A stretch of DNA of 64,000 bases from Promethearchaeota archaeon. GTDB lineage: Archaea > Asgardarchaeota > Lokiarchaeia > Sigyniarchaeales > SOKP01. Positions within the stretch are counted from its first letter, which is position 1; each line of letters opens with the position of its first letter. The stretch is from NCBI GenBank assembly GCA_016839705.1, contig JAEOTR010000057.1, positions 32,001-96,000 on the forward strand. The letters run 5' to 3'. Under the pieces are notes generated by a model, which did no database searches, was not told where the DNA came from, and saw nothing but the letters and a program-made list of their open reading frames with translations. Shown one piece after another: positions 1-64,000 of this stretch. The position numbers and the translations under genes are program-made.

Positions 1-54
1 AAAAAGAGTAAAAATTATGTGGATAGTTTTTTTAAGATTTTTCATAAGTTCCTC

Positions 55-3000
55 CTACATTGTCTCTCTATATATATCAACGATTTTCTTTTTTCTGGCT
101 TTTCTTAAAAGAATTTTCATCCCGAAGAGTACCATAATTAAGGAAAGTAAAAAAATTAATCCTATATTGAAATAGGGTACATATATTACATTGGGTTGAC
201 CAGTAAGGTTGCTTAAATTCGAAGTTACAATCCAAGCTGAAAGCCAACCAACCACTATTCCAATGGATCCACTACTAATTAATATTATTAGTGATTCAAT
301 TATGAATAAACGATTTATCTCCTTTCCTTTTAACCCTAATGTTCTAATTATTCCAATTTCTTTCTTTCTTTCAAGAATCGTAGAATAAGATGATGAAAGT
401 AATCCAAATATGCAAATAAATACCGTCGTCATTGCAATTAGAGTAAACAAAGTATCCATTACAAAAAAAGAAGATTCTTGAACACGAATTAATCTATCAA
501 GATTGTAGATATTATATGTATAATCCAATCTGTAATTCTCATTTATAACAGATGCAATATAATAAGCTGAAGTTGATTTATCATCTCGGAGTTTAATAAA
601 AATTCTGTCCAGATATGAAACAGGGGGAATATCCATTATTTTAATATAGGTTTGTTGAGATATTAAAACACCACCTCCCGATGCTTGCGCCGGAGATATT
701 CCAAATTCTTGAGAAAAGCCGGGTACACTCTTTGCGGTCCCAACTATCTTGAAAGGATACGCTTCCATTTCATCACCACGATAAATTACAATTCTTATTT
801 TATCACCACGTATTATGTTAAGATCGATAGAAATCGCCTCTGAGATAATACATGGGTAAAAAGGTTCATAATCATCAAATATATTCTTAAATGCTTTTTC
901 TGCACTGCCAGAAGTCATCTCAATAAATTCTCTCTTCACAGTATACAAATATTGTTCATCTATACCGATTAATGTTATTTCTTGAGAGTCTAATCCGGCG
1001 TAATCACCAACTTCTGCCTTAAACTCTTTATCTGCTTCAGAATAAATTTGAGTCAATTGATAAGGTTTTGCTAAAACAGAAGACACCTTCTCAATCCCAT
1101 TAATTCCTAATAAAACTTCTTCAAATTCTACAGTTATAATTTTATTTGGATTAATATCCGCTTGTTGATTTTGCTTAGCTAGAACATCGAAATTTTCTTG
1201 TAATCCTTCATCTACATTATTTTTTATTGAAGTAGAGAAAAGTCCCCCTCCACCAAAACCTCCATTAAAACCATCTTCAGGCTCTTTCCATCCAGAGGTT
1301 TCAATTACTAAATCTGATCCATATGTAAGTTGAGTCTGGGCAGTTGATTGTGCCGAAAGTGTATTGATAACTGTCGAGGTGAAAATTACAAATGAAAATG
1401 ATAAAGCAAAAATAATAATTGTACTTGAATTTCTTCTTTGATATCGAAAGACGAATATTTTTATCACATTATGTAATCGTTTAGCCATTGGTCTAAATAT
1501 TAGGATTACTAATCTTAATATAATGGGTATTAATCCTAAACCTGCCAAGGTTAACCCAATATTAAATACAAGTAGAATTGATATTAATGTTCCTGCAAAG
1601 AGAGTAGCATCTGAGGAAATTAAGAACCTTGGGATAACAAAAAAAACAAATCCCCCATTAAATGCTAGTATTAGCCCCATGAGTAATAATTTGTAGTTCA
1701 CTGTGGATTTTTTTCGTAAATGATACAATGTATCTTCATGACGATATGGATGTATAGATTCAATTAATTGAAGACGCATCACTTTTAGAGCAGGAGATAT
1801 ACTAACTATCATTCCTACACTAATTCCCATTGTATAAGATATAGCTATTGACCACCACGTAAACGAAAAGTTTAATTGGGTGAAACCAAGCATGCTCGTA
1901 GTGATCACTCTATTTGCGAAGGGAATGATAAGAAAATTTGTCAGTAAATTGGCTGTAAATATCCCTAAAATTGTCCCAAAATTGCATAATAAGAAACCCT
2001 GCATTAAAACAATTGCAAGGTTATACTTTTTACTAGCCCCCAAAGTTCTAAACACACCAAACTCTCTTATTCTCTCCTCAACAGATGTTTTCAGAATTCC
2101 ACTTATTAGAACGCCAGAAATTAGCATTGCAACAATTGAAACAAATATGAAGACAATAACAATTAATATACTTACAAATTCGGAATATCCCAATATTCTC
2201 AATTTTGGTAGATCAATATTATATTCATTAATTCCAATAGCCATTTGAATATTGCTTGCGATACCTTTAACAATTGCCTTTGTTCCCTCAATATTTCTAA
2301 TATCATAGAGCGTGCTACTTTGTTGAAGCGTGAATATTAGCTCACTACAACGCCCATCAAACTCAGTGTAACCAAAATAATCATAGAGAGTATTAATATC
2401 AACAATTATAAGATGCCTATTTCGATATCTATCTGGCCATTTTAGATTGAAGTCAAAGATTGCATCTATTGTTAAGTTTTTACTAACTGATAAAGTTGTA
2501 TTTCCATGTGTTAATTGTAAATCTATTTCAATAACATCATGTAAAGAGTATTTTATAACCTCGTTGAACCCATAATAAATAGCACAGTGATCCATGGGTA
2601 GATCATCCAGATCAAGCCTACCTAACCTATTAGGATCCGTAAATTCTCCAAACCCTATTTGATTTTCTAGAGAAAAGTTGATAGCAGAAACTACAACCCA
2701 TTCTGTTTCACTTGTTTCTTTATTCTTTACACTTCCAGATACATCCATTCTTGGAATGAAACTAGCAACCCCATTTGTTGAATTTTGAATAGTCTCAACA
2801 ACCGGTTGAAATTGAAAATATGATGAACGATCTTCTGGTTCTCCTGTATAATGCCTTACAGAAATTGATCCATCTTGATTTCCGGCTTCTATTGTAAGAA
2901 AATCTACATAACTAGCAGAAATAGAATCAGATAAGAATAAAATAACTGTTAATAATCCTATTGAAATTAGAACTCCTACTATCGCAAATATTGTTCTAAC

Positions 3001-3057
3001 TCTCTGCTTTTTTAAGTCCGAAAACGCATATTTTAAAATTAATTTAAAATGGGTCAT
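55..3057 (-). CDS. ABC transporter permease, FtsX/MacB family (two fused permease halves)
   Basis: Two FtsX-type signatures (SVEERIREFGVFRTLGA; ILERKKEIGIIRTLG), many TM segments, large extracellular loops; directly downstream of an ABC ATPase. Confidence 0.9.
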   Translation of the reverse strand: MTHFKLILKYAFSDLKKQRVRTIFAIVGVLISIGLLTVILFLSDSISASYVDFLTIEAGNQDGSISVRHYTGEPEDRSSYFQFQPVVETIQNSTNGVASFIPRMDVSGSVKNKETSETEWVVVSAINFSLENQIGFGEFTDPNRLGRLDLDDLPMDHCAIYYGFNEVIKYSLHDVIEIDLQLTHGNTTLSVSKNLTIDAIFDFNLKWPDRYRNRHLIIVDINTLYDYFGYTEFDGRCSELIFTLQQSSTLYDIRNIEGTKAIVKGIASNIQMAIGINEYNIDLPKLRILGYSEFVSILIVIVFIFVSIVAMLISGVLISGILKTSVEERIREFGVFRTLGASKKYNLAIVLMQGFLLCNFGTILGIFTANLLTNFLIIPFANRVITTSMLGFTQLNFSFTWWSIAISYTMGISVGMIVSISPALKVMRLQLIESIHPYRHEDTLYHLRKKSTVNYKLLLMGLILAFNGGFVFFVIPRFLISSDATLFAGTLISILLVFNIGLTLAGLGLIPIILRLVILIFRPMAKRLHNVIKIFVFRYQRRNSSTIIIFALSFSFVIFTSTVINTLSAQSTAQTQLTYGSDLVIETSGWKEPEDGFNGGFGGGGLFSTSIKNNVDEGLQENFDVLAKQNQQADINPNKIITVEFEEVLLGINGIEKVSSVLAKPYQLTQIYSEADKEFKAEVGDYAGLDSQEITLIGIDEQYLYTVKREFIEMTSGSAEKAFKNIFDDYEPFYPCIISEAISIDLNIIRGDKIRIVIYRGDEMEAYPFKIVGTAKSVPGFSQEFGISPAQASGGGVLISQQTYIKIMDIPPVSYLDRIFIKLRDDKSTSAYYIASVINENYRLDYTYNIYNLDRLIRVQESSFFVMDTLFTLIAMTTVFICIFGLLSSSYSTILERKKEIGIIRTLGLKGKEINRLFIIESLIILISSGSIGIVVGWLSAWIVTSNLSNLTGQPNVIYVPYFNIGLIFLLSLIMVLFGMKILLRKARKKKIVDIYRETM

Positions 3058-3095
3058 ACGTTCAAAATTTTTCGATTTTAGTCAATTTAAATGCT

Positions 3096-4349
3096 TTAAC
3101 GTAAAATTAAACGGTCATTCTCAATTTTGGCAAAGAGATTATTCTCTTCTATTAATTCTTGTAATATATCATTAAAATTTTCTGGTAAATTGGCAATAAT
3201 AAGACTTGGGATACTCTTCTTAATTTCACTTATCGCTATCTCAGCTTTACCTTGATTTGCGAAGAGATATTGGAAAATTTTACTTTTACACTTCTCTTTA
3301 TTAATCTCTGTTTCCTGTCTTCTTTGGAGTTGCATAATTTCAGTCTCTTTCAACCCACCTATTTTTCCTTCATGGGTAAGTTTTCCATCTCTCATATGGA
3401 AAACTTTCGTTGCGAATTCTGAAACAGCAGCGTCATGACTTACAGAAATAAAGGTTGCACCTCTTCGATTTAAATCTCTGAGCAGGTTCAAAATCATAAC
3501 TCCTGTTTTACTGTCAAGATCTCCTGTAGGTTCGTCAAGAATAACAATAGCAGGATCATTAGCAAAAGCTCTAGCAATCGCAACTCTCTGCTGTTCACCA
3601 CCACTTAATTCTGAAGGTGTGTGATGAGCTCGTTCATCTAATCCGACTAACCTCAAGAGATCCATTGATCTCTTTCTCTTTCCTCGACGACTAAGTTTAC
3701 CTGAAAAATGCAACGGAACCATCACATTTTCTATTGCGGTCATTTGGGGAAGTAAGTTATAAAACTGGAAGACAAAACCTATTCTTTCTCGCCGGATCTC
3801 GGCCAAATTGTTATCGTTCAGCATACTTATATTGCGACCCTCTAAGAAGATTTTTCCTCGAGTAGGTGTATCAAGACCTCCAATTAAATTTAGTAATGTC
3901 GTTTTTCCTGAGCCTGAAGGTCCCATTATATCAATGAAGTTCCCACTATCTATTACTAAATCAACCCCACGCAAGGCTGCCACTGCTGTGGTCCCTAATA
4001 GATAAGTTTTATGCAGGTTCTCAACAACTATTAAATGTTCATAATCCTTTCCAGCAATTTTATCACTTTTCGCATCTTTTTTCATTTTTTTCTTTTCTTC
4101 ACGAGACTGTGAAATTATTTCTAATTTCTGTTTCCTAATAGTTTCTTTTCCCTTCTTTTTTTTCCATTTTTCGAATTGTTTTGAAAGTTCTCCCTTCCAA
4201 ATTGCCAGTTTTCCAGTTTCCTCTTCATATTGTTCCATTAGTGGAGTTTTTTTTAAATATCGAGTATTAACCATACGGAATCTGCTCTTTTTTAATTGTT
4301 CTTTATTCTCGATTACCAGATTGAAAATCTTTTTAAAATTTTTTAACAC
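3096..4349 (-). CDS. ABC transporter ATP-binding protein, LolD/MacB type, with N- and C-terminal extensions
   Basis: Walker A GPSGSGKT, signature LSGGEQQRVAIARA, Walker B ILDEPTG, H-loop SHD; start uncertain. Confidence 0.92.
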   Translation of the reverse strand: MLKNFKKIFNLVIENKEQLKKSRFRMVNTRYLKKTPLMEQYEEETGKLAIWKGELSKQFEKWKKKKGKETIRKQKLEIISQSREEKKKMKKDAKSDKIAGKDYEHLIVVENLHKTYLLGTTAVAALRGVDLVIDSGNFIDIMGPSGSGKTTLLNLIGGLDTPTRGKIFLEGRNISMLNDNNLAEIRRERIGFVFQFYNLLPQMTAIENVMVPLHFSGKLSRRGKRKRSMDLLRLVGLDERAHHTPSELSGGEQQRVAIARAFANDPAIVILDEPTGDLDSKTGVMILNLLRDLNRRGATFISVSHDAAVSEFATKVFHMRDGKLTHEGKIGGLKETEIMQLQRRQETEINKEKCKSKIFQYLFANQGKAEIAISEIKKSIPSLIIANLPENFNDILQELIEENNLFAKIENDRLILR

Positions 4350-4486
4350 TATTATATCTTAATGTTAAATTAAATTTTATCAGATAATTAATCTATTATG
4401 GATAGGTAAATGTGAGAACTGTTTTAAAAATTGATGTTCTATTTTAGTAGAACGTTTAAAATCTGACTATAAAATTAGGGAAAGCT

Positions 4487-5218
4487 TTAATCTTCCCTAC
4501 TTTTTAAATGATCCATTATTTTAAGATAAATATCTTCCTTTGCATCTGGTTTGTTTCCAAAATTACTAGATTTTATAATAGATGGTAATTTAATCAATTC
4601 TTTTTTCGTATTAATCTCTAAAATTTTCGGATTTTTTGCGATCCACGATGGATTATGCGCTAAACCACTTACGTCATATTCAAGTTTTATTTTAACATTA
4701 GTTTTGAATTTTCCTTGTAAAAATTCTAATAATTCGCTTTTAATATTTACCACTAAGCTATTTATAATTGAATCAAAATTTTCGTAGAAAGGATTGATTA
4801 ATTTTTCCTCTACTAAATTAAAATTATGATTTGAGTCTAGAAATATTGCCCCAGATAATGCTTCAAAGACATCTGCTAAAATCCTTGTTCCCTTTATTTG
4901 CTGATTTCCACTTTTGAAAATAAAATTTTGTAAATTTATTCTATTTGCGACTATTTTTAAAGTGTTATCACTTTCTAATAAGGCTTTAATTTTAGTAATT
5001 TTTCCAGGATCTTGTATGCCCTGCTTATATAATTTTAATATAAATACTAGCTTTATTACCGCATCCCCGAGTGTTTCCAAATATTCATAACTAAGCTCTC
5101 CAGTTTCATTAGCAAGTCTTGGGGTTGTTAGGGATTGTACTAGATAATCTTCATTCTTAAACCTATAGCCAATAAAATCTTGAATTTTTCTTAATTTTTC
5201 TTCCTTGTTCATTACCAT
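4487..5218 (-). CDS. rnc: Ribonuclease III
   Basis: YEYLETLGDA (canonical ERLEFLGDA) and ADVFEALSGAIFLD catalytic motifs; C-terminal dsRBD-like KSELLEFLQ...SGLAHNP. Confidence 0.88.
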   Translation of the reverse strand: MVMNKEEKLRKIQDFIGYRFKNEDYLVQSLTTPRLANETGELSYEYLETLGDAVIKLVFILKLYKQGIQDPGKITKIKALLESDNTLKIVANRINLQNFIFKSGNQQIKGTRILADVFEALSGAIFLDSNHNFNLVEEKLINPFYENFDSIINSLVVNIKSELLEFLQGKFKTNVKIKLEYDVSGLAHNPSWIAKNPKILEINTKKELIKLPSIIKSSNFGNKPDAKEDIYLKIMDHLKSRED

Positions 5219-5276
5219 CTTTAATATACAATTATTTTCAGTTAAATTTAAAAATTTAGAGAAAGCTTAATTAATT

Positions 5277-5699
5277 ATGGAAGGAGGAAATAAAGATAAA
5301 ATTCTTAGAATGATTGATGAAATTGAAAAAAAAAACTCAGAGATTGAAAATTATATTTCTAGTTTAGCAATTTTAACACGAAATGAATCCTTAAAGGAAA
5401 TCATGAAGGATATCATTGAAAAAAACAACATTCTACAAGAAATAGAAGGATCTAAAAGACCACACTTACACACTATAATAGATGAAAAAACAAGTTTTTT
5501 ACGTGAAAAGGTAGATAATTTTCTTTCTAAGATTCAAGAAAATCCTGCCAAAAAAATAATATATCTGAGAGAATTTCTTGATAATTTTGAGTCAATATCG
5601 AAAAATGATAAAGAAGTAATACTCAACTCCTTACAGGATGAGAAAAATAAGGATAAATTAAAAGAAAAAATGACTTCCTTAGTCACGATTTTTTTATAA
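5277..5699 (+). CDS. Hypothetical helical/coiled-coil protein
   Basis: 140-aa E/K-rich ORF filling an intergenic gap, ATG start. Confidence 0.7.
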   Translation: MEGGNKDKILRMIDEIEKKNSEIENYISSLAILTRNESLKEIMKDIIEKNNILQEIEGSKRPHLHTIIDEKTSFLREKVDNFLSKIQENPAKKIIYLREFLDNFESISKNDKEVILNSLQDEKNKDKLKEKMTSLVTIFL

Positions 5700-5724
5700 T
5701 CTCAATATTCTGTTAGTAGATTAC

Positions 5725-6120
5725 TTATAGCCTAAACAACTGGAGTAAAATAAGGACTTTCTTTATACCTCTTATTTTTATTCTTCCAGTAAGGATTTTC
5801 CCGATAACTTTCCCAAGAGAGATTTCATCGCTTTCCAGAATTTCTAAAAAAATCGAGGTCTTTGCTTGAAGTAAACCATCCCAACCAAGAAGTTTCTTTT
5901 TCAAGTTCTTTTTTGGGGTATTTTTCATACCTTCTACATATATCTTACCGTTGTCAATCACCAATAATGCCGCATATTTTCCATCCTTGGCATTTAAAAG
6001 AACTTTTACTTCTGTATCTTTGAATTTCACCTTAAACTCCTCATTTTCATTTAGAGGTTCAACTAACCTAGATACAATTCCTGCAAAACCACGGAATTTT
6101 TTCTTTTTTTCATCAGACAT
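5725..6120 (-). CDS. SCP2 (sterol carrier protein 2)-like lipid-binding protein
   Basis: C-terminal 'ILTGRIKIRG..KVL.L..LF' pattern typical of SCP2 domains; start taken at MSDEKK. Confidence 0.65.
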   Translation of the reverse strand: MSDEKKKKFRGFAGIVSRLVEPLNENEEFKVKFKDTEVKVLLNAKDGKYAALLVIDNGKIYVEGMKNTPKKNLKKKLLGWDGLLQAKTSIFLEILESDEISLGKVIGKILTGRIKIRGIKKVLILLQLFRL

Positions 6121-6280
6121 AATAATCATTAATTTATAGATCTAAAATATCCCTAATCTCTTCTAAAATAATTTAACAAGTTAATTTTGAAAATATTAAT
6201 AAAGCTAAAAACAATTGGAAAATTTACAAATCTAAAGAAGAATAAGTAATCTAACATTAAAACTCCAATATAAGCCTGAT

Positions 6281-6544
6281 TCAGTACCCGTCTGCCTCGC
6301 TTCCACTAAACAGGTCTTCGTAAGCTTTTCGATCTTCGTTTGAGATTCTTTCCCCTCTCAATCCTTCTTTTACTATAATCGGGGCTGCTTCCGTCTCATC
6401 ATGGGGAATTTTCTTTTGTATTTTATACTCCGTTTCCAATTCACCGAGTTCAAATTCTTCCTCACAGGCTTTACAGAACAATTTCTTGTTTTTAGGGATC
6501 AATATATTATCACAATTTGGGCAGAAACGCAATGTTATCACCAA
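6281..6544 (-). CDS. TFS/RpoM-like zinc-ribbon protein lacking the C-terminal catalytic ribbon
   Basis: N-terminal RFCPNCDNILIP...LFCKAC ribbon and TFS-like linker, ending in an acidic helix instead of a second ribbon. Confidence 0.75.
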   Translation of the reverse strand: MVITLRFCPNCDNILIPKNKKLFCKACEEEFELGELETEYKIQKKIPHDETEAAPIIVKEGLRGERISNEDRKAYEDLFSGSEADGY

Positions 6545-6905
6545 ATTTTCGGTTTTAGTTTATAAACTTTTCGATTTTGTTATGTAGGCTATTTCTTTTC
6601 GATAACTACCAATATTAAAAAAGTATAACATTTATAAATTTAACGCATAACTTAAATTATTGTTACTGTATTACGTTTAAAAATTTTATGTTTAAATTAT
6701 TAATTTGTTATTATGAATGTGTGAAGGTAAATGAAGGATAAACTTCTCAAATCATATTACAACCAGATTTCTTATAAAATAATGGTTCTGGATTAACTAA
6801 AATATTCGTCTAGATAATTTAGTTTTACAAAAATCATATAAAAAAATGATCTAACATTATTTCTTTTAAGAATTTTTAATTCAATCTTAAGAAAATTAGG
6901 GATTT

Positions 6906-7646
6906 ATGATAAAGAAATACGAGAAAGCAAAAATCTTAACAATAGCTCATAGAGGAGCAAGCAGCATAGCACCAGAAAACACTTTAAAAGCATTCCAAAA
7001 AGCAATAGAATTAAAGGCGGATTATATAGAGTTTGACGTTCATCAATCTAAGGACGGAGAAATCGTTGTTATGCATGATGGTAATACTTTTAGAACCACG
7101 GGTCATTTTGGCATTATTAATAGAATGACTTTATCCGATTTAAAAAAGCTAGATTGCGGGGATGGAGAAAAAATCCCCACTATAGAGGAACTAATTGAGG
7201 TAACCAAGGGAAAGATTGGATTAAATTGTGAAATTAAAACAAGGGGGATTACCGAGAAAATCATAAAAATCCTCAAGGAATCTGAAATAGTCGAGACTAC
7301 AATAATTAGCTCATTCAAACATGATATACTATTGAAAATTCAGAAATCGGATTCAACTATTAAATTAGCATCCTTAGAACCTACCCGAACTGGATGGATA
7401 AATAGCTGGATGTCTAAGAAAAAGATGCTTAACGTTGCAATCAAAAATAATTTTTACGCGATTAATCCTTTCTATAAATTAGTAAATGAAAAGCTTGTAA
7501 ATAGAGCACATAAGAATGATATAAAAGTTTTTCCTTGGACTGTCGATTCAGAATCAACTATCAAGAAACTAATAAATGATGGTGTCGATGGAATTATTAC
7601 TAACAAAATTCCTAAAGTCCGAGAAGTACTGAATCAAATAAGTTGA
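6906..7646 (+). CDS. Glycerophosphodiester phosphodiesterase (GDPD)
   Basis: AHRGAS..APENT, IEFDV, MHD, WTV, GVDGIITN motifs. Confidence 0.93.
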   Translation: MIKKYEKAKILTIAHRGASSIAPENTLKAFQKAIELKADYIEFDVHQSKDGEIVVMHDGNTFRTTGHFGIINRMTLSDLKKLDCGDGEKIPTIEELIEVTKGKIGLNCEIKTRGITEKIIKILKESEIVETTIISSFKHDILLKIQKSDSTIKLASLEPTRTGWINSWMSKKKMLNVAIKNNFYAINPFYKLVNEKLVNRAHKNDIKVFPWTVDSESTIKKLINDGVDGIITNKIPKVREVLNQIS

Positions 7647-7655
7647 TAGAATGCA

Positions 7656-8372
7656 ATGAATAATACTAAAATTCTGATCGTAGGTCATAAAGGAGCTAAC
7701 TCCTTAGCTCCAGAGAATACTTTAAAGTCTTTTAGGAAAGCGATAGATTTAAAAGCAGATTTTATTGAATTTGACGTTCAATTGTCAAAAGATAATATAA
7801 TGGTTATGAACCATGATTTTAATACCTTCTCTACTACTGGTTATGATGGCCTGATTAGGGAGATGACCATTAAAGAGTTAAAGCAATTGGATTTTGGAGA
7901 GGGGGAAAAGATCGCAACTTTATCAGAATTAATAGAAATAGCTAAAAATAGGATAGGGTTAATATTTGATCTCAAAGCACCAGGACTCAACCAAAGATTG
8001 GTAGATGTTCTGAGGAATGAAAATTTAGGGAAACAATCAATTTTAAGTTCGTTTTCTTTTAACCAATTAATTAAGATTCAAAAAATAGATAGTAATCTTA
8101 AATTTGGGCTCCTTTTATCTGAAGAAATGAAAGTTAAGCAAATAATAATAAAAAGGATTCAGAAAGCAGTTAAGAATAATTTTTATTCAATTCACCTTCA
8201 TTTCAGCTTGATAGATCATCACCTTATTGAGTTTTGTCATGAAAACAATCTTAAAGTTTTTGGATGGACCGTAAATGATGAAAAGGACATGAAACAATTA
8301 ATTCAGATGGGGATAGATGGTATAATTACAGATGATATCCAACTCCTGAAAAAAGTGTTAAATAGAAGCTAG
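7656..8372 (+). CDS. Glycerophosphodiester phosphodiesterase (tandem paralogue)
   Basis: GHKGA..APENT, IEFDV, NHD, WTVN, GIDGIITD motifs. Confidence 0.92.
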   Translation: MNNTKILIVGHKGANSLAPENTLKSFRKAIDLKADFIEFDVQLSKDNIMVMNHDFNTFSTTGYDGLIREMTIKELKQLDFGEGEKIATLSELIEIAKNRIGLIFDLKAPGLNQRLVDVLRNENLGKQSILSSFSFNQLIKIQKIDSNLKFGLLLSEEMKVKQIIIKRIQKAVKNNFYSIHLHFSLIDHHLIEFCHENNLKVFGWTVNDEKDMKQLIQMGIDGIITDDIQLLKKVLNRS

Positions 8373-8432
8373 GTTAAGAGTCGATACCTCTTAATAAAAT
8401 ATTTTATTTGAGCTTTATTCCTCTATTGTGTC

Positions 8433-8609
8433 ATGCTCAAAATTAATGAAGGTTTTGAGGAGTATAAAAGTAGATATAAATTTAAGTTAAAGCTTTTAAA
8501 TCGTAATGTATCTGTTTTTGAGAGCTTAGATCTACTAGGTGTTGTTCTAGATGAAGTAAACAGTTATAGAGAATTCTTACAACTGCATGAGAAATATAAT
8601 ATAACTTAA
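8433..8609 (+). CDS. Possible 58-aa small protein (not in ORF track)
   Basis: Read by hand: MLKINEGFEEYKSRYKFKLKLLNRNVSVFESLDLLGVVLDEVNSYREFLQLHEKYNIT; fills the gap between convergent genes. Confidence 0.35.
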   Translation: MLKINEGFEEYKSRYKFKLKLLNRNVSVFESLDLLGVVLDEVNSYREFLQLHEKYNIT

Positions 8610-8669
8610 TATTTCTCAGTGTATACATCTTTAACTATATAACATTCTTAAGTGAGAAAATTTTGTTTA

Positions 8670-9431
8670 TTATTTATGTTCAGCGTCAATCGGACGTCCA
8701 GGACTGCCTTGATAGTAAAATTTTCCTTCTTTTCCCCTCCAATTTTTATGCAATACGGTATTAGGATATATTACATTATTATTTGTTGTAACTGCGTTTG
8801 GTCCAACTATATTACCGGGGTATAAAGTAGTATTTTTTCCTAATTTGAGTTCCATCATCGTGATTTTCCCGAAAATTGTATTAACCGCATGACTCGACAA
8901 CCCACTAGAAGGATAGATAAAAACATTGTCTCCCAAATCAGTAAACTCTAATCCCACATAACTATCACAGTAAATGACATTTTTACCAATTTTATTATGG
9001 CTTATTCTTCGAAGAACTCTGTTAACAAGCCAAGGAAATGGTGATTTTGATGATAACCACATAGGAAACTTTATAATAAAGCCTCTCTTATGATAATATT
9101 TCATCAATTTTCCTTCAGGGCTTTTTATATTATCGAGAACTCTCGCAAAAACACCTTGCTGAGGAGGTGATTTCCTATTCCATCTTCTAGTCCAAAAAGC
9201 AGTAAATTCGATTAACAAAACTAAATATAAATAAAAGAGTCCCATTAAAAATCCAGGTAATAGAAGAATATGCACAAATCTTGGAATAGAGAAAAGATTA
9301 ATAAATAAGTATTCGAATACTAGAAAAAATCCCAAACACACATAAAACGGAACTAGAAAGCTAATGAAATTGATTTTAAAGAAGTCAAATGCTGGGAGTT
9401 CAACAGTTTTTTCTTCTTTTTCCTCATTCAT
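8670..9431 (-). CDS. Membrane protein with left-handed beta-helix (hexapeptide) acyltransferase-like domain
   Basis: Two N-terminal TM helices, then KIGKNV/LGDNV/LGKNT hexapeptide repeats and C-terminal YYQGSPG. Confidence 0.75.
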   Translation of the reverse strand: MNEEKEEKTVELPAFDFFKINFISFLVPFYVCLGFFLVFEYLFINLFSIPRFVHILLLPGFLMGLFYLYLVLLIEFTAFWTRRWNRKSPPQQGVFARVLDNIKSPEGKLMKYYHKRGFIIKFPMWLSSKSPFPWLVNRVLRRISHNKIGKNVIYCDSYVGLEFTDLGDNVFIYPSSGLSSHAVNTIFGKITMMELKLGKNTTLYPGNIVGPNAVTTNNNVIYPNTVLHKNWRGKEGKFYYQGSPGRPIDAEHK

Positions 9432-9569
9432 TATATAGTATAATTGAGTAGGATATTTAAAAAATTAATTATGTGGTTAAACAGGGAGTTCCCAAGAAAA
9501 AACAAAAATTTTAAGCTCACAAATAATTTGAATTTGTATCATTTGTAGGGATTTATTAGAGATGATATA

Positions 9570-10799
9570 ATGCTAAATGACAATACTTCAAAAAATCGAA
9601 AGATCTTTAAATACCCTGCTTTATCCCCATTGTGGATTGCAGTCTTTATTGATATAATTGGTTTCTCAATGATTCTCCCAATGGGACCATTCATAGCAAA
9701 GCAATTTAACATTCATATTTTTATTATGGGATTAGTTTTTTCTGTAAATGCTGTTTTTTCATTTTTCTTTGGTCCAATTTTAGGAAAATTGAGTGATAAG
9801 TACGGAAGAAAACCTTTATTACTGATATCTCAATTTGGCACTTTTTTAGGATTCGTCTTATTTGCTTTCTCTAATTCAATCTGGATGATAATTATTTCTC
9901 GTATTATTGATGGAATTTTTGGAGGAAATTTTCCAATAGCTAAAGCAATTATAGGTGATGAAGTTCCCCCAAAAGAGAGAGGAATTCAAATGGCAAATAT
10001 TGGGGTTGCTCATGTCCTAGCTTCCCTTATCGGTCCAGCAATTGGAGGGACTCTTTTTAGTTTTGGAGGTGTTTTATTACCTGGTTTATTTGCAGCAGGG
10101 ATGTCTGTCTTTACTATGATTATAACCATCTTTATTTTAGAGGAAACCTGGTCAGAATCAAAACGTCAAGTACATCATGAAGCTCCTTTAAAAATCGATA
10201 TTAAAATTAGAAAAAACAAAAATGCAATGTTTATTTTAGCAGTATGGGGATTTCACACGGCTTCCTTCATGATTGTGATGTCTTCATTTTCTTTCTTTGC
10301 TGAAATTGTATTTGGAATTGAATCCTATGAAATAGGAATATTGTTAATGATTGCTGGGATTCTTAGAGCAATAGTAAGATTTACACTGTTTAAACCAACA
10401 ATAAAAAGATTAGGAGAAAGTAATGCTATTAAACTTGGCTTGGGGTTCTTCCTTGTAGCTTTTCTATTAATAGGATTTTCAATCAACATTATCATGCTTT
10501 TTGCATTGTTGTTAGTTATTAGTTTTGCAGCATCATTAACCCGTGGTCCGATGAATAGTAAAATAAGTCAATCAGTGTCACCACGAGAACAAGGTAAAAT
10601 TAATGGGTTGTCCTCAGGATTAGATAGTTTTGCCCAAATAATTGGACCCTTAACCGGAACTTTTATATTAGGTTTTTTTCAACCATTCTTTCTTAGTTTT
10701 GTTGTAGGTTCAATAGCATTAATTCCGTTCTTAATGGTTTTGAAAACTGTTAAATTTAAAAAATTTCAATCCATTAACTCTGAGCTAAGAGAAAAATAA
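9570..10799 (+). CDS. MFS transporter, TetA/DHA1-like
   Basis: Motif A GKLSDKYGRKP, RIIDG, about 12 TM segments. Confidence 0.92.
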   Translation: MLNDNTSKNRKIFKYPALSPLWIAVFIDIIGFSMILPMGPFIAKQFNIHIFIMGLVFSVNAVFSFFFGPILGKLSDKYGRKPLLLISQFGTFLGFVLFAFSNSIWMIIISRIIDGIFGGNFPIAKAIIGDEVPPKERGIQMANIGVAHVLASLIGPAIGGTLFSFGGVLLPGLFAAGMSVFTMIITIFILEETWSESKRQVHHEAPLKIDIKIRKNKNAMFILAVWGFHTASFMIVMSSFSFFAEIVFGIESYEIGILLMIAGILRAIVRFTLFKPTIKRLGESNAIKLGLGFFLVAFLLIGFSINIIMLFALLLVISFAASLTRGPMNSKISQSVSPREQGKINGLSSGLDSFAQIIGPLTGTFILGFFQPFFLSFVVGSIALIPFLMVLKTVKFKKFQSINSELREK

Positions 10800-10851
10800 T
10801 TAAAAAAATATTTTTTATACGAGTTATTCTTACATGTTTTTTCTTCTAGTA

Positions 10852-11061
10852 TCATTCCAACGTTTCAATCTGCCTAAACTGTCTTTTTTCCATTAATGGA
10901 ATTATTTTCTTAAGTACCATTATAAATACCCCAAACGCAAGCGTTCTTGAGCCAATATCATATAATAGGAATTTAATTCCTAGTAAGAATACTCCTAATA
11001 CAGGGTCTATTGGTTGATCAAAACTGTCGAAAGTAGTACTATAACCATTTATCTTCCCCAT
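10852..11061 (-). pseudogene. Decayed C-terminal fragment of an MFS transporter paralogue
   Basis: GKINGYSTTFDSFDQPIDP...IIPLMEKRQF aligns with the C-terminus of 11118..12410 (GKINGYTTTLDSLAQIIGP...IIPLMQKKQF). Confidence 0.8.
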
Positions 11062-11117
11062 CTTCGTTGTTGTTAATAATAGGGAAGGAGCTAGAAATAA
11101 TTATATTTATATTCTTC

Positions 11118-12410
11118 TTAAAGTTTCTCTTGTAATATTTCTTCTGGGTTAAATTGCTTTTTCTGCATTAAGGGTATAATGACTTTAAAATCCATTAAAA
11201 ATGCCCCAAGTGCAAGTATTGCCATAAAAGAACCAAAAAAAACAGGATTAAACCTTTCTAACAGAAATGTACCAAAAATTGGACCTATAATTTGGGCAAG
11301 ACTATCTAACGTTGTAGTATATCCATTGATTTTTCCTATTTCTTTTGGAGTAACAGATTGAGTTACCCTACTCATCAAAATTCCTCTTGAACAAGAGACA
11401 CCATAACTTGCGAATATCATTAGTATAATAAAAATCCATGGTTCAGGATAAATATTTGCAAATATACCTATACAGAAAAAAGTCACTACTAAAACTGATA
11501 ATCCTAAAATAGTCATGTTTCTTTCACCTAATTTCCTCATAGTAGGTTTAAATACAGAAAATCTTACTATAGCACGGGAAATTCCTGATATTGTTAATAA
11601 TAGACTTACTCCTAAAGTACCAAATCCGAGAATTAAAGAAATAAAAACAGCTAAGGTAGACACATATGTAATAAAAGAAAACGTATGTAAGGCGAATTGT
11701 GTTAATAAATATAGCACATCTTTATTTTTCCAGATTTGAATTTTAATTTTGATCTCTTTTTGTGCTTTTTCTCGCTTAAATTTAGGCCAAGTTTCTTCGA
11801 TAAATAAAAATGTTACTAGAATTGTTAAAAATGAAAACCCCGCAGCTACTAGACCAGAAAGTGCCATGGGATATGTGGGTCCAAAAATCTGAAATACGGA
11901 TAAAAATCCACCCAAGCCTGGAGCAACAAGTCCTGCAATTGTCATCACAACCCCCACGTTTGTCATTTGAATTCCTCTATCTCTTGGTGGGACTGCATCT
12001 GTAATGATTGCCTTTGTAAGTGGAAAATTTCCCCCAAAGATACCATCTACCATTCGTGCTATAAAAAACATTGGTAGTGAATTTGAAAAAGCCAAAATTA
12101 AAAATGCTGAGCACGTACCTGCTTCAGCAATTAAGAGCATTGGTCTTCTTCCATATTTATCACTTAACTTTCCCCAAATAGGGGCAGAAAAGAGCGAAAA
12201 TACGGCATTTGTCGCTAGGAGTAATCCAATTGTAACAGGAGTTGCATTGAAAATACTTATTAGAGAAGGTATATAAGGTAAAATTATATAGAAACCTAAG
12301 ACATCAATTAATAAACCGATCCATAGAGGTCTTAATATAGGATACTTTGTTTTCATTGCATCCTTAAACTGTTGTTGCTTTTCTCGTCGAGTAGGTGCTT
12401 GTTGATCCAT
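11118..12410 (-). CDS. MFS transporter, TetA/DHA1-like
   Basis: GKLSDKYGRRP motif A, about 12 TM segments; close paralogue of 9570..10799. Confidence 0.92.
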   Translation of the reverse strand: MDQQAPTRREKQQQFKDAMKTKYPILRPLWIGLLIDVLGFYIILPYIPSLISIFNATPVTIGLLLATNAVFSLFSAPIWGKLSDKYGRRPMLLIAEAGTCSAFLILAFSNSLPMFFIARMVDGIFGGNFPLTKAIITDAVPPRDRGIQMTNVGVVMTIAGLVAPGLGGFLSVFQIFGPTYPMALSGLVAAGFSFLTILVTFLFIEETWPKFKREKAQKEIKIKIQIWKNKDVLYLLTQFALHTFSFITYVSTLAVFISLILGFGTLGVSLLLTISGISRAIVRFSVFKPTMRKLGERNMTILGLSVLVVTFFCIGIFANIYPEPWIFIILMIFASYGVSCSRGILMSRVTQSVTPKEIGKINGYTTTLDSLAQIIGPIFGTFLLERFNPVFFGSFMAILALGAFLMDFKVIIPLMQKKQFNPEEILQEKL

Positions 12411-12546
12411 ATTCTAATCAAATTCTTTTTAATTTAAATCAAAAAATAAAGAATTACATTTAAAATTTCTAATAATAAAAAAAAGAGTATTCCTCCTTGA
12501 AGAGACCAATATTTTTTTTTGGAATCCCAACCAATAATTCAAAAAA

Positions 12547-13383
12547 TTATGTTTTTAAAAAATCCAATAATATCTGATTGACTTCAAGTGTTTTTTCCAA
12601 TGGTAAATTATGACGTGCATCCTTTATGACCTTAAGAGTACTGTTAGAGATTCTTTCATGCATATTTTGATTTACTGAAACTGGTGCGATTCGATCTTTT
12701 TCTCCACAGAGTAGAAGTGTTTCACTTTTAATTTCATGAAGTCTATCAAAAGTGTTATGGCCTTTCACCGCATTAGCTGCGTTTTCATTATCTTGGATGG
12801 AATATGGATTTTTTAGCTCTCTCTCGATTAATTCCTCTACAGACCATAAGCCAAAGAATTTTTTCTTAGGATCTTCTGCCATCTTTTTCCAAAATTCTCG
12901 AGAGAAACTAGCTTTTGCAGATTTTAAAAAGGTGTTTAGAGGATCCTTTTTTAAATCTTGAAAATAAGTGTTTTTCCCGTTTTTATACATTTCTGGACCT
13001 TGTTCGTTAGGAAATCCTGGCCATGTGTTTATTAATACTAATTTATTTACCCTTTCAGGATATTTTAATACATAATTCAATACTATCATTCCGCCCAAAG
13101 ACGATCCTACCACATGAGTCTTCTCGAATTTTAGATAATCTAACAATCCATTAATGTCTTCAGCATACATATCCATGGTATAAGGTATATTTGGATGATC
13201 AGATTTACCTGCACCCCTATTGTCGATTATTATAACTTTAAAATGTTCTGATAAGGCACCAACATGAATTAACCATCCTTCTTTAGTACCTCCCCAGCCA
13301 TGAATTAAAATTACAGGTTCTCCTTCTCCATGTATCTCATAACATAACTTTATTCCATTAACTTCAGCAAATAACTCTGTCAT
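12547..13383 (-). CDS. Alpha/beta hydrolase
   Basis: LIHGW, DNRGAGKS, nucleophile elbow GSSLGG, GEKD, catalytic His in ARH. Confidence 0.92.
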   Translation of the reverse strand: MTELFAEVNGIKLCYEIHGEGEPVILIHGWGGTKEGWLIHVGALSEHFKVIIIDNRGAGKSDHPNIPYTMDMYAEDINGLLDYLKFEKTHVVGSSLGGMIVLNYVLKYPERVNKLVLINTWPGFPNEQGPEMYKNGKNTYFQDLKKDPLNTFLKSAKASFSREFWKKMAEDPKKKFFGLWSVEELIERELKNPYSIQDNENAANAVKGHNTFDRLHEIKSETLLLCGEKDRIAPVSVNQNMHERISNSTLKVIKDARHNLPLEKTLEVNQILLDFLKT

Positions 13384-13423
13384 TTAAATCAAGTTAATTG
13401 ATTAATAATTATTATACTATTAT

Positions 13424-14281
13424 TCATGATTTTAAAAATTTTATAATATATTGGTTAATTATCTGGGGATATTCTAATATTGATTGATGACCAGCATCCG
13501 GAATAACAATAAAATGACTATTTGGAATTAAATTTTGCATTTTTTCAACCATTATCTTAGGACATGTCTTATCTTTATCCGCTGCGAGTATCAACACTTC
13601 GTTTTTAATTTCATGTAATCTCTCATATATGTTATGCGTTTTTAGTGCTTCTACTTGGTTTATGATATCTTTTTCTGTCGGACCATATTCCATTTTTTCT
13701 TTAACTAGATCCTCAACTGACCATATACCGTGAAATTTTTTCTTCGGATTTTGAGCCATTTCTTTCCAAAAATTACGCGAATAACTTTTTTTAGCCCCAG
13801 CTATGAAGTTGTTAATAGGATCCTTTCTCATCTCATTTAAAGAGGTTATCTTGCTTTCTTTATAATATTGAATTCCTTTATCGCTTGGAACACCGGAAGG
13901 TGTAATTCCTGCAATGGTATTTATCAAAACAATTTTATCAACATAAAAGGGATATTTTAAGACAAAATTCTGTACAATCATACCTCCCAAACTATGCCCG
14001 ATAATGTGTGTCTTCTGGATTTTAAGTAAATCTAAAAGAGCTTTAATATCATCAGCGTATATTTCCATACTATATAGTCCATTAGGTCTCGCAGATTTTC
14101 CCGCTCCTCTATTATCCATTCCAATTACTCTGAAATACAGAGATAGATCCCCAATTTGAGCCAGCCAATGTTCCTTTCTATTTCCAAAGCCATGTATTAA
14201 TAAAATGGGACTTTTTTCTTCACTACCATGAATTTCGTAGCAAATTTTTATCCCATTCACGTTAACAAATAATTCCGTCAT
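13424..14281 (-). CDS. Alpha/beta hydrolase
   Basis: LIHGF, DNRGAGKS, GHSLGG, AGH; start corrected to MTELFVNVNG by comparison with neighbouring paralogues. Confidence 0.92.
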   Translation of the reverse strand: MTELFVNVNGIKICYEIHGSEEKSPILLIHGFGNRKEHWLAQIGDLSLYFRVIGMDNRGAGKSARPNGLYSMEIYADDIKALLDLLKIQKTHIIGHSLGGMIVQNFVLKYPFYVDKIVLINTIAGITPSGVPSDKGIQYYKESKITSLNEMRKDPINNFIAGAKKSYSRNFWKEMAQNPKKKFHGIWSVEDLVKEKMEYGPTEKDIINQVEALKTHNIYERLHEIKNEVLILAADKDKTCPKIMVEKMQNLIPNSHFIVIPDAGHQSILEYPQIINQYIIKFLKS

Positions 14282-14321
14282 GATACTTCTTAATGATTTT
14301 TTTTTCAAGAAATTTTCATAC

Positions 14322-15155
14322 TCATTTAAGAAACTCGATAATAGATTTATTAACTTCTGGTGCATTAGATTTGTGAGATTCGTGCCCTGCTTTTTCTATT
14401 ACTTTTAAAGTACTATTTGGTATTAAATTGTGAATCTCCATCATTCTTTCTTTTGGTACAAGTACATCATGCGAAGCCGTGAGTAGTAGCGTCTCTTGCT
14501 TAATTTTGTGCAAATTATTAAAACTATTATGGGTTTTAAAAGAGTAGGATATATTTCGAATATCCTGTGCAGTAGGTGGATCTCTAGTATAATAATCAAT
14601 AAGGTCTTCAGCAGACCATAATCCAAAAAATTTTTCCTTGGGATTATCCAGCATTCTTTCCCGAAATTTATGATAAAATCCAAACTTTGTGCTATCCCAA
14701 AATGCTTTAACTGGATCTTTTTTTCTTACTTCCAATCCTTTAATTCTCATTTGAATATATGGTTCAGGATCATATTGCTCAGGAATTTTTGGCAATGAAT
14801 TTATGAGAACAAGTTTATTCACACTCTCAGGATACTTCACTACAAAATTTTGGGCAATCATCCCTCCAAATGAATGAGCTATTAAATTTATTTTCTGTAT
14901 TGATAAGTAATCCATCAATCCCTTCACATCATCAGCAAGCATTTCCATAGTGTAATGGTAGTTAGGTCTTGAACTTTTTCCTGCCCCTCTCATGTCGATA
15001 CTAATAATCCTAAAATGTTTAGATAATTCGGGGATTTGAGCCATAAATCCTTCCTTTTTTGAACCAAAACCGTGAAGAAGGAATGTCGGAAATCCTTCTC
15101 CTTGACTTTTATAGCAAATTTTTATGCCATGTACATCCGCAAAAGCTTCAACCAT
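14322..15155 (-). CDS. Alpha/beta hydrolase
   Basis: LLHGF, DMRGAGKS, AHSFGG, AGH. Confidence 0.92.
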   Translation of the reverse strand: MVEAFADVHGIKICYKSQGEGFPTFLLHGFGSKKEGFMAQIPELSKHFRIISIDMRGAGKSSRPNYHYTMEMLADDVKGLMDYLSIQKINLIAHSFGGMIAQNFVVKYPESVNKLVLINSLPKIPEQYDPEPYIQMRIKGLEVRKKDPVKAFWDSTKFGFYHKFRERMLDNPKEKFFGLWSAEDLIDYYTRDPPTAQDIRNISYSFKTHNSFNNLHKIKQETLLLTASHDVLVPKERMMEIHNLIPNSTLKVIEKAGHESHKSNAPEVNKSIIEFLK

Positions 15156-15358
15156 AAATAGTAATAGGTAGCTTAATTTTTAAGAAAATATATTATTAAT
15201 TGGTTTGCTTCAGGAACCTTTTCTAACGGAAGAGATAATTTAAACAGGTTTTTTAGTTATTTTAGGGGGCCCTAAGCTTAAGGAATTTAAAATTTTCAAT
15301 AATTTTTGAATATTCGTTCCCATAAATCAAATGAGGCATTTCTCCTAATTTATTTTTA

Positions 15359-15693
15359 TCATTTGTTCGAAGCATCTGCCTCAAATATTAAATCAAGGAT
15401 TTCTTCATATTGCCCACTTAGAATTATTTCCATTTTCTCTTCTTTTTGAGACATTAAGTTATTTTCAAATAATTCTTTACGAGTTGGCTTAGGTTTGTTT
15501 GGTTGATGAGTGATATTTTGCTTCAAATAAGGTGAATTTTTTAAAATTGTAAGATTATTCAATGGTTTCTTTGTTGACTTTTTTTAGCAGGCTTCTTAGG
15601 TGCAGTCTTGGTTGTTGCTATAGCTTTCTGTACTGGTTTTTTAGAAGCAAATTTTGATGTTGCTGTCTTATTTATTGATGGTTTTTTCGCTAT
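15359..15693 (-). pseudogene. Lys/Ala/Pro/Thr-rich histone-H1-like basic protein gene, frameshifted, ATA start
   Basis: AGGT then ATA GCG AAA AAA CCA gives AKKPSINKTATSKFASKKPVQKAIATTKTAPKKPAKK; a -1 shift in an A7 run at about 15579-15585 joins it to KSTKKPLNNL... (ORF 15359..15562). Confidence 0.6.
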
Positions 15694-15866
15694 TTTTTAA
15701 ACCTATAAAAAATGTAGTTTGAATTTTTGACCTTGTTATAATATTTTCAAAATGATATTTAAAAACTACATCCTAAATGAATTAGTAAACTGTTTTAACA
15801 TAGATTTTTATATTGAATTTCCTTATTTTTAATAACTTCAATACAAAAATCTGAGGTTTTGAGAAT

Positions 15867-16241
15867 ATGGTTCGAACTGCGAGAGAGCATCGTTTGTCAT
15901 GCTATGGTGTAATAATAACTATCGTTGTTGCATTAATTTTATATTTAATTTTTGGTCCAAATTTCTTTATGAATCCTTTTATTGTATTCTCTTTCATAGC
16001 ATTCGTAATAATTCTTAATTGTTGGTTATTTGGCCAAATCCGAGCATTCAAGGAATGGTTAAGGAGCAAAAAAAAAATGAAGACTTATCAATATATCAAG
16101 AAGGCACCTGCAGCTGAGAGTTTAGAGACTTCTGAAACATTTGAGTTAGAAGATAATATAACATGTCCTTATTGTGGAGTAGTACAAGAAAAAGGCACCA
16201 CTTTTTGTACTAAATGTGGCCAAAAAATAGAAAATCTCTGA
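15867..16241 (+). CDS. Two-TM membrane protein with C-terminal zinc ribbon
   Basis: Two hydrophobic helices; CPYCG...FCTKCG. Confidence 0.8.
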   Translation: MVRTAREHRLSCYGVIITIVVALILYLIFGPNFFMNPFIVFSFIAFVIILNCWLFGQIRAFKEWLRSKKKMKTYQYIKKAPAAESLETSETFELEDNITCPYCGVVQEKGTTFCTKCGQKIENL

Positions 16242-16329
16242 AAGAATATTTAGCAAGCAAACTTATTCATCTATTTTTTTATTTTGAATAAAAAGAAAAA
16301 AATTAATTTTTTTGATAAAATTTTAATTT

Positions 16330-16785
16330 CTATGGTAGTTTGTGACCACAACTACCACAAAAATCAGAATCAGGCTTTAGGGGTTTTCCACATTCAGGAC
16401 ATAAGTTATTTTGAGAGCTCTCAATTTGAGATCTGGCTTTGTTAATGGTTTCTGCTAAAATTAATGAATTTTTTTTAGACTGTTTTATAAAATGCTTAAG
16501 GTTATCAAGTGGTACAATAGTGTAAAATTTTCCAGAATGAGTTTCAATTTTAACTAGATGCATAATTCGACGTTTAGTTTTATATGCTGAAGAGATATCT
16601 GACCATGGGAGCTCTAGATGAAATCCTGCATTATGTTTAATAATTCCAGGTGCACTTACATTTTGACCCTCAAAAGTTAGACCTTCAGTAGTAATGTGAA
16701 TATTTGCATAGTAAACATTATCATATTGCACCATTTTCATCTCTCCTTCACAGAAGAATCCTGCTGCTTGGTATAATAACGTCAT
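16330..16785 (-). CDS. GRAM/PH-like domain protein with C-terminal zinc ribbon
   Basis: IHITTEGLTF...LPWSDIS...VKIETHSGKFY pattern followed by a helix; CPECG...FCGSCG. Confidence 0.7.
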   Translation of the reverse strand: MTLLYQAAGFFCEGEMKMVQYDNVYYANIHITTEGLTFEGQNVSAPGIIKHNAGFHLELPWSDISSAYKTKRRIMHLVKIETHSGKFYTIVPLDNLKHFIKQSKKNSLILAETINKARSQIESSQNNLCPECGKPLKPDSDFCGSCGHKLP

Positions 16786-16876
16786 TTTTAATACCTTATT
16801 TTTGTCTTTTTAATATTTTAATATATTATTTGTAAGGTTAATATTAAATATTTTCGTTTTAATTTGTCCTAGCAGA

Positions 16877-17935
16877 TTAATTTTGAAAGGATTTAATAAT
16901 TGAGATAGGGAATCCACAAAATTTACAATTTCCATAAGAATCTAAATACAAATCCTGAATTCCTAACATTTTTCTTTTTATGACTAATTTATAACATTGA
17001 GGGCAATAAGTATGATCATAATCGTTAGAATGTAAATTTCCAAGATATACATATTTTAAACCAACATCTCTTGCAATATCATGTGCATTATTTAGAAGTT
17101 CTAAAGGTGTAGGCTCTGAAAGTCCATAATTAGATGATTTATAATGAGGAAAGAAACGACTTATATGATATGGTGTTAATTCACCTAATTCATTAAATAT
17201 TCTTTCAGCAATTTTTTTAACAATTTCTTCTTTAGAATTTAATCCTTGTATTAATAATGTTGTTATTTCAATATGAACGCCTAAATCCTTTGCTAAACTT
17301 GCATTTCTCCATACTTTCTCTACGTCAGTGCCACAATATTGCTGGACCATATCAGAATCTCCTTTAATATCTATGTTCATTGCATCAAGACCAGCATCTA
17401 CTAGATCTCTTAAAACTTCTTCTGTCATGTAACCATTTGTGACGTATGTATTATATAAACCGTTCTGTTTAGCTAATTTAAATACTTCCAACGAATATTC
17501 AAACAATAATGTAGGTTCATTAAAAGAAATTGATGTACCTTTACATTTTCTTTTTAAAGCAATCTCTATCAATTTCTTAGGTGAGAAAAATTCATCAAAT
17601 GTCACAAATTGAATCGCTTTTGATGGACTAGTTTTTGATAGATGATGATTTTGGCACCAAAAACATGAAAAATTACACCCATATGTACCAATAGTTAATG
17701 CTTTACTTCCTGGATGAAAGTGATAAAAAGGTTTCTTTTCGATTGGATTAATTGATAAAGCTGGAATTAATCCATAAACGATTGTATATATTTCTCCCTC
17801 CTTATTAATTCTAGTTTGGCAAAACCCAGATTTTCCATTCGGAATTGTACACTTTCTCTCACAAGTTAAACACTGAGAGGTACTTTCATCAATTTGTCTT
17901 TGGTATTTAGCCTTCTTTACAAATTCTGAATTCAT
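16877..17935 (-). CDS. amrS: AmmeMemoRadiSam-system radical SAM enzyme (PFL-activase-like)
   Basis: N-terminal CLTCERKC..GFC, PIEKKPFYHFHPG, CNFSCFWCQN, NEPT, HISRFFPHY, YVYLGN, C-terminal CPQC/CKFC. Confidence 0.9.
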   Translation of the reverse strand: MNSEFVKKAKYQRQIDESTSQCLTCERKCTIPNGKSGFCQTRINKEGEIYTIVYGLIPALSINPIEKKPFYHFHPGSKALTIGTYGCNFSCFWCQNHHLSKTSPSKAIQFVTFDEFFSPKKLIEIALKRKCKGTSISFNEPTLLFEYSLEVFKLAKQNGLYNTYVTNGYMTEEVLRDLVDAGLDAMNIDIKGDSDMVQQYCGTDVEKVWRNASLAKDLGVHIEITTLLIQGLNSKEEIVKKIAERIFNELGELTPYHISRFFPHYKSSNYGLSEPTPLELLNNAHDIARDVGLKYVYLGNLHSNDYDHTYCPQCYKLVIKRKMLGIQDLYLDSYGNCKFCGFPISIIKSFQN

Positions 17936-18199
17936 TCAAATCAATCTTGAAATTTAATAATGCCTTTTATACCTTTCATGTTTTTAATTACATAATAATT
18001 AGAGAATATTATTAGCCATCTTGTTTTAAATTAAGGTAAACTATCTAAAAAACTCTTTAATAACTAATCGACTAAATTTATAAATCCTAAAATTAGCCCC
18101 AAAACTAACCTTATTAATGGGATTGTCCTACTCTTTAAATAGTATATTTACTTATACTGCAGAAAAGCAATAATTAAAAAAGTGAAAATGTGATTTCGA

Positions 18200-18508
18200 C
18201 TGCCAAAATGTCCATATTGTAAAGAAGAGCTTGAATTAAAACTCGAAATTAACCCAACACCTATCAACGACAAGTTTAAGAGTGATCTCTTAAAAACTTA
18301 TGAGAGTTTCATAGAAATTCAAGCTGAGGTTGTCCCCTTTGGGGGAAAAATGCTAAAAAGAATGGCAAATTATGGTTTAAAATTTGTTAGTCGATATTTA
18401 GATCGAATTGGAGCTATACCCCTAATATTGCATTCTTGTTCAAAATGCGATTCAGTGATATCATCCGAATCGGTAGTAGATTTAATGTCTTCACAAAGCT
18501 CAAGCTAA
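18200..18508 (+). CDS. Zinc-binding protein, CxxC-x~72-CxxC, CTG start (not in ORF track)
   Basis: Open frame (M)PKCPYCKEELELKLEINP...LHSCSKCDSVISSESVVDLMSSQSSS, 102 aa; GTGA SD-like element upstream. Confidence 0.75.
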   Translation: MPKCPYCKEELELKLEINPTPINDKFKSDLLKTYESFIEIQAEVVPFGGKMLKRMANYGLKFVSRYLDRIGAIPLILHSCSKCDSVISSESVVDLMSSQSSS

Positions 18509-18556
18509 CCATACATAGCATACTTTGTTTTTATCATAGAATTTATCTAAACGACC

Positions 18557-20725
18557 CTATCTAAAATATTCTTTTGAAACAAGTCTACAGAACTTAACTA
18601 ATTTTTCTCCCAAATCTGTTTTATCAGAGGAATTGGTTAAAATCCAGTTTTTATCGTATAATTTATCTAAATAATCTCCTCTAGCATCGATAGAAAATGC
18701 AAACACTTTGAAAATTTTTTTGACATCATGTATTTCCTTAATAGCATTATTTAAACCATAACTTCCGGATCCTGCGGGTTGTCCATCTGATATAACTATG
18801 ATTATTACATTCTTTTCTAATTTTGCGGCTTCGTGTTTTAAAGAAATCCCATCCAAATTACTGCAAACGCTCCCATGGCAACCAAATTTATCAAATTTTT
18901 TTGAATCTGGATTTTCATTAAAATCTTTTAATAATATATTTATAGCATCATATTCTCCAGTAAATAGCACAATCCGTAATTGAGCAATCTCATAAAGGGC
19001 TTCACAGAGCATTATCATAGCGATTTTAGCACACTCTAATTTAATCCCTTCCATACTACCACTAATGTCTACTAATAAAAGAATTTTAAGTTCCTTTTGT
19101 TTAATTTTTCGAGAAAAACATGTCTTATATTTGTAATCACTGGTAACTGCTTTAATGAATTTACTGTTTAATCTCCCCCTTTTTTGGAAGCTGTCAAAAT
19201 CAATTTGATTCTTAAAATCTTTAAAAATGAATTTTATTCGGGTAATTAAATTTCTAAAATTTTTAATAATTTGGTTATAAGAAAGTACAATAGCTTTCAT
19301 TGTTTCATTTTCTATCCTAGTTTCAACTACTTTCCTTTCTCCTTTTCCCTCAGATAATTTGATGAAGCATATTCCTTTATCTATTGTTAAAAACCTCTCT
19401 TCCATCGGATTTTGAGCCTGATTGACTAATTTTAAAAATTCCCCAAGATAATTTCCTTTTTCAAGCTCTTCTTTACTCATCTTTTCTTCATCAAAAGAGC
19501 TAGATAATAATTCTCCTAATTGGTCAATCCTATCTTGTTCATAATTCATTGCATTTTTTCCATTCGTATTTAATCCTTGTTCCATTTTATCAACTTTAGT
19601 ACACTCAGTGTCACTCAGAGCGCTATCAATGTCAGAATTGGGAAATTCATTAAGAGTATCTTTAATCGAGTCTATATTTTCTATCAATTTTTCTATGTCA
19701 TTAGTAGATAAATCTGAATCTTTGATTTTATCAATAACTTTCTCACTGGTAATATCCAACTCTGAATCCTCTGATTTCTCCCATTTATCTGTAAAATCTT
19801 CAAAATGATTTAATAATGGATCTTTTCTCTGAGCGGTATATTCTGGATATGATTTATAGTCATTATCATCATAATAACACGGATCTTCCATAAAATCCGA
19901 ATCTAATTCAGCCTTACTATCTTTTTCAAGATTATTTCTTAATGTGAATTCTCCAGTATCATTTACACTTTCTACAGGCTTATAATCATCCTCCTCGTGG
20001 TCATATTCTTGATATCTAACTTGAGAGGGTGCAGATCCTTTAGATTGAGGTGAGATTCTTTTAATCCTCCTTTTGATATAATATTTCTTTAAAACCTTGG
20101 ATAATTGATCTATTGTAATAATTGAAGAAGTGGGCGTCAGAGTTTTTAACAAAAATGTTTTTGCAACAGATATCGCGTTCCAATCTTCATCAGACATTAA
20201 TCGGGTCCTAAATTTTGGTTTCTTCTGAAAGTCTTTATAATCCTCCATATACAAATTTATATAAACAAGAATATCACCCGATTCTTTCATTCTTAATTTC
20301 AATTCAGGCAATAAACTTTTAGTAAATGTTCTCAAATTTTTATAGAAACCTGGAAATTTTATGTTATTTATTGCATTAATTCTTACATCTTCTGCAACAT
20401 TTATGATTTTTTTCACAATAAATTCTGGAAACGAGTATTTAGTGGCTATTGTTTTAGCCAATTTAATAAAGGATAATTCATATGATCCATAACCTATATG
20501 ACCACTTTCATGAGCAACCAAACCTTGTGAAGATATTATGTCACTCTTAATATCGTTTGGTAAGTAGATAAATCGACCATCGGTAAAAGCTATATGTGAA
20601 CTTTGGTTGAAATTAATTGAAATATCATTGTTACCACTAATTCTTTTAGCGGTGTTTGTTAAGGCAAATAAATCTGAAAGAAAATCTTTCTTAAAAAGCT
20701 CATATAATTCTGTAAATACTCTCAC
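18557..20725 (-). CDS. vWA-domain protein with N-terminal HExxH zincin-like region (CobT/NorD-like MoxR partner)
   Basis: MIDAS DISGS...SDG at C-terminus; AFTDG..., AHESGH, NVAEDVRI at N-terminus; acidic central linker. Confidence 0.85.
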   Translation of the reverse strand: MRVFTELYELFKKDFLSDLFALTNTAKRISGNNDISINFNQSSHIAFTDGRFIYLPNDIKSDIISSQGLVAHESGHIGYGSYELSFIKLAKTIATKYSFPEFIVKKIINVAEDVRINAINNIKFPGFYKNLRTFTKSLLPELKLRMKESGDILVYINLYMEDYKDFQKKPKFRTRLMSDEDWNAISVAKTFLLKTLTPTSSIITIDQLSKVLKKYYIKRRIKRISPQSKGSAPSQVRYQEYDHEEDDYKPVESVNDTGEFTLRNNLEKDSKAELDSDFMEDPCYYDDNDYKSYPEYTAQRKDPLLNHFEDFTDKWEKSEDSELDITSEKVIDKIKDSDLSTNDIEKLIENIDSIKDTLNEFPNSDIDSALSDTECTKVDKMEQGLNTNGKNAMNYEQDRIDQLGELLSSSFDEEKMSKEELEKGNYLGEFLKLVNQAQNPMEERFLTIDKGICFIKLSEGKGERKVVETRIENETMKAIVLSYNQIIKNFRNLITRIKFIFKDFKNQIDFDSFQKRGRLNSKFIKAVTSDYKYKTCFSRKIKQKELKILLLVDISGSMEGIKLECAKIAMIMLCEALYEIAQLRIVLFTGEYDAINILLKDFNENPDSKKFDKFGCHGSVCSNLDGISLKHEAAKLEKNVIIIVISDGQPAGSGSYGLNNAIKEIHDVKKIFKVFAFSIDARGDYLDKLYDKNWILTNSSDKTDLGEKLVKFCRLVSKEYFR

Positions 20726-20755
20726 CTACAATTATGTATAAATTTTTGTTGACCA

Positions 20756-22009
20756 CTAAAATATTGGGCTATCATTTTTCATGAAATTCATTAACTCCTG
20801 CTTTTTATACCGATATAACCACTTAATATAATTAAGAGTTATTTCTCCTCGAAAGAGATAATTTTTTCCTGTGTCTTTCTTATAGAGTTCGTGTAAGCCT
20901 TTTTTTTTGGTCAAAAAAATATAATCCTGAAAGGTCTTTCTATTGTAACACCAAAACCAATCAATGAATTTCCACATTATCCCCCCATTTTTCTTTAGAG
21001 CATTATCTTGTTTATAAAAATGAATATATTTAATAACATGTTTCTTCATATTGGTTATTATTCTTTGTTCTTCTGTTTCGCTTAACTCGATTTCTTCCTC
21101 TTGGATGACTTTAGAGTTTCCTTCAGGGGATAGAACTCCTCTCAATTTGCTCTCAAACATTTTGCCATCTAATATCATAGCTATACTCTTTTTCTCTTCT
21201 TGATTTTCCCCTAATTTGTTTATAATTATATTTTCAATATTATTTCTCAGAAACTTGGGGGGCATACTGGAAACAACTAAGCAAAAATTTACGACTAGAC
21301 GGGTTGAAAAAATTTTTGTTATAGAAAAGTCTTTAGTAGCTTGCTTTCTTATTTGCCTAGCGGCGTCAACAACGATTTCTGCTAATTTTCTATCACATCC
21401 AGACATTTTAGTTGCGATTTCAATTTCTTTTGGTTTTATCGGGTAATCTATTTCAGGGCTCGCAATGAAGCGATCTTCAAAAGCTTCTTGAAGCTTATTA
21501 ATCCCAATTACACCCTTATTTAATGTGCCAATTATTACAAGTTTACTCTTCGGATTTAATTCGTATCTTTCAAAACCTTTAGATATCAAATTAAGGTGAT
21601 TCTCTGATAGCAATGAATTTAATGAAATCTGTTCACTTTCTCGAATAGCGTTTACTTCATTAATTATAATAAAAGAAATCCCCTTCTTATTAGCATCTTC
21701 TATAGCTCTAGTCAAAGGGCCAAAATTAAATCTTGTCTCTCCTTTAAATAATTCCCAGTAACCCTCAATATCACGTCTATCAAGGTCAGGAGATCCATCA
21801 ATGATGTAATAATGAGCGTTAAAAGAATTTGCCAGTGTTATCGCGAGTAAAGTTTTTCCTGTACCAGGAGGTCCATGCAATAAAACACCCATACATGTCC
21901 CTTCCTCAACTGATTTAATTAAATTCTTTAAATAATCAAATTCATCATTTTGCTGAATATAACCATAATTACTACGGTTTTGTGAGATTAAAATAATTGA
22001 TTCCTCCAA
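20756..22009 (-). CDS. MoxR/CbbQ/NorQ-type AAA+ ATPase with C-terminal extension
   Basis: GPPGTGKT, FNFGPLTRA, IINEVN, AFEDRF, sensor II STR; adjacent to the vWA gene. Confidence 0.88.
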   Translation of the reverse strand: MEESIILISQNRSNYGYIQQNDEFDYLKNLIKSVEEGTCMGVLLHGPPGTGKTLLAITLANSFNAHYYIIDGSPDLDRRDIEGYWELFKGETRFNFGPLTRAIEDANKKGISFIIINEVNAIRESEQISLNSLLSENHLNLISKGFERYELNPKSKLVIIGTLNKGVIGINKLQEAFEDRFIASPEIDYPIKPKEIEIATKMSGCDRKLAEIVVDAARQIRKQATKDFSITKIFSTRLVVNFCLVVSSMPPKFLRNNIENIIINKLGENQEEKKSIAMILDGKMFESKLRGVLSPEGNSKVIQEEEIELSETEEQRIITNMKKHVIKYIHFYKQDNALKKNGGIMWKFIDWFWCYNRKTFQDYIFLTKKKGLHELYKKDTGKNYLFRGEITLNYIKWLYRYKKQELMNFMKNDSPIF

Positions 22010-22218
22010 AGTTTTAATTTACTTGCTTATATTATATATCCTTCAAAATTAAATTACCCCAAATATGAAATATTGAAATACAAATAATTCTAATTATAAA
22101 TTTTTATGTCTTGGTGATTATTTGTTATTCTCCAATAATATTTAAAAAATAAGTGTATATCAAATTAGTAAAAAAAAGGATATCACTTTACTTTTACATA
22201 ATAGGTTAAGATAAATGA

Positions 22219-23034
22219 TTAAGGTGCCACAATCAAAATAACTATATAAACAAGCATTAAATTCCCTAGTATAATCCCTGTATCTTTTAGAGAGGATCTT
22301 CCTAATAAATTATTTCTCGGGGTTCTAAATACATATAAGATCCCGATTGGAAAGAATAAAATTGGAATGAATACTAAATACAGAGTTATAATAAACGATA
22401 CTATTGCTATAATTAATGATATGATTGATGCTATCCAAATTACTAACTGAGATGTTCTTGGTTTTAACTTAGATAAAGAATCCCCGTCAATCATTTCGTG
22501 AACCATTTGACCTGTAAACGCTACAGAAATAACTGTGCCTAATATTAAAGATTCGGCTAATGTAAGATTTGGTAAAAAGCCCATGATAATATCTCCCGCA
22601 TTAATTTTAATCATAAACCATGGTAAAACAATGTGTGAAGTGCCTAAGATTATATGGTTTATAATCGTAAGAGATTTAAAAAAACAGTAAAAAACAACCA
22701 TTAACACAATTAAAATTAAGTAAACTGCGAGTAATGGATTAACTAAGATCTCATTTGCAAAACAAGTAGTTCCTAAAACAAAACTTCCAATTGAGATCAC
22801 TAATATTTCCTTGCGAGAATATCCTTTCACTCTTTCTAAAGTTTCCTTCTCATTCGGATCTTTCATATCAATTACATCATTTAGAGTATTTCCCGTTATG
22901 GCATAAAACATAAAACCAGTTAAAATCCAAATATGAGAGATCAAATCGTAATTGTTTAAATAGATACACAATAAACATGGTATTAATACGGAGAAAACAT
23001 ATTCAACTCGAAGGAGCCTAAAGCCTTTACTCAT
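22219..23034 (-). CDS. UbiA-family intramembrane prenyltransferase
   Basis: LLR near N-terminus, GNTLNDVIDMKD Asp-rich motif, about 9 TM segments. Confidence 0.72.
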   Translation of the reverse strand: MSKGFRLLRVEYVFSVLIPCLLCIYLNNYDLISHIWILTGFMFYAITGNTLNDVIDMKDPNEKETLERVKGYSRKEILVISIGSFVLGTTCFANEILVNPLLAVYLILIVLMVVFYCFFKSLTIINHIILGTSHIVLPWFMIKINAGDIIMGFLPNLTLAESLILGTVISVAFTGQMVHEMIDGDSLSKLKPRTSQLVIWIASIISLIIAIVSFIITLYLVFIPILFFPIGILYVFRTPRNNLLGRSSLKDTGIILGNLMLVYIVILIVAP

Positions 23035-23234
23035 ATAAAATAATCACATTACTCATGATACTAAATTAATTTCTAGTATAATCAAAAAGATTTAAGATTT
23101 CTGAGATAAATCCATATATATTAAAGATTAGAGGAAAGAACATAGATCGTTTAGTTAAAAAATTGTAATATTTTGTTAAATGAAGAGAAAAATCCAACAA
23201 TTTATTTTGGAACATAAATTTGAGTGTAATACTT

Positions 23235-24071
23235 ATGGAAAACTATATCCTTTTAGTAGATTGCACGGATGAAAAAGGACTCATCCATAAAATAACCGGT
23301 GTCCTATATGATCAGGGTTTAAATATAATTAGCAATAGCGAATTTGTTGAAGAAGAAAGCAATCATTTCTTCATGCGTTCAGAATTTACCGGAGATATCA
23401 ATGGTAATGCTATCCTTAATCAATTAAGAGAGGTTTTGCCTAAGGATTCAACCAGCAAACTAATTAAATTTAGAAAAAAGAGAATAGTCGTATTTGTGAG
23501 TAAAGAACATCACTGTCTAGGAGATCTTTTAGTAAAGAATGAATTTAATGAAATGAATGCTGAAATTCTTGCCATTATCAGCAATCATTCAGTCTTAGAA
23601 TCATTAGTTGAAAAATTTAATATCCCATTTTACTATGAGAGTCATCAAAATAAGACGAGAGAAGATCATGAGGAAAAAATTTTAGAAATCCTCAAGAAAT
23701 ATGAACCTGATTATTTAATTCTCGCTAAGTATATGCGAATCTTAACTTCCAATTTCCTATCAAAATATGAAAATAAAATAATTAATATCCATCATTCCTT
23801 CCTACCTGCTTTTATTGGAGTAAATCCTTATGAGCAAGCATTCAAACGAGGTGTTAAGATCATTGGCGCTACATCACACATTGTTACGGAAGAATTAGAT
23901 GAAGGGCCGATAATAGCTCAAGAAATTATTAATATTAATCATAAATATACTGTAAAAGATATGAAACAAGCAGGGAGAGAAGTTGAAATTTCTGCTCTAT
24001 CAAAAGCAATGAAGCTTGTATTTGAAGATAGAGTTTTTTTAAGTAATAATAAAACAATAATATTTGAGTGA
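23235..24071 (+). CDS. purU: Formyltetrahydrofolate deformylase
   Basis: N-terminal ACT (CTDEKGL), SKEHHCLGDLL, LAKYMRIL, INIHHSFLPAF, GVKIIGATSH, LDEGPII. Confidence 0.96.
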   Translation: MENYILLVDCTDEKGLIHKITGVLYDQGLNIISNSEFVEEESNHFFMRSEFTGDINGNAILNQLREVLPKDSTSKLIKFRKKRIVVFVSKEHHCLGDLLVKNEFNEMNAEILAIISNHSVLESLVEKFNIPFYYESHQNKTREDHEEKILEILKKYEPDYLILAKYMRILTSNFLSKYENKIINIHHSFLPAFIGVNPYEQAFKRGVKIIGATSHIVTEELDEGPIIAQEIININHKYTVKDMKQAGREVEISALSKAMKLVFEDRVFLSNNKTIIFE

Positions 24072-24081
24072 ATTTCTACAT

Positions 24082-24312
24082 TTATATTTCTCTGAGAACG
24101 ACTACTTCTTCTGGCAAGTAAATTTTTAAGATATCTCCTAGTATCTTATCATCCGTTATTGGTATCCCTCTGATCATGAATTGGGATTTTTTAAGAGGAT
24201 CTATATCCCATTTATATTCACTTAGAAGATATCTTTTTATTTCAATAAATTTTTCATCTGGATCGATCATAAAATCATCCATTAGCTTTTCGATATCCTT
24301 TACTTTAACCAT
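24082..24312 (-). CDS. Ubiquitin-like (beta-grasp) protein without C-terminal GG
   Basis: 76 aa; FMIDPDEKFIEIKRYL and QFMIRGIPITDDKILGD align with ubiquitin LEVEPSDTIENVKAKI and [17 protein letters not shown]. Confidence 0.6.
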   Translation of the reverse strand: MVKVKDIEKLMDDFMIDPDEKFIEIKRYLLSEYKWDIDPLKKSQFMIRGIPITDDKILGDILKIYLPEEVVVLREI

Positions 24313-24531
24313 TTACCGGTCGCCTACGCTAAAATATAATTTGATAGGTATACTTCCATGTATTATAAATAGTTAGGTTTGATATATTTTTTATTTAATT
24401 TAGAATTCACTAAATTAAAACATTTATCAAATGATTTATGGTTTTTTTAAATGAATTTGGAAACATATAAAAATTAGTCTTTTTATTTAAAATCTAAAAA
24501 TCAATATGAGCACTAGTCAGATAGGACAGAA

Positions 24532-25008
24532 TTGCCTATGAAAAAAATCAAATGGAAAGAGAAATCTACGGAATGGATAGAGAATTTAAAAGAGAGTTTT
24601 TTAAAAAGTATTATTTACAGAGTAATAACAATTTCCCTCGGGATGTTAGTTGCTTTTATAATTACTGGGAGTTTAGCTGCTGCACTTTCGCTAGGGATTA
24701 TAACCGAAACAGTTCAATTTTTTAATTATTTCATTTATGAATCAGTATGGACTAATTTTCATGACAAACGATTAAAGAGAAAGATTCTTGAGACGAAAGA
24801 AGTTAATATCAAATTTGATTTTGAATTAATTAAGGATATTTCATATGATTTTTCTCAAACAGATACTTTTGTTAAGGAAACTCATGATTCGATTATAAGA
24901 TTTTTTGAAAGAATTTTAGAAAATACCAACCTAGGTGAAATACATGAAAGTATTCTTAGGGATAAGTCACATTTTGAACTCAAACACAAACAAAGAAGTT
25001 TTAAGTAA
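24532..25008 (+). CDS. DUF2061-like membrane protein with C-terminal helical domain
   Basis: SFLKSIIYRV...ITGS...ALSLG...YFIYESVW pattern. Confidence 0.7.
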   Translation: MPMKKIKWKEKSTEWIENLKESFLKSIIYRVITISLGMLVAFIITGSLAAALSLGIITETVQFFNYFIYESVWTNFHDKRLKRKILETKEVNIKFDFELIKDISYDFSQTDTFVKETHDSIIRFFERILENTNLGEIHESILRDKSHFELKHKQRSFK

Positions 25009-25032
25009 TATTATCAATTAAGGCTTTTCCTA

Positions 25033-25836
25033 TTAAGGAATAAAATACATTCTGATCGCTAATCCTATAAGAATAATAGCTACAAAAAATTGTAAAATAT
25101 GCTTATGTATTTTTTTTGAGAACTTTGTGCCGAAAATAGAACCAATTATCGCTCCAATGCCAATCAGAAGTCCAATGAAATAATGAATTTCTCCAAAAGT
25201 TACTCTAACCGCAGTATTGTATATCCCAATCAAAAAAATCGTCGCTGTTGATACCGCTGTTGCGAAGTGAATTGGTAGTTTGAAAATTATGCTCAGAATT
25301 GGGACGAATAGCATACCTCCCCCGATTCCGCATAGGTAGGCAACAAAACCCGCTAAAAAGAATAAAGGAATTGCTTTTGTTAAATTTGATTTTTTTATGA
25401 AATTATCATAAGAAAATTCTAACTCCAGATTTTTTCCATCTAATCTTTCTGCTTTAGAAGAATTATATGCTTTACGTATCATATTTAACCCTGAAAAAAG
25501 TACTATTGAGGCTATAACAATTTTTAAGATTGAGTTATCAATTGGTATAAACATAAAAAAGACTGTCGCACTGATACTTCCTAATAAAGCAAAACTTGCA
25601 AACATTAATGAAATTTTGAAATTGATTTTCCCTTGTTTAAAATAACTAATAAATGCTATACCAGAGAAGAGAAAAATAATGAACGTAGATGTATCTCTCG
25701 CTTCATTAATTGGAATAGCAAGTAATAAAATCATAGTACTCATATAAAAAGCTCCACCTCCGATTCCTGCAATGGAGCCAATAATTCCAAATAAAACACC
25801 AAAAACAACTAAGATGATGATTATAAATGCATCCAT
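25033..25836 (-). CDS. Sulfite exporter TauE/SafE family
   Basis: Duplicated GIGGG motifs, about 8 TM segments. Confidence 0.9.
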   Translation of the reverse strand: MDAFIIIILVVFGVLFGIIGSIAGIGGGAFYMSTMILLLAIPINEARDTSTFIIFLFSGIAFISYFKQGKINFKISLMFASFALLGSISATVFFMFIPIDNSILKIVIASIVLFSGLNMIRKAYNSSKAERLDGKNLELEFSYDNFIKKSNLTKAIPLFFLAGFVAYLCGIGGGMLFVPILSIIFKLPIHFATAVSTATIFLIGIYNTAVRVTFGEIHYFIGLLIGIGAIIGSIFGTKFSKKIHKHILQFFVAIILIGLAIRMYFIP

Positions 25837-25968
25837 AAAAAGTGAAATATGATATTTTATTATTAGTTTTCTAAAAATTCGAGGGGTAGAAGGAACAATA
25901 ATAAATTAAAAAAAAGAGATTATTATAATAGAAAAAAATTAAAAACTCAATTTATTTTATGTTTTAAT

Positions 25969-26385
25969 ATGCCCAATTCTAATGCTGACAAACTCCTACT
26001 TGAATTAGTAGCGTGTGATCGTTGTAAAAATGCCTTTATGATGAATAAAGGAGAGAAATTGAGAAAACAAGAAAATAATGAAGAGCTTGTTTGCAAAAAT
26101 TGCATAAAATTAGAAGAAAGAAAGAAACAACTTGAATTGGGTGTAATAAATAACCTGATTGAATCGCATAAAGAAATAGAAGTTTCCATATTAGAAGTTA
26201 AAGATAATATAGATATTTCTAAGTCTGAGTTTAATAAGCAACATTTTTTAGAGAGAATTAAGAAAAGATCTCAAGCTCTTACCAAATCAATTGAACTTTT
26301 ACAAAAAATTGTTGAATCTAACGATGAAAAGTATATCAATGATTATAAGAAACTATTCGAAAAACTAAAGGAAGATTTGTCTTAA
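25969..26385 (+). CDS. Hypothetical zinc-finger plus coiled-coil protein
   Basis: CDRC...CKNC followed by a long E/K-rich helix. Confidence 0.7.
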   Translation: MPNSNADKLLLELVACDRCKNAFMMNKGEKLRKQENNEELVCKNCIKLEERKKQLELGVINNLIESHKEIEVSILEVKDNIDISKSEFNKQHFLERIKKRSQALTKSIELLQKIVESNDEKYINDYKKLFEKLKEDLS

Positions 26386-26411
26386 TTTTTTACCATTAAT
26401 TCGATGTAATG

Positions 26412-27215
26412 TTAGATTTTTTTAAAAATAAACGCAATGTTCATTATTTTCTTTAAGGACTGGTATTTCGCATCAATCTTCATGAGGTTAGATAGAATAT
26501 TTACAATTAAATCCCAGATTTTACCAAATATATAGTTGTTTTCATATCTACATCTCAGAGTACTTATATTTTTTTCAACTTTAGAGGGATTTGTTGATTG
26601 GATATCTGAGATTCGCATTAATTGCCCATATATTCCAAATGTCTTGAGATGTTTTAAATTAAATTTTCTGAAGAGGTGTATTATTTCTTCAATTTCATAT
26701 CTTCTACGGTGTCCAATTAATTTATCTTGATATGTGTAATATTTCATTCTATGAGGAACAGTTATGATGACTAATCCATTTCTTTTAAGAACTCTGCTCA
26801 TCTCTGAAATCGCTAATTGGTCTTTTTTAACATGTTCTAACACATCAAGAGCACTTATAAACTCAATGGAGTTGTTTCTATAGGGTAAACTTATAAGATC
26901 CCCACATAAAGGGTGCCACCCATTTTCATTAGTATATTGGGTTAAAGGAAGACTTGCAATATCAAAGAAAGATTTAATCTCAACATTATCTAAATGGGTG
27001 AGAATGGAATTACCAGAAGAACCAAGATCAATACCGTGGTTAAATTTTCTATTATGACTCAAACTTGCCTTTATAAGGTCAAATTTACATTTTATCCCCG
27101 GAGATATATTATATTCTAACGCAGTCCTACACGAAAAGTTCTTATGCTTGTCGTAAAATTCTTTTAGCATTTCATAATCGGATAATTTTTTATTACTAAG
27201 TTTAAAAATATTCAA
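26412..27215 (-). CDS. Class I SAM-dependent methyltransferase (type 11)
   Basis: IDLGS, GDLISLPY, LDVLEHV, RVLKRNG, TVP, GHRRRY. Confidence 0.85.
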   Translation of the reverse strand: MNIFKLSNKKLSDYEMLKEFYDKHKNFSCRTALEYNISPGIKCKFDLIKASLSHNRKFNHGIDLGSSGNSILTHLDNVEIKSFFDIASLPLTQYTNENGWHPLCGDLISLPYRNNSIEFISALDVLEHVKKDQLAISEMSRVLKRNGLVIITVPHRMKYYTYQDKLIGHRRRYEIEEIIHLFRKFNLKHLKTFGIYGQLMRISDIQSTNPSKVEKNISTLRCRYENNYIFGKIWDLIVNILSNLMKIDAKYQSLKKIMNIAFIFKKI

Positions 27216-27258
27216 ATATTAAAATTTAACATCTAGCAATCAAAGTGTCAAATTTAAG

Positions 27259-27663
27259 ATGATTCAATTAAGTGTGTTCCTAGACGATCGACCCGGCATG
27301 TTAGCTAAATTCATTAAACTTCTAATGGATAACAAAATTTTTATTAGAGCTTTAACTGTTGCAAAAACACCTGAATATGGATTACTATTGATCTTAGTAG
27401 ATAAACCAAAAGAGTGTATTGATCTTTTAGAGGAAAATAATTACCTTCTTTCCACCACAGAAGTTATTGCTATTAGATTAAACGATCATCCACAAGCATT
27501 ATATGAGATTCCAAAATCCTTAGGCGATAATAAAATCAATATTGATTATTGCTATTCTACTTTAGTAAAAGATGATTCCATGTTGATTGTGCGTGTGGAA
27601 GACGATTTTATCAATGAAGCAGTAGAAACACTGCAAAAAACAGGATTCACAATTATTGAATAA
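27259..27663 (+). CDS. Tandem ACT-domain protein
   Basis: QLSVFLDDRPGML and second ACT DHPQAL...INIDYCY; a family often found with Ior/aryl-CoA ligase genes. Confidence 0.85.
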   Translation: MIQLSVFLDDRPGMLAKFIKLLMDNKIFIRALTVAKTPEYGLLLILVDKPKECIDLLEENNYLLSTTEVIAIRLNDHPQALYEIPKSLGDNKINIDYCYSTLVKDDSMLIVRVEDDFINEAVETLQKTGFTIIE

Positions 27664-27664
27664 T

Positions 27665-29056
27665 CTAATTTTCATTACTTTGATTCAACTTTTTCAATAA
27701 TCTCATTCTTTCTACTAATATTTTTATTGCAAAGGTCGCATCATGAGGGGTATAAAAAATTGCTGCTTTTTCTCGTCTTGAATGTTCCCTTAAATCCTTA
27801 AATTCTTCACTAAACAAAATCAATGAAATTAACGGCTTCTTTCTGTCAGTATCATTCCAAGCTCTTATTATCCCTCTGTAGTGTTCATCGGGTTTCATTT
27901 CTAAAAAGGGGGGGACAACAACAGAGGCAACTACTATACTAATATTCGCATCTTCAAGCATCAACTTTGTGATATTGTAATATGTTTCTTCATCTGCTCC
28001 TCCAATCATATCGAGAGGATTTACTACTTTGACTAAAGGTATTAAATAAGTGGATAATTTTTCTACTAAAGTACCAGAAAAATCCGCTAATTCTAATTTA
28101 AATTGTTCTATTTTGTCACTAAATAACACAGAACTTCCTCCGCTATTAGTAAGAACACCTATTTTCTCTCCTTGAGGTATTGGTAAAAAAGAGAAAGTTT
28201 TAAGAGCTGTAATATAATCATTTGCATTCTCACACAATACTATCCCCTTTTGTTTTAAAGATGATTTTAACACTTTGTAATTTGTTGCTATTGAACCAGT
28301 ATGGCTACTAGCAGCCTTCATCCCTAAATGTGTTCTACCTCCTTTTAAAACAATAACGGGTTTATTAGGGATAATTCTATTAACCGTTTCAAGGAACTTT
28401 CTTCCATTTTCAATTGTTTCTATATATACACAAATTAGTTGAGTATGTTCATCTGTGTTTAAAAATTCTAAGATTTCACTGAAAGATACATCCACTCCAT
28501 TACCAATATTAGCGAATTTAGTGCATCCAATATATTCTCTTTCCATTGCATAAAAGGTTGCGCATCCAAAGGAACCGGATTGACTTAGCATACCAATATC
28601 TCCCAATGGAGCAGTTTGGATAAAGGAAGCATTTAATCCCGTATTTAAATTTTGAATTCCAACACAATTTGGCCCCATTACGCGAATTCCTGCATTATTA
28701 CACCTCTTAGCAATCTCAATTTCATTTATCTTTCCCTCTTCATTTATTTCACCAAAACCTGCGGTAATGATTATAATCCCCTTAACCTCTTTTTTAATAC
28801 ATTGGTTAATGACTTCATCAATGGCTTTTGCGGGAACCAATATTATTGCTACATCAATATCTTTAGGGATGTCTAAGATTGATCTATAACATTCTAAACC
28901 AGAGATTTCCTGACTTTTACGGGAAACAAGAAATAATTCACTTTGAAGATTTGAATTCTGAAGGAGGTTGATAGTTACTGCATTACCAAATTTTTTTGGA
29001 TTACTTGTTGCTCCAATCACAGCAATGGATTTAGGATTAAAAAAAAATGAGACCAT
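27665..29056 (-). CDS. Acyl-CoA synthetase (ADP-forming), alpha subunit
   Basis: FNPKSIAVIGA, GPNCVG, SQSG, LKGGRT..AASSHTG phospho-His, TNSGG, NPLD; start at MVSFF after a GGAGGG SD. Confidence 0.92.
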   Translation of the reverse strand: MVSFFFNPKSIAVIGATSNPKKFGNAVTINLLQNSNLQSELFLVSRKSQEISGLECYRSILDIPKDIDVAIILVPAKAIDEVINQCIKKEVKGIIIITAGFGEINEEGKINEIEIAKRCNNAGIRVMGPNCVGIQNLNTGLNASFIQTAPLGDIGMLSQSGSFGCATFYAMEREYIGCTKFANIGNGVDVSFSEILEFLNTDEHTQLICVYIETIENGRKFLETVNRIIPNKPVIVLKGGRTHLGMKAASSHTGSIATNYKVLKSSLKQKGIVLCENANDYITALKTFSFLPIPQGEKIGVLTNSGGSSVLFSDKIEQFKLELADFSGTLVEKLSTYLIPLVKVVNPLDMIGGADEETYYNITKLMLEDANISIVVASVVVPPFLEMKPDEHYRGIIRAWNDTDRKKPLISLILFSEEFKDLREHSRREKAAIFYTPHDATFAIKILVERMRLLKKLNQSNEN

Positions 29057-29060
29057 TGTA

Positions 29061-30968
29061 CTATTCCCCCTCCTCTTTATAAATTGCATCATGAATACAT
29101 ACGTCTATACACACACCACATCCCCTGCAACTTTCTTGATCAATATGTGCTTTCTTTTCCCTCTCCTTGAAAATTATTGATGGACATCCAAATTTGTCTA
29201 CACATAAAAGACATCCTTTACATTTCTCGGGATCAATTTTAATAATGGGAGTTTTAATTTGTTTTAACCTAAATTCATTTATTTCTAGTAAAGAACATTT
29301 ATGCCGGGAGATGAAAACTCTAACACCCTTAGCATTAACTGCATCTTCTAATTTTTCTATCATTTCCGGCAAATTATTTGAATCTACAACCCATAAATTT
29401 TCTTTTTTTACACCACATCCTTGAACAAGATCCTCGATTATAACTCTTGTACCGATTTCTTTTGTTATTTTGATTCCTGTTCCGGGATTATCTTGAAATC
29501 CTGTCATACTCGTTGCTCTATTATCCAAAATCATGACAAGAATATCATTTTGATTGTGAACTGCATTTATTAGTGCTGGGATTCCTGAATGAAAAAATGT
29601 TGAATCTCCTAAAATCGCTAAAACGGGATTTTTTTCAGACTGAATTTTAGAAATTCCATTTGCTAGTCCGATTGATGCCCCCATACAAATTTCTGTATCC
29701 AACCCTTCAAGGGGTTTATAGACTGCCAAGGTATAACATCCAATGTCAGAAGAATTTACAAACTTCGTTTTCATTTTTTTTTCTATTTGCTTTATAGCAT
29801 AAAAGCTTGAACGATGGGAACAACCGGGACATAAAATGGGCAATCTTGGTGGTATAATTAATAAATCATTAGGGACAGCAACACTAGCATACTCTAAATC
29901 CATTAAACCAGCTAAAGTTTCTAAATATAATTCTGCAGGAAATTCTCCATTCTGGGGTAAAAAATCCTTTCCATGAATTTCTACTTCTTTTGCTAAACCT
30001 TCTTCATATGCTATTTGTTTTAATATATTTTCTATGAAGGGTTCTAATTCTTCCACAACAAGAACTCTATCAACTTCCTTCAATAGCTCTTTTATTAATC
30101 TTTTTGGAGGAGGAAAAACCATTCCCAGTTTCAGAATCGAAACCTTCTCCCTTATATTGAAAAAGTTAAGAGCATCTATTAATTGAGCATAAGGGATCCC
30201 TGCGGCCACAAATCCATATCTTTTTCCATTGATTTTTTCATCTGAAATTTTAAGCGAATTATAAGGAAATTCATTCGCAAAATCAGAAATTTCCTGTAAC
30301 CTTTCAAGTAGTTTAAAACGAAGAACTCTTGAATGTGAAGGTAAGCATACCCAACGAGATCGATCCCAATCAAATCCATATTCTCTGTCAATTTTTTTAA
30401 TTTCTCCGAGTACTACATCTCCTCTACCATGATTCAATCTTGTTGTTGTACGAAACAAAACAAGTGTTTGAAAATCTTCTGAAAAATCGAATGCATACTT
30501 AATCAAGTCTTTAGCTTCCTGGGGTGTAGAAGGTTCAAAAATAGGAACTAAAGCATGTAAACCAAAATATCTGTTATCTTGTTCATTTTGGGAACTATAG
30601 CAGCTTGGATCGTCAGCAGAAATTAATACCATCCCTCCTCGCGCTCCCGCATATGCTGCGGTCATAAACGCATCAGATGCAACATTCAAACCAACATGTT
30701 TCATACTCGCAAAAGATCGGGCGTTTGACATTGAACCTCCATAAGCTACTTCAAAAGCAACTTTTTCATTAATACTCCATTCTACTTTTAGGTTTGGGTA
30801 ATATTTTTGCATTTCAGCTAAAGTGGACAAGATCTCTGATGAGGGCGTTCCGGGATATCCTGCCCCAATTACAACTCCTGCTTCTAATATGCCACGTGCT
30901 ATTGCTTCATTCCCAAGTAAGATTATACGCAAGCCTGGTGCATTTTCTACAAATTGTGGAATACTCAT
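29061..30968 (-). CDS. iorA: Indolepyruvate:ferredoxin oxidoreductase alpha subunit
   Basis: GNEAIARG, YPGTPSSE, NEKVA, MKHVGLNVASD, SQNEQD, LCPGCSHR, DIGCY, GDSTFFHSG, C-terminal 2x[4Fe-4S]. Confidence 0.96.
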   Translation of the reverse strand: MSIPQFVENAPGLRIILLGNEAIARGILEAGVVIGAGYPGTPSSEILSTLAEMQKYYPNLKVEWSINEKVAFEVAYGGSMSNARSFASMKHVGLNVASDAFMTAAYAGARGGMVLISADDPSCYSSQNEQDNRYFGLHALVPIFEPSTPQEAKDLIKYAFDFSEDFQTLVLFRTTTRLNHGRGDVVLGEIKKIDREYGFDWDRSRWVCLPSHSRVLRFKLLERLQEISDFANEFPYNSLKISDEKINGKRYGFVAAGIPYAQLIDALNFFNIREKVSILKLGMVFPPPKRLIKELLKEVDRVLVVEELEPFIENILKQIAYEEGLAKEVEIHGKDFLPQNGEFPAELYLETLAGLMDLEYASVAVPNDLLIIPPRLPILCPGCSHRSSFYAIKQIEKKMKTKFVNSSDIGCYTLAVYKPLEGLDTEICMGASIGLANGISKIQSEKNPVLAILGDSTFFHSGIPALINAVHNQNDILVMILDNRATSMTGFQDNPGTGIKITKEIGTRVIIEDLVQGCGVKKENLWVVDSNNLPEMIEKLEDAVNAKGVRVFISRHKCSLLEINEFRLKQIKTPIIKIDPEKCKGCLLCVDKFGCPSIIFKEREKKAHIDQESCRGCGVCIDVCIHDAIYKEEGE

Positions 30969-31582
30969 TTTATTTCACTTATAATAAATTTACCTTTTTC
31001 AATTCCTTTCTTAAAAGCAATCTCATTAATTTTCTGATATTTCTTAGGAATTAGTACCATCATAGATTTTTCTATTGCCTCCCGAGAGATAGGTAATTTT
31101 CCTGAGCCCAATAAAACTCCTAGCATTAATACATTTAAAGTACGCGGATTACCCAATTTCAGTGCTTCTTCATGCCCATTAACAAGAAAAATATTTGACG
31201 AGATCTGATGCAAAAATTTTTGAATATTCTCAATATTCGGATATTCCATATCCATTGAATGTACTGTTGGGGGTACAATGATTTTATTGTTTATGAAAAT
31301 GAAAGTATTAGAATCAGCATAATTAAAATAACGTACAGCTTCACTTGCTTCAAAAGCTAAAACTACTTGGCAATTGCCTTTTGCAATTAAAGGACCTTCA
31401 ATCCCACTTCCAAATCGAAGAAAAGAGGCCACAGAACCTCCTCTCTGTGCCATTCCATGAGTCTCTGCTGTTCGGACTTTATAATTATCAAATAACGCAG
31501 CCTTTGTGAGAATTTGTATAGCACTAATAACACCTTGACCACCTACACCAACGATCAGAAGGTTAAAGTTTCTAATTTCCAT
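30965..31582 (-). CDS. iorB: Indolepyruvate:ferredoxin oxidoreductase beta subunit
   Basis: GVGGQG, ETHGMAQRGGSV; overlaps the iorA start by 4 nt. Confidence 0.95.
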   Translation of the reverse strand: MEIRNFNLLIVGVGGQGVISAIQILTKAALFDNYKVRTAETHGMAQRGGSVASFLRFGSGIEGPLIAKGNCQVVLAFEASEAVRYFNYADSNTFIFINNKIIVPPTVHSMDMEYPNIENIQKFLHQISSNIFLVNGHEEALKLGNPRTLNVLMLGVLLGSGKLPISREAIEKSMMVLIPKKYQKINEIAFKKGIEKGKFIISEIK

Positions 31583-31788
31583 GATGCGTTTCTTTGATTG
31601 CTTTATAGAATAAAATATTTTACTATTGCTACTTAATCACTAGTTTTTAATTAACTTATACATGATCATAACTAATGGGAATAATCTCCCATATTTTATT
31701 ATCTGAACTAGCTGATAAATAATAGTTTCCTCTAAACTAAACAAATTTTAAAAATAAAAAAAAGGAAGGTAAGTAAATATCACTTAAT

Positions 31789-32310
31789 TTAACTTATTAT
31801 TTTGCCTAAATCTTTTCTAGTCTGCTTTGTTTTCTTGTTTGTAATGTAAAATCCAATAAAATAGGCAATTAAAACAAGAGCAAATAGGATTATTGTTGAA
31901 AGATAAAACCACCGCCCCAATTGTCCCATGACATCCATAATTATCCATTTAAGTAGCCATACTGCTAATCCACCACCTATAACGAATAAAATGTCAAAAA
32001 ACGCATTAATAAAACTATCACGCCGATTTTCATACTTAACTCCAAGTTTCCACAAGAGTGTATTTTCTATGATTTCCCAGCCAATTCCAACTGCAATAAC
32101 AAATGACATTATCCACCACCAAGGCATAATTGCTGCAGTTATATAAATAAGTTCATAGATTGTAATAATTAACGAAAATATGGCAAAAGCTCCAATCCCA
32201 AATGCAATATGACCCCAACTATAAAAATCCAATGGAGAACGACCTACATAATCCTCAAGAAGTCCTATAAATGGTGCATAACGTTTCTTACCAGATTCTT
32301 CACTTGACAT
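31789..32310 (-). CDS. Four-TM membrane protein, DUF2585/DUF2238-like
   Basis: SWGH..FG, WEIIEN, DSFINAFFD residues typical of these putative metal-binding membrane families. Confidence 0.6.
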   Translation of the reverse strand: MSSEESGKKRYAPFIGLLEDYVGRSPLDFYSWGHIAFGIGAFAIFSLIITIYELIYITAAIMPWWWIMSFVIAVGIGWEIIENTLLWKLGVKYENRRDSFINAFFDILFVIGGGLAVWLLKWIIMDVMGQLGRWFYLSTIILFALVLIAYFIGFYITNKKTKQTRKDLGKIIS

Positions 32311-32528
32311 ACAAAATCCTCTTATTTTTTTGAAAAACTTTTCAAACAGATTTGATAGTATACCAACAGTTCATTAAACTAATAAATTTAAGTGATTTTA
32401 TATTAGGGAAAGTGCTTTCAAAGAAAATTAAATGCTTTAACTGTTTGATTTATATATACTAATTTCTCATTATAAGTTTACAGATCATTTTTTTTGATCA
32501 TATCTATAAAAAAATCGAAGTTAGAAAT

Positions 32529-35500
32529 ATGAAAACCAAAATTACCAGAAGAAAAATATTTGTAATTTTAGCAATTTCCTTATTCTTTTTATTCAACGTT
32601 GCTATGCTATCTAATGGGCTAGCAAGAACTATACAAGAAGATGTTATTTTTAACCTGGATAAAGAAGATCCTTTAGGTCCTGAAGGTTATGGTGTGATAA
32701 TTCCATCTCCTAATACATTAGGAGCTGTAACTATCGATGGTTCAAACCAAGGTAAATTTACAATAATGGATTGGGATGGATCACCTACAGGATTCGAAGA
32801 ATTAGTCAATAATCCTGGTGAAGATATTTCTATACATTATCCAATGCCTTTAGATGATTATATAACAGGAACAGGCAGTTTTACGAATAATGATGAAATT
32901 GATCCATGGTCGGATATTGGTTGGTTAAATATATCTGCCTATAATGCTGAGGCTGAAACTTTATCACCTTTTACAGTGAATACTGTTTTTGATTATTTTG
33001 TAATGGAAGAAGGAGGGTCTTTAACTGCTCCTGTGAATCACGAACATCCAATGCAAATCGATGTCATCGTAAAAAGTAGAGGTCCAAAAACATTGCAATT
33101 TGATTGGTTAATGCTTAATCCTGCCGCTGCTTCGTATAATTATTATTTAATTTCCCCATCAGGGAAGGTCCTAAACCCACATACCTATTTTATCCCAATA
33201 TCTCATACATTGAACCCAGGTACAGAATTATTTAATACTTTTAAATTTACAGCTAGAGAAACAGGTGCATATCGTTTAATCTTTGAGATTTTTCATACAG
33301 CACCTAGTTCTTTGTATTTTGAGTTCTTAACTCCTCAAATATCCTCTTTACCTGTGAATACAGCGAAATTTGCAGGTAATAGTGAAGGAGTATTATCTAT
33401 TGAGGCAGGAAGCTATGCTGATTGGCAAACAACTTGTTTTAAAATTAGCGGAAGTAAAGGAGACTTCTTTGAGGTGGACATTTTTGAAGATTATGCAACC
33501 GGGTTTACACCACTTATAGATATCTGGACACCTTGTGGTAATGGGTATCTTCTCTACATGAGTGTAGGAACAGGAACTCATGAAATCTACTTTCCGACAA
33601 GCGGTGTAGCATATATAACATTTTCTGATATGATTTTTGGTGACTGGTATAGATATTCACTATTTCTAGAAAAATTCGAAACTGTACAATATAACATAGG
33701 AGATCCTTTAACAGAATTTTTGATTTCAGATGATGAATCAAAAGTGATACAATTTTCACTTCCAACCGATGCCATCGTTCGATTTAATTATACTAGTTTA
33801 CCTCCTGGAAATCCACAGGTTTATGCATTTGGTACCCCTAGAGCGTTTATTTTTAGAGATTCAAAAGAACTTGTATGTTATGATATTAATTCGAATATCT
33901 TGACACGAACAGTGGATTCAACCGATTTTTACTGGCATTATATGCCAGCAGGAGTGTATAGAGCTGTAATAAGAAATACAAATCCTACCGCGAATGGGAT
34001 CTTCCAAATTAGTTCAACAGTCTCTGATTGGTCTGACGATACCATTCCTATTAATGCTTTAACTTATCCCTATGATAATCCATCAGAATTTGTAACTATT
34101 GAATTTGAACCAGATAGTGCTTTCGATAGTCTTAAAAATCCAGTAGGTATAGATATTGATATCCCTGATATGAGTCAGGTTAGACTGAATACAACCATGC
34201 GGGTAATAGATAATGACGGGGCAGCAGCAAGTAGCTTTCCCTCCCACCTTTACACATTAAACGACACAGATTTAGTTTATTATACATCTGGTTATCCCTA
34301 TCCTGCTTTCTCAACAGATGGTATGGATAGTGAAGTAAATGATTATTTATATATCGGCGCTCCAACGAGATGGACTGGAATGACATTTAACTTTTCCGTT
34401 CCGGGAGTAGGTGGATCTATTGCTAATCCTCTAGTTTATACGGACCCTGCATGGGGTACAGTTCCACTGGATAACGATGGCTCTAGTGGTTTTACGGCTG
34501 ATGGAATTATTGAATTAGATATATCTGATTCTGATTTTGATGATTGGACTAAAGGAGCTGATGATGATTTAGATCCAAATATAGATGAAAGTGATTATTA
34601 CTGGATGGCAATACGATGTTCTGGAGATTATTCAACCGTACCTATCATACAACAATTAACTCTATTAAACAACACTATTAGAGGAGACTTACTATTCTTA
34701 CTTATTGGAGAAAGTGGATATGAATATGATGATTATTGGGGACCAGCAGGAATAATTCAACCTAGTCATCCATCTAACTTAGAGGTTAGCTTTGATGATG
34801 ATGATGGTGGTCATGATATTGATACAAGAGAATCTTTTATTATTGATAACCCATCTGCAGATCCATGGACAATTGGTCCTGAAGGAGGAACTTATAAATT
34901 GCTCATTATTCCTGAACAATGGGATTATCCTGGTTCAGTTTCTGTTCAGTTTGCTGTCGAAAATTTCTGGGATTATACCCATCTTGGAACTTATGACATC
35001 CAAAATATCCCAAATCTTCATATAACGGATATAACAAACTATACAGATGCTGGATATTCCAATTTAACGGGAACAATTTATGATTACGACCTAACAACAG
35101 AATATAATCATACTGAAATTGAACCCGCCTATGGTGGTGAAAGCTATTTTGCTCTTGAATGCACTGGTGATCCATATCAATGGACACAATTAGTTGTTTA
35201 CGTAGAAGGTGTAACTGCTGATTATGAACTATATTTGATACAAGATCTTCCATGGATTAATGAAAACGGACCAAATTCCGAGATTACCACAATTGATAGC
35301 ACAATAAATTCTAACAGAACTTTTGAATTTGGAGTTTTCTCAGATCATTTTACATTACTGTTTGAAGTTATAACAGTAGCAGAAATGGTTTCATTTAAGA
35401 TAGCACTAAGTCAGTATGATACTTTAGCACTCATAACAAGTGATTTGAGAGCATCTTATACGCCCCCATTGGATCCTGGATTGGTTCTTGCATTAGCAAT

Positions 35501-35588
35501 AGTTATCCCATCGGTAGTAGGTGTTGTAATAATTGTTTACATTCTAAAAAGAAAAGGGAAGATTTTAACAAAACGTCCTGGACCTTAA
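32529..35588 (+). CDS. Large acidic cell-surface protein (signal peptide, beta-rich domains, C-terminal TM anchor)
   Basis: Basic plus hydrophobic N-terminus, D/Y/W/P-rich body with many N-x-S/T sequons, C-terminal TM plus KRKGK tail. Confidence 0.8.
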   Translation: MKTKITRRKIFVILAISLFFLFNVAMLSNGLARTIQEDVIFNLDKEDPLGPEGYGVIIPSPNTLGAVTIDGSNQGKFTIMDWDGSPTGFEELVNNPGEDISIHYPMPLDDYITGTGSFTNNDEIDPWSDIGWLNISAYNAEAETLSPFTVNTVFDYFVMEEGGSLTAPVNHEHPMQIDVIVKSRGPKTLQFDWLMLNPAAASYNYYLISPSGKVLNPHTYFIPISHTLNPGTELFNTFKFTARETGAYRLIFEIFHTAPSSLYFEFLTPQISSLPVNTAKFAGNSEGVLSIEAGSYADWQTTCFKISGSKGDFFEVDIFEDYATGFTPLIDIWTPCGNGYLLYMSVGTGTHEIYFPTSGVAYITFSDMIFGDWYRYSLFLEKFETVQYNIGDPLTEFLISDDESKVIQFSLPTDAIVRFNYTSLPPGNPQVYAFGTPRAFIFRDSKELVCYDINSNILTRTVDSTDFYWHYMPAGVYRAVIRNTNPTANGIFQISSTVSDWSDDTIPINALTYPYDNPSEFVTIEFEPDSAFDSLKNPVGIDIDIPDMSQVRLNTTMRVIDNDGAAASSFPSHLYTLNDTDLVYYTSGYPYPAFSTDGMDSEVNDYLYIGAPTRWTGMTFNFSVPGVGGSIANPLVYTDPAWGTVPLDNDGSSGFTADGIIELDISDSDFDDWTKGADDDLDPNIDESDYYWMAIRCSGDYSTVPIIQQLTLLNNTIRGDLLFLLIGESGYEYDDYWGPAGIIQPSHPSNLEVSFDDDDGGHDIDTRESFIIDNPSADPWTIGPEGGTYKLLIIPEQWDYPGSVSVQFAVENFWDYTHLGTYDIQNIPNLHITDITNYTDAGYSNLTGTIYDYDLTTEYNHTEIEPAYGGESYFALECTGDPYQWTQLVVYVEGVTADYELYLIQDLPWINENGPNSEITTIDSTINSNRTFEFGVFSDHFTLLFEVITVAEMVSFKIALSQYDTLALITSDLRASYTPPLDPGLVLALAIVIPSVVGVVIIVYILKRKGKILTKRPGP

Positions 35589-35655
35589 TAATTAATAAAT
35601 TCTTTTTTTTTAATTTTGTTATGAAATTATACCGAGACCTTTAAGAATATTATTT

Positions 35656-37707
35656 TTAGATAATTATTTCTGAATTCAAAAGAGATTTTACATCTGATGA
35701 TGGACCAACAAAAATATCATATTTCATTTTTTCAATTTCCCAATTTTTAGTTTCAGGATTAAAATATGCTAAATTCTTTTTATTGACTGTTAAAGATACA
35801 CGCTTAGTCTCTTTTGGTTCTATCTCCACTTTTTTAAATCCTTTTAATAACTTTCTGGGTCGATCAATTTTCGAATTTTCAAATCCGACATATAATTGTA
35901 TAATTTCCTCACCTATCATATCGCCTATATTTGTTACATCTACTGTAGCAATTATAGAATCATCTGAAAGTTTCACTTTAAGATTTTCATATTTAAACTC
36001 AGTATAACTCAGCCCAAATCCAAAAGGAAAAGCAGGTTGCATTTCTTTCTTATCTAGCAAACTATATCCATGATAATATCCATATTCTATTTCATCAGCG
36101 TCTTTATCAAAGAAGGGAAGGTGAGCAGGATCCTTCGGTATTGTGAAAGGCAACTTTCCACTTGGATTTACTCTACCAAAAATAATATCAGCTAAGGCGT
36201 TTCCTCCTTCCATCCCAGAATACCACGCCATTAATATCGCGGGAACTGAATTCTTCCATTCCTCCATAATAATCGCACTACCACCGATTAATACAACTAT
36301 ACAATTTTGATTTACACTCGATACAGATTTAATCAATTCTACATCGCTGCTTTTTAGACCAAGGTTAACTCTATCTCCTCCGCCCCTCAAAAAATTTTCG
36401 AAATATTCTCCTTCATCTTTATACGTATATCCCACTGCTATAACAACAACATCAACGCTCTGAGCAATTTTTTGGGCAGAATCCAAATTTTTCCCTATTT
36501 CGTATAATACTTTTACCTTATCTCCAAATTGATTTTTAAATCCTTGGAAGGGAGTAATGATATTCGGTTGATTTACATTACTACTCCCCTTGTCACCTGT
36601 ATTCTTTTTATCCGCTAATGAACCTATCACAGCTAAAGATTTCGTTTTTTCTAAATTTAGAGGTAAAAAATTAGATTCATTTTTAAGCAAGGCCATACTT
36701 TTTTCAGCCACTTTTCGAGCCAAATCTATATGTTCCTTACTTGCTATTAAACTAGTATCATATTTTTGAGGATCTTCTCTCGTTGTAAATTTTAAAACAG
36801 TACGAATTATTCTCCTTACCGAATCATCAATTAAGTCTATTGGTATTTGTTTATTCTTTACTTTTATTATTAATTCCTTGCTATAATATTTAGGGCGAGG
36901 CATCTCCACATCTAAACCTCCTTGAATTCCTTCTATGGTTCCTCTTACTCCCTTAAGCCAATCTGAATGGACAAAACCTTCAAATCCCCATTCCTTTTTG
37001 AGTATATCTCGTAATAAATATTTATGATGACTACAAAATTCTCCACGAAATTTGTTATATGCTGTCATTACAGTAGCACAACCCTCTTTAATACAATGTT
37101 TAAAATGAGGTAAATATACTTCGCGTAAGGTCCGCTCATCCATTAGAACATTAACCTTAAACCGTGCATTTTCAATACTATTTGCTGCATAATGCTTCAC
37201 AGTTGCCATAACGTTATGTTTTTGGACTCCTCTTACCAAAGATGAACCCAATTGCCCAATATGAAAAGAATCTTCACCATATGTTTCCTGAGCTCTGCCC
37301 CATGAAGGGTGGCGTAATAAATTAATACATACACCACCAAAAAGATTGCCCCCGTGAGCACGAACCTCAGCTCCAATTACTTCCCCTATTTTCTCTTCTA
37401 AATTGACATCCCAGCTAGCCCCTCTTGCCATAGAAACAGGAAAACAAGTAGACCCAGTTATTTTTACACCACGAGGACCATCTGTAAATAAGAATGGAGG
37501 AATATTTAGTCTTTTAACCCCACCACCAGGATAAGCTCTCACACCAAATTTTCTATCTGTAATAACATTCTTATAGAAATTATGGCCTGTCATTGCGTAA
37601 GCTTTTTCTTCCAATGTCATTTCTTCGAGAGCTTTTTCAACTAACTTATCAATTTCATGAATTGACATCCCTTTTCTAATTTTAAGATCATCTGTTATGT
37701 TGATCAA
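35656..37707 (-). CDS. Glycoside hydrolase family 3 (beta-glucosidase-like)
   Basis: DGPRG, GRAQETYGED, KHY, MTAYN, SDW nucleophile, NPSGKLP, PFGFGLSYT, Fn3-like C-terminus; no signal peptide. Confidence 0.95.
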   Translation of the reverse strand: MINITDDLKIRKGMSIHEIDKLVEKALEEMTLEEKAYAMTGHNFYKNVITDRKFGVRAYPGGGVKRLNIPPFLFTDGPRGVKITGSTCFPVSMARGASWDVNLEEKIGEVIGAEVRAHGGNLFGGVCINLLRHPSWGRAQETYGEDSFHIGQLGSSLVRGVQKHNVMATVKHYAANSIENARFKVNVLMDERTLREVYLPHFKHCIKEGCATVMTAYNKFRGEFCSHHKYLLRDILKKEWGFEGFVHSDWLKGVRGTIEGIQGGLDVEMPRPKYYSKELIIKVKNKQIPIDLIDDSVRRIIRTVLKFTTREDPQKYDTSLIASKEHIDLARKVAEKSMALLKNESNFLPLNLEKTKSLAVIGSLADKKNTGDKGSSNVNQPNIITPFQGFKNQFGDKVKVLYEIGKNLDSAQKIAQSVDVVVIAVGYTYKDEGEYFENFLRGGGDRVNLGLKSSDVELIKSVSSVNQNCIVVLIGGSAIIMEEWKNSVPAILMAWYSGMEGGNALADIIFGRVNPSGKLPFTIPKDPAHLPFFDKDADEIEYGYYHGYSLLDKKEMQPAFPFGFGLSYTEFKYENLKVKLSDDSIIATVDVTNIGDMIGEEIIQLYVGFENSKIDRPRKLLKGFKKVEIEPKETKRVSLTVNKKNLAYFNPETKNWEIEKMKYDIFVGPSSDVKSLLNSEIII

Positions 37708-38411
37708 CTCATAAGTGTGAACAATAAATAGATCGTATTAAAATTACATCTATACAATCACCAAATATATTTATAAGAAATCCGATATTGTTTTAAAACT
37801 TAGGGTATGCAAAAATATTCAGTCTATTCATAGCTTTACCGTGAATTCGTCGTTATTAAGTTCTTAATAAAATTAAAATAAGATAACACTCAAAACTTTT
37901 AGATCAAAAATTTTTTTAAAAATTCGGGTGTGGTAACTGAAAAAAATTGTCTTTATTCACCTAGATTTGAAGAAAAATTTTTTTCATTCATTAAATTTAT
38001 GGCTTTATTTAGCTTTTATTTCTAAAATAAGGATGTTATTAAGAAATCTCAAATTTTATACCTCAATACTGTATCATACCAATGAAATTTACGGAATAAT
38101 AGAATAGAGCGTTCATGAAATTGACGATAAATACCAAACATTTATTAGGATAGGTAACTAGATAAATAACAGAAAAAAATATTTTTTTTTCTACACCGTA
38201 GTGGAATGTTTTTTTGCCATAATTTATTCCTCCACAATAATTTGACTGAAAATTCATTCCATTACTTTTTTTTTATCTTTTAACTTCACAAATTCAACTT
38301 AAACTAAGTTTAATTTATAATTTAACGTATTTGAATGTATAGATTATTTGTATCAATGGTGAGCGTCTGGAGAAAGTCTAAAGTTAAACATAAATCATTA
38401 CATTTTTGCTT

Positions 38412-39605
38412 TTAACTTATTTCCTTTTTCAATGCTTCTATTAATAAAGGTACAATTTCTTCAAGATCCCCCACTATCCCATAATGAGCAACATTAAAAA
38501 TTGGGGCAGTTCGGTCCTTATTTATAGCTACAATAATTTCGGCACTTTGTATGCCTACTAAATGTTGGATAGCCCCTGATATACCACATGCGATATATAA
38601 TTTTGGAGAAACCGTTTTACCCGTTTGACCTATTTGTCTATTTTGATCTAACCAGCCCAGTTCAACTGTAACACGTGAACCTCCTAATTCTGCTCCTAGT
38701 ACTTCGGCTAATTCTTCTATTATTTTGAAGTTCTGCTTAGATCCCACTCCCCTACCTCCCGCCACAATAATTTCAGCATCTTCAAGGTTTACAGAACTTT
38801 TCTCCCTTTCAATTACCTTCACTATTTTAGTGACTAAATCTTTTTCTTTGAATTTGAAGTCAATTTTTTTTATCTTTGCTTCGTTTTCGCTTTCTAGTTG
38901 GGAAACAAATATTCCTGGTCTAACTGTTGCCATTTGTGGCCTACTATTTGGTGTTCTGATTGTTGCCATGAGAGTCCCCCCAAATGTTGGGCGAGTTTGT
39001 AATAGATTTCTTGTAGTCTGATCAATTTCTAATCCAGTACAATCTGCTGTTAAGCCTGCATTCAATCTCTTTGCAATTCGAGGGGCAAAATCTCTCCCCG
39101 TCGGAGTGGCTCCTATTAGAATAATTTCAGGTTTATTTTTATGAATTAATTCAGTTAAAGCTTGAGCATATAAATCTGAATAAAAATGCTTCAAAACTGG
39201 TGATTTGATATATAATATCTCATCTGGGCCATATCTACTTAACTCTTTTAGATTATCATCAAAATCCGCCCCTAAAATTACAAGCGTCAAATTTACTTCT
39301 AATTCTTTCGCTAAATCTCCTCCTTTTCCTAACAACTGAAATACAACTGGATGGATAATGTTTTTATAGTGTTCAGCAATAACCCAAACTCCTTTAAATT
39401 CTGAAAGATCGAGTTTTTCTACTTCATATTCCTTTCTTTCAATTAAGATAGCGTCAACGGGACAGACATCAAGACAGACACCACAAAAATTACAACTTTC
39501 CGTAATAACTGCTTTATTATCAATAATTTCAATCCCTACAAAGGGACAAGCGTCTGAACAACTCCCACACCCAGTACAAAGATCATCATTGATAAATATG
39601 CTCAT
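38412..39605 (-). CDS. etfA: Electron transfer flavoprotein alpha subunit with N-terminal 2x[4Fe-4S] ferredoxin
   Basis: CTGCGSCSDACP and CNFCGVCLDVCP; GLTADCT, TRPTFGG, QIGQTG, GISGAIQH. Confidence 0.95.
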   Translation of the reverse strand: MSIFINDDLCTGCGSCSDACPFVGIEIIDNKAVITESCNFCGVCLDVCPVDAILIERKEYEVEKLDLSEFKGVWVIAEHYKNIIHPVVFQLLGKGGDLAKELEVNLTLVILGADFDDNLKELSRYGPDEILYIKSPVLKHFYSDLYAQALTELIHKNKPEIILIGATPTGRDFAPRIAKRLNAGLTADCTGLEIDQTTRNLLQTRPTFGGTLMATIRTPNSRPQMATVRPGIFVSQLESENEAKIKKIDFKFKEKDLVTKIVKVIEREKSSVNLEDAEIIVAGGRGVGSKQNFKIIEELAEVLGAELGGSRVTVELGWLDQNRQIGQTGKTVSPKLYIACGISGAIQHLVGIQSAEIIVAINKDRTAPIFNVAHYGIVGDLEEIVPLLIEALKKEIS

Positions 39606-39618
39606 TTAAAGCGCTCTC

Positions 39619-40422
39619 CTAAAGTATTTTATCATCCTTCAAACTTTTACATAATTCCTGAACTTTTTCTTCGTTTGTTCCTGTGAAAATAATCTGATCA
39701 ATTTTCCTTTCTGGGACAAATACTTTCCAGACCTCAGTCATAGAACCATGCCTGCCTATTTTACGTTTATCCGGTTTTAGTTCCTCAGCATTTAACACTT
39801 TCACTTCTTTTTTATATGCTCTTACTACTCCAGAGATCGTTGGATTTCTAGGATTATTAATTTCCTTTAAAACCGTAATTAGGGCGGGTATTCTTGATTC
39901 AATGACAACAACCTCATCCGTTCTAAATATTCTCTCAACCAAGATTTTATCTTCTGTTAATCCAAACTTTTGAACATAGGTAATTTGAGGAATATTTAAT
40001 TCTTCAGCTAACTCTGGCCCAACCTGGCCTGTATCCCCGTCAATAGCTTGAGCACCAAGGATAACAAGATATTTCGTTTTATCTTTAGATCCTTTCAATA
40101 GATTTTTTATAGCAAGAGCTAAAGTATAAGAGGTAGCTAATGTGTCCGCCCCTGCAAAGGCTTTATCACTTAATAAAAAAGCACTATCCACACCCATAGC
40201 TAAAGCTTCTCTTAATACTTCCTTTGCTTGGGGTGGCCCCATGCTTATTGCTATAACTTCAGCAGTATGTTTCTCTTTAATTGTTAAAGCTAACTCAATC
40301 GCATTCTTGTCAAAAGGGTTAGTGATAGATGGAATTCCTTCTCTCACTAAAGAATTTGTCTTAGGATCAATTCTTACCTCAGAGACTCCTGGTACTTGCT
40401 TAATACAGACGAAAATCTTCAA
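39619..40422 (-). CDS. etfB: Electron transfer flavoprotein beta subunit
   Basis: CIKQVP, NPFD, SMGPP, FAGADTLAT, DGDTGQVGP. Confidence 0.95.
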   Translation of the reverse strand: MKIFVCIKQVPGVSEVRIDPKTNSLVREGIPSITNPFDKNAIELALTIKEKHTAEVIAISMGPPQAKEVLREALAMGVDSAFLLSDKAFAGADTLATSYTLALAIKNLLKGSKDKTKYLVILGAQAIDGDTGQVGPELAEELNIPQITYVQKFGLTEDKILVERIFRTDEVVVIESRIPALITVLKEINNPRNPTISGVVRAYKKEVKVLNAEELKPDKRKIGRHGSMTEVWKVFVPERKIDQIIFTGTNEEKVQELCKSLKDDKIL

Positions 40423-40449
40423 AATTATTCACAATTTCACTGGGTGAAC

Positions 40450-41613
40450 TTATAAGATATTAGCTCCCTTTCTTAATAACTGATTGGCTATAACCAACCT
40501 CTGAATTTCACTGGTCCCTTCATAAACCTCTCCCATTTTGGCATCCCTAAAATACCTTTCAACAGCATATGCTTTCATTAAGCCATAACCTCCATGAATT
40601 TGAACGGCACTATGAGCTGCTTTCATTGCTGCTTCAGATGCAACTAATTTAGCCATAGCACTAGCTAATCCATAATCCATTCCATTATCACACATATGTG
40701 CCGCTTTATATGTTAATAATCTTCCAGATTCTACCGCACAAGCCATATCTGAAATTTTCCATTGAATACCTTGAAATCGTCCAATTGGTTGTCCAAATTG
40801 TATTCTTTCATTTGAATATTTAATAGAAGCTTCTAAACAGGCTTGACCTAGACCTACACATTGCGAGGCTATAGAAATTCTACCATAATCTAAAGTTTTC
40901 ATAGCTAACCGAAAACCTTCCCCAATGTTCCCTAAGATATTTTCATAAGGAACTCGAACATCTTGAAAAACAAGTTCAGATGTGTTTGAAGCTCGAACTC
41001 CAAGTTTATCTTCTTTTACACCTACGGAATAACCAGGAGTATTTGTATCAACAATAAAGATTGTTAGTTCTTTTCTTGATCCTTTTTCCCCAGATTTAGC
41101 TACAACAAGTAAAGTTTGGGCAATCCCCCCATTGGTGGCAAAAATTTTGCTTCCATTTAGTATCCATTCATCTCCATCTTTCTCAGCACTCAGTTGAACA
41201 CCTCCTGCATCTGAGCCTGCATTGGCTTCAGTTAAGCAGAATGCCCCTACTTTATTACCTTTAGCTAGGTCTATAAGAAATCTTTGTTTTTGATCTTCAG
41301 TTCCAAATTTATAAATAGGATATGCACATACACTACAATGGACTCCGATAGTAATCCCCCATGAGGCATCAACTCTTCCAATTTCTTCAGTTACTATACA
41401 AAAACTTATTGTATCGTCATGTAAGCCCGCCCCACCATATTCTTCTGGAATACAGGTACCAAAGTAATTCATCTCTTTCATTTTTTGAAAAATTTTATCA
41501 TCTAACTTTGATTTTTGGTCGCTTTCCTCTGCTACAGGTGCTATATATTCTTCAGCAAACTCCCGTGTGATTTTTCTCAACATTTTTTGTTGTTCATTTA
41601 AGGTGAAATCCAT
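40450..41613 (-). CDS. Acyl-CoA dehydrogenase (butyryl/short-branched-chain type)
   Basis: FCLTEANAGSD, GSKIFATNG, RIQFG, QIHGGYG, YEGTSEIQR. Confidence 0.95.
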   Translation of the reverse strand: MDFTLNEQQKMLRKITREFAEEYIAPVAEESDQKSKLDDKIFQKMKEMNYFGTCIPEEYGGAGLHDDTISFCIVTEEIGRVDASWGITIGVHCSVCAYPIYKFGTEDQKQRFLIDLAKGNKVGAFCLTEANAGSDAGGVQLSAEKDGDEWILNGSKIFATNGGIAQTLLVVAKSGEKGSRKELTIFIVDTNTPGYSVGVKEDKLGVRASNTSELVFQDVRVPYENILGNIGEGFRLAMKTLDYGRISIASQCVGLGQACLEASIKYSNERIQFGQPIGRFQGIQWKISDMACAVESGRLLTYKAAHMCDNGMDYGLASAMAKLVASEAAMKAAHSAVQIHGGYGLMKAYAVERYFRDAKMGEVYEGTSEIQRLVIANQLLRKGANIL

Positions 41614-41647
41614 TTTACAACAACTATTTGTTTGTTATTTCATAATC

Positions 41648-41669
41648 TAACTAATGAAAAAATTAGTTA
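41648..41669. promoter_or_regulatory. Perfect inverted repeat, candidate operator
   Basis: TAACTAAT-gaaaaa-ATTAGTTA, 35 bp upstream of the acyl-CoA dehydrogenase start in a divergent intergenic region. Confidence 0.45.
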
Positions 41670-41800
41670 TTGATGATAATTATATTTTATCAATCCAAAC
41701 TGGCTAAATAAGAATTTAATTGATATTCTGTATAGGATTTTATTATATTAGTTGTATTTCAAAATTTAAAATTTAAATCTATATTAACCTTACTTTAACT

Positions 41801-42607
41801 ATGAGTAGTCTCAACCACCATTTTAAAATTTCTAAACTTAAAGATTATTTATACGTTATAATGGAGAATATCTCTATTATTCATCCTGTATATAGAAATG
41901 ATCCTCTAAATTTGTACTTACTTCTAGGTACTCACACCGCTCTTTTAATGGATACAGGATGTGGTCTTTATCCTTTAAAACCTATCGTGGATGAATTGAT
42001 AGTTGACCGAAAATTATTAGTTTTCAACACTCATTATCACTGGGACCATCCTTTGGGCAATGTAGAATTTGGAGAGGTTTATATTCATGAAAGTGAAGTT
42101 GAACTTGTTTCAAAACCCTATGATGTTTCATACTTCAAAGATTCTCCTAATGAAATTGTAAAGATTTACGCGGAGCAAGACTTTTTAATACCTCCCGCAA
42201 AAATAATTAAACCATTACAAGATGGAAATATTTTTGATTTAGGAGAAATTGAGGTAAAGGTTATACATTGTCCAGGACATTCCCCCGGCTCAATTTGTTT
42301 ACTTACAAACAGAGGAGAACTTTTTACTAGTGATGTAGCTTATTATGGGGATATTTTTCTTCCTAACAGAGATTCATTTCCATTAGTACTTAAATCTCTT
42401 TCCAAATTAATGAAAATTTGTGAAGAACAACCAGATCTCGAACTGTATCCATCACATCAGATATATCCATGTGATAAAAATCTTTTAGTTGATCTTTATA
42501 ATGGTATTAGAAATATTGAAAACCTATGGGAGTCTAAAAAAGCCTTTGATTTTTTTGAAGCTTGGCAAGTTGATGATGAGAAGTTTAGGTATTACGTAGC
42601 TAGATGA
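41801..42607 (+). CDS. MBL-fold metallo-hydrolase
   Basis: MDTG, THYHWDH, PGHSPGS, SD, PSH. Confidence 0.9.
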   Translation: MSSLNHHFKISKLKDYLYVIMENISIIHPVYRNDPLNLYLLLGTHTALLMDTGCGLYPLKPIVDELIVDRKLLVFNTHYHWDHPLGNVEFGEVYIHESEVELVSKPYDVSYFKDSPNEIVKIYAEQDFLIPPAKIIKPLQDGNIFDLGEIEVKVIHCPGHSPGSICLLTNRGELFTSDVAYYGDIFLPNRDSFPLVLKSLSKLMKICEEQPDLELYPSHQIYPCDKNLLVDLYNGIRNIENLWESKKAFDFFEAWQVDDEKFRYYVAR

Positions 42608-42736
42608 TAAAAGTTTTTAAAAATCCATATAGAATTAAGCAAATTGTAGAAGAATCATTTGACAAAAGTTTTTATACAATCACGATAATTTTAGAAATGT
42701 TTTAATTTAATAAAACTAAACCAAAGGGTTTGAAAA

Positions 42737-43849
42737 ATGTCAATATCAGATAGATCTAAACTTAGTCAGCAAGTAAAAGAGCTTATGGATGAGTTTCAAA
42801 AGATTCAGATGAAAGCTATTTCAGAATTCCTTAAAATTAAAGAAAACCAGACTATAAATTTCCTTGAACTTAATTCTAAAATCATGGAAGCAAATAAACG
42901 TTGGGTTGAAACCAAAGGAAAAGATTTAACAATTCAGGATTTATATGATCTAACTACACCTGAAGAACGACTCTATCTTAAAAGATTATTCCAATTCATT
43001 TTCGACAAGATGTCAGATCAGCAAGAAAGTGAAAATCCCTTGCCAGAAAACATTAAAATAGAACAGATTATGGCATATGACATCCCTGCAGAATGGCAGA
43101 TTGTTCCAGGAGTAAATGATGATCGAGTTTTATTATATTTCCATGGTGGTGGTATGGTTATAGGTTCCCCTCGAGATTCTCGATATTTCACTGTGGCATT
43201 AGGGCAAGCAACAAAGATGCGGGTATTGAGTATAGATTATCGTCTTGCCCCAGAGCATCCTCATCCTGCAGGTCAAGAAGATTGTGTCACAGCATACAAA
43301 TGGCTCCTGTCAACAGGAATTAAACCAGAAAATATTATAATAGGTGGACTTTCAGCAGGTGGTTATTTTACTCTTACTACAATTCTACGGTTGCGAGAGG
43401 AAGGAATTCCTTTACCCTTAGGAGCAATCTGTCTATCACCAGGTACAGATTTCAGACAAGAGGGTATTGATGACTTATTCTTTGAAAATGCTAGGACAGA
43501 TCCAATATTAGCAGATGGGGGATTATTGTTATTTTGTATCCCCGCTTATGCAGCAGGTGCAGATCTAAACGATCCACTACTTTCCCCAGTTATAGCTGAT
43601 TTTAAGGGATTCCCCCCGTTGCTTGTACAAGCGAGTACAAGTGAAATGCTCTATAGTGGATCCAAGCGTCTTGCTGAAAAAGCTAAGGAAGCAGGAGTTG
43701 ATGTTACTCTAGAGACATGGGATAATATACCACATGGATTTCATGTATTTGGATTAAATGTATTACCTGAAGCTGAGGACGCTATTAATCACATTAAAAT
43801 CTTTATTCAGAAATTGTTTAAAGAAGAAGCGCTTGAAATTCAAGTCTAA
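42737..43849 (+). CDS. HSL-family (Abhydrolase_3) esterase/lipase
   Basis: YFHGGG, DYRLAPEHP, GLSAGG, HGFH. Confidence 0.92.
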   Translation: MSISDRSKLSQQVKELMDEFQKIQMKAISEFLKIKENQTINFLELNSKIMEANKRWVETKGKDLTIQDLYDLTTPEERLYLKRLFQFIFDKMSDQQESENPLPENIKIEQIMAYDIPAEWQIVPGVNDDRVLLYFHGGGMVIGSPRDSRYFTVALGQATKMRVLSIDYRLAPEHPHPAGQEDCVTAYKWLLSTGIKPENIIIGGLSAGGYFTLTTILRLREEGIPLPLGAICLSPGTDFRQEGIDDLFFENARTDPILADGGLLLFCIPAYAAGADLNDPLLSPVIADFKGFPPLLVQASTSEMLYSGSKRLAEKAKEAGVDVTLETWDNIPHGFHVFGLNVLPEAEDAINHIKIFIQKLFKEEALEIQV

Positions 43850-43977
43850 TTTTTAATTCATCATTTTTTTTCCCCTACTATAAAAATTACCTATTTTGTT
43901 CTATTTTTAAAAAAATAAATATAAATATCTATTATTACAGTACATAAAGATAATTAGCAAATTAATGTGATTTTAAA

Positions 43978-45651
43978 TTGTTTGATAAAGATTATTTGGA
44001 AAAGGTCAAAGAAGAAAAAGAGAAATGGGAAAAGCTCTATGAAAGCCTGAAAGAACGTGATGTTAGATTTGTAACCGACTCTGAAATTCCAATTAAGAAA
44101 TTGTATACTCCATTGGATCTCAAAGAGAACGACTATCTGAGCAATATCAGCTTTCCAGGAACCCCTCCATATACAAGGGGAGTTTATCCTTCTATGTACC
44201 GGGGGAGATTGTGGACTATGAGATTATTTTCAGGTCATGGAACTCCTGAAGAAACTAATAAAAGATGGAAATTTCTCTATGAAAACGGGGAAACAGGATT
44301 TAGTGCGGCAGTTGATGCATTAACTTTTAATGGAATTGACCCTACTAATCCGGATGGTGCTCCCGAAGTTGGAACATCTGGTGTACCGTTGTATTGTATC
44401 GATAGTCTGTTTGCTTTAACTGAAGATATACCAATAGACAAAATCAGTGTAGCATTAGTCGTTGAGCCTTTTACATCTGCACCTGTATGTGCAATGTATT
44501 TTAATATGGCCAAAATGCGCGGATATGACATAAGTAAATTAATAGGTACAACTCAAAATGACATTTTAACAATGACCGTAGGCTATATTCCTTATAAAAA
44601 TTGTCCTCCTAATCACATTCTACGTTTAGCATGCGATTTCATTGAATGGACCGTACCGATGAAAAATGTTCCAAATTGGCATCCTATTAATTTTACTGGA
44701 TACAATTATCGAGAAGGTGGAATTGATGCTGTCCAAGAACTTGGATTCGTATTTGCAAGCGCTTGTTCCCATATTGACAATCTTATTGAACGGGGATGGA
44801 GGGCTGATGATTTTGTAGGGCGTTTAGCTTTTCATTTAGCAGCCCATAAAGATTTTTTTGAAGAAATCGCAAAATTTAGAGCAGCTAGGAGAATTTGGTA
44901 TAAGTTAATGAAAAAATATGAAGTTAAAGATCCAAGAAATTTTGGTTTTCGATTCCATGTTCAGACTGCGGGTTCCTCTTTGACAGCACAATTACCTAAA
45001 TTGAATATAGTAAGAACTGCAATCCAAGCATTAGAAGCAAATCTCGGTGGTTGTCAATCATTGCACACTAATTCTTATGATGAAGCAATTTGCTTACCAT
45101 CTGAGGAAGCTGCTTTAGTTGCCTTAAGAACTCAACAAATAATATCAGATGAAAGTCGGATTCATAATACGATAGATCCTCTCGCAGGCTCATACTTTAT
45201 TGAATGGCTAACTGATGAGATCGAGGAAAGGGTGTGGAAGTATATGGATAAAGTCCAACAGGTGGGGTCGATTGACAAAGCCCTTTCGTCTGGATTTTTA
45301 TATAAGGAAATGAGGGATGCCTTCCATAAGAGAAAAACGCGTCTTGAAAGTGGTGATGAAATTATGCTCGGTGTCAATAAATATCCTGTTCCTTATGACG
45401 ATGTTACTGATGTATTTAGGACCAATAAGAAAGCAATTAACATTGAAGTGGACAGAATTAATAAGTTAAAAGCCAGAAGAGATAACGCAAAATTAGAAAA
45501 GATTTTAGATAAATTGCGGGATGTGTGCGAAAAAGAAGAAAATGTTATGCCTGTTATAATGGAAGCAACTAAAGAAGGGGCAACTGTGGGTGAAATCTGT
45601 GATATTTATAGAGAAATCTGGGGTATCTGGGAGCCTCCATTAGCAATTTAA
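43978..45651 (+). CDS. B12-dependent acyl-CoA mutase, large subunit (MCM/ICM family, atypical specificity residues)
   Basis: PYTRGVYPSMYRGRLWTMR, QND, EEIAKFRAARRIW, HVQTAG, QSLHTNSYDEA, DPLAGSY. Confidence 0.93.
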   Translation: MFDKDYLEKVKEEKEKWEKLYESLKERDVRFVTDSEIPIKKLYTPLDLKENDYLSNISFPGTPPYTRGVYPSMYRGRLWTMRLFSGHGTPEETNKRWKFLYENGETGFSAAVDALTFNGIDPTNPDGAPEVGTSGVPLYCIDSLFALTEDIPIDKISVALVVEPFTSAPVCAMYFNMAKMRGYDISKLIGTTQNDILTMTVGYIPYKNCPPNHILRLACDFIEWTVPMKNVPNWHPINFTGYNYREGGIDAVQELGFVFASACSHIDNLIERGWRADDFVGRLAFHLAAHKDFFEEIAKFRAARRIWYKLMKKYEVKDPRNFGFRFHVQTAGSSLTAQLPKLNIVRTAIQALEANLGGCQSLHTNSYDEAICLPSEEAALVALRTQQIISDESRIHNTIDPLAGSYFIEWLTDEIEERVWKYMDKVQQVGSIDKALSSGFLYKEMRDAFHKRKTRLESGDEIMLGVNKYPVPYDDVTDVFRTNKKAINIEVDRINKLKARRDNAKLEKILDKLRDVCEKEENVMPVIMEATKEGATVGEICDIYREIWGIWEPPLAI

Positions 45652-45669
45652 ATCTAAAGGTGATACCAT

Positions 45670-46068
45670 ATGGATGATAAGAAAATAAGAGTCTTGATGT
45701 CAAAACCGGGTATTGATGGACATTGGCGTGGTGGGATTGTTGTCTCAAGAGCAATTAGAGATGCTGGGATGGAGCTTATATTTGGTGGCTTTCAAAATGT
45801 TCAACAAATTGTTGAAGCAGCAATTCAAGAAGATGTTGATATTATTGGTTTAAGTATTCATTCAGGAGCACATTTTGCTTACACTCAAGAAATCATTGAC
45901 TTATTAAAAGAAAAAGGTGTTTTTGACGACATTATGATTCTAGTCGGAGGTGTTATTCCTGCCATAGACTTTCCAAAATTACGGGAAATGGGAGTAGCAA
46001 ATGTTTACGGTCCTGGAAGTCTTACAAAAGATATCATTGATTTTATTCAAAATAACGTCAAAAAATAA
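45670..46068 (+). CDS. Acyl-CoA mutase cobalamin-binding small subunit
   Basis: KPGIDGHWRG (DxHxxG), QEDVDIIGLSIHSGAH, GGVIP. Confidence 0.93.
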   Translation: MDDKKIRVLMSKPGIDGHWRGGIVVSRAIRDAGMELIFGGFQNVQQIVEAAIQEDVDIIGLSIHSGAHFAYTQEIIDLLKEKGVFDDIMILVGGVIPAIDFPKLREMGVANVYGPGSLTKDIIDFIQNNVKK

Positions 46069-46137
46069 AAAAACTATGCAATATTTTCTTTTTTAAATTA
46101 AAATATATAAGCTATTTTTTAATGGGGTTGCTATTTC

Positions 46138-47112
46138 TTGAAAAGGGACTACGACATTAATGATTTAATCACTAAATTTAAAAATAAGGATAAAATAGCC
46201 TTAGCAAGGTTAATCACAATCATAGAAAATGAACCAGATAAGGCTCATGAGATTTTCAGACATTTAGAAGATGTGAAAAATGATTCATACATAATAGGTA
46301 TTACGGGCTCTCCCGGTGTTGGTAAAAGTACTTTAACGGGTGAAATCTGTAAAAAACTCTTAGATGATGGAAAGAGGATCGGAATAATATGCGTAGATCC
46401 TACGAGCCCATTTAGTGGGGGAGCATTTTTGGGTGATAGGGTAAGGATGACTAATATTTCTTTACACCCAAATATGTTTTTGAGAAGCCTTGCATCAAGA
46501 GGATATAAAGGCGGAATTTCTAGAGCTGTCTTTGACATCAGTTTGTTATATGAAGCTTTTGGAATGGATATAATTATTATCGAAACTGTTGGTGTTGGCC
46601 AAGCTGAATTTGATATCTACAATTTAGTATATTCTGTTGTTGTGGTCCTAGTCCCTGGATACGGAGATGCAATTCAAATGCAAAAAGCAGGAATAATAGA
46701 AATTGGGGATATTTACGATGTAAACAAAAAAGATTTAGGTGGTGAAGACATTGCCGTTCAAATAGAAATGATGCTTGATGATTCCACTTTCCAGAGTGGA
46801 TGGAGACCACCTGTTTCTATGACTAATGCCATTTCCGGGGAAGGTGTGGATGATTTAGTGCAAAATATCATGGACCACAAGGAACATTTAGAATTATCTG
46901 AATCTATTAATGAAAAGAAAAAAAATAGGTTTAGGTATAAGATTAAGGAATTAGTGTATACAAAGATTGATAAAATCATCTCAGAAGGCTTTCTAAATGA
47001 AAACGAAATTAATGAGATTATAAATCATGCTCTAGATGATGGAAAGTTTAAAATTTATCGAACTATCCATAATAAATTCGAGGATGTAAATTTCGAAATT
47101 AATAAAAAATAA
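46138..47112 (+). CDS. meaB: MeaB/ArgK mutase-associated GTPase chaperone
   Basis: GITGSPGVGKST, VDPTSPFSGGAFLGDRVRM, ETVGVGQ, NKKD. Confidence 0.94.
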   Translation: MKRDYDINDLITKFKNKDKIALARLITIIENEPDKAHEIFRHLEDVKNDSYIIGITGSPGVGKSTLTGEICKKLLDDGKRIGIICVDPTSPFSGGAFLGDRVRMTNISLHPNMFLRSLASRGYKGGISRAVFDISLLYEAFGMDIIIIETVGVGQAEFDIYNLVYSVVVVLVPGYGDAIQMQKAGIIEIGDIYDVNKKDLGGEDIAVQIEMMLDDSTFQSGWRPPVSMTNAISGEGVDDLVQNIMDHKEHLELSESINEKKKNRFRYKIKELVYTKIDKIISEGFLNENEINEIINHALDDGKFKIYRTIHNKFEDVNFEINKK

Positions 47113-47220
47113 AAAAATAACTTTTTCATTTGAATTTCTATTTTATATTGATCAATGTTTAATATTCTTCATTATTTTCAAAAACAATAATTCAAATCAA
47201 ATTAAATTAGACTGTTAAAT

Positions 47221-48027
47221 ATGCCAATACTAGGAATAGATTATGAAAAATGTAATGACTGTCAAATTTGCTATAATGCATGCTATAGATATTTCAGACG
47301 TGATAAAGAATTAAATAAAATGGTATTTGAAGATCCTAATAATCTTTGTGATTCATGCGGGCGTTGCATAGCAAGGTGTAAATCGGATGCGATTTTGTAT
47401 GAAAACTTTGGGGAATTCTTAACTTTTGAAGAAGCTCAAAATCCTAGTACATTAATATCATACGATAATATGCATAAATTTATGAGTGCTAAGCGTTCAA
47501 TTAGGGGATTCAAAAAGAAAAAAGTTCCAAAAGCTGATTTAAAAAAAGTCTTGGACACTATGAAATATGCCCCTACAGGAGCTAACATCCGAACTTTAGA
47601 ATGTACTATAATTTCAGATAATGAAAAAATCAAAGAATTATCAGGAGTGGTTATGGACGCAATAATAGCTTCACGCCTTCCAAGGTATTATGAAAATTTC
47701 ATAAAGGCTAAGAAATATGGGATAGATACAATTTTTCATAATGCCCCTCATGTAATGATTATACACTCAGAAAATCCTGGAGATGCCATGAATTCTACAA
47801 TAGCCCTGACATATGGAATGCTATGTGCGCAAACTTTAGGACTGGGAAGTTGTTGGATTGGATTAGCTCATGGAGTTCTTTCATCGAGTAAAGAAATACA
47901 GGAGAAATATACTGGAATTCAAGGTATTGTATGGGGTGTAATAATTATCGGATATCCTACACAAATTTACTATCGAGTACCACCACGTCCAGACATAAAA
48001 ACTAAAGGATTAGAGGAACTAGAATAA
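47221..48027 (+). CDS. Nitroreductase family protein with N-terminal ferredoxin
   Basis: CNDCQICYNAC, CDSCGRCIARC; KRSIRGF, APTGAN, LGLGSCWIG, IGYP. Confidence 0.9.
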   Translation: MPILGIDYEKCNDCQICYNACYRYFRRDKELNKMVFEDPNNLCDSCGRCIARCKSDAILYENFGEFLTFEEAQNPSTLISYDNMHKFMSAKRSIRGFKKKKVPKADLKKVLDTMKYAPTGANIRTLECTIISDNEKIKELSGVVMDAIIASRLPRYYENFIKAKKYGIDTIFHNAPHVMIIHSENPGDAMNSTIALTYGMLCAQTLGLGSCWIGLAHGVLSSSKEIQEKYTGIQGIVWGVIIIGYPTQIYYRVPPRPDIKTKGLEELE

Positions 48028-48060
48028 ATTGTAAATTAATTTATCGAATATTGAAAAAAT

Positions 48061-48429
48061 ATGGTAGAATTCTGTCCTGAATGTGGGAATTTGTTAAGGA
48101 GAAAAACCTGCAGATGTGGGTATGGAGAACCAGAAGGAATCACTAAAGATGCATCTTACAATCATATGAAAAAAATCTGGGATCCCCCCTCTCCTAATAA
48201 CATATACTGCAAAATAACAGCTACTCCTTATGATAAACTTAAATCTATGCTAAATAAAGGGAATATTCCCGAAAAATTAAAGGAAGTAAGAGAGAATATA
48301 AAATCTCATCTTTATTCGTGTAGTAACTGTCTTTATTATCATGGGGATATATTTCTTTGTAAATTTAAAAATAAATACTTAACAAAAGATTCCATCTGTA
48401 GGAGTTTTGAACCCTATTCAGATAACTAA
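48061..48429 (+). CDS. Zinc-ribbon protein (RpoM-like N-terminus plus second Cys cluster)
   Basis: EFCPECGNLL..CRCGY; C-terminal CSNCLYY...C...C. Confidence 0.7.
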   Translation: MVEFCPECGNLLRRKTCRCGYGEPEGITKDASYNHMKKIWDPPSPNNIYCKITATPYDKLKSMLNKGNIPEKLKEVRENIKSHLYSCSNCLYYHGDIFLCKFKNKYLTKDSICRSFEPYSDN

Positions 48430-48454
48430 TTTCTGAGCCTTTAAGCAACTTGTA

Positions 48455-48487
48455 TTGTTCGAAAAGTGGACTTTAAACCTTTAAATA
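48455..48487 (+). promoter_or_regulatory. Conserved operator + BRE/TATA element, copy 1
   Basis: TTGTTCGAAAAGTGGACTTTAAACCTTTAAATA; TATA at 48480. Confidence 0.8.
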
Positions 48488-48531
48488 TAATAAAAATAAT
48501 TAAAAACAAAATTGTGAAGGAAAATCATATT

Positions 48532-49044
48532 ATGAAAGAAATTAAAAAATTAGTGTGGATTTTTCCACTTATTGGTGGAATTATAACACTTATCGCTTTA
48601 TTAACTCCCGCCGCATATTTTATTTATCGATCACCATCCTTTACTAGTGATTTTTATCTTTGGATGTGTAATTTATATTTTTCTCATAGGTTTGAATTTG
48701 GTATTTATACCACGATAATTGAATTTGATACCCAATTAATAGGTCTTATCCCCTCGATTATATTATCGCTAATAATTACAATTTTAAGTATATTAACTAT
48801 TACAACTGCTATTAAATGTAGAAAAGGAACTATGAATATCAATATTAGCTGGATGGTCTCGGCTGTGGTAATAATAATTGCAACAATAATATGGATGATA
48901 ATGATGGAAGTTTCTAGGAGAGTGCTATATGGTCATCAATTTTGGGGGATTTTTAATCCTGGTTTCGGTGTTATTGTCCCATTTATAGGTGCCGGTTTAG
49001 AAATAGTAGGATATATTTTTTTGAAGAAAACATTAAGAAATTGA
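48532..49044 (+). CDS. Four-TM membrane protein
   Basis: Four hydrophobic helices; start moved to ATG 48532 because the ORF-track GTG lies inside the promoter element. Confidence 0.75.
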   Translation: MKEIKKLVWIFPLIGGIITLIALLTPAAYFIYRSPSFTSDFYLWMCNLYFSHRFEFGIYTTIIEFDTQLIGLIPSIILSLIITILSILTITTAIKCRKGTMNINISWMVSAVVIIIATIIWMIMMEVSRRVLYGHQFWGIFNPGFGVIVPFIGAGLEIVGYIFLKKTLRN

Positions 49045-49110
49045 TAAGCTATCCAATCGTTAATCCTGCAGATTCTATATATAGATGTTTTTAACTTTAA
49101 GTATCTTGTT

Positions 49111-49143
49111 TTGTTCGAAAAGTGCACCTTAAACCTTTATATA
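49111..49143 (+). promoter_or_regulatory. Conserved operator + BRE/TATA element, copy 2
   Basis: TTGTTCGAAAAGTGCACCTTAAACCTTTATATA; TATA at 49136. Confidence 0.8.
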
Positions 49144-49200
49144 CTTTCTTTATAGGTTTGATATAATTTTAAACAAAATAAAAAATTTCAATTAATTCTA

Positions 49201-50808
49201 ATGAAAATCTTTAAAGAAAGAGTTGGAAAATATTACATTCTTTTAACTGTAATTTTTAACCTATTATTCCTAACCGGATTGCTTAATTCAGCAAGTTCAG
49301 TAAAAGAGAATGCCAAACCATATCTTTATTGTTCATATTTCGGAGGATCAGAAAAAGATATTATTACAGGAATGGCTATTGATTCAACGGGTAATGTTGT
49401 TGTAGTGGGTGGAACATTTTCAACAGACCTTGTCGTTCTTAATGGGTTCCAAGAAGAATATGGAGGGGGTTCAAGTGATAATAATCATGAGAACGGAGGA
49501 GATGGATTTGTAGCAAAAATCTCTCCTTCTGGAGACTTAATTTGGGGGACTTACTTGGGTGGAAATGATTTGGATTGTTGTAATGATGTGATAGTTGATC
49601 ATGAGGATAATATCTTAGTTATAGGAAAAACAACATCTGAAAATTTTCCCACAATTGGTAATGCCCTAAAAAAAGAGTTCAGTGGTACCACTGATGGATT
49701 CATTTCAAAATTTTTGTCAAACGGATCCTTAATTTATTCAACATACATCGGGGAAGATGGTGCTGAAAATTTAGTAGATCTCATTGAAGATAAATTTGGT
49801 AATATTATGATAGTTGGGGCGTCTGGATCCTCGAATTTCACCACCACTTTAAATGCTCCTCAGCCAATATTTGGGGGTGTTTTTGATACAATTGTTCTTA
49901 ATTTGTCCCATAACTGTTCGGATATCCTTTTTAGCACATTTTTAGGTGGCAACCGAGGAGATGGTGGTTATAACATTGCATTAGATTATGAAAATAACAT
50001 AATAATAACAGGATATACGTTGAGTGATGATTTTCCCTTAAAAAATCCCTTACAAGATGAAATTTTGGGTGATCAGAGAGAAATCTTTGTCACAAAATTC
50101 AATTCTACCGGTCAAATTATATTTTCAACATATCTCGGGGGAAGCTCATTTGAGGATTCCTTTGGATTGACAGTTAATGCATCAGGAAATATTATTATTT
50201 CCGGGAGAACTGCATCTGATGATTATCCCACGGAAAAAGGTTTACAAAATAATTATTCAGGTGGAGTAGATGCAATTATTTCGATTATAAGTCCTGATGG
50301 TCAGACCCTCGAATATTCAACTTTTCTCGGAGGAAATGGTTGGGACACATTGCATCAAGTAGCTGTTAACTCTTCGAATTCTTTATATGCATGTGGAATC
50401 GGAAGTGGGTTTCCTACAAAAAAGCCATTTCAAAATGGTGTAGCAGGTGGATCAGATTTAGTAATAATGCAATTTTCTCCTGGAAATCATGTGGAACTTT
50501 GCACTTATTTCGGAGGAACTGGGGAAGAATGTCCATATTCTATGAATTTTTATAATACGTCCTTATATATCGCAGGACTTACAAATTCAGAATCACTATT
50601 TATCAGCAAAGACGCCTTTCAAGACAACTATGGAGGAAATACTGACGGATTCATTCTAATAATTGACATCCCCTCTTATTTAGCTTTGGTAGACTCCTTT
50701 CAAATCTTCAATCTAGGTTTAATTCTCACTATAATGATCCCAATTTCTCTGATTGCAGTGACAGGTACTGTTTTTCTTATCCGCAAATATAGAAGGGGAA
50801 TTAGTTAA
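49201..50808 (+). CDS. Membrane-anchored SBBP-type beta-propeller repeat surface protein
   Basis: Signal peptide; repeats of STYLGG..D....D..GN....G.T.S.DFP...Q....G..D.F..K; C-terminal TM plus RKYRR. Confidence 0.88.
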   Translation: MKIFKERVGKYYILLTVIFNLLFLTGLLNSASSVKENAKPYLYCSYFGGSEKDIITGMAIDSTGNVVVVGGTFSTDLVVLNGFQEEYGGGSSDNNHENGGDGFVAKISPSGDLIWGTYLGGNDLDCCNDVIVDHEDNILVIGKTTSENFPTIGNALKKEFSGTTDGFISKFLSNGSLIYSTYIGEDGAENLVDLIEDKFGNIMIVGASGSSNFTTTLNAPQPIFGGVFDTIVLNLSHNCSDILFSTFLGGNRGDGGYNIALDYENNIIITGYTLSDDFPLKNPLQDEILGDQREIFVTKFNSTGQIIFSTYLGGSSFEDSFGLTVNASGNIIISGRTASDDYPTEKGLQNNYSGGVDAIISIISPDGQTLEYSTFLGGNGWDTLHQVAVNSSNSLYACGIGSGFPTKKPFQNGVAGGSDLVIMQFSPGNHVELCTYFGGTGEECPYSMNFYNTSLYIAGLTNSESLFISKDAFQDNYGGNTDGFILIIDIPSYLALVDSFQIFNLGLILTIMIPISLIAVTGTVFLIRKYRRGIS

Positions 50809-50866
50809 AATTTGGCAGTTCATAAATTTTATTTCTAAAATTTTTTTTTCTTTAGCATTACTTAAA

Positions 50867-50899
50867 TTGTACGAAAACTGCACCTTAAAGCTTTATATA
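50867..50899 (+). promoter_or_regulatory. Conserved operator + BRE/TATA element, copy 3
   Basis: TTGTACGAAAACTGCACCTTAAAGCTTTATATA; TATA at 50892. Confidence 0.8.
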
Positions 50900-50952
50900 C
50901 AGTGTTGTTTCTCATTATATAACTATAATCAAAAGTTAAAGTGTGTAAGTGA

Positions 50953-51549
50953 ATGAACCTAAAAAGAGTTAATATTAAAAATAATATTATTTCATTTTCT
51001 ACCAGTATTTCTTCTTTTTTAATTCCGATTTTCCAATACGTACCATGTACTGGTGTATGGTTTGGGATAATGAGTATACCATTGATATATTATCTGGGTT
51101 TCTTTTTTCAAAATCCTGGAATTGCCTCTTCAGATATTCAATTCTTAATCAGAAACAATGGATTCTACGTTGTACTATTTGGTTTCATTATTTACATCTA
51201 TTCTTTAATATATCAATTAACTCATAGAAAGCAATTGATGCAGACTGGACCCTATAAATATGTGAGACATCCTCAATATATTGCTTTTATTATCATGACT
51301 TTAGGATTAACTATAATTACTTTTGACACAAGTCCAATTTTCAATTTTAATATTGGTAATCTTAACGGATTTACCATTATATTAATTATTTGGATTGGTG
51401 AAGTGATTGCGTATATTGTTTTAGGAAAGATTGAAGAAATTGCCTTAAAAGCTAAATATGGTGATCAATTCTTAAAGTATGCAAGCGAAGTACCATTTAT
51501 GGTCCCATTCTTAAAATTAAAAAGGAATGAAATTAAGAAAAATAATTGA
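50953..51549 (+). CDS. Isoprenylcysteine carboxyl methyltransferase / PEMT family membrane methyltransferase
   Basis: LMQTGPYKYVRHPQY and IEEIALKAKYGDQFLKYASEVPFMVP signature motifs. Confidence 0.88.
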   Translation: MNLKRVNIKNNIISFSTSISSFLIPIFQYVPCTGVWFGIMSIPLIYYLGFFFQNPGIASSDIQFLIRNNGFYVVLFGFIIYIYSLIYQLTHRKQLMQTGPYKYVRHPQYIAFIIMTLGLTIITFDTSPIFNFNIGNLNGFTIILIIWIGEVIAYIVLGKIEEIALKAKYGDQFLKYASEVPFMVPFLKLKRNEIKKNN

Positions 51550-51579
51550 TAACAACATATTGAAAAATTTAATAATAAT

Positions 51580-52284
51580 ATGAAAACTAAAAATGCTAAA
51601 ATTTTACATTTTTTTAGATTTACACTAATTTTATTATCTCTTGCTTTTCTATCAATTGTCTTATATTTAGTTTTCTCTTATGAAATTCCGTTTTTTGATC
51701 CTACAATAAATACCATTAAATTTGTCATAATTGTTCTTTTAATACCACTATTAGCATTTATAACTATTTTAGCTGCTCTTACAATCAAAGAATACAAGGC
51801 CTATTTTGTGAGGAGAACTCATATTAAACAGGGAAGATCCTATCTGACCCTTACTGATATTTTTGAAAATGAAAACCGTATAAATCTCATAAATCAAATC
51901 CTAAGGAATCCCGGTATTCATCATAACGAATTACTACGAAAATGTGAATTACAAAAAGGACAATTACAATATCATTTAGATATCTTATTAAAGTACAACA
52001 TTATAAAAAAGGAAAAATATGGGCAATTTACAATTTATTTTCCGATTACAACATCATTTGATGCAGAAGAGTATTTAGAAAATCTTATCGCAAAATCAAA
52101 AACCACTTCAGAAATCTTGAATATTATTAAAAAAACTCCCGGAATTAATTCTTCTGAAATATCACGAATTCTGAATATTTCTCGTAATACTGTGAAATAT
52201 CACATTGATAAATTATCACAAGAAAAGCTAGTAAAATTAACTAAAAAAGGTCGCACAATAGAATTATATCCTATTCTTAATTAA
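51580..52284 (+). CDS. Membrane-anchored transcriptional regulator with two winged-HTH domains (COG3398-like)
   Basis: Two N-terminal TM helices; NPGIHHNEL...LQYHLDIL and TPGINSSEISRILNISRNTVKYHIDKL. Confidence 0.88.
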   Translation: MKTKNAKILHFFRFTLILLSLAFLSIVLYLVFSYEIPFFDPTINTIKFVIIVLLIPLLAFITILAALTIKEYKAYFVRRTHIKQGRSYLTLTDIFENENRINLINQILRNPGIHHNELLRKCELQKGQLQYHLDILLKYNIIKKEKYGQFTIYFPITTSFDAEEYLENLIAKSKTTSEILNIIKKTPGINSSEISRILNISRNTVKYHIDKLSQEKLVKLTKKGRTIELYPILN

Positions 52285-52391
52285 TTAGATATTCTTATTC
52301 TATTTTAATATCTAGAAAGATCTATAATAGACTTATCATTAATTTACTTACTTGATTCAATTTAGGATATAGCTCAAGGTTTAAAGAAATT

Positions 52392-53519
52392 ATGAATGCA
52401 CATGAAAGAGTAATAAAAACGTTAAATCATGAAGAACCTGATCGAGTACCTCTTTTCTGTCAAGCAATAATGCCTGGATTCGAAAGAAATCTGATTAAAT
52501 ATTGGGGTAATGAATATAAGCATGATGAGAGATATGTTTTATATTTTAGTGATTATAACCTTCATAGAAAATTAGGTTTTGATCTTTGCTGGGGATTTGG
52601 TGTAGTTCCCGCCAAATTACCACGAAACTTTTTAAAAGATAACCCAACTCCACAATTAGATGATCCAAATAAAATTATTGATATTGATGGTAGGGTTTAC
52701 TTAAGAAATCCTGAATTCAATGTACCTTGGTATTATGAAAACTATATTACAACAGAAGAAATGGCAGATTATTTTTATGACAGATACTATTCAATAGAAT
52801 GGGAAGAAAACTCTAATTTTATACCAAAGCTCAATAAGACTTTAAGCAAATATCCCCTAGATGAGATTGTTCCTTGTACTCACATAAACAGTATTTTAGA
52901 ACCTATTTGGGAAGGTTTAGGATTATCTTTATTTACGAAGTTATTAAGAAAAAAAAGATCTAAACTCAAAAAATACATTGATTTAAGAACAAAAATCTCA
53001 GTAAAGGGAGCAAAAGTGTTAGCAGAAACTGATTTTGACGTTTTCTTTCTATGTGATGACACAGCGTTTAAAAATAGAACAATGATTAATCCTAAAGACC
53101 ATCGAGAACTAATTATTCCTGCTTATAAGAAGATTCTTCATGAGTTAAATAAAGCAGGAAAATATGCGATTTTTCATTCAGATGGTTATACTGAACCCTA
53201 CTTTGATGGGTTGATTGAGGCAGGATTTAAAGGGGTTGAATCTTTAGAACCAATGGCGGGCATGAATTTAAAACATTTAAAGGACACATATGGGGATAAA
53301 CTCTGTTTAATTGGGAATATAGATGTTTCAAAACTTTTACCTTTCGGCACAACAGATGAAGTTACACAATCAGTAAAAAAATGTATAAAAGATGCCGGTG
53401 AAGGTGGAGGATATATGCTGAGCGCCTGTACAGATATAACGAATGCATGTAAACTTGAAAATATTTTTACTATGATTTCTGCCACAAAGAAATATGGGAA
53501 ATATCCACTAAAATTATGA
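52392..53519 (+). CDS. Uroporphyrinogen decarboxylase / MtaA-CmuA methylcobalamin methyltransferase family
   Basis: ERV..TLNHEEPDRVP, DDTA, FHSDG, LEPMAGM, LIGNID, GGGYMLS. Confidence 0.88.
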   Translation: MNAHERVIKTLNHEEPDRVPLFCQAIMPGFERNLIKYWGNEYKHDERYVLYFSDYNLHRKLGFDLCWGFGVVPAKLPRNFLKDNPTPQLDDPNKIIDIDGRVYLRNPEFNVPWYYENYITTEEMADYFYDRYYSIEWEENSNFIPKLNKTLSKYPLDEIVPCTHINSILEPIWEGLGLSLFTKLLRKKRSKLKKYIDLRTKISVKGAKVLAETDFDVFFLCDDTAFKNRTMINPKDHRELIIPAYKKILHELNKAGKYAIFHSDGYTEPYFDGLIEAGFKGVESLEPMAGMNLKHLKDTYGDKLCLIGNIDVSKLLPFGTTDEVTQSVKKCIKDAGEGGGYMLSACTDITNACKLENIFTMISATKKYGKYPLKL

Positions 53520-53647
53520 ATAAAGTGATTTTCTAATTTAAGGATAAATCTTTATTGAACTTGGTATGATATTTAAAAATATAATCATTAGTAACTCTAA
53601 AACTTGTATATTTATATTCTCATTAATATAAAAAGGAGAAAGTCCAG

Positions 53648-55318
53648 ATGAACGATAACAATATTGATTTGAAAATAAGAAGTAAAAGCCTATTCGATGG
53701 CATTAGCAAAACGCCATTTAGATATGGGAAAATAGAATTACTGAAGTCCTTAGGTTTAGACGATAATGATATTAATAATAAACCTTTTATTGGGATAGTA
53801 AATACTTGGAATGAACTCAATCCCGGTCATAAACATTTAAGAAGCCTCGCTGAAGCAGTAAGATATGGAATTATTGAAGCGGGGGGTGTACCATTTGAGT
53901 TCTGCACTATTGGAGCATGTGATGGAATAGCTATGGGAAATATCGGAATGCGTTCTATCTTACCACACAGAGAAGTAATTGTAGATTCAATAGAATTAAT
54001 GGTTGAGGCTCATCGATTGGATGCTATGGTCACGTTGTCGAGTTGTGATAAAATCAACCCGGCAATATTAATGGCAGCAGTAAGATTAGACATTCCTACA
54101 ATATGTGTTCCGGGGGGTTCGAATTTATATCAAGTAAGATTCATGCCGGGTTATAAAGGAATTGCAACGGACAATTATGAAGATTTTGCTCATAAGTTTG
54201 GATGTATTACATGTGCAACATATGGTGCCTGTGAAGCTATGGGTACTGCCAACACCACTCAGTGTCTAATGGAAGCATTTGGGATGACATTACCTAATGC
54301 TGGCACAATACCCGCAATGACTCAAATGAAATATATGATAGCAAAGAATTCAGGGAAAAGAATAATTGAATTATTGAAACAAGGAATAATTCCATCTCAA
54401 ATTATGACGAAAAAATCTTTAGAAAATGCCATTATCGTTGATTTAGCAATAGGTGGATCAACTAATTCAACACTTCATCTTCCAGCAATCGCTAATGAAA
54501 TGGGAATAGATTTTGATTTAGAAGTATTTAATGAGTATAATAAAAAAATACCAACTATTGTAAATGTTGCCCCATCGGGAGATTATGGAACTCCAGATTT
54601 ATATACGGCAGGAGGGATTCCTGCAGTATTAAGTAGATTAAAGGAATTTCTTCATTTAGGCTGTTTAACAGTATCTGGGAAGACTATTGGAGAAATTATT
54701 AAAAACACAAAAGTTCTGGACGAGAACATAATTAAACCGTTGAATGATCCTATATTTCCCGAAGGTGGGACTGTAATATTGAAAGGTAATTTAGCACCAG
54801 AAGGTGCTGTGGTTAAGCAATCAGCAATCAAGAATGAAGACATGTTAAAGTTTGAAGGACCTGCTATATGTTTTAACTCAGAACAAGATGTGACTGATGC
54901 TTTAACTTCGGATCAAGTCCAAAATAATTCAGTAATTATCGTTCGATATGAAGGCCCAAAAGGAGGGCCGGGTATGCCCGAATTACTAGCCGTAACGCTA
55001 ACCTTAGTAGGAAAACGTAATTTAGATAAGGTTGCTCTAATTACTGATGGACGTTTTTCAGGATACACTTCAGGACCCTGTATTGGTCATGTGAGTCCTG
55101 AAGCATATGTTGGAGGACCAATTGCTCTAGTGAGAAATGGAGATATAATCAAAATTGATATCCCTAACAGAATTCTTGATGTAAATATCACGAAGGACGA
55201 AATTCAAGAACGCTTAGAAAAATGGAAACCTTTTGAGAAAGATATAAAAAGTAAAGCGCTTTTGAAATACCGTTCCCTTGTAACCTCTGCTGCCCAGGGT
55301 GCAACCCTTAAATTTTAG
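53648..55318 (+). CDS. ilvD: Dihydroxy-acid dehydratase (IlvD/Edd family)
   Basis: NPGHKHL, CDG, CDK, MGTANT, GGSTN, GNLAPEGAVVK, EGPKGGPGMPE, TDGRFSG, GHVSPEA. Confidence 0.92.
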   Translation: MNDNNIDLKIRSKSLFDGISKTPFRYGKIELLKSLGLDDNDINNKPFIGIVNTWNELNPGHKHLRSLAEAVRYGIIEAGGVPFEFCTIGACDGIAMGNIGMRSILPHREVIVDSIELMVEAHRLDAMVTLSSCDKINPAILMAAVRLDIPTICVPGGSNLYQVRFMPGYKGIATDNYEDFAHKFGCITCATYGACEAMGTANTTQCLMEAFGMTLPNAGTIPAMTQMKYMIAKNSGKRIIELLKQGIIPSQIMTKKSLENAIIVDLAIGGSTNSTLHLPAIANEMGIDFDLEVFNEYNKKIPTIVNVAPSGDYGTPDLYTAGGIPAVLSRLKEFLHLGCLTVSGKTIGEIIKNTKVLDENIIKPLNDPIFPEGGTVILKGNLAPEGAVVKQSAIKNEDMLKFEGPAICFNSEQDVTDALTSDQVQNNSVIIVRYEGPKGGPGMPELLAVTLTLVGKRNLDKVALITDGRFSGYTSGPCIGHVSPEAYVGGPIALVRNGDIIKIDIPNRILDVNITKDEIQERLEKWKPFEKDIKSKALLKYRSLVTSAAQGATLKF

Positions 55319-55382
55319 TTTATTATCAATTCAATTTTAAATTTAATTCCTCTAATTTTTGAAAACCTAAGAGATCCGCTTC

Positions 55383-56333
55383 TTATTTCTCAAATTCTAA
55401 AGACAAGGAATATATTTCAGCAGTAATTTTTTGATAAATAGCTCGTAGTACGATTTCAAAAGCCTTATTTTCAATATTTTGAGGTACTCCTAAATTCTCT
55501 AAAGTTTCTATGATTTTTCCTGGCTTTTTTAGCTTAAAATCGATATTAAAATCATCTTCTCCTAATTTTTTTTGCCAACTAGATAATTCTTGAATAGAGA
55601 TTTTTGGTACATTAAATTTGGATTCAATTTTTTGCTTGGTCACAACTTTTTCTAATTTCTTCTTATTCTTTGATGGTTGAGCAAGACTTAAATCAGTGAG
55701 TATTTCATTCTTAGGCTTTCCTCTTAATTCTAATAACAAAAATGGATTAAAATCTATAACACGTGCAAGATATAAAATAACAGAAGCAATATGTTTACAA
55801 GGAATTGCCTTATCAGGGCAAGAACAAGTGGCATTTAAACCTTTTGACGCATCTGGAAATAATGAGTAATCACTCTCATTAAAAATAGTGATAATTTCTT
55901 CTGGTAAGGATCCTTCTAATAATTCTATAAGGTTTATGGTTCTTTTTGTAAGTTTTTCTAAAAGAATTTCCCAATCTTTTTCTAGGATGGTCTCAAATTT
56001 TATTTTAACACGATAGGGAGTTGGAGCAGTACCTTGTACTGTTGCAAAAATCTGACCTGGGATAATTGAAAGATTATCGATTCGTCTCTTATCTTTTACA
56101 TAGTCAATTCCTCTTTGCATTCTGAAGGGACGCCCTATTTTTAAATTTGACTGAATCCATTGTTTTCCCCATGATGTTTTAGCAAAGTTTATAAGATCTA
56201 TTTTAATCTGTTCTACCTCTTCACGAGTATGTTGTCTTTCATATTCTGTCTTTCTTTGAGGTTTTCCCTGTTTTTTTCCCTTGATTCTTCTATTATTCAT
56301 AAATTCTTTTTTTCGGTTATCTATTTTCATCAC
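55383..56333 (-). CDS. SWIM zinc-finger protein
   Basis: WGKQW, RMQRGIDY, VQGTAPTPY, CSCPDKAIPCKHIA, NPFLLLELRG. Confidence 0.92.
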   Translation of the reverse strand: MMKIDNRKKEFMNNRRIKGKKQGKPQRKTEYERQHTREEVEQIKIDLINFAKTSWGKQWIQSNLKIGRPFRMQRGIDYVKDKRRIDNLSIIPGQIFATVQGTAPTPYRVKIKFETILEKDWEILLEKLTKRTINLIELLEGSLPEEIITIFNESDYSLFPDASKGLNATCSCPDKAIPCKHIASVILYLARVIDFNPFLLLELRGKPKNEILTDLSLAQPSKNKKKLEKVVTKQKIESKFNVPKISIQELSSWQKKLGEDDFNIDFKLKKPGKIIETLENLGVPQNIENKAFEIVLRAIYQKITAEIYSLSLEFEK

Positions 56334-56342
56334 ATCTCCTTT

Positions 56343-59300
56343 TTAATCACTTAACAGTAATAATTCTTTTAGTTTTTCATTATTCAAATTAGAAATCCAA
56401 GATTCTCCGGTGGATGTCACGATTTTTTCTGATAAATCTCTTTTTTCCTCTAATAAAACGTCGATTTTTTCTTCAATTGTTCGATGTGTAATGAATTTAT
56501 ACACATTCACTACAGATTTTTGACCAATTCGATAAGCTCTGTCTGTAGCTTGGTCTTCAACAGCAGGATTCCACCACCTATCAAAATGAATAACTGTTGT
56601 TCCTTGAGTTAAATTTAAACCCGTCCCACCAGCTTTTAAGGATAAAATCAATATTGGAGGACTTTCAATTTCTTCTGATTGAAAATCGTCTATTATTTCA
56701 CTCCTTTTCTTTTCAGGGACACTACCATGAAAAAAGAGAATTTGAAAGTTATACTTCCATTCAAGTATCTTTTTTATAATTGTCCCCATCTGTGTAAATT
56801 GGGTAAAAATCAAAACCTTTTCCCCATTCGAAATAACTTCATCAGTCATTTCTAATAATCTTTCCAACTTGTTTGACAAGGAAATAATATGTTTTATATC
56901 TTTATCTGATGCTGTCGACACGATATCTTTCTTAAGGTATTGATAAGGATGGTTGCAAATTTGCTTTAATTTAACTAATAATGCTAATATTAATCCCCTT
57001 TTCTTTCTATTGTCAACTGTGCTGTCATCCAGTGTTAATAATATCTCTTCAGTAAGATCTTTATACAATTTCTCTTGCTCCTTAGTCAATTCAATTGTTA
57101 TTTTCATTTCATTTTTTTCCGGCAAATCCTTTATTATTGATCTATCCGATTTAACACGGCGTAAAATAAAGGGAGCTATGATAACCTTTAAGTCATTAAT
57201 AGCTTCTTGATTTTGAAATCGTTCAATCGGTAAAATATATTTTTCTTGAAATTCCTCTCTATTTCCTAAAAGGCCAGGATTTAAAAAATTAAATAGAGTC
57301 CAAAGTTCAAGTAAACGATTTTCTATGGGAGTTCCACTTAAACAAATTCTATATTGACTTTTCAATTTCGATATTGCTTGGGTTTGTTTTGAAGTATAAT
57401 TCTTCATATTTTGGCTCTCATCTATAATAATGCCACTAAAATGAATTGTTTCTAAGAAATCAATATCATTTCTAATAGTTCCATAAGATGTTAGAAAGAT
57501 TCTATGTGCTTTTAAAAATTCTGGAATCTCTGAGACTTTTTTATATCGATTAGGACCATGATGAAGTATTACTTCTAAATTGGGGGCAAACTTTGTAATT
57601 TCACGTTGCCAATTAAACAGTACTGAAGTAGGACATACAACTAAAATACTCCCCTTCTTATTTGGATAGTTTTCTTTTAGATAAAGCAAAAACGCAATTA
57701 CTTGAATTGTTTTACCAAGACCCATATCATCAGCTAAACACAATCCAAAATTAAGTTTTGTCATATTTCCCATCCATTTAACTGCTACTTCCTGATATTC
57801 ACGCAATTTTCCATTAAAAGATGAAGGACAAGAGATATCTTCAAAAGAATCGATAGATTGAATTCGATTAATTATTTCATTTAATTCTCCTTTGATAATT
57901 ACATCATATTTAGTACCATTATCTTGCAGTTGGACTTTGCCAATTAATCCTAATTTTAAAGCATCTAAATAATTTTCCACATGGAATTTCTTAATATTCC
58001 TTAAATCTTCGAGGTCATTTTGAGCAATTAATACCCATCTTCCATTTAAATTGACTAATGGGTCGTTAGAATTAATTAAGTTATTGAATTCTTCTTCTGC
58101 AATTTTCTTTCCTTCAATTCTAGCATCCCATTTAATGTCTAGCATTGATTCGATACCAAATAGAGATGGTAGAGCGCTAGTTACTCCTCTTTTTTTCCTC
58201 GCATCCTCTTTTAAACGAATAATTAAACGGGTGGTTAAACGTTGCTTTCCACCTAATGTAAATACTTCAGGTAGAACAACGTTGAACCCACTTTGGATTA
58301 ATAGATCTTTCGGATATTTTAAAAATTCCATTACTTCACTCGAGGTAAGTTTAATCTCATGTTGAATGTCTTCTAAAAAGGCTCTCTTTAGGGGCGGAAA
58401 TATTTTTGATGCGGTTCCCAGCGCTCTTAAAATTATTTCTAAGTATTGCTCATCACCGTTAACATTTTTTGAAAATAGTTCTTTTTTAAGTTCATGTCCT
58501 TCCCAAAGCTCATTTAAAGCTAGGATTTTCTTCCCATTTTGAAATGACAAGGAAATTTTTAATATCCAATCATCTTCTCCCGTTTCTGGATACTCTAATT
58601 CCAAATTTAATGTAAAATCATATCTTAATTGGAATCCTATAGCAGATTGAGTCCAATTCTGAATTAATACCGGTAAAATAGATTCATAGAATTCATCAAC
58701 CATAAAACTATTATCCTTTTTAATAAGTGTTTTAAGAAATTTATAATCCCAATTTAATCGAAAATCGGGGCTCACTTCTCTTTTTATCTCGGTGCTATAA
58801 AATTCATCAAAAGTTTGAAATTTGCTTTTCTTTAAGGTAGATCGGATCAAATAATCTCCAATACTATCCAAAAATACCGTAAAAAGGTAAGAAGGATGCC
58901 AAAGACCATTCGTTTTAATGACATCATTTTCATGAATTATATTTATCGGAAGACAAAAAGCTGACCAAGAACTATGATTTAAAATAGATTTAAAACGATC
59001 ATTATCATATTGAGATTTTAAAATTAACCTCCAATGACTATTGTACAATTTCTCTCCAGTTGGTTCGATTACAGGGACAAATTGACCTTTATTTAATAGT
59101 TCAAACACTAATTTTGTTAGAAGAGCCCATGTTTTAATGGAATTACTATAACGAATTCTATTTCGATCTGAATTTTCAATTATTTCCAATTGGTAAAGTA
59201 ATTTTGCGGCAGGTGAAATTGGTATGATTTTTCCTATATGTGAAATAATATTACATATTTTTTTTGGGGAGCTCTCTTTTTTTTTGGTTTCTGATAAATG

Positions 59301-59540
59301 ATTAGGAATTGCGAGGTTGATTTTACATGATAAAAGCTTTTTTGTAGGAATATCCGGAAAAGTATGATTAATATGCTCAACCAGTTCTTTCTCAGATTGA
59401 TTTGAAGGTATCCATAAAATAAAAAAACTACTGTTTTTAGGGAGTTGTTTTACTTTAGAAATCAATTCAAAATTACTTGCAGGCTCATTCCAATATGCTG
59501 CAGGAATATAAAGCGATTCAAGTTTATTAGCCAATTTCAT
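56343..59540 (-). CDS. SWI2/SNF2-family helicase-like ATPase (DUF3670-type)
   Basis: LADDMGLGKT, DESQ, SGTPIEN, ILRRVK, LKAGGTGLNL, DRWWNPAVEDQATDRAYRIGQ. Confidence 0.95.
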   Translation of the reverse strand: MKLANKLESLYIPAAYWNEPASNFELISKVKQLPKNSSFFILWIPSNQSEKELVEHINHTFPDIPTKKLLSCKINLAIPNHLSETKKKESSPKKICNIISHIGKIIPISPAAKLLYQLEIIENSDRNRIRYSNSIKTWALLTKLVFELLNKGQFVPVIEPTGEKLYNSHWRLILKSQYDNDRFKSILNHSSWSAFCLPINIIHENDVIKTNGLWHPSYLFTVFLDSIGDYLIRSTLKKSKFQTFDEFYSTEIKREVSPDFRLNWDYKFLKTLIKKDNSFMVDEFYESILPVLIQNWTQSAIGFQLRYDFTLNLELEYPETGEDDWILKISLSFQNGKKILALNELWEGHELKKELFSKNVNGDEQYLEIILRALGTASKIFPPLKRAFLEDIQHEIKLTSSEVMEFLKYPKDLLIQSGFNVVLPEVFTLGGKQRLTTRLIIRLKEDARKKRGVTSALPSLFGIESMLDIKWDARIEGKKIAEEEFNNLINSNDPLVNLNGRWVLIAQNDLEDLRNIKKFHVENYLDALKLGLIGKVQLQDNGTKYDVIIKGELNEIINRIQSIDSFEDISCPSSFNGKLREYQEVAVKWMGNMTKLNFGLCLADDMGLGKTIQVIAFLLYLKENYPNKKGSILVVCPTSVLFNWQREITKFAPNLEVILHHGPNRYKKVSEIPEFLKAHRIFLTSYGTIRNDIDFLETIHFSGIIIDESQNMKNYTSKQTQAISKLKSQYRICLSGTPIENRLLELWTLFNFLNPGLLGNREEFQEKYILPIERFQNQEAINDLKVIIAPFILRRVKSDRSIIKDLPEKNEMKITIELTKEQEKLYKDLTEEILLTLDDSTVDNRKKRGLILALLVKLKQICNHPYQYLKKDIVSTASDKDIKHIISLSNKLERLLEMTDEVISNGEKVLIFTQFTQMGTIIKKILEWKYNFQILFFHGSVPEKKRSEIIDDFQSEEIESPPILILSLKAGGTGLNLTQGTTVIHFDRWWNPAVEDQATDRAYRIGQKSVVNVYKFITHRTIEEKIDVLLEEKRDLSEKIVTSTGESWISNLNNEKLKELLLLSD

Positions 59541-59692
59541 ATATTAATATCGCTTAATTACAATGAATATTATCTTTTTACTATTAACTATTAATTTAAT
59601 AAATTTAGAACTATAATTTTGATAATTAAAGAACTAACATAAAGATATCATCTTTAAATAAAAAGAAGTTTAATACTGTAATCATTATTCAT

Positions 59693-60061
59693 TTGGTGAT
59701 GAATAAATTGGTCGATATAGAAAAAGTAAAAAAAATATTTGGGATAATCTGGCTGGTAATTTTAGTAATTTTGTTTATTGCTTATCCATACTTTCCAGGA
59801 GATATATTTTTCTGGATGTGGTTGGCAATAATTTGGGCCATAATTGGCGGAGTAATAGGCACAATATTTTTCATGACTGAAAGTAAAAGAAATGAAAAGA
59901 TAATTGGGATTATTTGGGCAGTTATTTTGGTACTCCTATGGCTTTTTTATCCTTTCTTTCCAGGTAATACTTTAGCATGGATGTGGACTGCAATAATCTG
60001 GAGTATAATTGGGTTTATCATAGCGATAAGTCTTTTTATTTTCAAAAGGATTAAAAAGTAA
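59693..60061 (+). CDS. Small four-TM Trp-rich membrane protein made of two tandem repeats
   Basis: KIFGIIWLVILV..YPYFPGD..WMWLAIIWAIIG and KIIGIIWAVILV..YPFFPGN..WMWTAIIWSIIG. Confidence 0.8.
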   Translation: MVMNKLVDIEKVKKIFGIIWLVILVILFIAYPYFPGDIFFWMWLAIIWAIIGGVIGTIFFMTESKRNEKIIGIIWAVILVLLWLFYPFFPGNTLAWMWTAIIWSIIGFIIAISLFIFKRIKK

Positions 60062-60289
60062 ACAAAATAGAAATGAAAGAATCATAAGAATAAAGTAGAC
60101 CAAAGTTAAATTTTTTTTTATTGTATTATTTATTAATTTCTTTATAAATTAGGATGAGCAATATCTATCTATGGTGTTCTTAACCATAAAATATTTCTTT
60201 CAATAAATTTTTCATATCATATTTGTAATGAATTAGAGAATCTCAATTAACTAAAATGCTTTAACTCCTTTAAATTTATTATCATATAA

Positions 60290-62095
60290 CTAAAATGATC
60301 CGATAGCGTCATAAGTATTCTTTTGTGATTTTCCCCTCTCCCATTCATTCCTAAGGATAAATTTCTGAATAAAATCATTTGCATTTTTTGGTAATTCTTT
60401 TTTAAATTCAATATAACGTGGAACCATAAAATATGCAAGGTTTTGCTTTAAAAAGTCATATAACTCTTTAGGAGTGATTTTAGCCCCTCTTTTAATTGTA
60501 GCACATATTTTTAATTCTTTATCAGTAGAATTTTCATCAATAACCTCAAAAACAGCGCTTCCAATAATAAGGGGATGGGAATTTGCTACTATTTCAATAT
60601 CTATCGCAAAAAATGTATGTTCTCCTCTTATAATCATATCTGATTTCCTTCCTAAGTAATAAATGAAGCCTTCATGATCTGAATAACCAAAATCACCGGT
60701 GTAAAACCATCTTTCCTTTCTTTTTCTCGGTGTCGTTTCATTTTGCAAGTTATAATATTCAAGGTCAAAAGGAAGTCTCAATCTTGCACAAATTTCACCA
60801 ATTTGATTCCGACCAGGAAGTTTTTCAATTCCTTCTGAATCAACGATTTTAACCTCAAATCCTACAGCCGGCTTTCCTATTGATCCGAGTTTTCCTCCTT
60901 TTGAACCTTCAGTATTAATTGTAAGTCCAATACCCTCAACTAGAGACCACATTTCGATAATTTGTGCTCCAAATCGTCTTTCAAAAGTTTCCCACACTTC
61001 TTTTAAGGCACCGGCACCAAAAGCGTATTGAATTGAATGATTTCTATCTACTTGTTTTGGTGGTTGATTTACTAATGCTGTTAAATATGCACCATAATAA
61101 CAAAAACAATTAGGTTTGTAGAGATTGATATCATTCCAAAAAGTTGAAATGTCAAATTTTTCTGCTATTATTATCGATCCATCAAAATATATTACGGGAA
61201 TTATTACAAAATATCGCGCAAATCCTTGAAATAATGGTAATGGACAATATAATTTTATTTTATCGTTATTAAATCCTAATTTTTCCCATCCTCTTCCAAT
61301 ACTAATTCCTGACAGAGTATAATAATTTCTGTACAAAACACCTTTTGGTGTACCCATAGTTCCTGAAGTGTATGAGATTTCAAGAGGATGATAATTATTT
61401 ACATTAATAGTCGTATTTTCTGAATTTTTTGAGAAGAAACTTTCAAAATCCATACTTTTTTCTTCGAATTTATAATCACCTGGAGCATTTCGAATAATTA
61501 TTTTCTTAATATTAGGTAAATTCTCTCTAATCTCTTCAAAATTAGGGTAATATTCATAGTCGATTATTAAAATTTCAGTTTCACTATTTTTCAAGACAAA
61601 TTCTAATAGGTCTTTTTTTAATAAATAGCTAATAGGTACAAAAATACATCCTGCTTTAGCCACACCAAACCAACAAAAAATAGATTCTGGACAATTAGGA
61701 AATATTAAAGAAATTTTCGGATTATTTAATTTTAATTTTTTATTTAATTTTATAAGTGCATGGGCTATTTGATTTGAAATTTGGTTTGTATCTTGATATG
61801 AATACATTTTGTCTTGAAAAAAGATAAATGGCTTATTTTTATTCAATGATGCTTTACTTTCTATTATTTTAGTGATTGTAGCGTCTTTAACTTCATATTC
61901 TTTTGTAAGTTCACTTAAATTATAGATCTTACGAATTTGCATATGCTCTCCTATTAAATCTACCAAGACTTCTTCTTTATCTCTAAAAGGAAAATCAAAA
62001 TCTTTAGAAATTTTACTGGGAATATAAACCCAATAACTATCATATCTACGATTGCCTGATTTCCTTTTTAAAATTCTTCCTTTTCCTGTTTTCAT
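60290..62095 (-). CDS. AbrB/SpoVT-like domain fused to a CaiC-like acyl-CoA ligase (adenylation) domain
   Basis: YTSGTMGTPKGV, YTGDFG, GRKSDMI, LAYFMVPRYIEF; N-terminal YWVYIPSKI.KD.DFPF.D.EEV.V.L....IRK. Confidence 0.85.
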   Translation of the reverse strand: MKTGKGRILKRKSGNRRYDSYWVYIPSKISKDFDFPFRDKEEVLVDLIGEHMQIRKIYNLSELTKEYEVKDATITKIIESKASLNKNKPFIFFQDKMYSYQDTNQISNQIAHALIKLNKKLKLNNPKISLIFPNCPESIFCWFGVAKAGCIFVPISYLLKKDLLEFVLKNSETEILIIDYEYYPNFEEIRENLPNIKKIIIRNAPGDYKFEEKSMDFESFFSKNSENTTINVNNYHPLEISYTSGTMGTPKGVLYRNYYTLSGISIGRGWEKLGFNNDKIKLYCPLPLFQGFARYFVIIPVIYFDGSIIIAEKFDISTFWNDINLYKPNCFCYYGAYLTALVNQPPKQVDRNHSIQYAFGAGALKEVWETFERRFGAQIIEMWSLVEGIGLTINTEGSKGGKLGSIGKPAVGFEVKIVDSEGIEKLPGRNQIGEICARLRLPFDLEYYNLQNETTPRKRKERWFYTGDFGYSDHEGFIYYLGRKSDMIIRGEHTFFAIDIEIVANSHPLIIGSAVFEVIDENSTDKELKICATIKRGAKITPKELYDFLKQNLAYFMVPRYIEFKKELPKNANDFIQKFILRNEWERGKSQKNTYDAIGSF

Positions 62096-62182
62096 TACAG
62101 CTTATTTAACTTACCAATGTGCTATAGTAATTAAAGAATCCTATAGTAAAAAATATGCCACTAATTTAACTTTTCTAAAAAT

Positions 62183-64000
62183 TCACTTTAAAGGTATTTG
62201 ATCATATTCTTGCTTTATCGTAGGAAATTTGTCAAGATTATAGTGTGGAAAATAGAGAGAGAAGGTATATTCGCTCTGAAATATTGGTGATGATGCAATT
62301 TCTCGATATCTAATTTTATAAGCAATTTCATTTGCCAAATATCTTTGCTCGAAATCTTTTATAAATAATTGTGCCCCTACACCCGCTGAATTCCCTATTT
62401 GGAAAATGTTATCTTGATCAACTTCAGGGAATAAACCTATAAAGGCAGCACTTTTTTTATTAATATAAGTTCCAAATCCACCTGCTAGAAGAATCTGCTC
62501 AATATCATTTACGGTTTTGTTTTCCATTTTAAGTAATATATTGGCTGCAGCTAAGAATGCTCCTTTTGCTAATTGAAGCTGATTTATATCCTTCTGAGAA
62601 ATTGTAATTTCCCTAATAATATCTTGATTAGTATCTGTTTGAAAGGATTCATTATCCCATTTTTCACTGTATATAATGTAATGGTATCCATCTTCTTTTT
62701 TCACAACCCTTCGGTGTTTAATTACTTCTTCCAATTTACTATTAAATTTTCCAGCGCGAGTAATAATCTTTGATTTCAACATTTCAGCTACAATATCAAT
62801 AAGTCCCGAACCACATAATCCAAGTGGGGTTTGGTTTCCTATTACATCTATAGAAGGTTCTAATGTTTCTCTATCTATAATTACTGATTCAATTGCACCC
62901 TCTGAGGCTCTCATACCATACGAAATATGAGCACCCTCCAAAGCTGAACCTGCAGCGCATGAACCTGCAACAAGACCTTTCCTATTTCCCATTACAAGTT
63001 CTCCATTAGTCCCAATATCAATCAATAGAGAATATTTTTTGAATGTATTAATTTTAGATGATATAATGCCTCCAATTGTATCTGTTCCTACATAACCTGC
63101 AACCACAGGAGGAGAATATACATTTACATTTGGATTACATTTAATACCAAGAGTACCAGCTCTTAAATTAATTGGAGCTTTAAATACGGGATTGTAAGGT
63201 GAAACTGCCAAAAACTCAGAGGGTATTCCAAAAACCATATGGTGTATTGCTGTATTACCTACAATAGAAATATCTCTTACTTCTGAAATAGAAATGTTTG
63301 CCTTATTACAACAATCCTCGAGTATTTGATTAATAGCATCAATAATTAACTCTTTAGCCATATTAATCGCGTTATTCTTTACGATATGAGTAATTCTTGA
63401 AATTATATCTTCGCCGATCATAATTTGAGGATTCAACAGTGCTGATATAGCCGCAATCTCACCTGTTTTTAAATAAATTAGATATCCAACAATAGTTGTT
63501 GTACCAATATCTAATGCTAATCCAAATAACTTGTCAGATACATTTCCCTCATCAATATCATAAAGTACCCATGGTTCGTCCAAGGACAATTTTCGGAAAA
63601 AGGCTGTTATTTTACCATTTTGATTTCTCAAAATATATGGAAGCTTTTTTATAACCTCATAAAGTGAATCGTTTAAAAAGCATAACATGGTATCATTAAA
63701 TATTTTAAATTTATCGCTTTTTGCTATTACAGCATCTTCTAGACGAGACAAATCATTCTTTGGATTGTTTATATCTGCATTTTTTACTTCAAATAATTGG
63801 GAGGTAATAATAGGTTGAATTTTAATGTTATTATTGATTCCAAGGGATTCTAAATCTGAATCAACTAAAATTCTGGGACCTTTTGGAATTAATGAATCAG
63901 TAAGATATATTCTTAGATCTCCTAAAATTTTTGTTTGACACGTTAACCTGTAACCCTCTGATATTTTTTCATTGCCTAAAATTTTTATTTCTTTCTCGGT
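62183..64000 (-). CDS. ASKHA-ATPase reductive activator of corrinoid proteins (RACo/DUF4445); 5' end beyond the window
   Basis: DIGTTT, NPQ..GEDIISRI, DIGTNGE, AAGSALEG, GLCGSG, LAKGA, LAGGFG; frame stays open to the window end with GYRLTCQ ([2Fe-2S] ferredoxin tail). Confidence 0.93.
   Translation of the reverse strand, partial: TEKEIKILGNEKISEGYRLTCQTKILGDLRIYLTDSLIPKGPRILVDSDLESLGINNNIKIQPIITSQLFEVKNADINNPKNDLSRLEDAVIAKSDKFKIFNDTMLCFLNDSLYEVIKKLPYILRNQNGKITAFFRKLSLDEPWVLYDIDEGNVSDKLFGLALDIGTTTIVGYLIYLKTGEIAAISALLNPQIMIGEDIISRITHIVKNNAINMAKELIIDAINQILEDCCNKANISISEVRDISIVGNTAIHHMVFGIPSEFLAVSPYNPVFKAPINLRAGTLGIKCNPNVNVYSPPVVAGYVGTDTIGGIISSKINTFKKYSLLIDIGTNGELVMGNRKGLVAGSCAAGSALEGAHISYGMRASEGAIESVIIDRETLEPSIDVIGNQTPLGLCGSGLIDIVAEMLKSKIITRAGKFNSKLEEVIKHRRVVKKEDGYHYIIYSEKWDNESFQTDTNQDIIREITISQKDINQLQLAKGAFLAAANILLKMENKTVNDIEQILLAGGFGTYINKKSAAFIGLFPEVDQDNIFQIGNSAGVGAQLFIKDFEQRYLANEIAYKIRYREIASSPIFQSEYTFSLYFPHYNLDKFPTIKQEYDQIPLK

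Follow-up and report, generated by a model that had tools for sequence, protein, structure and literature searches.

A 17-bp element, TGTTCKAWAAGTGSACC, was found ahead of three genes in the window, which is the complete stretch of 64,000 nucleotides analyzed here. Genome comparison supports it as a real cis-element that is tied to the gene of a transmembrane winged helix-turn-helix (TM-wHTH) regulator across a family of Lokiarchaeia. Whatever the sign of the regulation, the protein that reads this operator is probably the regulator of the window (gene at 51580-52284). The idea of a regulon, put forward in the initial annotation of this DNA, is well supported by the sequence comparisons.

Operator copies and genes in the window

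The operator copies and the genes behind them are listed in the order of their coordinates.

48456-48472, forward strand: operator copy A, 17-nt core TGTTCGAAAAGTGGACT; BRE-like AAA at 48475-48477, TATA box at 48480-48487
48532-49044, forward strand: protein of 170 aa that contains four hydrophobic segments; without a Pfam match
49112-49128, forward strand: operator copy B, TGTTCGAAAAGTGCACC, identical to the genus consensus; TATA box at 49136-49143
49201-50808, forward strand: SBBP beta-propeller protein, 535 aa (Pfam)
50868-50884, forward strand: operator copy C, TGTACGAAAACTGCACC, at the promoter of the methyltransferase-regulator operon; TATA box at 50892-50899
50953-51549, forward strand: ICMT/PEMT-superfamily membrane methyltransferase, 198 aa (Pfam, 29 orthologues)
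51580-52284, forward strand: transmembrane transcription regulator, 234 aa (PF24266 and HTH_24 matches, AF2 model)

The annotated positions of the element could be reproduced. A degenerate 33-mer was found on the forward strand at 48455, 49111 and 50867, each time with 0 mismatches, and the window contained no further match even at up to 3 mismatches; the chance expectation was 0 (100 shuffles). In the rest of the genome (3.36 Mb, 97 contigs, 31% G+C), every other site had at least 8 mismatches to the 33-mer. The 17-nt core followed by a TATA box had no match in the genome beyond the three copies, so the element is unique to them. The described geometry was found as well: the TATA box starts 25 nt past the annotated motif start in all three copies, and the distance from the motif end to the ATG, given as 45-58 bp, is 45, 58 and 54 nt for copies A, B and C. 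Between the core operator and the TATA box lie a constant 7 bp. A CTT upstream of the element, also annotated as conserved, is common to the three local copies but unconserved across species. The Rfam scan of 48000-52600 gave no match, so the element is not a known RNA. A run of nine T residues (50841-50849) is located after the SBBP gene and ahead of copy C.

The gene identities (a protein with four hydrophobic segments, an SBBP protein, an ICMT/PEMT-type methyltransferase and a TM protein with a double wHTH) are as annotated, with Pfam matches for all but the first and an AF2 model for the last. SBBP repeats (PF06739) were detected in three stretches of the 535-aa protein with 54 bits (cut-off 20.5; E-value 1.5e-14). 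The protein also has a hydrophobic N-terminus, either a signal or an anchor, and is anchored by a TM segment at its C-terminus.

Conservation and extent of the operator

The 21-nt core pattern was present in 47 of the 54 genomes of the genus with 1-4 copies each, and order-wide in 67 of 151 genomes, all of which belong to family f1; the reversed-pattern control yielded 0 in both searches. More than 100 sites in more than 60 species retain the same 17 nt, while the flanking intergenic DNA is unconserved and the regulators are 41-77% identical. For the 84 sites compiled from the genus, the BRE/TATA had been left out of the search pattern; it was nevertheless found at an invariant spacing downstream, and the flanks were again unconserved. 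The distance between the operator end and the TATA box was 7 bp in 84 of 84 genus sites and 18 of 18 family sites, which bears out the annotated placement just upstream of the BRE/TATA. The 18 loci from other genera all share T3, A7, A10, A15, C16, C17 and the 7-nt spacing.

In sites of the genus itself, conservation continues into the BRE positions (C16 C17 T18 T19). Outside the genus, positions 18-24 are unconserved, so that the operator proper stops 7 bp short of the TATA box and does not overlap it. The element-specific part thus comprises positions 1-17, and a generic BRE-like A-rich stretch starts right after it. When TATA-like octamers ahead of ~1,700 crude gene calls were aligned, a weak A-rich BRE signal was obtained in this AT-rich genome; positions 16-19 and 24 are not generic by this comparison, whose signal is too weak to rate promoter strength.

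The element had been described as a 15-bp quasi-palindrome, a view that did not hold. Only 3 of 8 mirrored positions are complementary, which is about chance level, and the supposed spacer is itself conserved (A7, A9, A10 and T12 in at least 98%, G11 in 94%). One distant variant (G147) reads GTTCG-N5-CGAAC. Overall, the operator looks asymmetric.

Linkage to the regulator operon and further target genes

The operator precedes an operon of the ICMT/PEMT-superfamily methyltransferase and the regulator in about 50 orthologous loci, which represent at least 6 genera. Pattern searches of the genome and its relatives, a check of the kind proposed in the initial annotation, returned sites that lie before TATA boxes and are tied to the TM-wHTH gene. 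At 31 genus loci the operator is located 71-105 nt (mostly 83-85) ahead of the start codon of the methyltransferase gene, which is followed by the regulator gene, and in G023, G021 and G053 it lies directly ahead of the regulator with no methyltransferase gene between. In the other genera of the family, a variant operator with 1-4 mismatches was found at the same spot in all 18 loci with upstream DNA, and the regulators of these loci are only 41-60% identical to that of the window. In genus g9, the variant operator occurs essentially only ahead of the regulator homologue, in three genomes so alike that they add no independent evidence.

Genus g14 includes ten genomes that lack the regulator, and nine of them lack the operator site as well. 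The complete, regulator-less genome G005 has only a relic promoter left, mutated at the near-invariant G11. Sites were found with no regulator detected in G019 (92% complete), G064, G122 (79% complete) and G071. This linkage is partly built in, since the operator fronts the regulator's own operon and loss of the locus removes both.

Further operator copies front a gene set that varies between species and encodes mostly membrane-anchored surface proteins: LVIVD propellers, SBBP propellers, an uncharacterised family of ~500 aa and 4-TM proteins, the last with 5 sites in 4 genomes. The cell-surface functions suggested by the initial annotation fit this set. Its description of the regulon as self-contained applies to the window genome only; relatives have unlinked copies ahead of radical SAM/SPASM, LVIVD and other genes.

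The candidate regulator

The regulator gene begins 30 nt past the methyltransferase gene, as annotated, a gap too short for a separate promoter. Two N-terminal TM helices (residues 2-32 and 41-82) are predicted, followed by wHTH1 (91-152; PF24266, 73.8 bits, cut-off 31, E-value 1.2e-20) and wHTH2 (162-231; HTH_24, 57.9 bits, cut-off 21.9, E-value 7e-16). In the AF2 model the N-terminal part forms two long, hydrophobic helices; basic residues are found N-terminal to them and again behind helix 2. By this prediction, a TM segment and a DNA-binding domain are combined in one polypeptide, which makes the protein a transmembrane transcription regulator (TTR).

In 27 orthologues both recognition helices are nearly invariant and the TM part is variable. 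With an outer loop of ~12 residues and poor conservation, the hairpin is not an obvious sensor. The Pfam matches assign the protein to the HVO_0163-type double-HTH family (PF24266 plus HTH_24; 'COG3398' in the initial annotation) and not to the Lrp type. No characterised member of this family was found, and the one paper found to mention HVO_0163 does so in an acetylome list, with no functional information. The wHTH domains scored best against ArsR/SmtB and SdpR-type autorepressor models, under their cut-offs. By sequence, the regulator had only one marginal match in the PDB, to a single wHTH (5duk). The top Foldseek matches of the cytoplasmic model were ScpB, RPC34 and PF0095 (3w6j, 8iue, 2quf; E ~1e-4), with TM-scores of 0.2-0.35 that denote fold likeness only in a model of uncertain domain orientation (pTM 0.34). 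Close relatives form more than 500 sequence clusters, for which the names given are all Asgard MAGs or marine sediment metagenome.

An assignment of the half-sites to the two domains was considered and rejected. Family f2 keeps the TGTTC half together with the wHTH2 recognition helix, whereas f1 favours AAGTGCACC, the half that is the most constant part of the operator in f1. Co-variation between operator and recognition helices was not informative: the operator hardly varies in the family, and what f2 suggests conflicts with f1.

The methyltransferase as a partner

The methyltransferase matched the Pfam models ICMT (31.7 bits, cut-off 24; E-value 2e-07) and PEMT (29.6 bits, cut-off 25; E-value 1e-06). 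Since these cut-offs were passed and that of the NCBIfam equivalog isopcys_mtase was not (28 bits, cut-off 160), the protein is placed at the superfamily level only. The RHPxY and E-E/D...Y motifs are invariant in all 29 orthologues, including R105, H106, P107, Y109 and E161, which were aligned to 4a2n. The RHPxY and hyd-EE motifs are the SAM-binding motifs of ICMT. The single sequence had no match in the PDB; the profile of the 29 orthologues matched Ma-ICMT of Methanosarcina acetivorans (4a2n; E-value 7e-4) with the (R)HPxY and EE...FG..Y..Y segments aligned. The protein differs from Ma-ICMT in its low score against the equivalog model and in having no evident prenylated substrate. At their C-termini, the co-regulated surface proteins have a TM helix and a basic tail instead of a motif with Cys. 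The ICMT/PEMT family also includes methyltransferases of lipids and small molecules.

Besides being a target of the regulator, the ICMT-like gene probably also acts as its partner, because the operon is conserved and three natural methyltransferase-regulator fusion proteins (431, 430 and 441 aa) were found. This point had been missed in the initial annotation. The predicted co-folding of methyltransferase and regulator alignments scored 0.00 and weighs neither way. A paralogue in the same genome (contig C82) was considered as a further fusion and discarded; it has a ~200-aa extracellular domain between two TM helices instead.

Proposed mechanism and alternative explanations

We infer that a single operator is present here in three copies, each placed exactly 7 bp ahead of its TATA box and abutting the BRE, and that its most likely reader is the regulator at 51580-52284. 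The protein would be tethered to the membrane by its N-terminal two-helix hairpin, with the two tandem ArsR-like winged-helix domains facing the cytoplasm. By binding beside the BRE/TATA it would control its own operon, including the methyltransferase; autoregulation is implied by the position of its gene behind one of the operator copies. It would also control a small, species-variable gene set, in the window genome the 4-TM protein and the SBBP propeller. The methyltransferase would be the probable signal-input partner, like a co-sensor enzyme, since the two genes are always co-transcribed by prediction and are fused in some species. Activation would consist of helping TFB/TBP to bind, and the model that leans towards activation has a slightly better than even chance of being correct. 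A full family-wide module is a more doubtful proposal: in it, a monomeric regulator with methyltransferase input would activate its own operon and surface-propeller genes through the asymmetric 17-bp operator, with one winged helix for each half-site of the BRE-abutting site.

The sign of the regulation separates this model from its closest competitor, in which the same regulator on the same operator acts as an autorepressor. It would keep TFB out by occupying the BRE edge, until a signal derived from the membrane or the methyltransferase releases it and so de-represses the surface genes. A site abutting the BRE could equally well block TFB, and within the genus the conserved block does reach the BRE positions. 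The best, sub-threshold scores of the wHTH domains against autorepressor models point the same way, and the TATA boxes are near consensus, so that the promoters may need no help. However, the block ends 7 bp before the TATA box beyond the genus, whereas most characterised archaeal repressor sites overlap the TATA/BRE or the start site and do not lie wholly upstream. Activation appears somewhat likelier than repression, and the autorepressor is a possible but less probable reading.

It is unlikely that the operator is an extended promoter element read by an unlinked transcription factor or a TFB paralogue, with the TM-wHTH gene merely one target. The TFB helix-turn-helix contacts the BRE well short of 24 bp upstream of the TATA box, a distance that the conserved block reaches. 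The rigid TATA spacing would be expected for an element read by a basal factor; nine TFB paralogues are encoded in the genome, and a few genomes carry sites with no regulator detected. One TFB paralogue of Sulfolobus is reported to be associated with a specific promoter set (preprint 10.64898/2026.09.06.749720). Against this, the regulator's own operon always carries the operator, whatever the genus, and nearly all regulator-less genomes have no sites. A residue of recent local duplication of a promoter segment with no shared regulatory meaning, which the upstream CTT might suggest and which had been named as a caveat in the initial annotation, is refuted by the conservation of the 17 nt across species with unconserved flanks; moreover, the resemblance between the local copies ends at ~45-50 nt, and they precede unrelated genes.

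Comparison with known systems

By its architecture, the regulator resembles ArnR/ArnR1 of Sulfolobus acidocaldarius, one-component proteins with TM segments and a DNA-binding domain that act from the membrane on the promoters of cell-surface genes (PMC10269533, PMC6396743). TTRs are reported to be common in archaea, with ~4 per genome, and a pairing or fusion with an ICMT-like methyltransferase is absent from these accounts (PMC10269533, PMC6396743). Neither Asgard nor Lokiarchaeota is mentioned as a word in the text of the archaeal TTR survey. Unlike ArnR, the regulator of the window has an N-terminal TM hairpin followed by two tandem wHTH domains; ArnR has the reverse domain order and a different sensor part.

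The position of the operator relative to the BRE/TATA is like that of the sites of Ptr2 and TFB-RF1, archaeal activators which bind just upstream of the BRE. Both are soluble and Ptr2 is of the Lrp type, whereas the regulator described here is predicted to be membrane-tethered and belongs to another family. It may thus work in the way of Ptr2-type activators without belonging to their family. The concept of a tethered DNA-binding protein whose activity is set by an adjacently encoded membrane partner is shared with the bacterial TTR systems CadC-LysP and ToxR-ToxS, which differ by their OmpR-type domains, their single TM segment and their periplasmic sensor domains. In contrast to these systems, the partner is enzyme-like here, and the partnership is proposed from operon structure and fusions.

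Significance for Asgard archaea

To our knowledge, almost nothing is known about gene regulation in Asgard archaea, and full-text searches on regulons or ICMT in this group gave no description. Transmembrane regulators are already known to be common in archaea; what is notable here is a testable candidate operator for Asgard archaea, of which the full-text searches gave no earlier account. The 17-bp operator is sharply defined by six invariant positions (at the 18 other-genera loci) and the fixed TATA spacing. The protein that would bind it is an obvious candidate, and since the soluble domain can be produced without a culture of the organism, a regulator-operator pair becomes testable. If the family-wide module proposed above is true, it would represent an enzyme-coupled transmembrane regulator of a new type and a regulator-operator code with no earlier Asgard example in full-text searches. 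The coupling to an ICMT-like enzyme, including the fusions, suggests an unstudied route by which a membrane- or lipid-related signal may enter transcription, and the list of target genes hints at a set of surface proteins that Lokiarchaeia adjust together.

Operator copies and promoter geometry

The degenerate 33-mer proposed in the initial annotation was matched on the + strand at 48455, 49111 and 50867 with 0 mismatches each. No further match with up to 3 mismatches was found in the window, and none in 100 shuffles. In the rest of the source assembly (3.36 Mb, 97 contigs, 31% G+C, 93% complete; the window lies on contig C46) no other position had fewer than 8 mismatches in 33. A TATA box follows only 3 of the 38 genome positions that match the 17-nt core with up to 3 mismatches, namely the window copies. 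It starts 25 nt past the originally proposed motif start in all three copies, and the motif end lies 45, 58 and 54 nt upstream of the respective start codons, in agreement with the first description. The genes behind the copies were also as described there:

48456..48472 (+), first operator copy, followed by the gene of a 170-aa protein with four hydrophobic segments
49112..49128 (+), second operator copy, followed by the gene of a 535-aa SBBP propeller that has a hydrophobic segment at its N-terminus and a TM anchor at its C-terminus
50868..50884 (+), third operator copy
50953..51549 (+), gene of a 198-aa ICMT/PEMT-type (ICMT-like) methyltransferase
51580..52284 (+), regulator gene, 30 nt downstream, whose 234-aa product contains the domains PF24266 and HTH_24

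The named relatives are Promethearchaeota/Lokiarchaeota MAGs, which bears out the assignment to the Asgard archaea. Directly upstream of the first copy (47221-48429) lie two genes that have no operator of their own and whose position is kept in many relatives; one encodes a ferredoxin-nitroreductase fusion, the other a 122-aa protein for which Pfam gave no match. An A(A/T)CAAAA stretch is common to the three local promoters (48504-48511, 49171-49178, 50927-50935), 25-29 nt upstream of the start codon and at variable distance from the TATA box; this may reflect a feature of the leader or, as the DNA is AT-rich, chance.

Conservation among related genomes

With up to 1 mismatch allowed, the 21-nt core pattern TGTTCKAWAAGTGSACCTYAA was identified 1-4 times per genome in 47 of the 54 genus genomes; the same pattern read backwards had no occurrence in these genomes. 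In a sample of the order it was present in 67 of 151 genomes, all of the window's family (genus g1, 46/52; g14, 17/42; single genomes of g12, g13 and g21), and in 0 of the 19 that represent the other three families. The backward control gave no match in the 151 genomes.

From 60 fetched loci, 84 full-length sites were compiled, in which the near-invariance of positions 1-21 is partly due to the construction of the search. In all 84 sites, positions 22-32, which lie outside the search pattern, contain TTTAWAA behind a BRE-like stretch rich in A, with no change in spacing; beyond about -8 and +33 the flanks carry little information. An origin of the copies as a duplication scar was ruled out, since the similarity of the three window copies is confined to about 45-50 nt, the genes behind them are unrelated to each other and, above all, the element is conserved across genomes.

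Extent and symmetry of the operator

In 18 loci from other genera of the family, the operator consensus was TGTT.gAaAAGTGcACC, with T3, A7, A10, A15, C16 and C17 invariant, followed by TTTAWAA after a fixed gap of 7 nt. As the gap positions themselves are unconserved, the operator proper is predicted to be 17 bp long and to abut the BRE without overlapping it. Generic promoters of the source genome have weak A-enrichment only, at -5 to -3 from the TATA box, and lack C16 C17 T18 T19 and C24 of the genus sites.

The proposed GTnC-N7-GnAC dyad could not be upheld. Only 3 of 8 mirrored positions are complementary (chance expectation about 2), and its supposed spacer (A7, A9, A10, G11, T12) ranks among the best conserved parts. 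The site looks asymmetric, an arrangement that would fit a single protein whose two non-identical winged helices contact two major grooves about 10 bp apart. A dimeric ancestor may have existed, because the distant operon operator variant of genome G147, AGTTCGAAAACCGAACC (locus L138 around 3261, G147:C43), is a perfect GTTCG-N5-CGAAC dyad; the regulator there is 41% identical. An assignment of half-sites to the wHTH domains was abandoned because of conflicting hints.

Target genes

The first ORFs behind the sites were clustered, and representatives were annotated by Pfam.

Table. Target classes of the operator (number of sites)
Methyltransferase/regulator operon: 35
LVIVD propeller, ~360 aa: 14
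Radical SAM/SPASM enzyme, 362-378 aa, 120-165-nt leader: 11
Uncharacterized 495-535-aa family: 6
4-TM protein: 5
SBBP propeller: 3
Multi-TM protein, ~240 aa: 2

A conserved pair of ~81-aa and 444-aa proteins, neither with a significant Pfam match, follows the operator in three genomes (loci L077:1631-3210, L089:2323-3896, L097:1612-3185). The label of an envelope or surface regulon is fair, since every propeller protein and the ~500-aa family begin with a hydrophobic segment and end in a TM helix with a basic tail; the radical SAM enzyme is the exception. The regulon is self-contained in the source genome, where it comprises three adjacent promoters only, but the copies of relatives also lie on other contigs.

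For the radical SAM/SPASM targets (loci L021, L079-L083, L086, L093-L095, L105), the start codon 120-165 nt past the operator points to a long leader, parts of which are conserved among species. Neither a small ORF nor a known RNA was identified in these leaders.

Methyltransferase-regulator operon

In 31 loci of the genus, an operator copy lies 71-105 nt (mostly 83-85) upstream of the ICMT-like start codon, and the regulator gene follows directly, often overlapping. In the window both genes most likely form one transcript, because the 30-nt gap is too small for a separate BRE/TATA and leader. Three genomes (G023, G021, G053) have the operator directly in front of the regulator gene, without an intervening methyltransferase gene. 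For regulator orthologues of other genera of the family (41-60% identity; 20 loci fetched), an operator variant with 1-4 mismatches was found in the same place before the operon in all 18 loci with upstream DNA.

In two genomes of the same genus, G017 and G002 (431 and 430 aa; Pfam), the ICMT-like domain is fused N-terminally to the TM hairpin and two winged helices; a third fusion in the protein database has 441 aa and 54% identity. These fusions and the invariant operon argue that the ICMT-like protein would be a working partner of the regulator and not simply one more target. Tandem pairs of ICMT-like genes occur in several species (G017, L022:7424-8017 and L022:5998-7290; G002, L026; also loci L125 and L140), the second copy in G017 and G002 being the one fused to the regulator. 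Its RHPxY and E-E/D...Y motifs show no variation among 29 orthologues and can be aligned with the ICMT structure of M. acetivorans, 4a2n (profile E 7e-4). With the NCBIfam equivalog models of prenylcysteine, lipid A and methanethiol methyltransferases, the protein stays far below the cut-offs.

Regulator protein

AlphaFold2 modelling on the basis of 27 orthologues (mean pLDDT 73.6, pTM 0.34) gave two long helices at 2-32 and 41-82 and winged helices at 91-152 and 162-231, joined by a low-confidence linker. Both DNA-binding domains are predicted to be cytoplasmic because the TM hairpin is flanked by basic residues (N-terminally and behind helix 2) and its connecting loop of ~12 residues is acidic to neutral. 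Conservation is low in the TM part. Hardly any variation was seen in the two recognition helices, LQKGQLQWHLDVLLK and RNTVKYHIDKL, in keeping with the constant operator. Foldseek detected tandem winged-helix likeness to ScpB, RPC34 and P. furiosus PF0095, with single ArsR-type domains also among the matches.

The family comprises >500 sequence clusters, annotated solely as 'winged helix-turn-helix transcriptional regulator'; source names, where given, are all Asgard MAGs or marine sediment metagenome. As a paralogue in the source genome (C82:76723-77982) holds a predicted extracellular domain of ~200 aa between its two TM helices, the TM-hairpin/wHTH architecture seems to be a general sensor scaffold that radiated with different sensor parts, of which the window regulator is the minimal-loop form. 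No TGTTC-type element was found upstream of this paralogue. In genus g12, regulator forms occur within open frames of ~770 aa.

Regulator-operator assignment and sign of regulation

The linkage of regulator and operator is strong but partly trivial, since the operator belongs to the operon of the regulator itself; unlinked sites are more telling. As raw counts among related genomes, 9 of 10 regulator-less genomes of genus g14 are without a site. Regulator-less G004 (95% complete) has none, and G005 (100% complete, regulator-less) retains only a relic of the operon promoter (L076:1501-1700, G005:C8) with operator G11 changed to A and an ATG at the orthologous methyltransferase start position, with no methyltransferase or regulator gene behind it. 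A site with no detected regulator was found in G019, G064, G122 and G071; G019 (92%) and G122 (79%) are incomplete, and G071 scored 100%.

The main alternative is that the element is read by another factor such as a TFB paralogue. The conserved block extends 24 bp upstream of the TATA box, farther than TFB contacts reach in established structures, which argues against this. In its favor, the source genome encodes nine TFB (TFIIB-family) paralogues, a large number (about 300 aa each, e.g., C76:20442-20996, C49:25436-25975, C73:27200-27748), which could define several promoter classes. Paralogue-specific promoter classes are known in Sulfolobus, where a preprint reports one TFB paralogue as associated with a specific promoter set (10.64898/2026.09.06.749720).

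If the regulator reads the operator, we lean somewhat towards activation. The archaeal activators Ptr2 and TFB-RF1 bind wholly upstream of the BRE, the same position as that of the operator. Repression is a less probable reading: the wHTH domains resemble ArsR/SdpR-type autorepressors (scores below cut-offs) and the TATA boxes deviate little from the consensus, but archaeal repressor sites mostly overlap the TATA/BRE or the start site, and the operator lies outside the BRE. A dual or other mode is improbable.

Relation to known systems

Transmembrane transcription regulators have a wide distribution among archaea (PMC10269533), and ArnR/ArnR1 control surface structures in Sulfolobus (PMC6396743), so the regulator belongs to a known kind. 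Full-text literature searches returned nothing on the function of HVO_0163-type proteins or on ICMT in Asgard archaea, and no Asgard regulon or promoter map. New are the operator and its geometry conserved family-wide, a target set that varies among species, and the coupling to an ICMT-like enzyme, which is supported by the fusions.

Follow-up and report, generated by a model that had tools for sequence, protein, structure and literature searches.

AbrB, MazE, VapB, SpoVT, and Sso7c4 are DNA binders, and several regulators join a DNA-binding domain to an enzyme or an enzyme-derived module. In BirA, an N-terminal DNA-binding domain is combined with an adenylate-forming module, and the bound adenylate controls dimerization and operator binding. 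PutA with a ribbon-helix-helix domain couples an enzyme-like module to a small DNA-binding domain and is locally autoregulated, and archaeal AbrB-PhoU fusions are an example of one-component regulators with an enzyme-derived sensor. In ANL ligases, the A10 lysine (PxxxxGK) is the catalytic residue. Asgard archaea are the closest prokaryotic relatives of eukaryotes, and to our knowledge little is known about how their transcription is regulated. In the open-access literature that we searched (AbrB plus AMP-binding plus Asgard, ANL pseudoenzymes, and AbrB-acyl-CoA-synthetase fusions), the family presented here was undescribed, and we found no report of an ANL body as the fusion partner of an AbrB-type domain or of a transcription factor that senses its ligand through an ANL fold.

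The gene analyzed here lies in a 64,000-nt stretch of DNA from a Promethearchaeota archaeon (the window). The preliminary description of this stretch had proposed that the gene encodes an AbrB-like domain fused to an apparently inactive acyl-CoA ligase. Translation of the minus strand yielded an uninterrupted open reading frame and a product of 601 aa with the following features.

60290..62095, minus strand: whole fused gene (AbrB-fold domain plus ANL body), 601 codons plus stop
61922..62095, minus strand: N-terminal domain, residues 1 to 58, predicted to be a divergent AbrB/MazE/SpoVT-like swapped hairpin (AF2, Foldseek, VIA, and homodimer prediction)
60782..61858, minus strand: ANL N-terminal (AMP-binding) domain, residues 80 to 438 (PF00501, E 6.4e-49)
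61340..61372, minus strand: A3 P-loop YTSGTMGTPKG, residues 242 to 252, intact by translation
60377..60598, minus strand: ANL C-terminal domain AMP-binding_C, residues 500 to 573 (PF13193, E 3e-07)
60371..60373, minus strand: Phe575 codon, aligned with the catalytic lysine of A10 (phmmer alignment to solved ligases)

The remaining motifs were WSLVE (residues 383 to 387), TGD (466 to 468), GR (482 to 483), and GEHT (491 to 494), and positions 60362-60391 of the minus strand encoded PKNANDFIQK, which includes Phe575. Thus, the ligase motifs and the Phe codon were all located where the preliminary description had placed them.

That description had left room for a fusion confined to one assembly, and this doubt was answered by the distribution of homologues. 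At least 120 homologous clusters were listed; more than 100 clusters, with 39 to 87% identity and all from Asgard archaea, had the same architecture, and about 105 encoded proteins of 590 to 640 aa. All of these roughly 105 near-full-length representatives (41 to 87% identity) began with the same N-terminal domain, and its approximately 58 residues were conserved across the family at least as well as the ligase body. The AbrB-ANL fusion is therefore not an assembly artifact. About 28 of the 301 sampled Asgard genomes carried full-length or contig-truncated copies of the fused gene, which scored at least 281 bits, and the best non-fused protein in the 301 genomes scored no more than 255 bits. 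With one exception, the carriers belonged to a single family. In our tree, the non-fused group B paralogues of Asgard archaea formed the sister clade of the fused clade (SH-aLRT 100); these sister ligases were multi-copy and located in acyl-CoA clusters.

When residues 1-60 and 1-70 were compared to Pfam, no match was obtained at E values up to 10, and the fused-family profile likewise produced no match for the N-terminal domain among PDB sequences. For this reason, the AbrB assignment rests on transitive and structural evidence. The AF2 model of residues 1-58 had a pLDDT of 88.8 and a beta-beta-alpha-beta-beta topology, with strands at residues 7-13 and 18-24, a helix at 27-30, and strands at 43-48 and 51-56. 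The top Foldseek and VIA matches included MazE, VapB, SpoVT, AbrB, Sso7c4, and C56; all 23 of the VIA-align matches listed and most of the top Foldseek matches were AbrB-fold proteins. The best structural match was Sso7c4 (5itj; Z 4.7, rmsd 1.8 Å over 46 residues). These scores were modest, as Foldseek E values were 0.86 or worse with a TM of about 0.5, and a Z of 4.7 is under the level of a safe fold match. The transitive evidence came from stand-alone relatives. When shorter proteins with the N-terminal domain were sought by a word-based method, this search recovered only contig-end fragments of the fused family, but an exhaustive profile search recovered the 440 stand-alone proteins that it had missed, most of them 55 to 90 aa long. 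When 70 of these homologues were compared to Pfam, 26 matched PF04014 weakly (best E 1.3e-4) and 5 matched SymE weakly, and the joint profile matched MazE chains at an E of about 1. We also considered a Rosetta-stone arrangement, with stand-alone homologues located beside unextended ligases. None of the three contexts examined fit this idea: one was a TnpB/IS605 neighborhood, one was an integrase-flanked element, and one was an unrelated housekeeping region.

The N-terminal domain was also predicted to form a homodimer, with an ipSAE of 0.56 compared to 0.00 for the best control. Among solved homodimers, 20 of 30 reached that mark, as did 1 of 23 single chains. Three runs had at least 97% of contacts in common, and the pLDDT of the partner was 73 or higher. 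In the modeled dimer, residues 23 and 53 each contacted their symmetry mates (23:23 and 53:53), and strand 1 paired with strand 3', which is consistent with a swapped hairpin. The dimer score may reflect likeness to solved dimers of the AbrB type that the model remembers. The first 20 residues of the window's protein had a net charge of +7, and this value was +6 to +7 in five of six members checked and +3 in the sixth. The family signature of the domain was W22-x-Y24-x-P26 ... F35-P36-F37. Together, the model, the structural neighbors, and the predicted interleaved homodimer point to an AbrB/MazE/SpoVT fold for residues 1-58, as the preliminary description had claimed.

The remainder of the protein had the organization of an ANL superfamily member, namely an AMP-binding N-domain (PF00501) and a C-domain (PF13193), and its model matched solved ligases. 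The full model (pLDDT 85.8) adopted the adenylate-forming conformation, which is that of ligases with bound ATP or adenylate, and the TMt against 4wv3, MatB, and 4CL was about 0.8. PRK06187 was the top NCBIfam match, followed by PRK06155 and PRK08008, with E values of 1e-71 to 1e-80, and all of these matches were far under the cut-offs. In the phmmer alignments, Phe575 was opposite the Lys of TATGKIQR, TATGKILR, and TASGKIQR in 4wv3, 6qjz, and 5ie0, respectively. Because the A10 lysine was missing, we assigned the protein to the ANL superfamily by structure, and filing it as a canonical active ligase was unwarranted.

Conservation across the fused family separated two sets of residues: the columns specific to catalysis varied like ordinary columns, and the nucleotide-binding columns did not. 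Residues G245, W383, E387, K402, and G433 were invariant (100%), K251 and D468 were 99% conserved, and G248 was 96% conserved. Thus, the residues for nucleotide and Mg binding in the A3 P-loop, Glu387 (A5), and Thr466-Gly-Asp468 (A7) were present and 96 to 100% conserved, which bore out the retention of nucleotide-binding residues noted earlier. In the case of A10, the 109 fused members carried Leu (38), Phe (26), Glu (23), Met (5), Lys (5), Arg (4), or other residues (8). The lysine was therefore absent from about 95% of them; 63% had Leu, Phe, or Met, and 21% had Glu. The top residue of this column reached only 35%, the 11th percentile of ANL columns, and the corresponding values were 46% for A5 Thr, 61% for A8 Arg, and 59% for A4 His. 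Lys578, which is located three residues after Phe575, was 94% conserved in the fused family, and its equivalent was conserved in group A and group B paralogues, including canonical A10-Lys carriers. Lys402 was considered as a substitute catalytic lysine and rejected, because canonical paralogues have the same residue.

The preliminary description had raised the question of whether fusion and lysine loss occur together. They do so in about 95% of fused members, but lysine loss is not tied to the fusion: Arg also occupied A10 in basal fused members and in their non-fused sister clade, and one fused subclade had Lys at the aligned column (5 of 109 members). Since the sister clade already has Arg, the loss of lysine is older than the fusion: K was replaced by R first, and more radical changes followed. 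Loss of the lysine does not in itself prove inactivity. Catalytic inactivity and the nature of the ligand are both inferred.

The region upstream of the fused gene provided evidence of a different kind. Of 13 orthologous upstream regions, 8 contained an exact copy of the palindrome TTTAC-N4-GTAAA, and 10 of the 13 orthologues had a site with at most one mismatch within about 150 nt upstream of the fused gene, compared to a background of 1.3 to 1.8% per 150-nt window. The palindrome was rare in the genome and often had a second unit 19-20 bp upstream; the pair TACTATAG...TACTATAG occurred once in the window's 3.36-Mb genome. In the window, two units were found.

62118..62131, minus strand: proximal upstream unit ATTACTATAGCACA, 23-36 nt 5' of the ATG, with three mismatches to the palindrome (orthologue comparison)
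62137..62150, minus strand: distal upstream unit TTTACTATAGGATT, whose left half-site is retained and whose right half is degenerate, at a position homologous to the distal unit in orthologues

The gene-proximal sites were similarly degenerate (three mismatches) in the two closest relatives of the window's genome. We considered whether the palindrome might be a promoter element of general use and rejected this idea because it was too rare genome-wide: the window's genome had 7 exact copies (shuffles gave 16-44) and a complete relative had 10, no more than in shuffled or reversed controls. In both genomes, one copy was located 75-100 nt upstream of a DUF2284 gene, and the relative had a second copy just upstream of the fused gene. 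The palindrome also preceded fused genes with different neighbors in L014, L016, L030, and L032, the last of which had two copies, and L016 contained three sites in a divergent intergenic region that the fused gene shares with an ABC transporter. In L014, L016, L030, L032, and L049-L051, it followed the fused gene into contexts that lacked both the corrinoid operon and any common neighbor.

The DUF2284 gene is part of an operon that adjoins the fused gene and enters the window at its end.

62183..64000, minus strand: 3' part of a gene for a RACo-type corrinoid reductive activator, the last gene of a DUF2284/B12-binding/RACo operon that runs past the window end

The promoter palindrome of this operon, TTTACGTCAGTAAA, was located at G000:C46:97820-97833, outside the window. 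In the DUF2284 promoters of all seven genomes compared, the palindrome was present, with a second exact copy in three and a near copy in one. A DUF2284 orthologue was found in 15 of the 301 genomes; all 15 carried the fused gene, which was 3-5 kb away on the same contig in 13, and no orthologue was found in five genomes of the same genus that lacked the fused gene. In the window's genus, the fused gene followed the DUF2284-corrinoid-RACo genes in final position, and these genes were gained and lost together. A conserved, rare palindrome upstream of both the gene and its co-occurring operon suggests, independently of the fold prediction, a role as a transcription factor. Exact sites were also found upstream of AOR paralogues in two genomes. 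The best AOR matches in four other fused-positive genomes and five fused-negative genomes had no site, and this lack of consistency across fused-positive genomes makes an AOR regulon a weak lead only.

The explanation that we favor, and consider probable, is that the AbrB-ANL protein is a one-component and probably autoregulated transcription factor in which the ANL body serves as a ligand sensor. The N-terminal domains of two chains would interleave into a two-fold symmetric DNA-binding module that recognizes TTTAC-N4-GTAAA, and a second unit 19-20 bp away, or two helical turns, would allow a pair of dimers to bind on the same side of the helix. The ANL body would derive from a CaiC/PRK06155-like acyl-CoA ligase that kept the nucleotide pocket and no longer conserves the residues specific to catalysis. 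It would sense ATP or AMP plus a carboxylate, an acyl-adenylate, or an acyl-CoA, and the large rotation of ANL domains or ligand-dependent oligomerization could set DNA affinity. The putative targets in this clade are the gene's own promoter and the adjacent DUF2284/corrinoid protein/RACo operon; in other clades, they would be neighboring ABC-transporter and acyl-CoA genes.

The operator-like motif would fit equally well with a bifunctional enzyme-repressor of the BirA type. Its ANL body would continue to produce acyl-adenylate or acyl-CoA, either at a slow rate or with the help of a substitute basic residue such as Lys578, and the bound adenylate or product would act as coregulator of DNA binding by the AbrB-fold domain. 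The intact P-loop, Glu387, Thr466/Asp468, and overall fold are in keeping with such an enzyme, as are the adenylate-forming conformation of the model and the conservation of Lys578, and the Arg at A10 of basal fused members and the sister clade could keep some activity. However, because Lys578 is also conserved in canonical paralogues (groups A and B) that have the A10 lysine, it is an ordinary residue of the motif rather than a relocated catalyst. A hydrophobic residue or Glu at A10 in most fused members also argues against activity, and the drift of A5 Thr, A8 Arg, and A4 His alongside A10 would be unusual for a working enzyme. We regard this alternative as unlikely.

Two further alternatives were considered. 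In one, it is a metabolic ligase or scaffold whose AbrB-fold domain only dimerizes or binds proteins such as the corrinoid protein or RACo, and the palindromes belong to another regulator or are part of the promoters. Many ANL enzymes are dimeric, and the joint gain and loss of the fused gene and the corrinoid genes in the window's genus would suit a metabolic partner. The window's own upstream sites are degenerate, and the proximal one lies approximately where an archaeal mRNA with a short leader would be expected to have its TATA box; it could thus belong to the promoter or be bound by a different factor. In contrast, the listed structural matches of described function are DNA binders, the first hairpin is strongly basic in five of the six members checked, and the palindrome tracks the fused gene where the corrinoid operon is absent and is far too rare for a general promoter element; we consider this reading improbable, and less probable than an enzyme-repressor. 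The other alternative, an RNA-binding or toxin-antitoxin-type module (SymE/MazE-like) with a post-transcriptional or addiction role, draws on the weak SymE matches and on some stand-alone homologues that adjoin integrase or TnpB genes in mobile contexts. Yet none of the contexts examined had a toxin partner beside the gene, vertical conservation of the fused family was seen inside one archaeal family, and a conserved DNA palindrome accompanies the gene, which together make such a role very improbable.

From sequence alone, it has been possible to propose a regulator together with its candidate operator and target operon, which makes the hypothesis directly testable in vitro, and the ligand of the regulator would point to the substrate of the DUF2284-corrinoid-RACo operon. 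In its most extended form, the proposal is that this Asgard-specific protein represents the first transcription factor family with an ANL-fold sensor, in which a retired ligase pocket reads a carboxylate, acyl-adenylate, or acyl-CoA and switches the DUF2284-corrinoid-RACo methyl-transfer operon via TTTAC-N4-GTAAA, and elsewhere transporter or acyl-CoA genes; we advance this tentatively, at a little under even odds. If it were confirmed, the ANL fold would become one of the few enzyme folds reused for ligand sensing in transcription factors, and the family would provide a natural example of stepwise catalytic retirement, from K to R to a hydrophobic residue.

Compared to AbrB, MazE, SpoVT, VapB, and Sso7c4 (the PF04014 clan), the N-terminal domain has a similar predicted beta-beta-alpha-beta-beta organization of about 50 residues, a basic first hairpin, and stand-alone relatives that match PF04014 weakly, and the palindromic candidate site matches the two-fold symmetry of the predicted homodimer. 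It differs in that it falls below every Pfam threshold and is fused to a 530-residue ANL body. The CaiC/PRK06155 ligases and the group B proteins share with the fused protein a C-terminal tail that ends in T-x-D. However, group B proteins have no N-terminal domain; they retain His at A4 and Arg at A8 and carry Arg at A10 and Asp in place of the A5 Glu, whereas A10 of the fused clade is variable and mostly hydrophobic. The resemblance to PutA-type proteins is the presence of a small DNA-binding domain and a metabolic-enzyme-like module in one chain. BirA is the best functional analogy because DNA-binding and adenylate-forming modules are combined in one chain, but its winged helix and class II aaRS-like ligase differ in fold from an AbrB-type domain and an ANL body, and BirA is a fully active enzyme, whereas the residues specific to catalysis are not conserved in the fused protein.

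The fused gene was a single open frame of 601 codons on the reverse strand of the window (60290-62095), and its G+C content (24-35%) was in line with that of the surrounding DNA. Pfam matches covered both parts of the ligase body, and the nearest NCBIfam entries were PRK06187, PRK06155, and CaiC-type ligases, all of which scored far under their equivalog cut-offs. The ligase motifs quoted in the preliminary description were all found where it had placed them, and its reading that Phe stands in place of the A10 lysine was upheld by phmmer alignments, in which the A10 lysine of three solved ligases aligned with Phe575. The features of the ligase body were as follows.

Residues 80-438, reverse strand: AMP-binding domain (Pfam, E 6e-49)
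Residues 500-573, reverse strand: AMP-binding C-terminal domain (Pfam)
Window 61340-61372, reverse strand: P-loop YTSGTMGTPKG (translation)
Window 60362-60391, reverse strand: PKNANDFIQK, with Phe575 at 60371-60373 (translation)

The AbrB-type/ANL fusion is a family and not an artefact. In a search space of 5.8 billion proteins, the ~58-residue N-terminal domain opened all ~105 representatives of 590-640 aa, which ruled out the earlier concern that the fusion could be specific to one assembly. The named clusters among the 120 listed in the matches were Lokiarchaeota, Promethearchaeota, Thor-, Hermod-, or Hodarchaeales MAGs. Fused copies, defined as matches of at least 281 bits that were full-length or cut at a contig end, were present in about 28 of the 301 sampled genomes of the phylum; all but one of these genomes belonged to one family, and some carried two or three copies. 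The best score of a non-fused ligase in the 301 genomes was no higher than 255 bits, and among the ~15-19 ANL paralogues in the window's own genome (G000), the N-terminal extension was found in the fused protein only. One metagenomic relative appears to be divided between two proteins (P0124 and P0047, both from contigs of 6832 bp), an N-terminal piece of 135 aa and a ligase piece of 442 aa; this is likely due to a frameshift or misassembly and not to a natural split.

The isolated N-terminal domain had no Pfam match and no PDB-sequence match. When a profile of 38 fused N-termini was used in an exhaustive search of 1.84 billion representatives, 440 proteins were found at E ≤1e-3, most of them stand-alone proteins of 55-90 residues. 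Weak matches to PF04014 (MazE/AbrB) and SymE were obtained for 26 and 5, respectively, of the 70 stand-alone homologues tested. The roughly 400 stand-alone homologues of 55-90 aa (P0140-P0274; L034, L036, and L038) shared the signature IYIP...DS.FPF and were mostly unannotated; some adjoined TnpB/IS605 genes, and some were next to an integrase, apparently inside an integrated element.

AlphaFold2, given an 89-row alignment, modeled the N-terminal domain with a pLDDT of 88.8 and the order strand-strand-helix-strand-strand. Its Foldseek neighbors were chiefly MazE, AbrB-type VapB, SpoVT, AbrB, C56 of pSSVi, and Sso7c4, with E values of 0.86 or worse that were poor for such a small domain; on re-alignment, Z reached 4.7 with an rmsd of 1.8 Å over 46 residues, and all of the entries listed had the AbrB fold. 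The predicted homodimer was symmetric, with about 160 contacts, at least 97% of which were common to the runs, and a partner pLDDT of at least 73. Its ipSAE was 0.56 (0.00 in the best control). Among solved homodimers, 20 of 30 attained this mark, as did 1 of 23 single chains; the score may partly derive from solved AbrB-type dimers. Strand 1 paired with strand 3' and each of strands 2 and 4 with its mate, which is the strand pairing of a swapped-hairpin barrel. In five of the six members checked, the net charge of the first 20 residues was +6 to +7, and the domain was no less conserved than the ligase body. The models agreed with the preliminary assignment of the N-terminus, and we consider it with good confidence, short of crystallographic, to be a divergent AbrB/MazE-fold domain.

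The model of the whole protein (pLDDT 85.8) superposed best on ligases in the adenylate-forming conformation. Conservation was computed over 109 fused sequences. Gly245, Trp383, Glu387, Lys402, and Gly433 were 100% conserved, Lys251 and Asp468 99%, and Gly248 96%. The A10 lysine column (L 38, F 26, E 23, M 5, K 5, R 4) had a top residue at 35%, the 11th percentile of ANL columns, and the top residue in other catalytic columns reached 46% (A5 Thr), 61% (A8 Arg), and 59% (A4 His). The fused family has a split pattern, in which nucleotide-holding positions are fixed and catalysis-specific positions are like average columns. The downstream QK lysine (Lys578), which had been raised as a possible substitute, was rejected as a rescue lysine because it also occurs in paralogues that retain the A10 lysine and is an ordinary motif residue.

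A likelihood tree of the ligase part, rooted on distant paralogues (a quick search with a long-branch outgroup), placed the canonical ligases of group A (PKTPTGK) outside a clade formed by the fused family and its non-fused sister ligases, group B; both this joint clade and the fused clade had an SH-aLRT of 100. All 10 group B sequences and the basal fused branches L031, L032, L033, and P0118 had Arg at A10 (PKS/N-x-VHR), which suggests that a conservative lysine replacement came before the fusion. The derived fused clades had Leu, Phe, Met, or Glu in this column, with Lys in one subclade, so the basic residue would have been given up only after the fusion. The proposed co-occurrence of fusion and lysine loss therefore held in part: Lys is mostly gone from fused members (5/109 have it), but it would have been replaced by Arg before the fusion, and one fused subclade has it. 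This order weakens the argument that lysine loss alone means a dead enzyme. It still fits a stepwise easing of catalytic constraint within the fused lineage. Group B also had an invariant Asp for the A5 Glu (YGAVDGGG, 10/10), and its A10 motif reads PKSEVHR; these proteins may be ligases whose catalytic pair is unusual, or else they may form a second inactive set.

G000:C42:93682-101869 (L003, L004, L006; relatives L018-L025): non-fused, multi-copy group B genes

When the 150-nt regions preceding the fused gene in 13 genomes were aligned, a conserved cis element emerged that is newly described here. It consisted of two units, TTTAC-N4-(A)G followed by TTTAC-N4-GTAAA, with a spacing of about 19-20 bp. 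Of the 13 genomes, 8 had a perfect palindrome as the second unit, and 10 had one with no more than one mismatch. The units in the window were degenerate, and the pair was found once in the genome.

Window 62137-62150, reverse strand: distal unit, TTTACTATAGGATT
Window 62118-62131, reverse strand: proximal unit, ATTACTATAGCACA

The site was also present upstream of fused genes amid other neighbors (L014, L016, L030, L032, and L049-L051), including a thiolase and ligase cluster (L014), a divergent region shared with a Liv-type ABC transporter that held three sites (L016), and a locus with two identical copies (L032). Sites with no more than one mismatch occurred in 6 of roughly 7 independent contexts, against a background per 150 nt of 1.3% genome-wide and 1.8% in AT-rich windows, statistics that are influenced by shared ancestry. 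The exact palindrome was rare, with 7 copies in the 3.36-Mb G000 versus 16-44 in shuffles, and 10 in a complete 3.3-Mb relative versus 15 for a reversed-pattern control.

The palindrome was also found at the corrinoid operon (DUF2284, B12-binding, and RACo genes, with DUF2284 first), which ends 87 bp ahead of the fused gene. One exact copy lay 75-100 nt upstream of DUF2284 in G000 and the complete relative, and in G000 TTTACTGACAAG was located 19 bp upstream of it.

G000:C46:97820-97833, just past the window end: exact palindrome of the operon promoter, TTTACGTCAGTAAA
G000:C46:96969-97833 (L052:2967-3834): DUF2284 promoter region

At this promoter, the palindrome and a TTTAC unit 19-20 bp ahead of it were present in all seven genomes examined, and a further copy about 80-85 bp upstream was exact in three and near in one. 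Of the 301 genomes, 15 had a DUF2284 orthologue, and every one of these also carried the fused gene (on one contig, 3-5 kb apart, in 13). The orthologue was absent from all five near-complete same-genus genomes without the fused gene; because the genomes are related, these counts serve as description and not as a statistical test. The fused gene was more widespread than the operon, as at least 10 genomes had the gene but lacked this operon. Within the genus, DUF2284 proteins were 84-95% identical, versus 65-81% for the fused protein. The window also contained genes for a methylmalonyl-CoA-mutase-type large subunit, a B12-binding small subunit, a MeaB GTPase, and then a Fer4-nitroreductase (43978-47109, forward strand), as well as a URO-D/MtaA-like methyltransferase gene (52392-53516) whose product is a possible MT2 partner for the corrinoid operon.

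Other intergenic exact sites were found upstream of purH and an aldehyde:ferredoxin oxidoreductase (AOR) paralogue in G000, and upstream of an AOR paralogue and a 3-hydroxyacyl-CoA dehydrogenase gene in the relative.

G000:C27:27490-27545 (L053:2990-3045): purH palindrome-like units TTTACTATAGTAAC and TTTACTTTGGTAAA, starts 15 bp apart
G000:C74:285-298 (L062) and, in relative genome G301, L060:1573-1586: exact palindrome of the AOR paralogue

We regard these sites as leads only. The purH units, which lie about 35-65 nt upstream of the gene (AICAR transformylase/IMP cyclohydrolase), are possibly an extra target or a coincidence. The AOR palindrome lay 85-100 nt upstream in both genomes, whose two AOR paralogues were 71% identical as proteins; the best AOR matches in nine other genomes, four of them fused-positive, lacked it. 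In the window, an SNF2-family-like helicase ORF (1065 aa; 56343-59540, reverse strand) and a small membrane-protein ORF (122 aa; 59693-60061, forward strand) separated the fused gene from HTH/ICMT genes; in G301, the HTH/ICMT genes come immediately after the fused gene, an arrangement that points to an insertion in G000.

The most economical reading of these sequences and models is that the fused protein is a one-component regulator. The AbrB-fold dimer would bind the palindrome, and the ligase-derived body would bind a nucleotide and an acyl ligand and thereby modulate DNA binding. The fused protein was the only predicted DNA binder that accompanied the motif across contexts. A purely enzymatic role, in which the N-terminal domain serves for dimerization only, is less likely because the first hairpin of that domain is basic, its structural relatives bind DNA, and the palindrome travels with the fused gene. 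No description of an AbrB-ANL fusion, or of an ANL-fold sensor in a transcription factor, was found in the open-access literature searched. The main rival to a one-component regulator is a bifunctional enzyme-repressor like BirA. Many archaeal repressors work by occluding the TATA/BRE region, and the center of the proximal site lies roughly 25-30 nt before the ATG, where a bound dimer could block that region in the same way.
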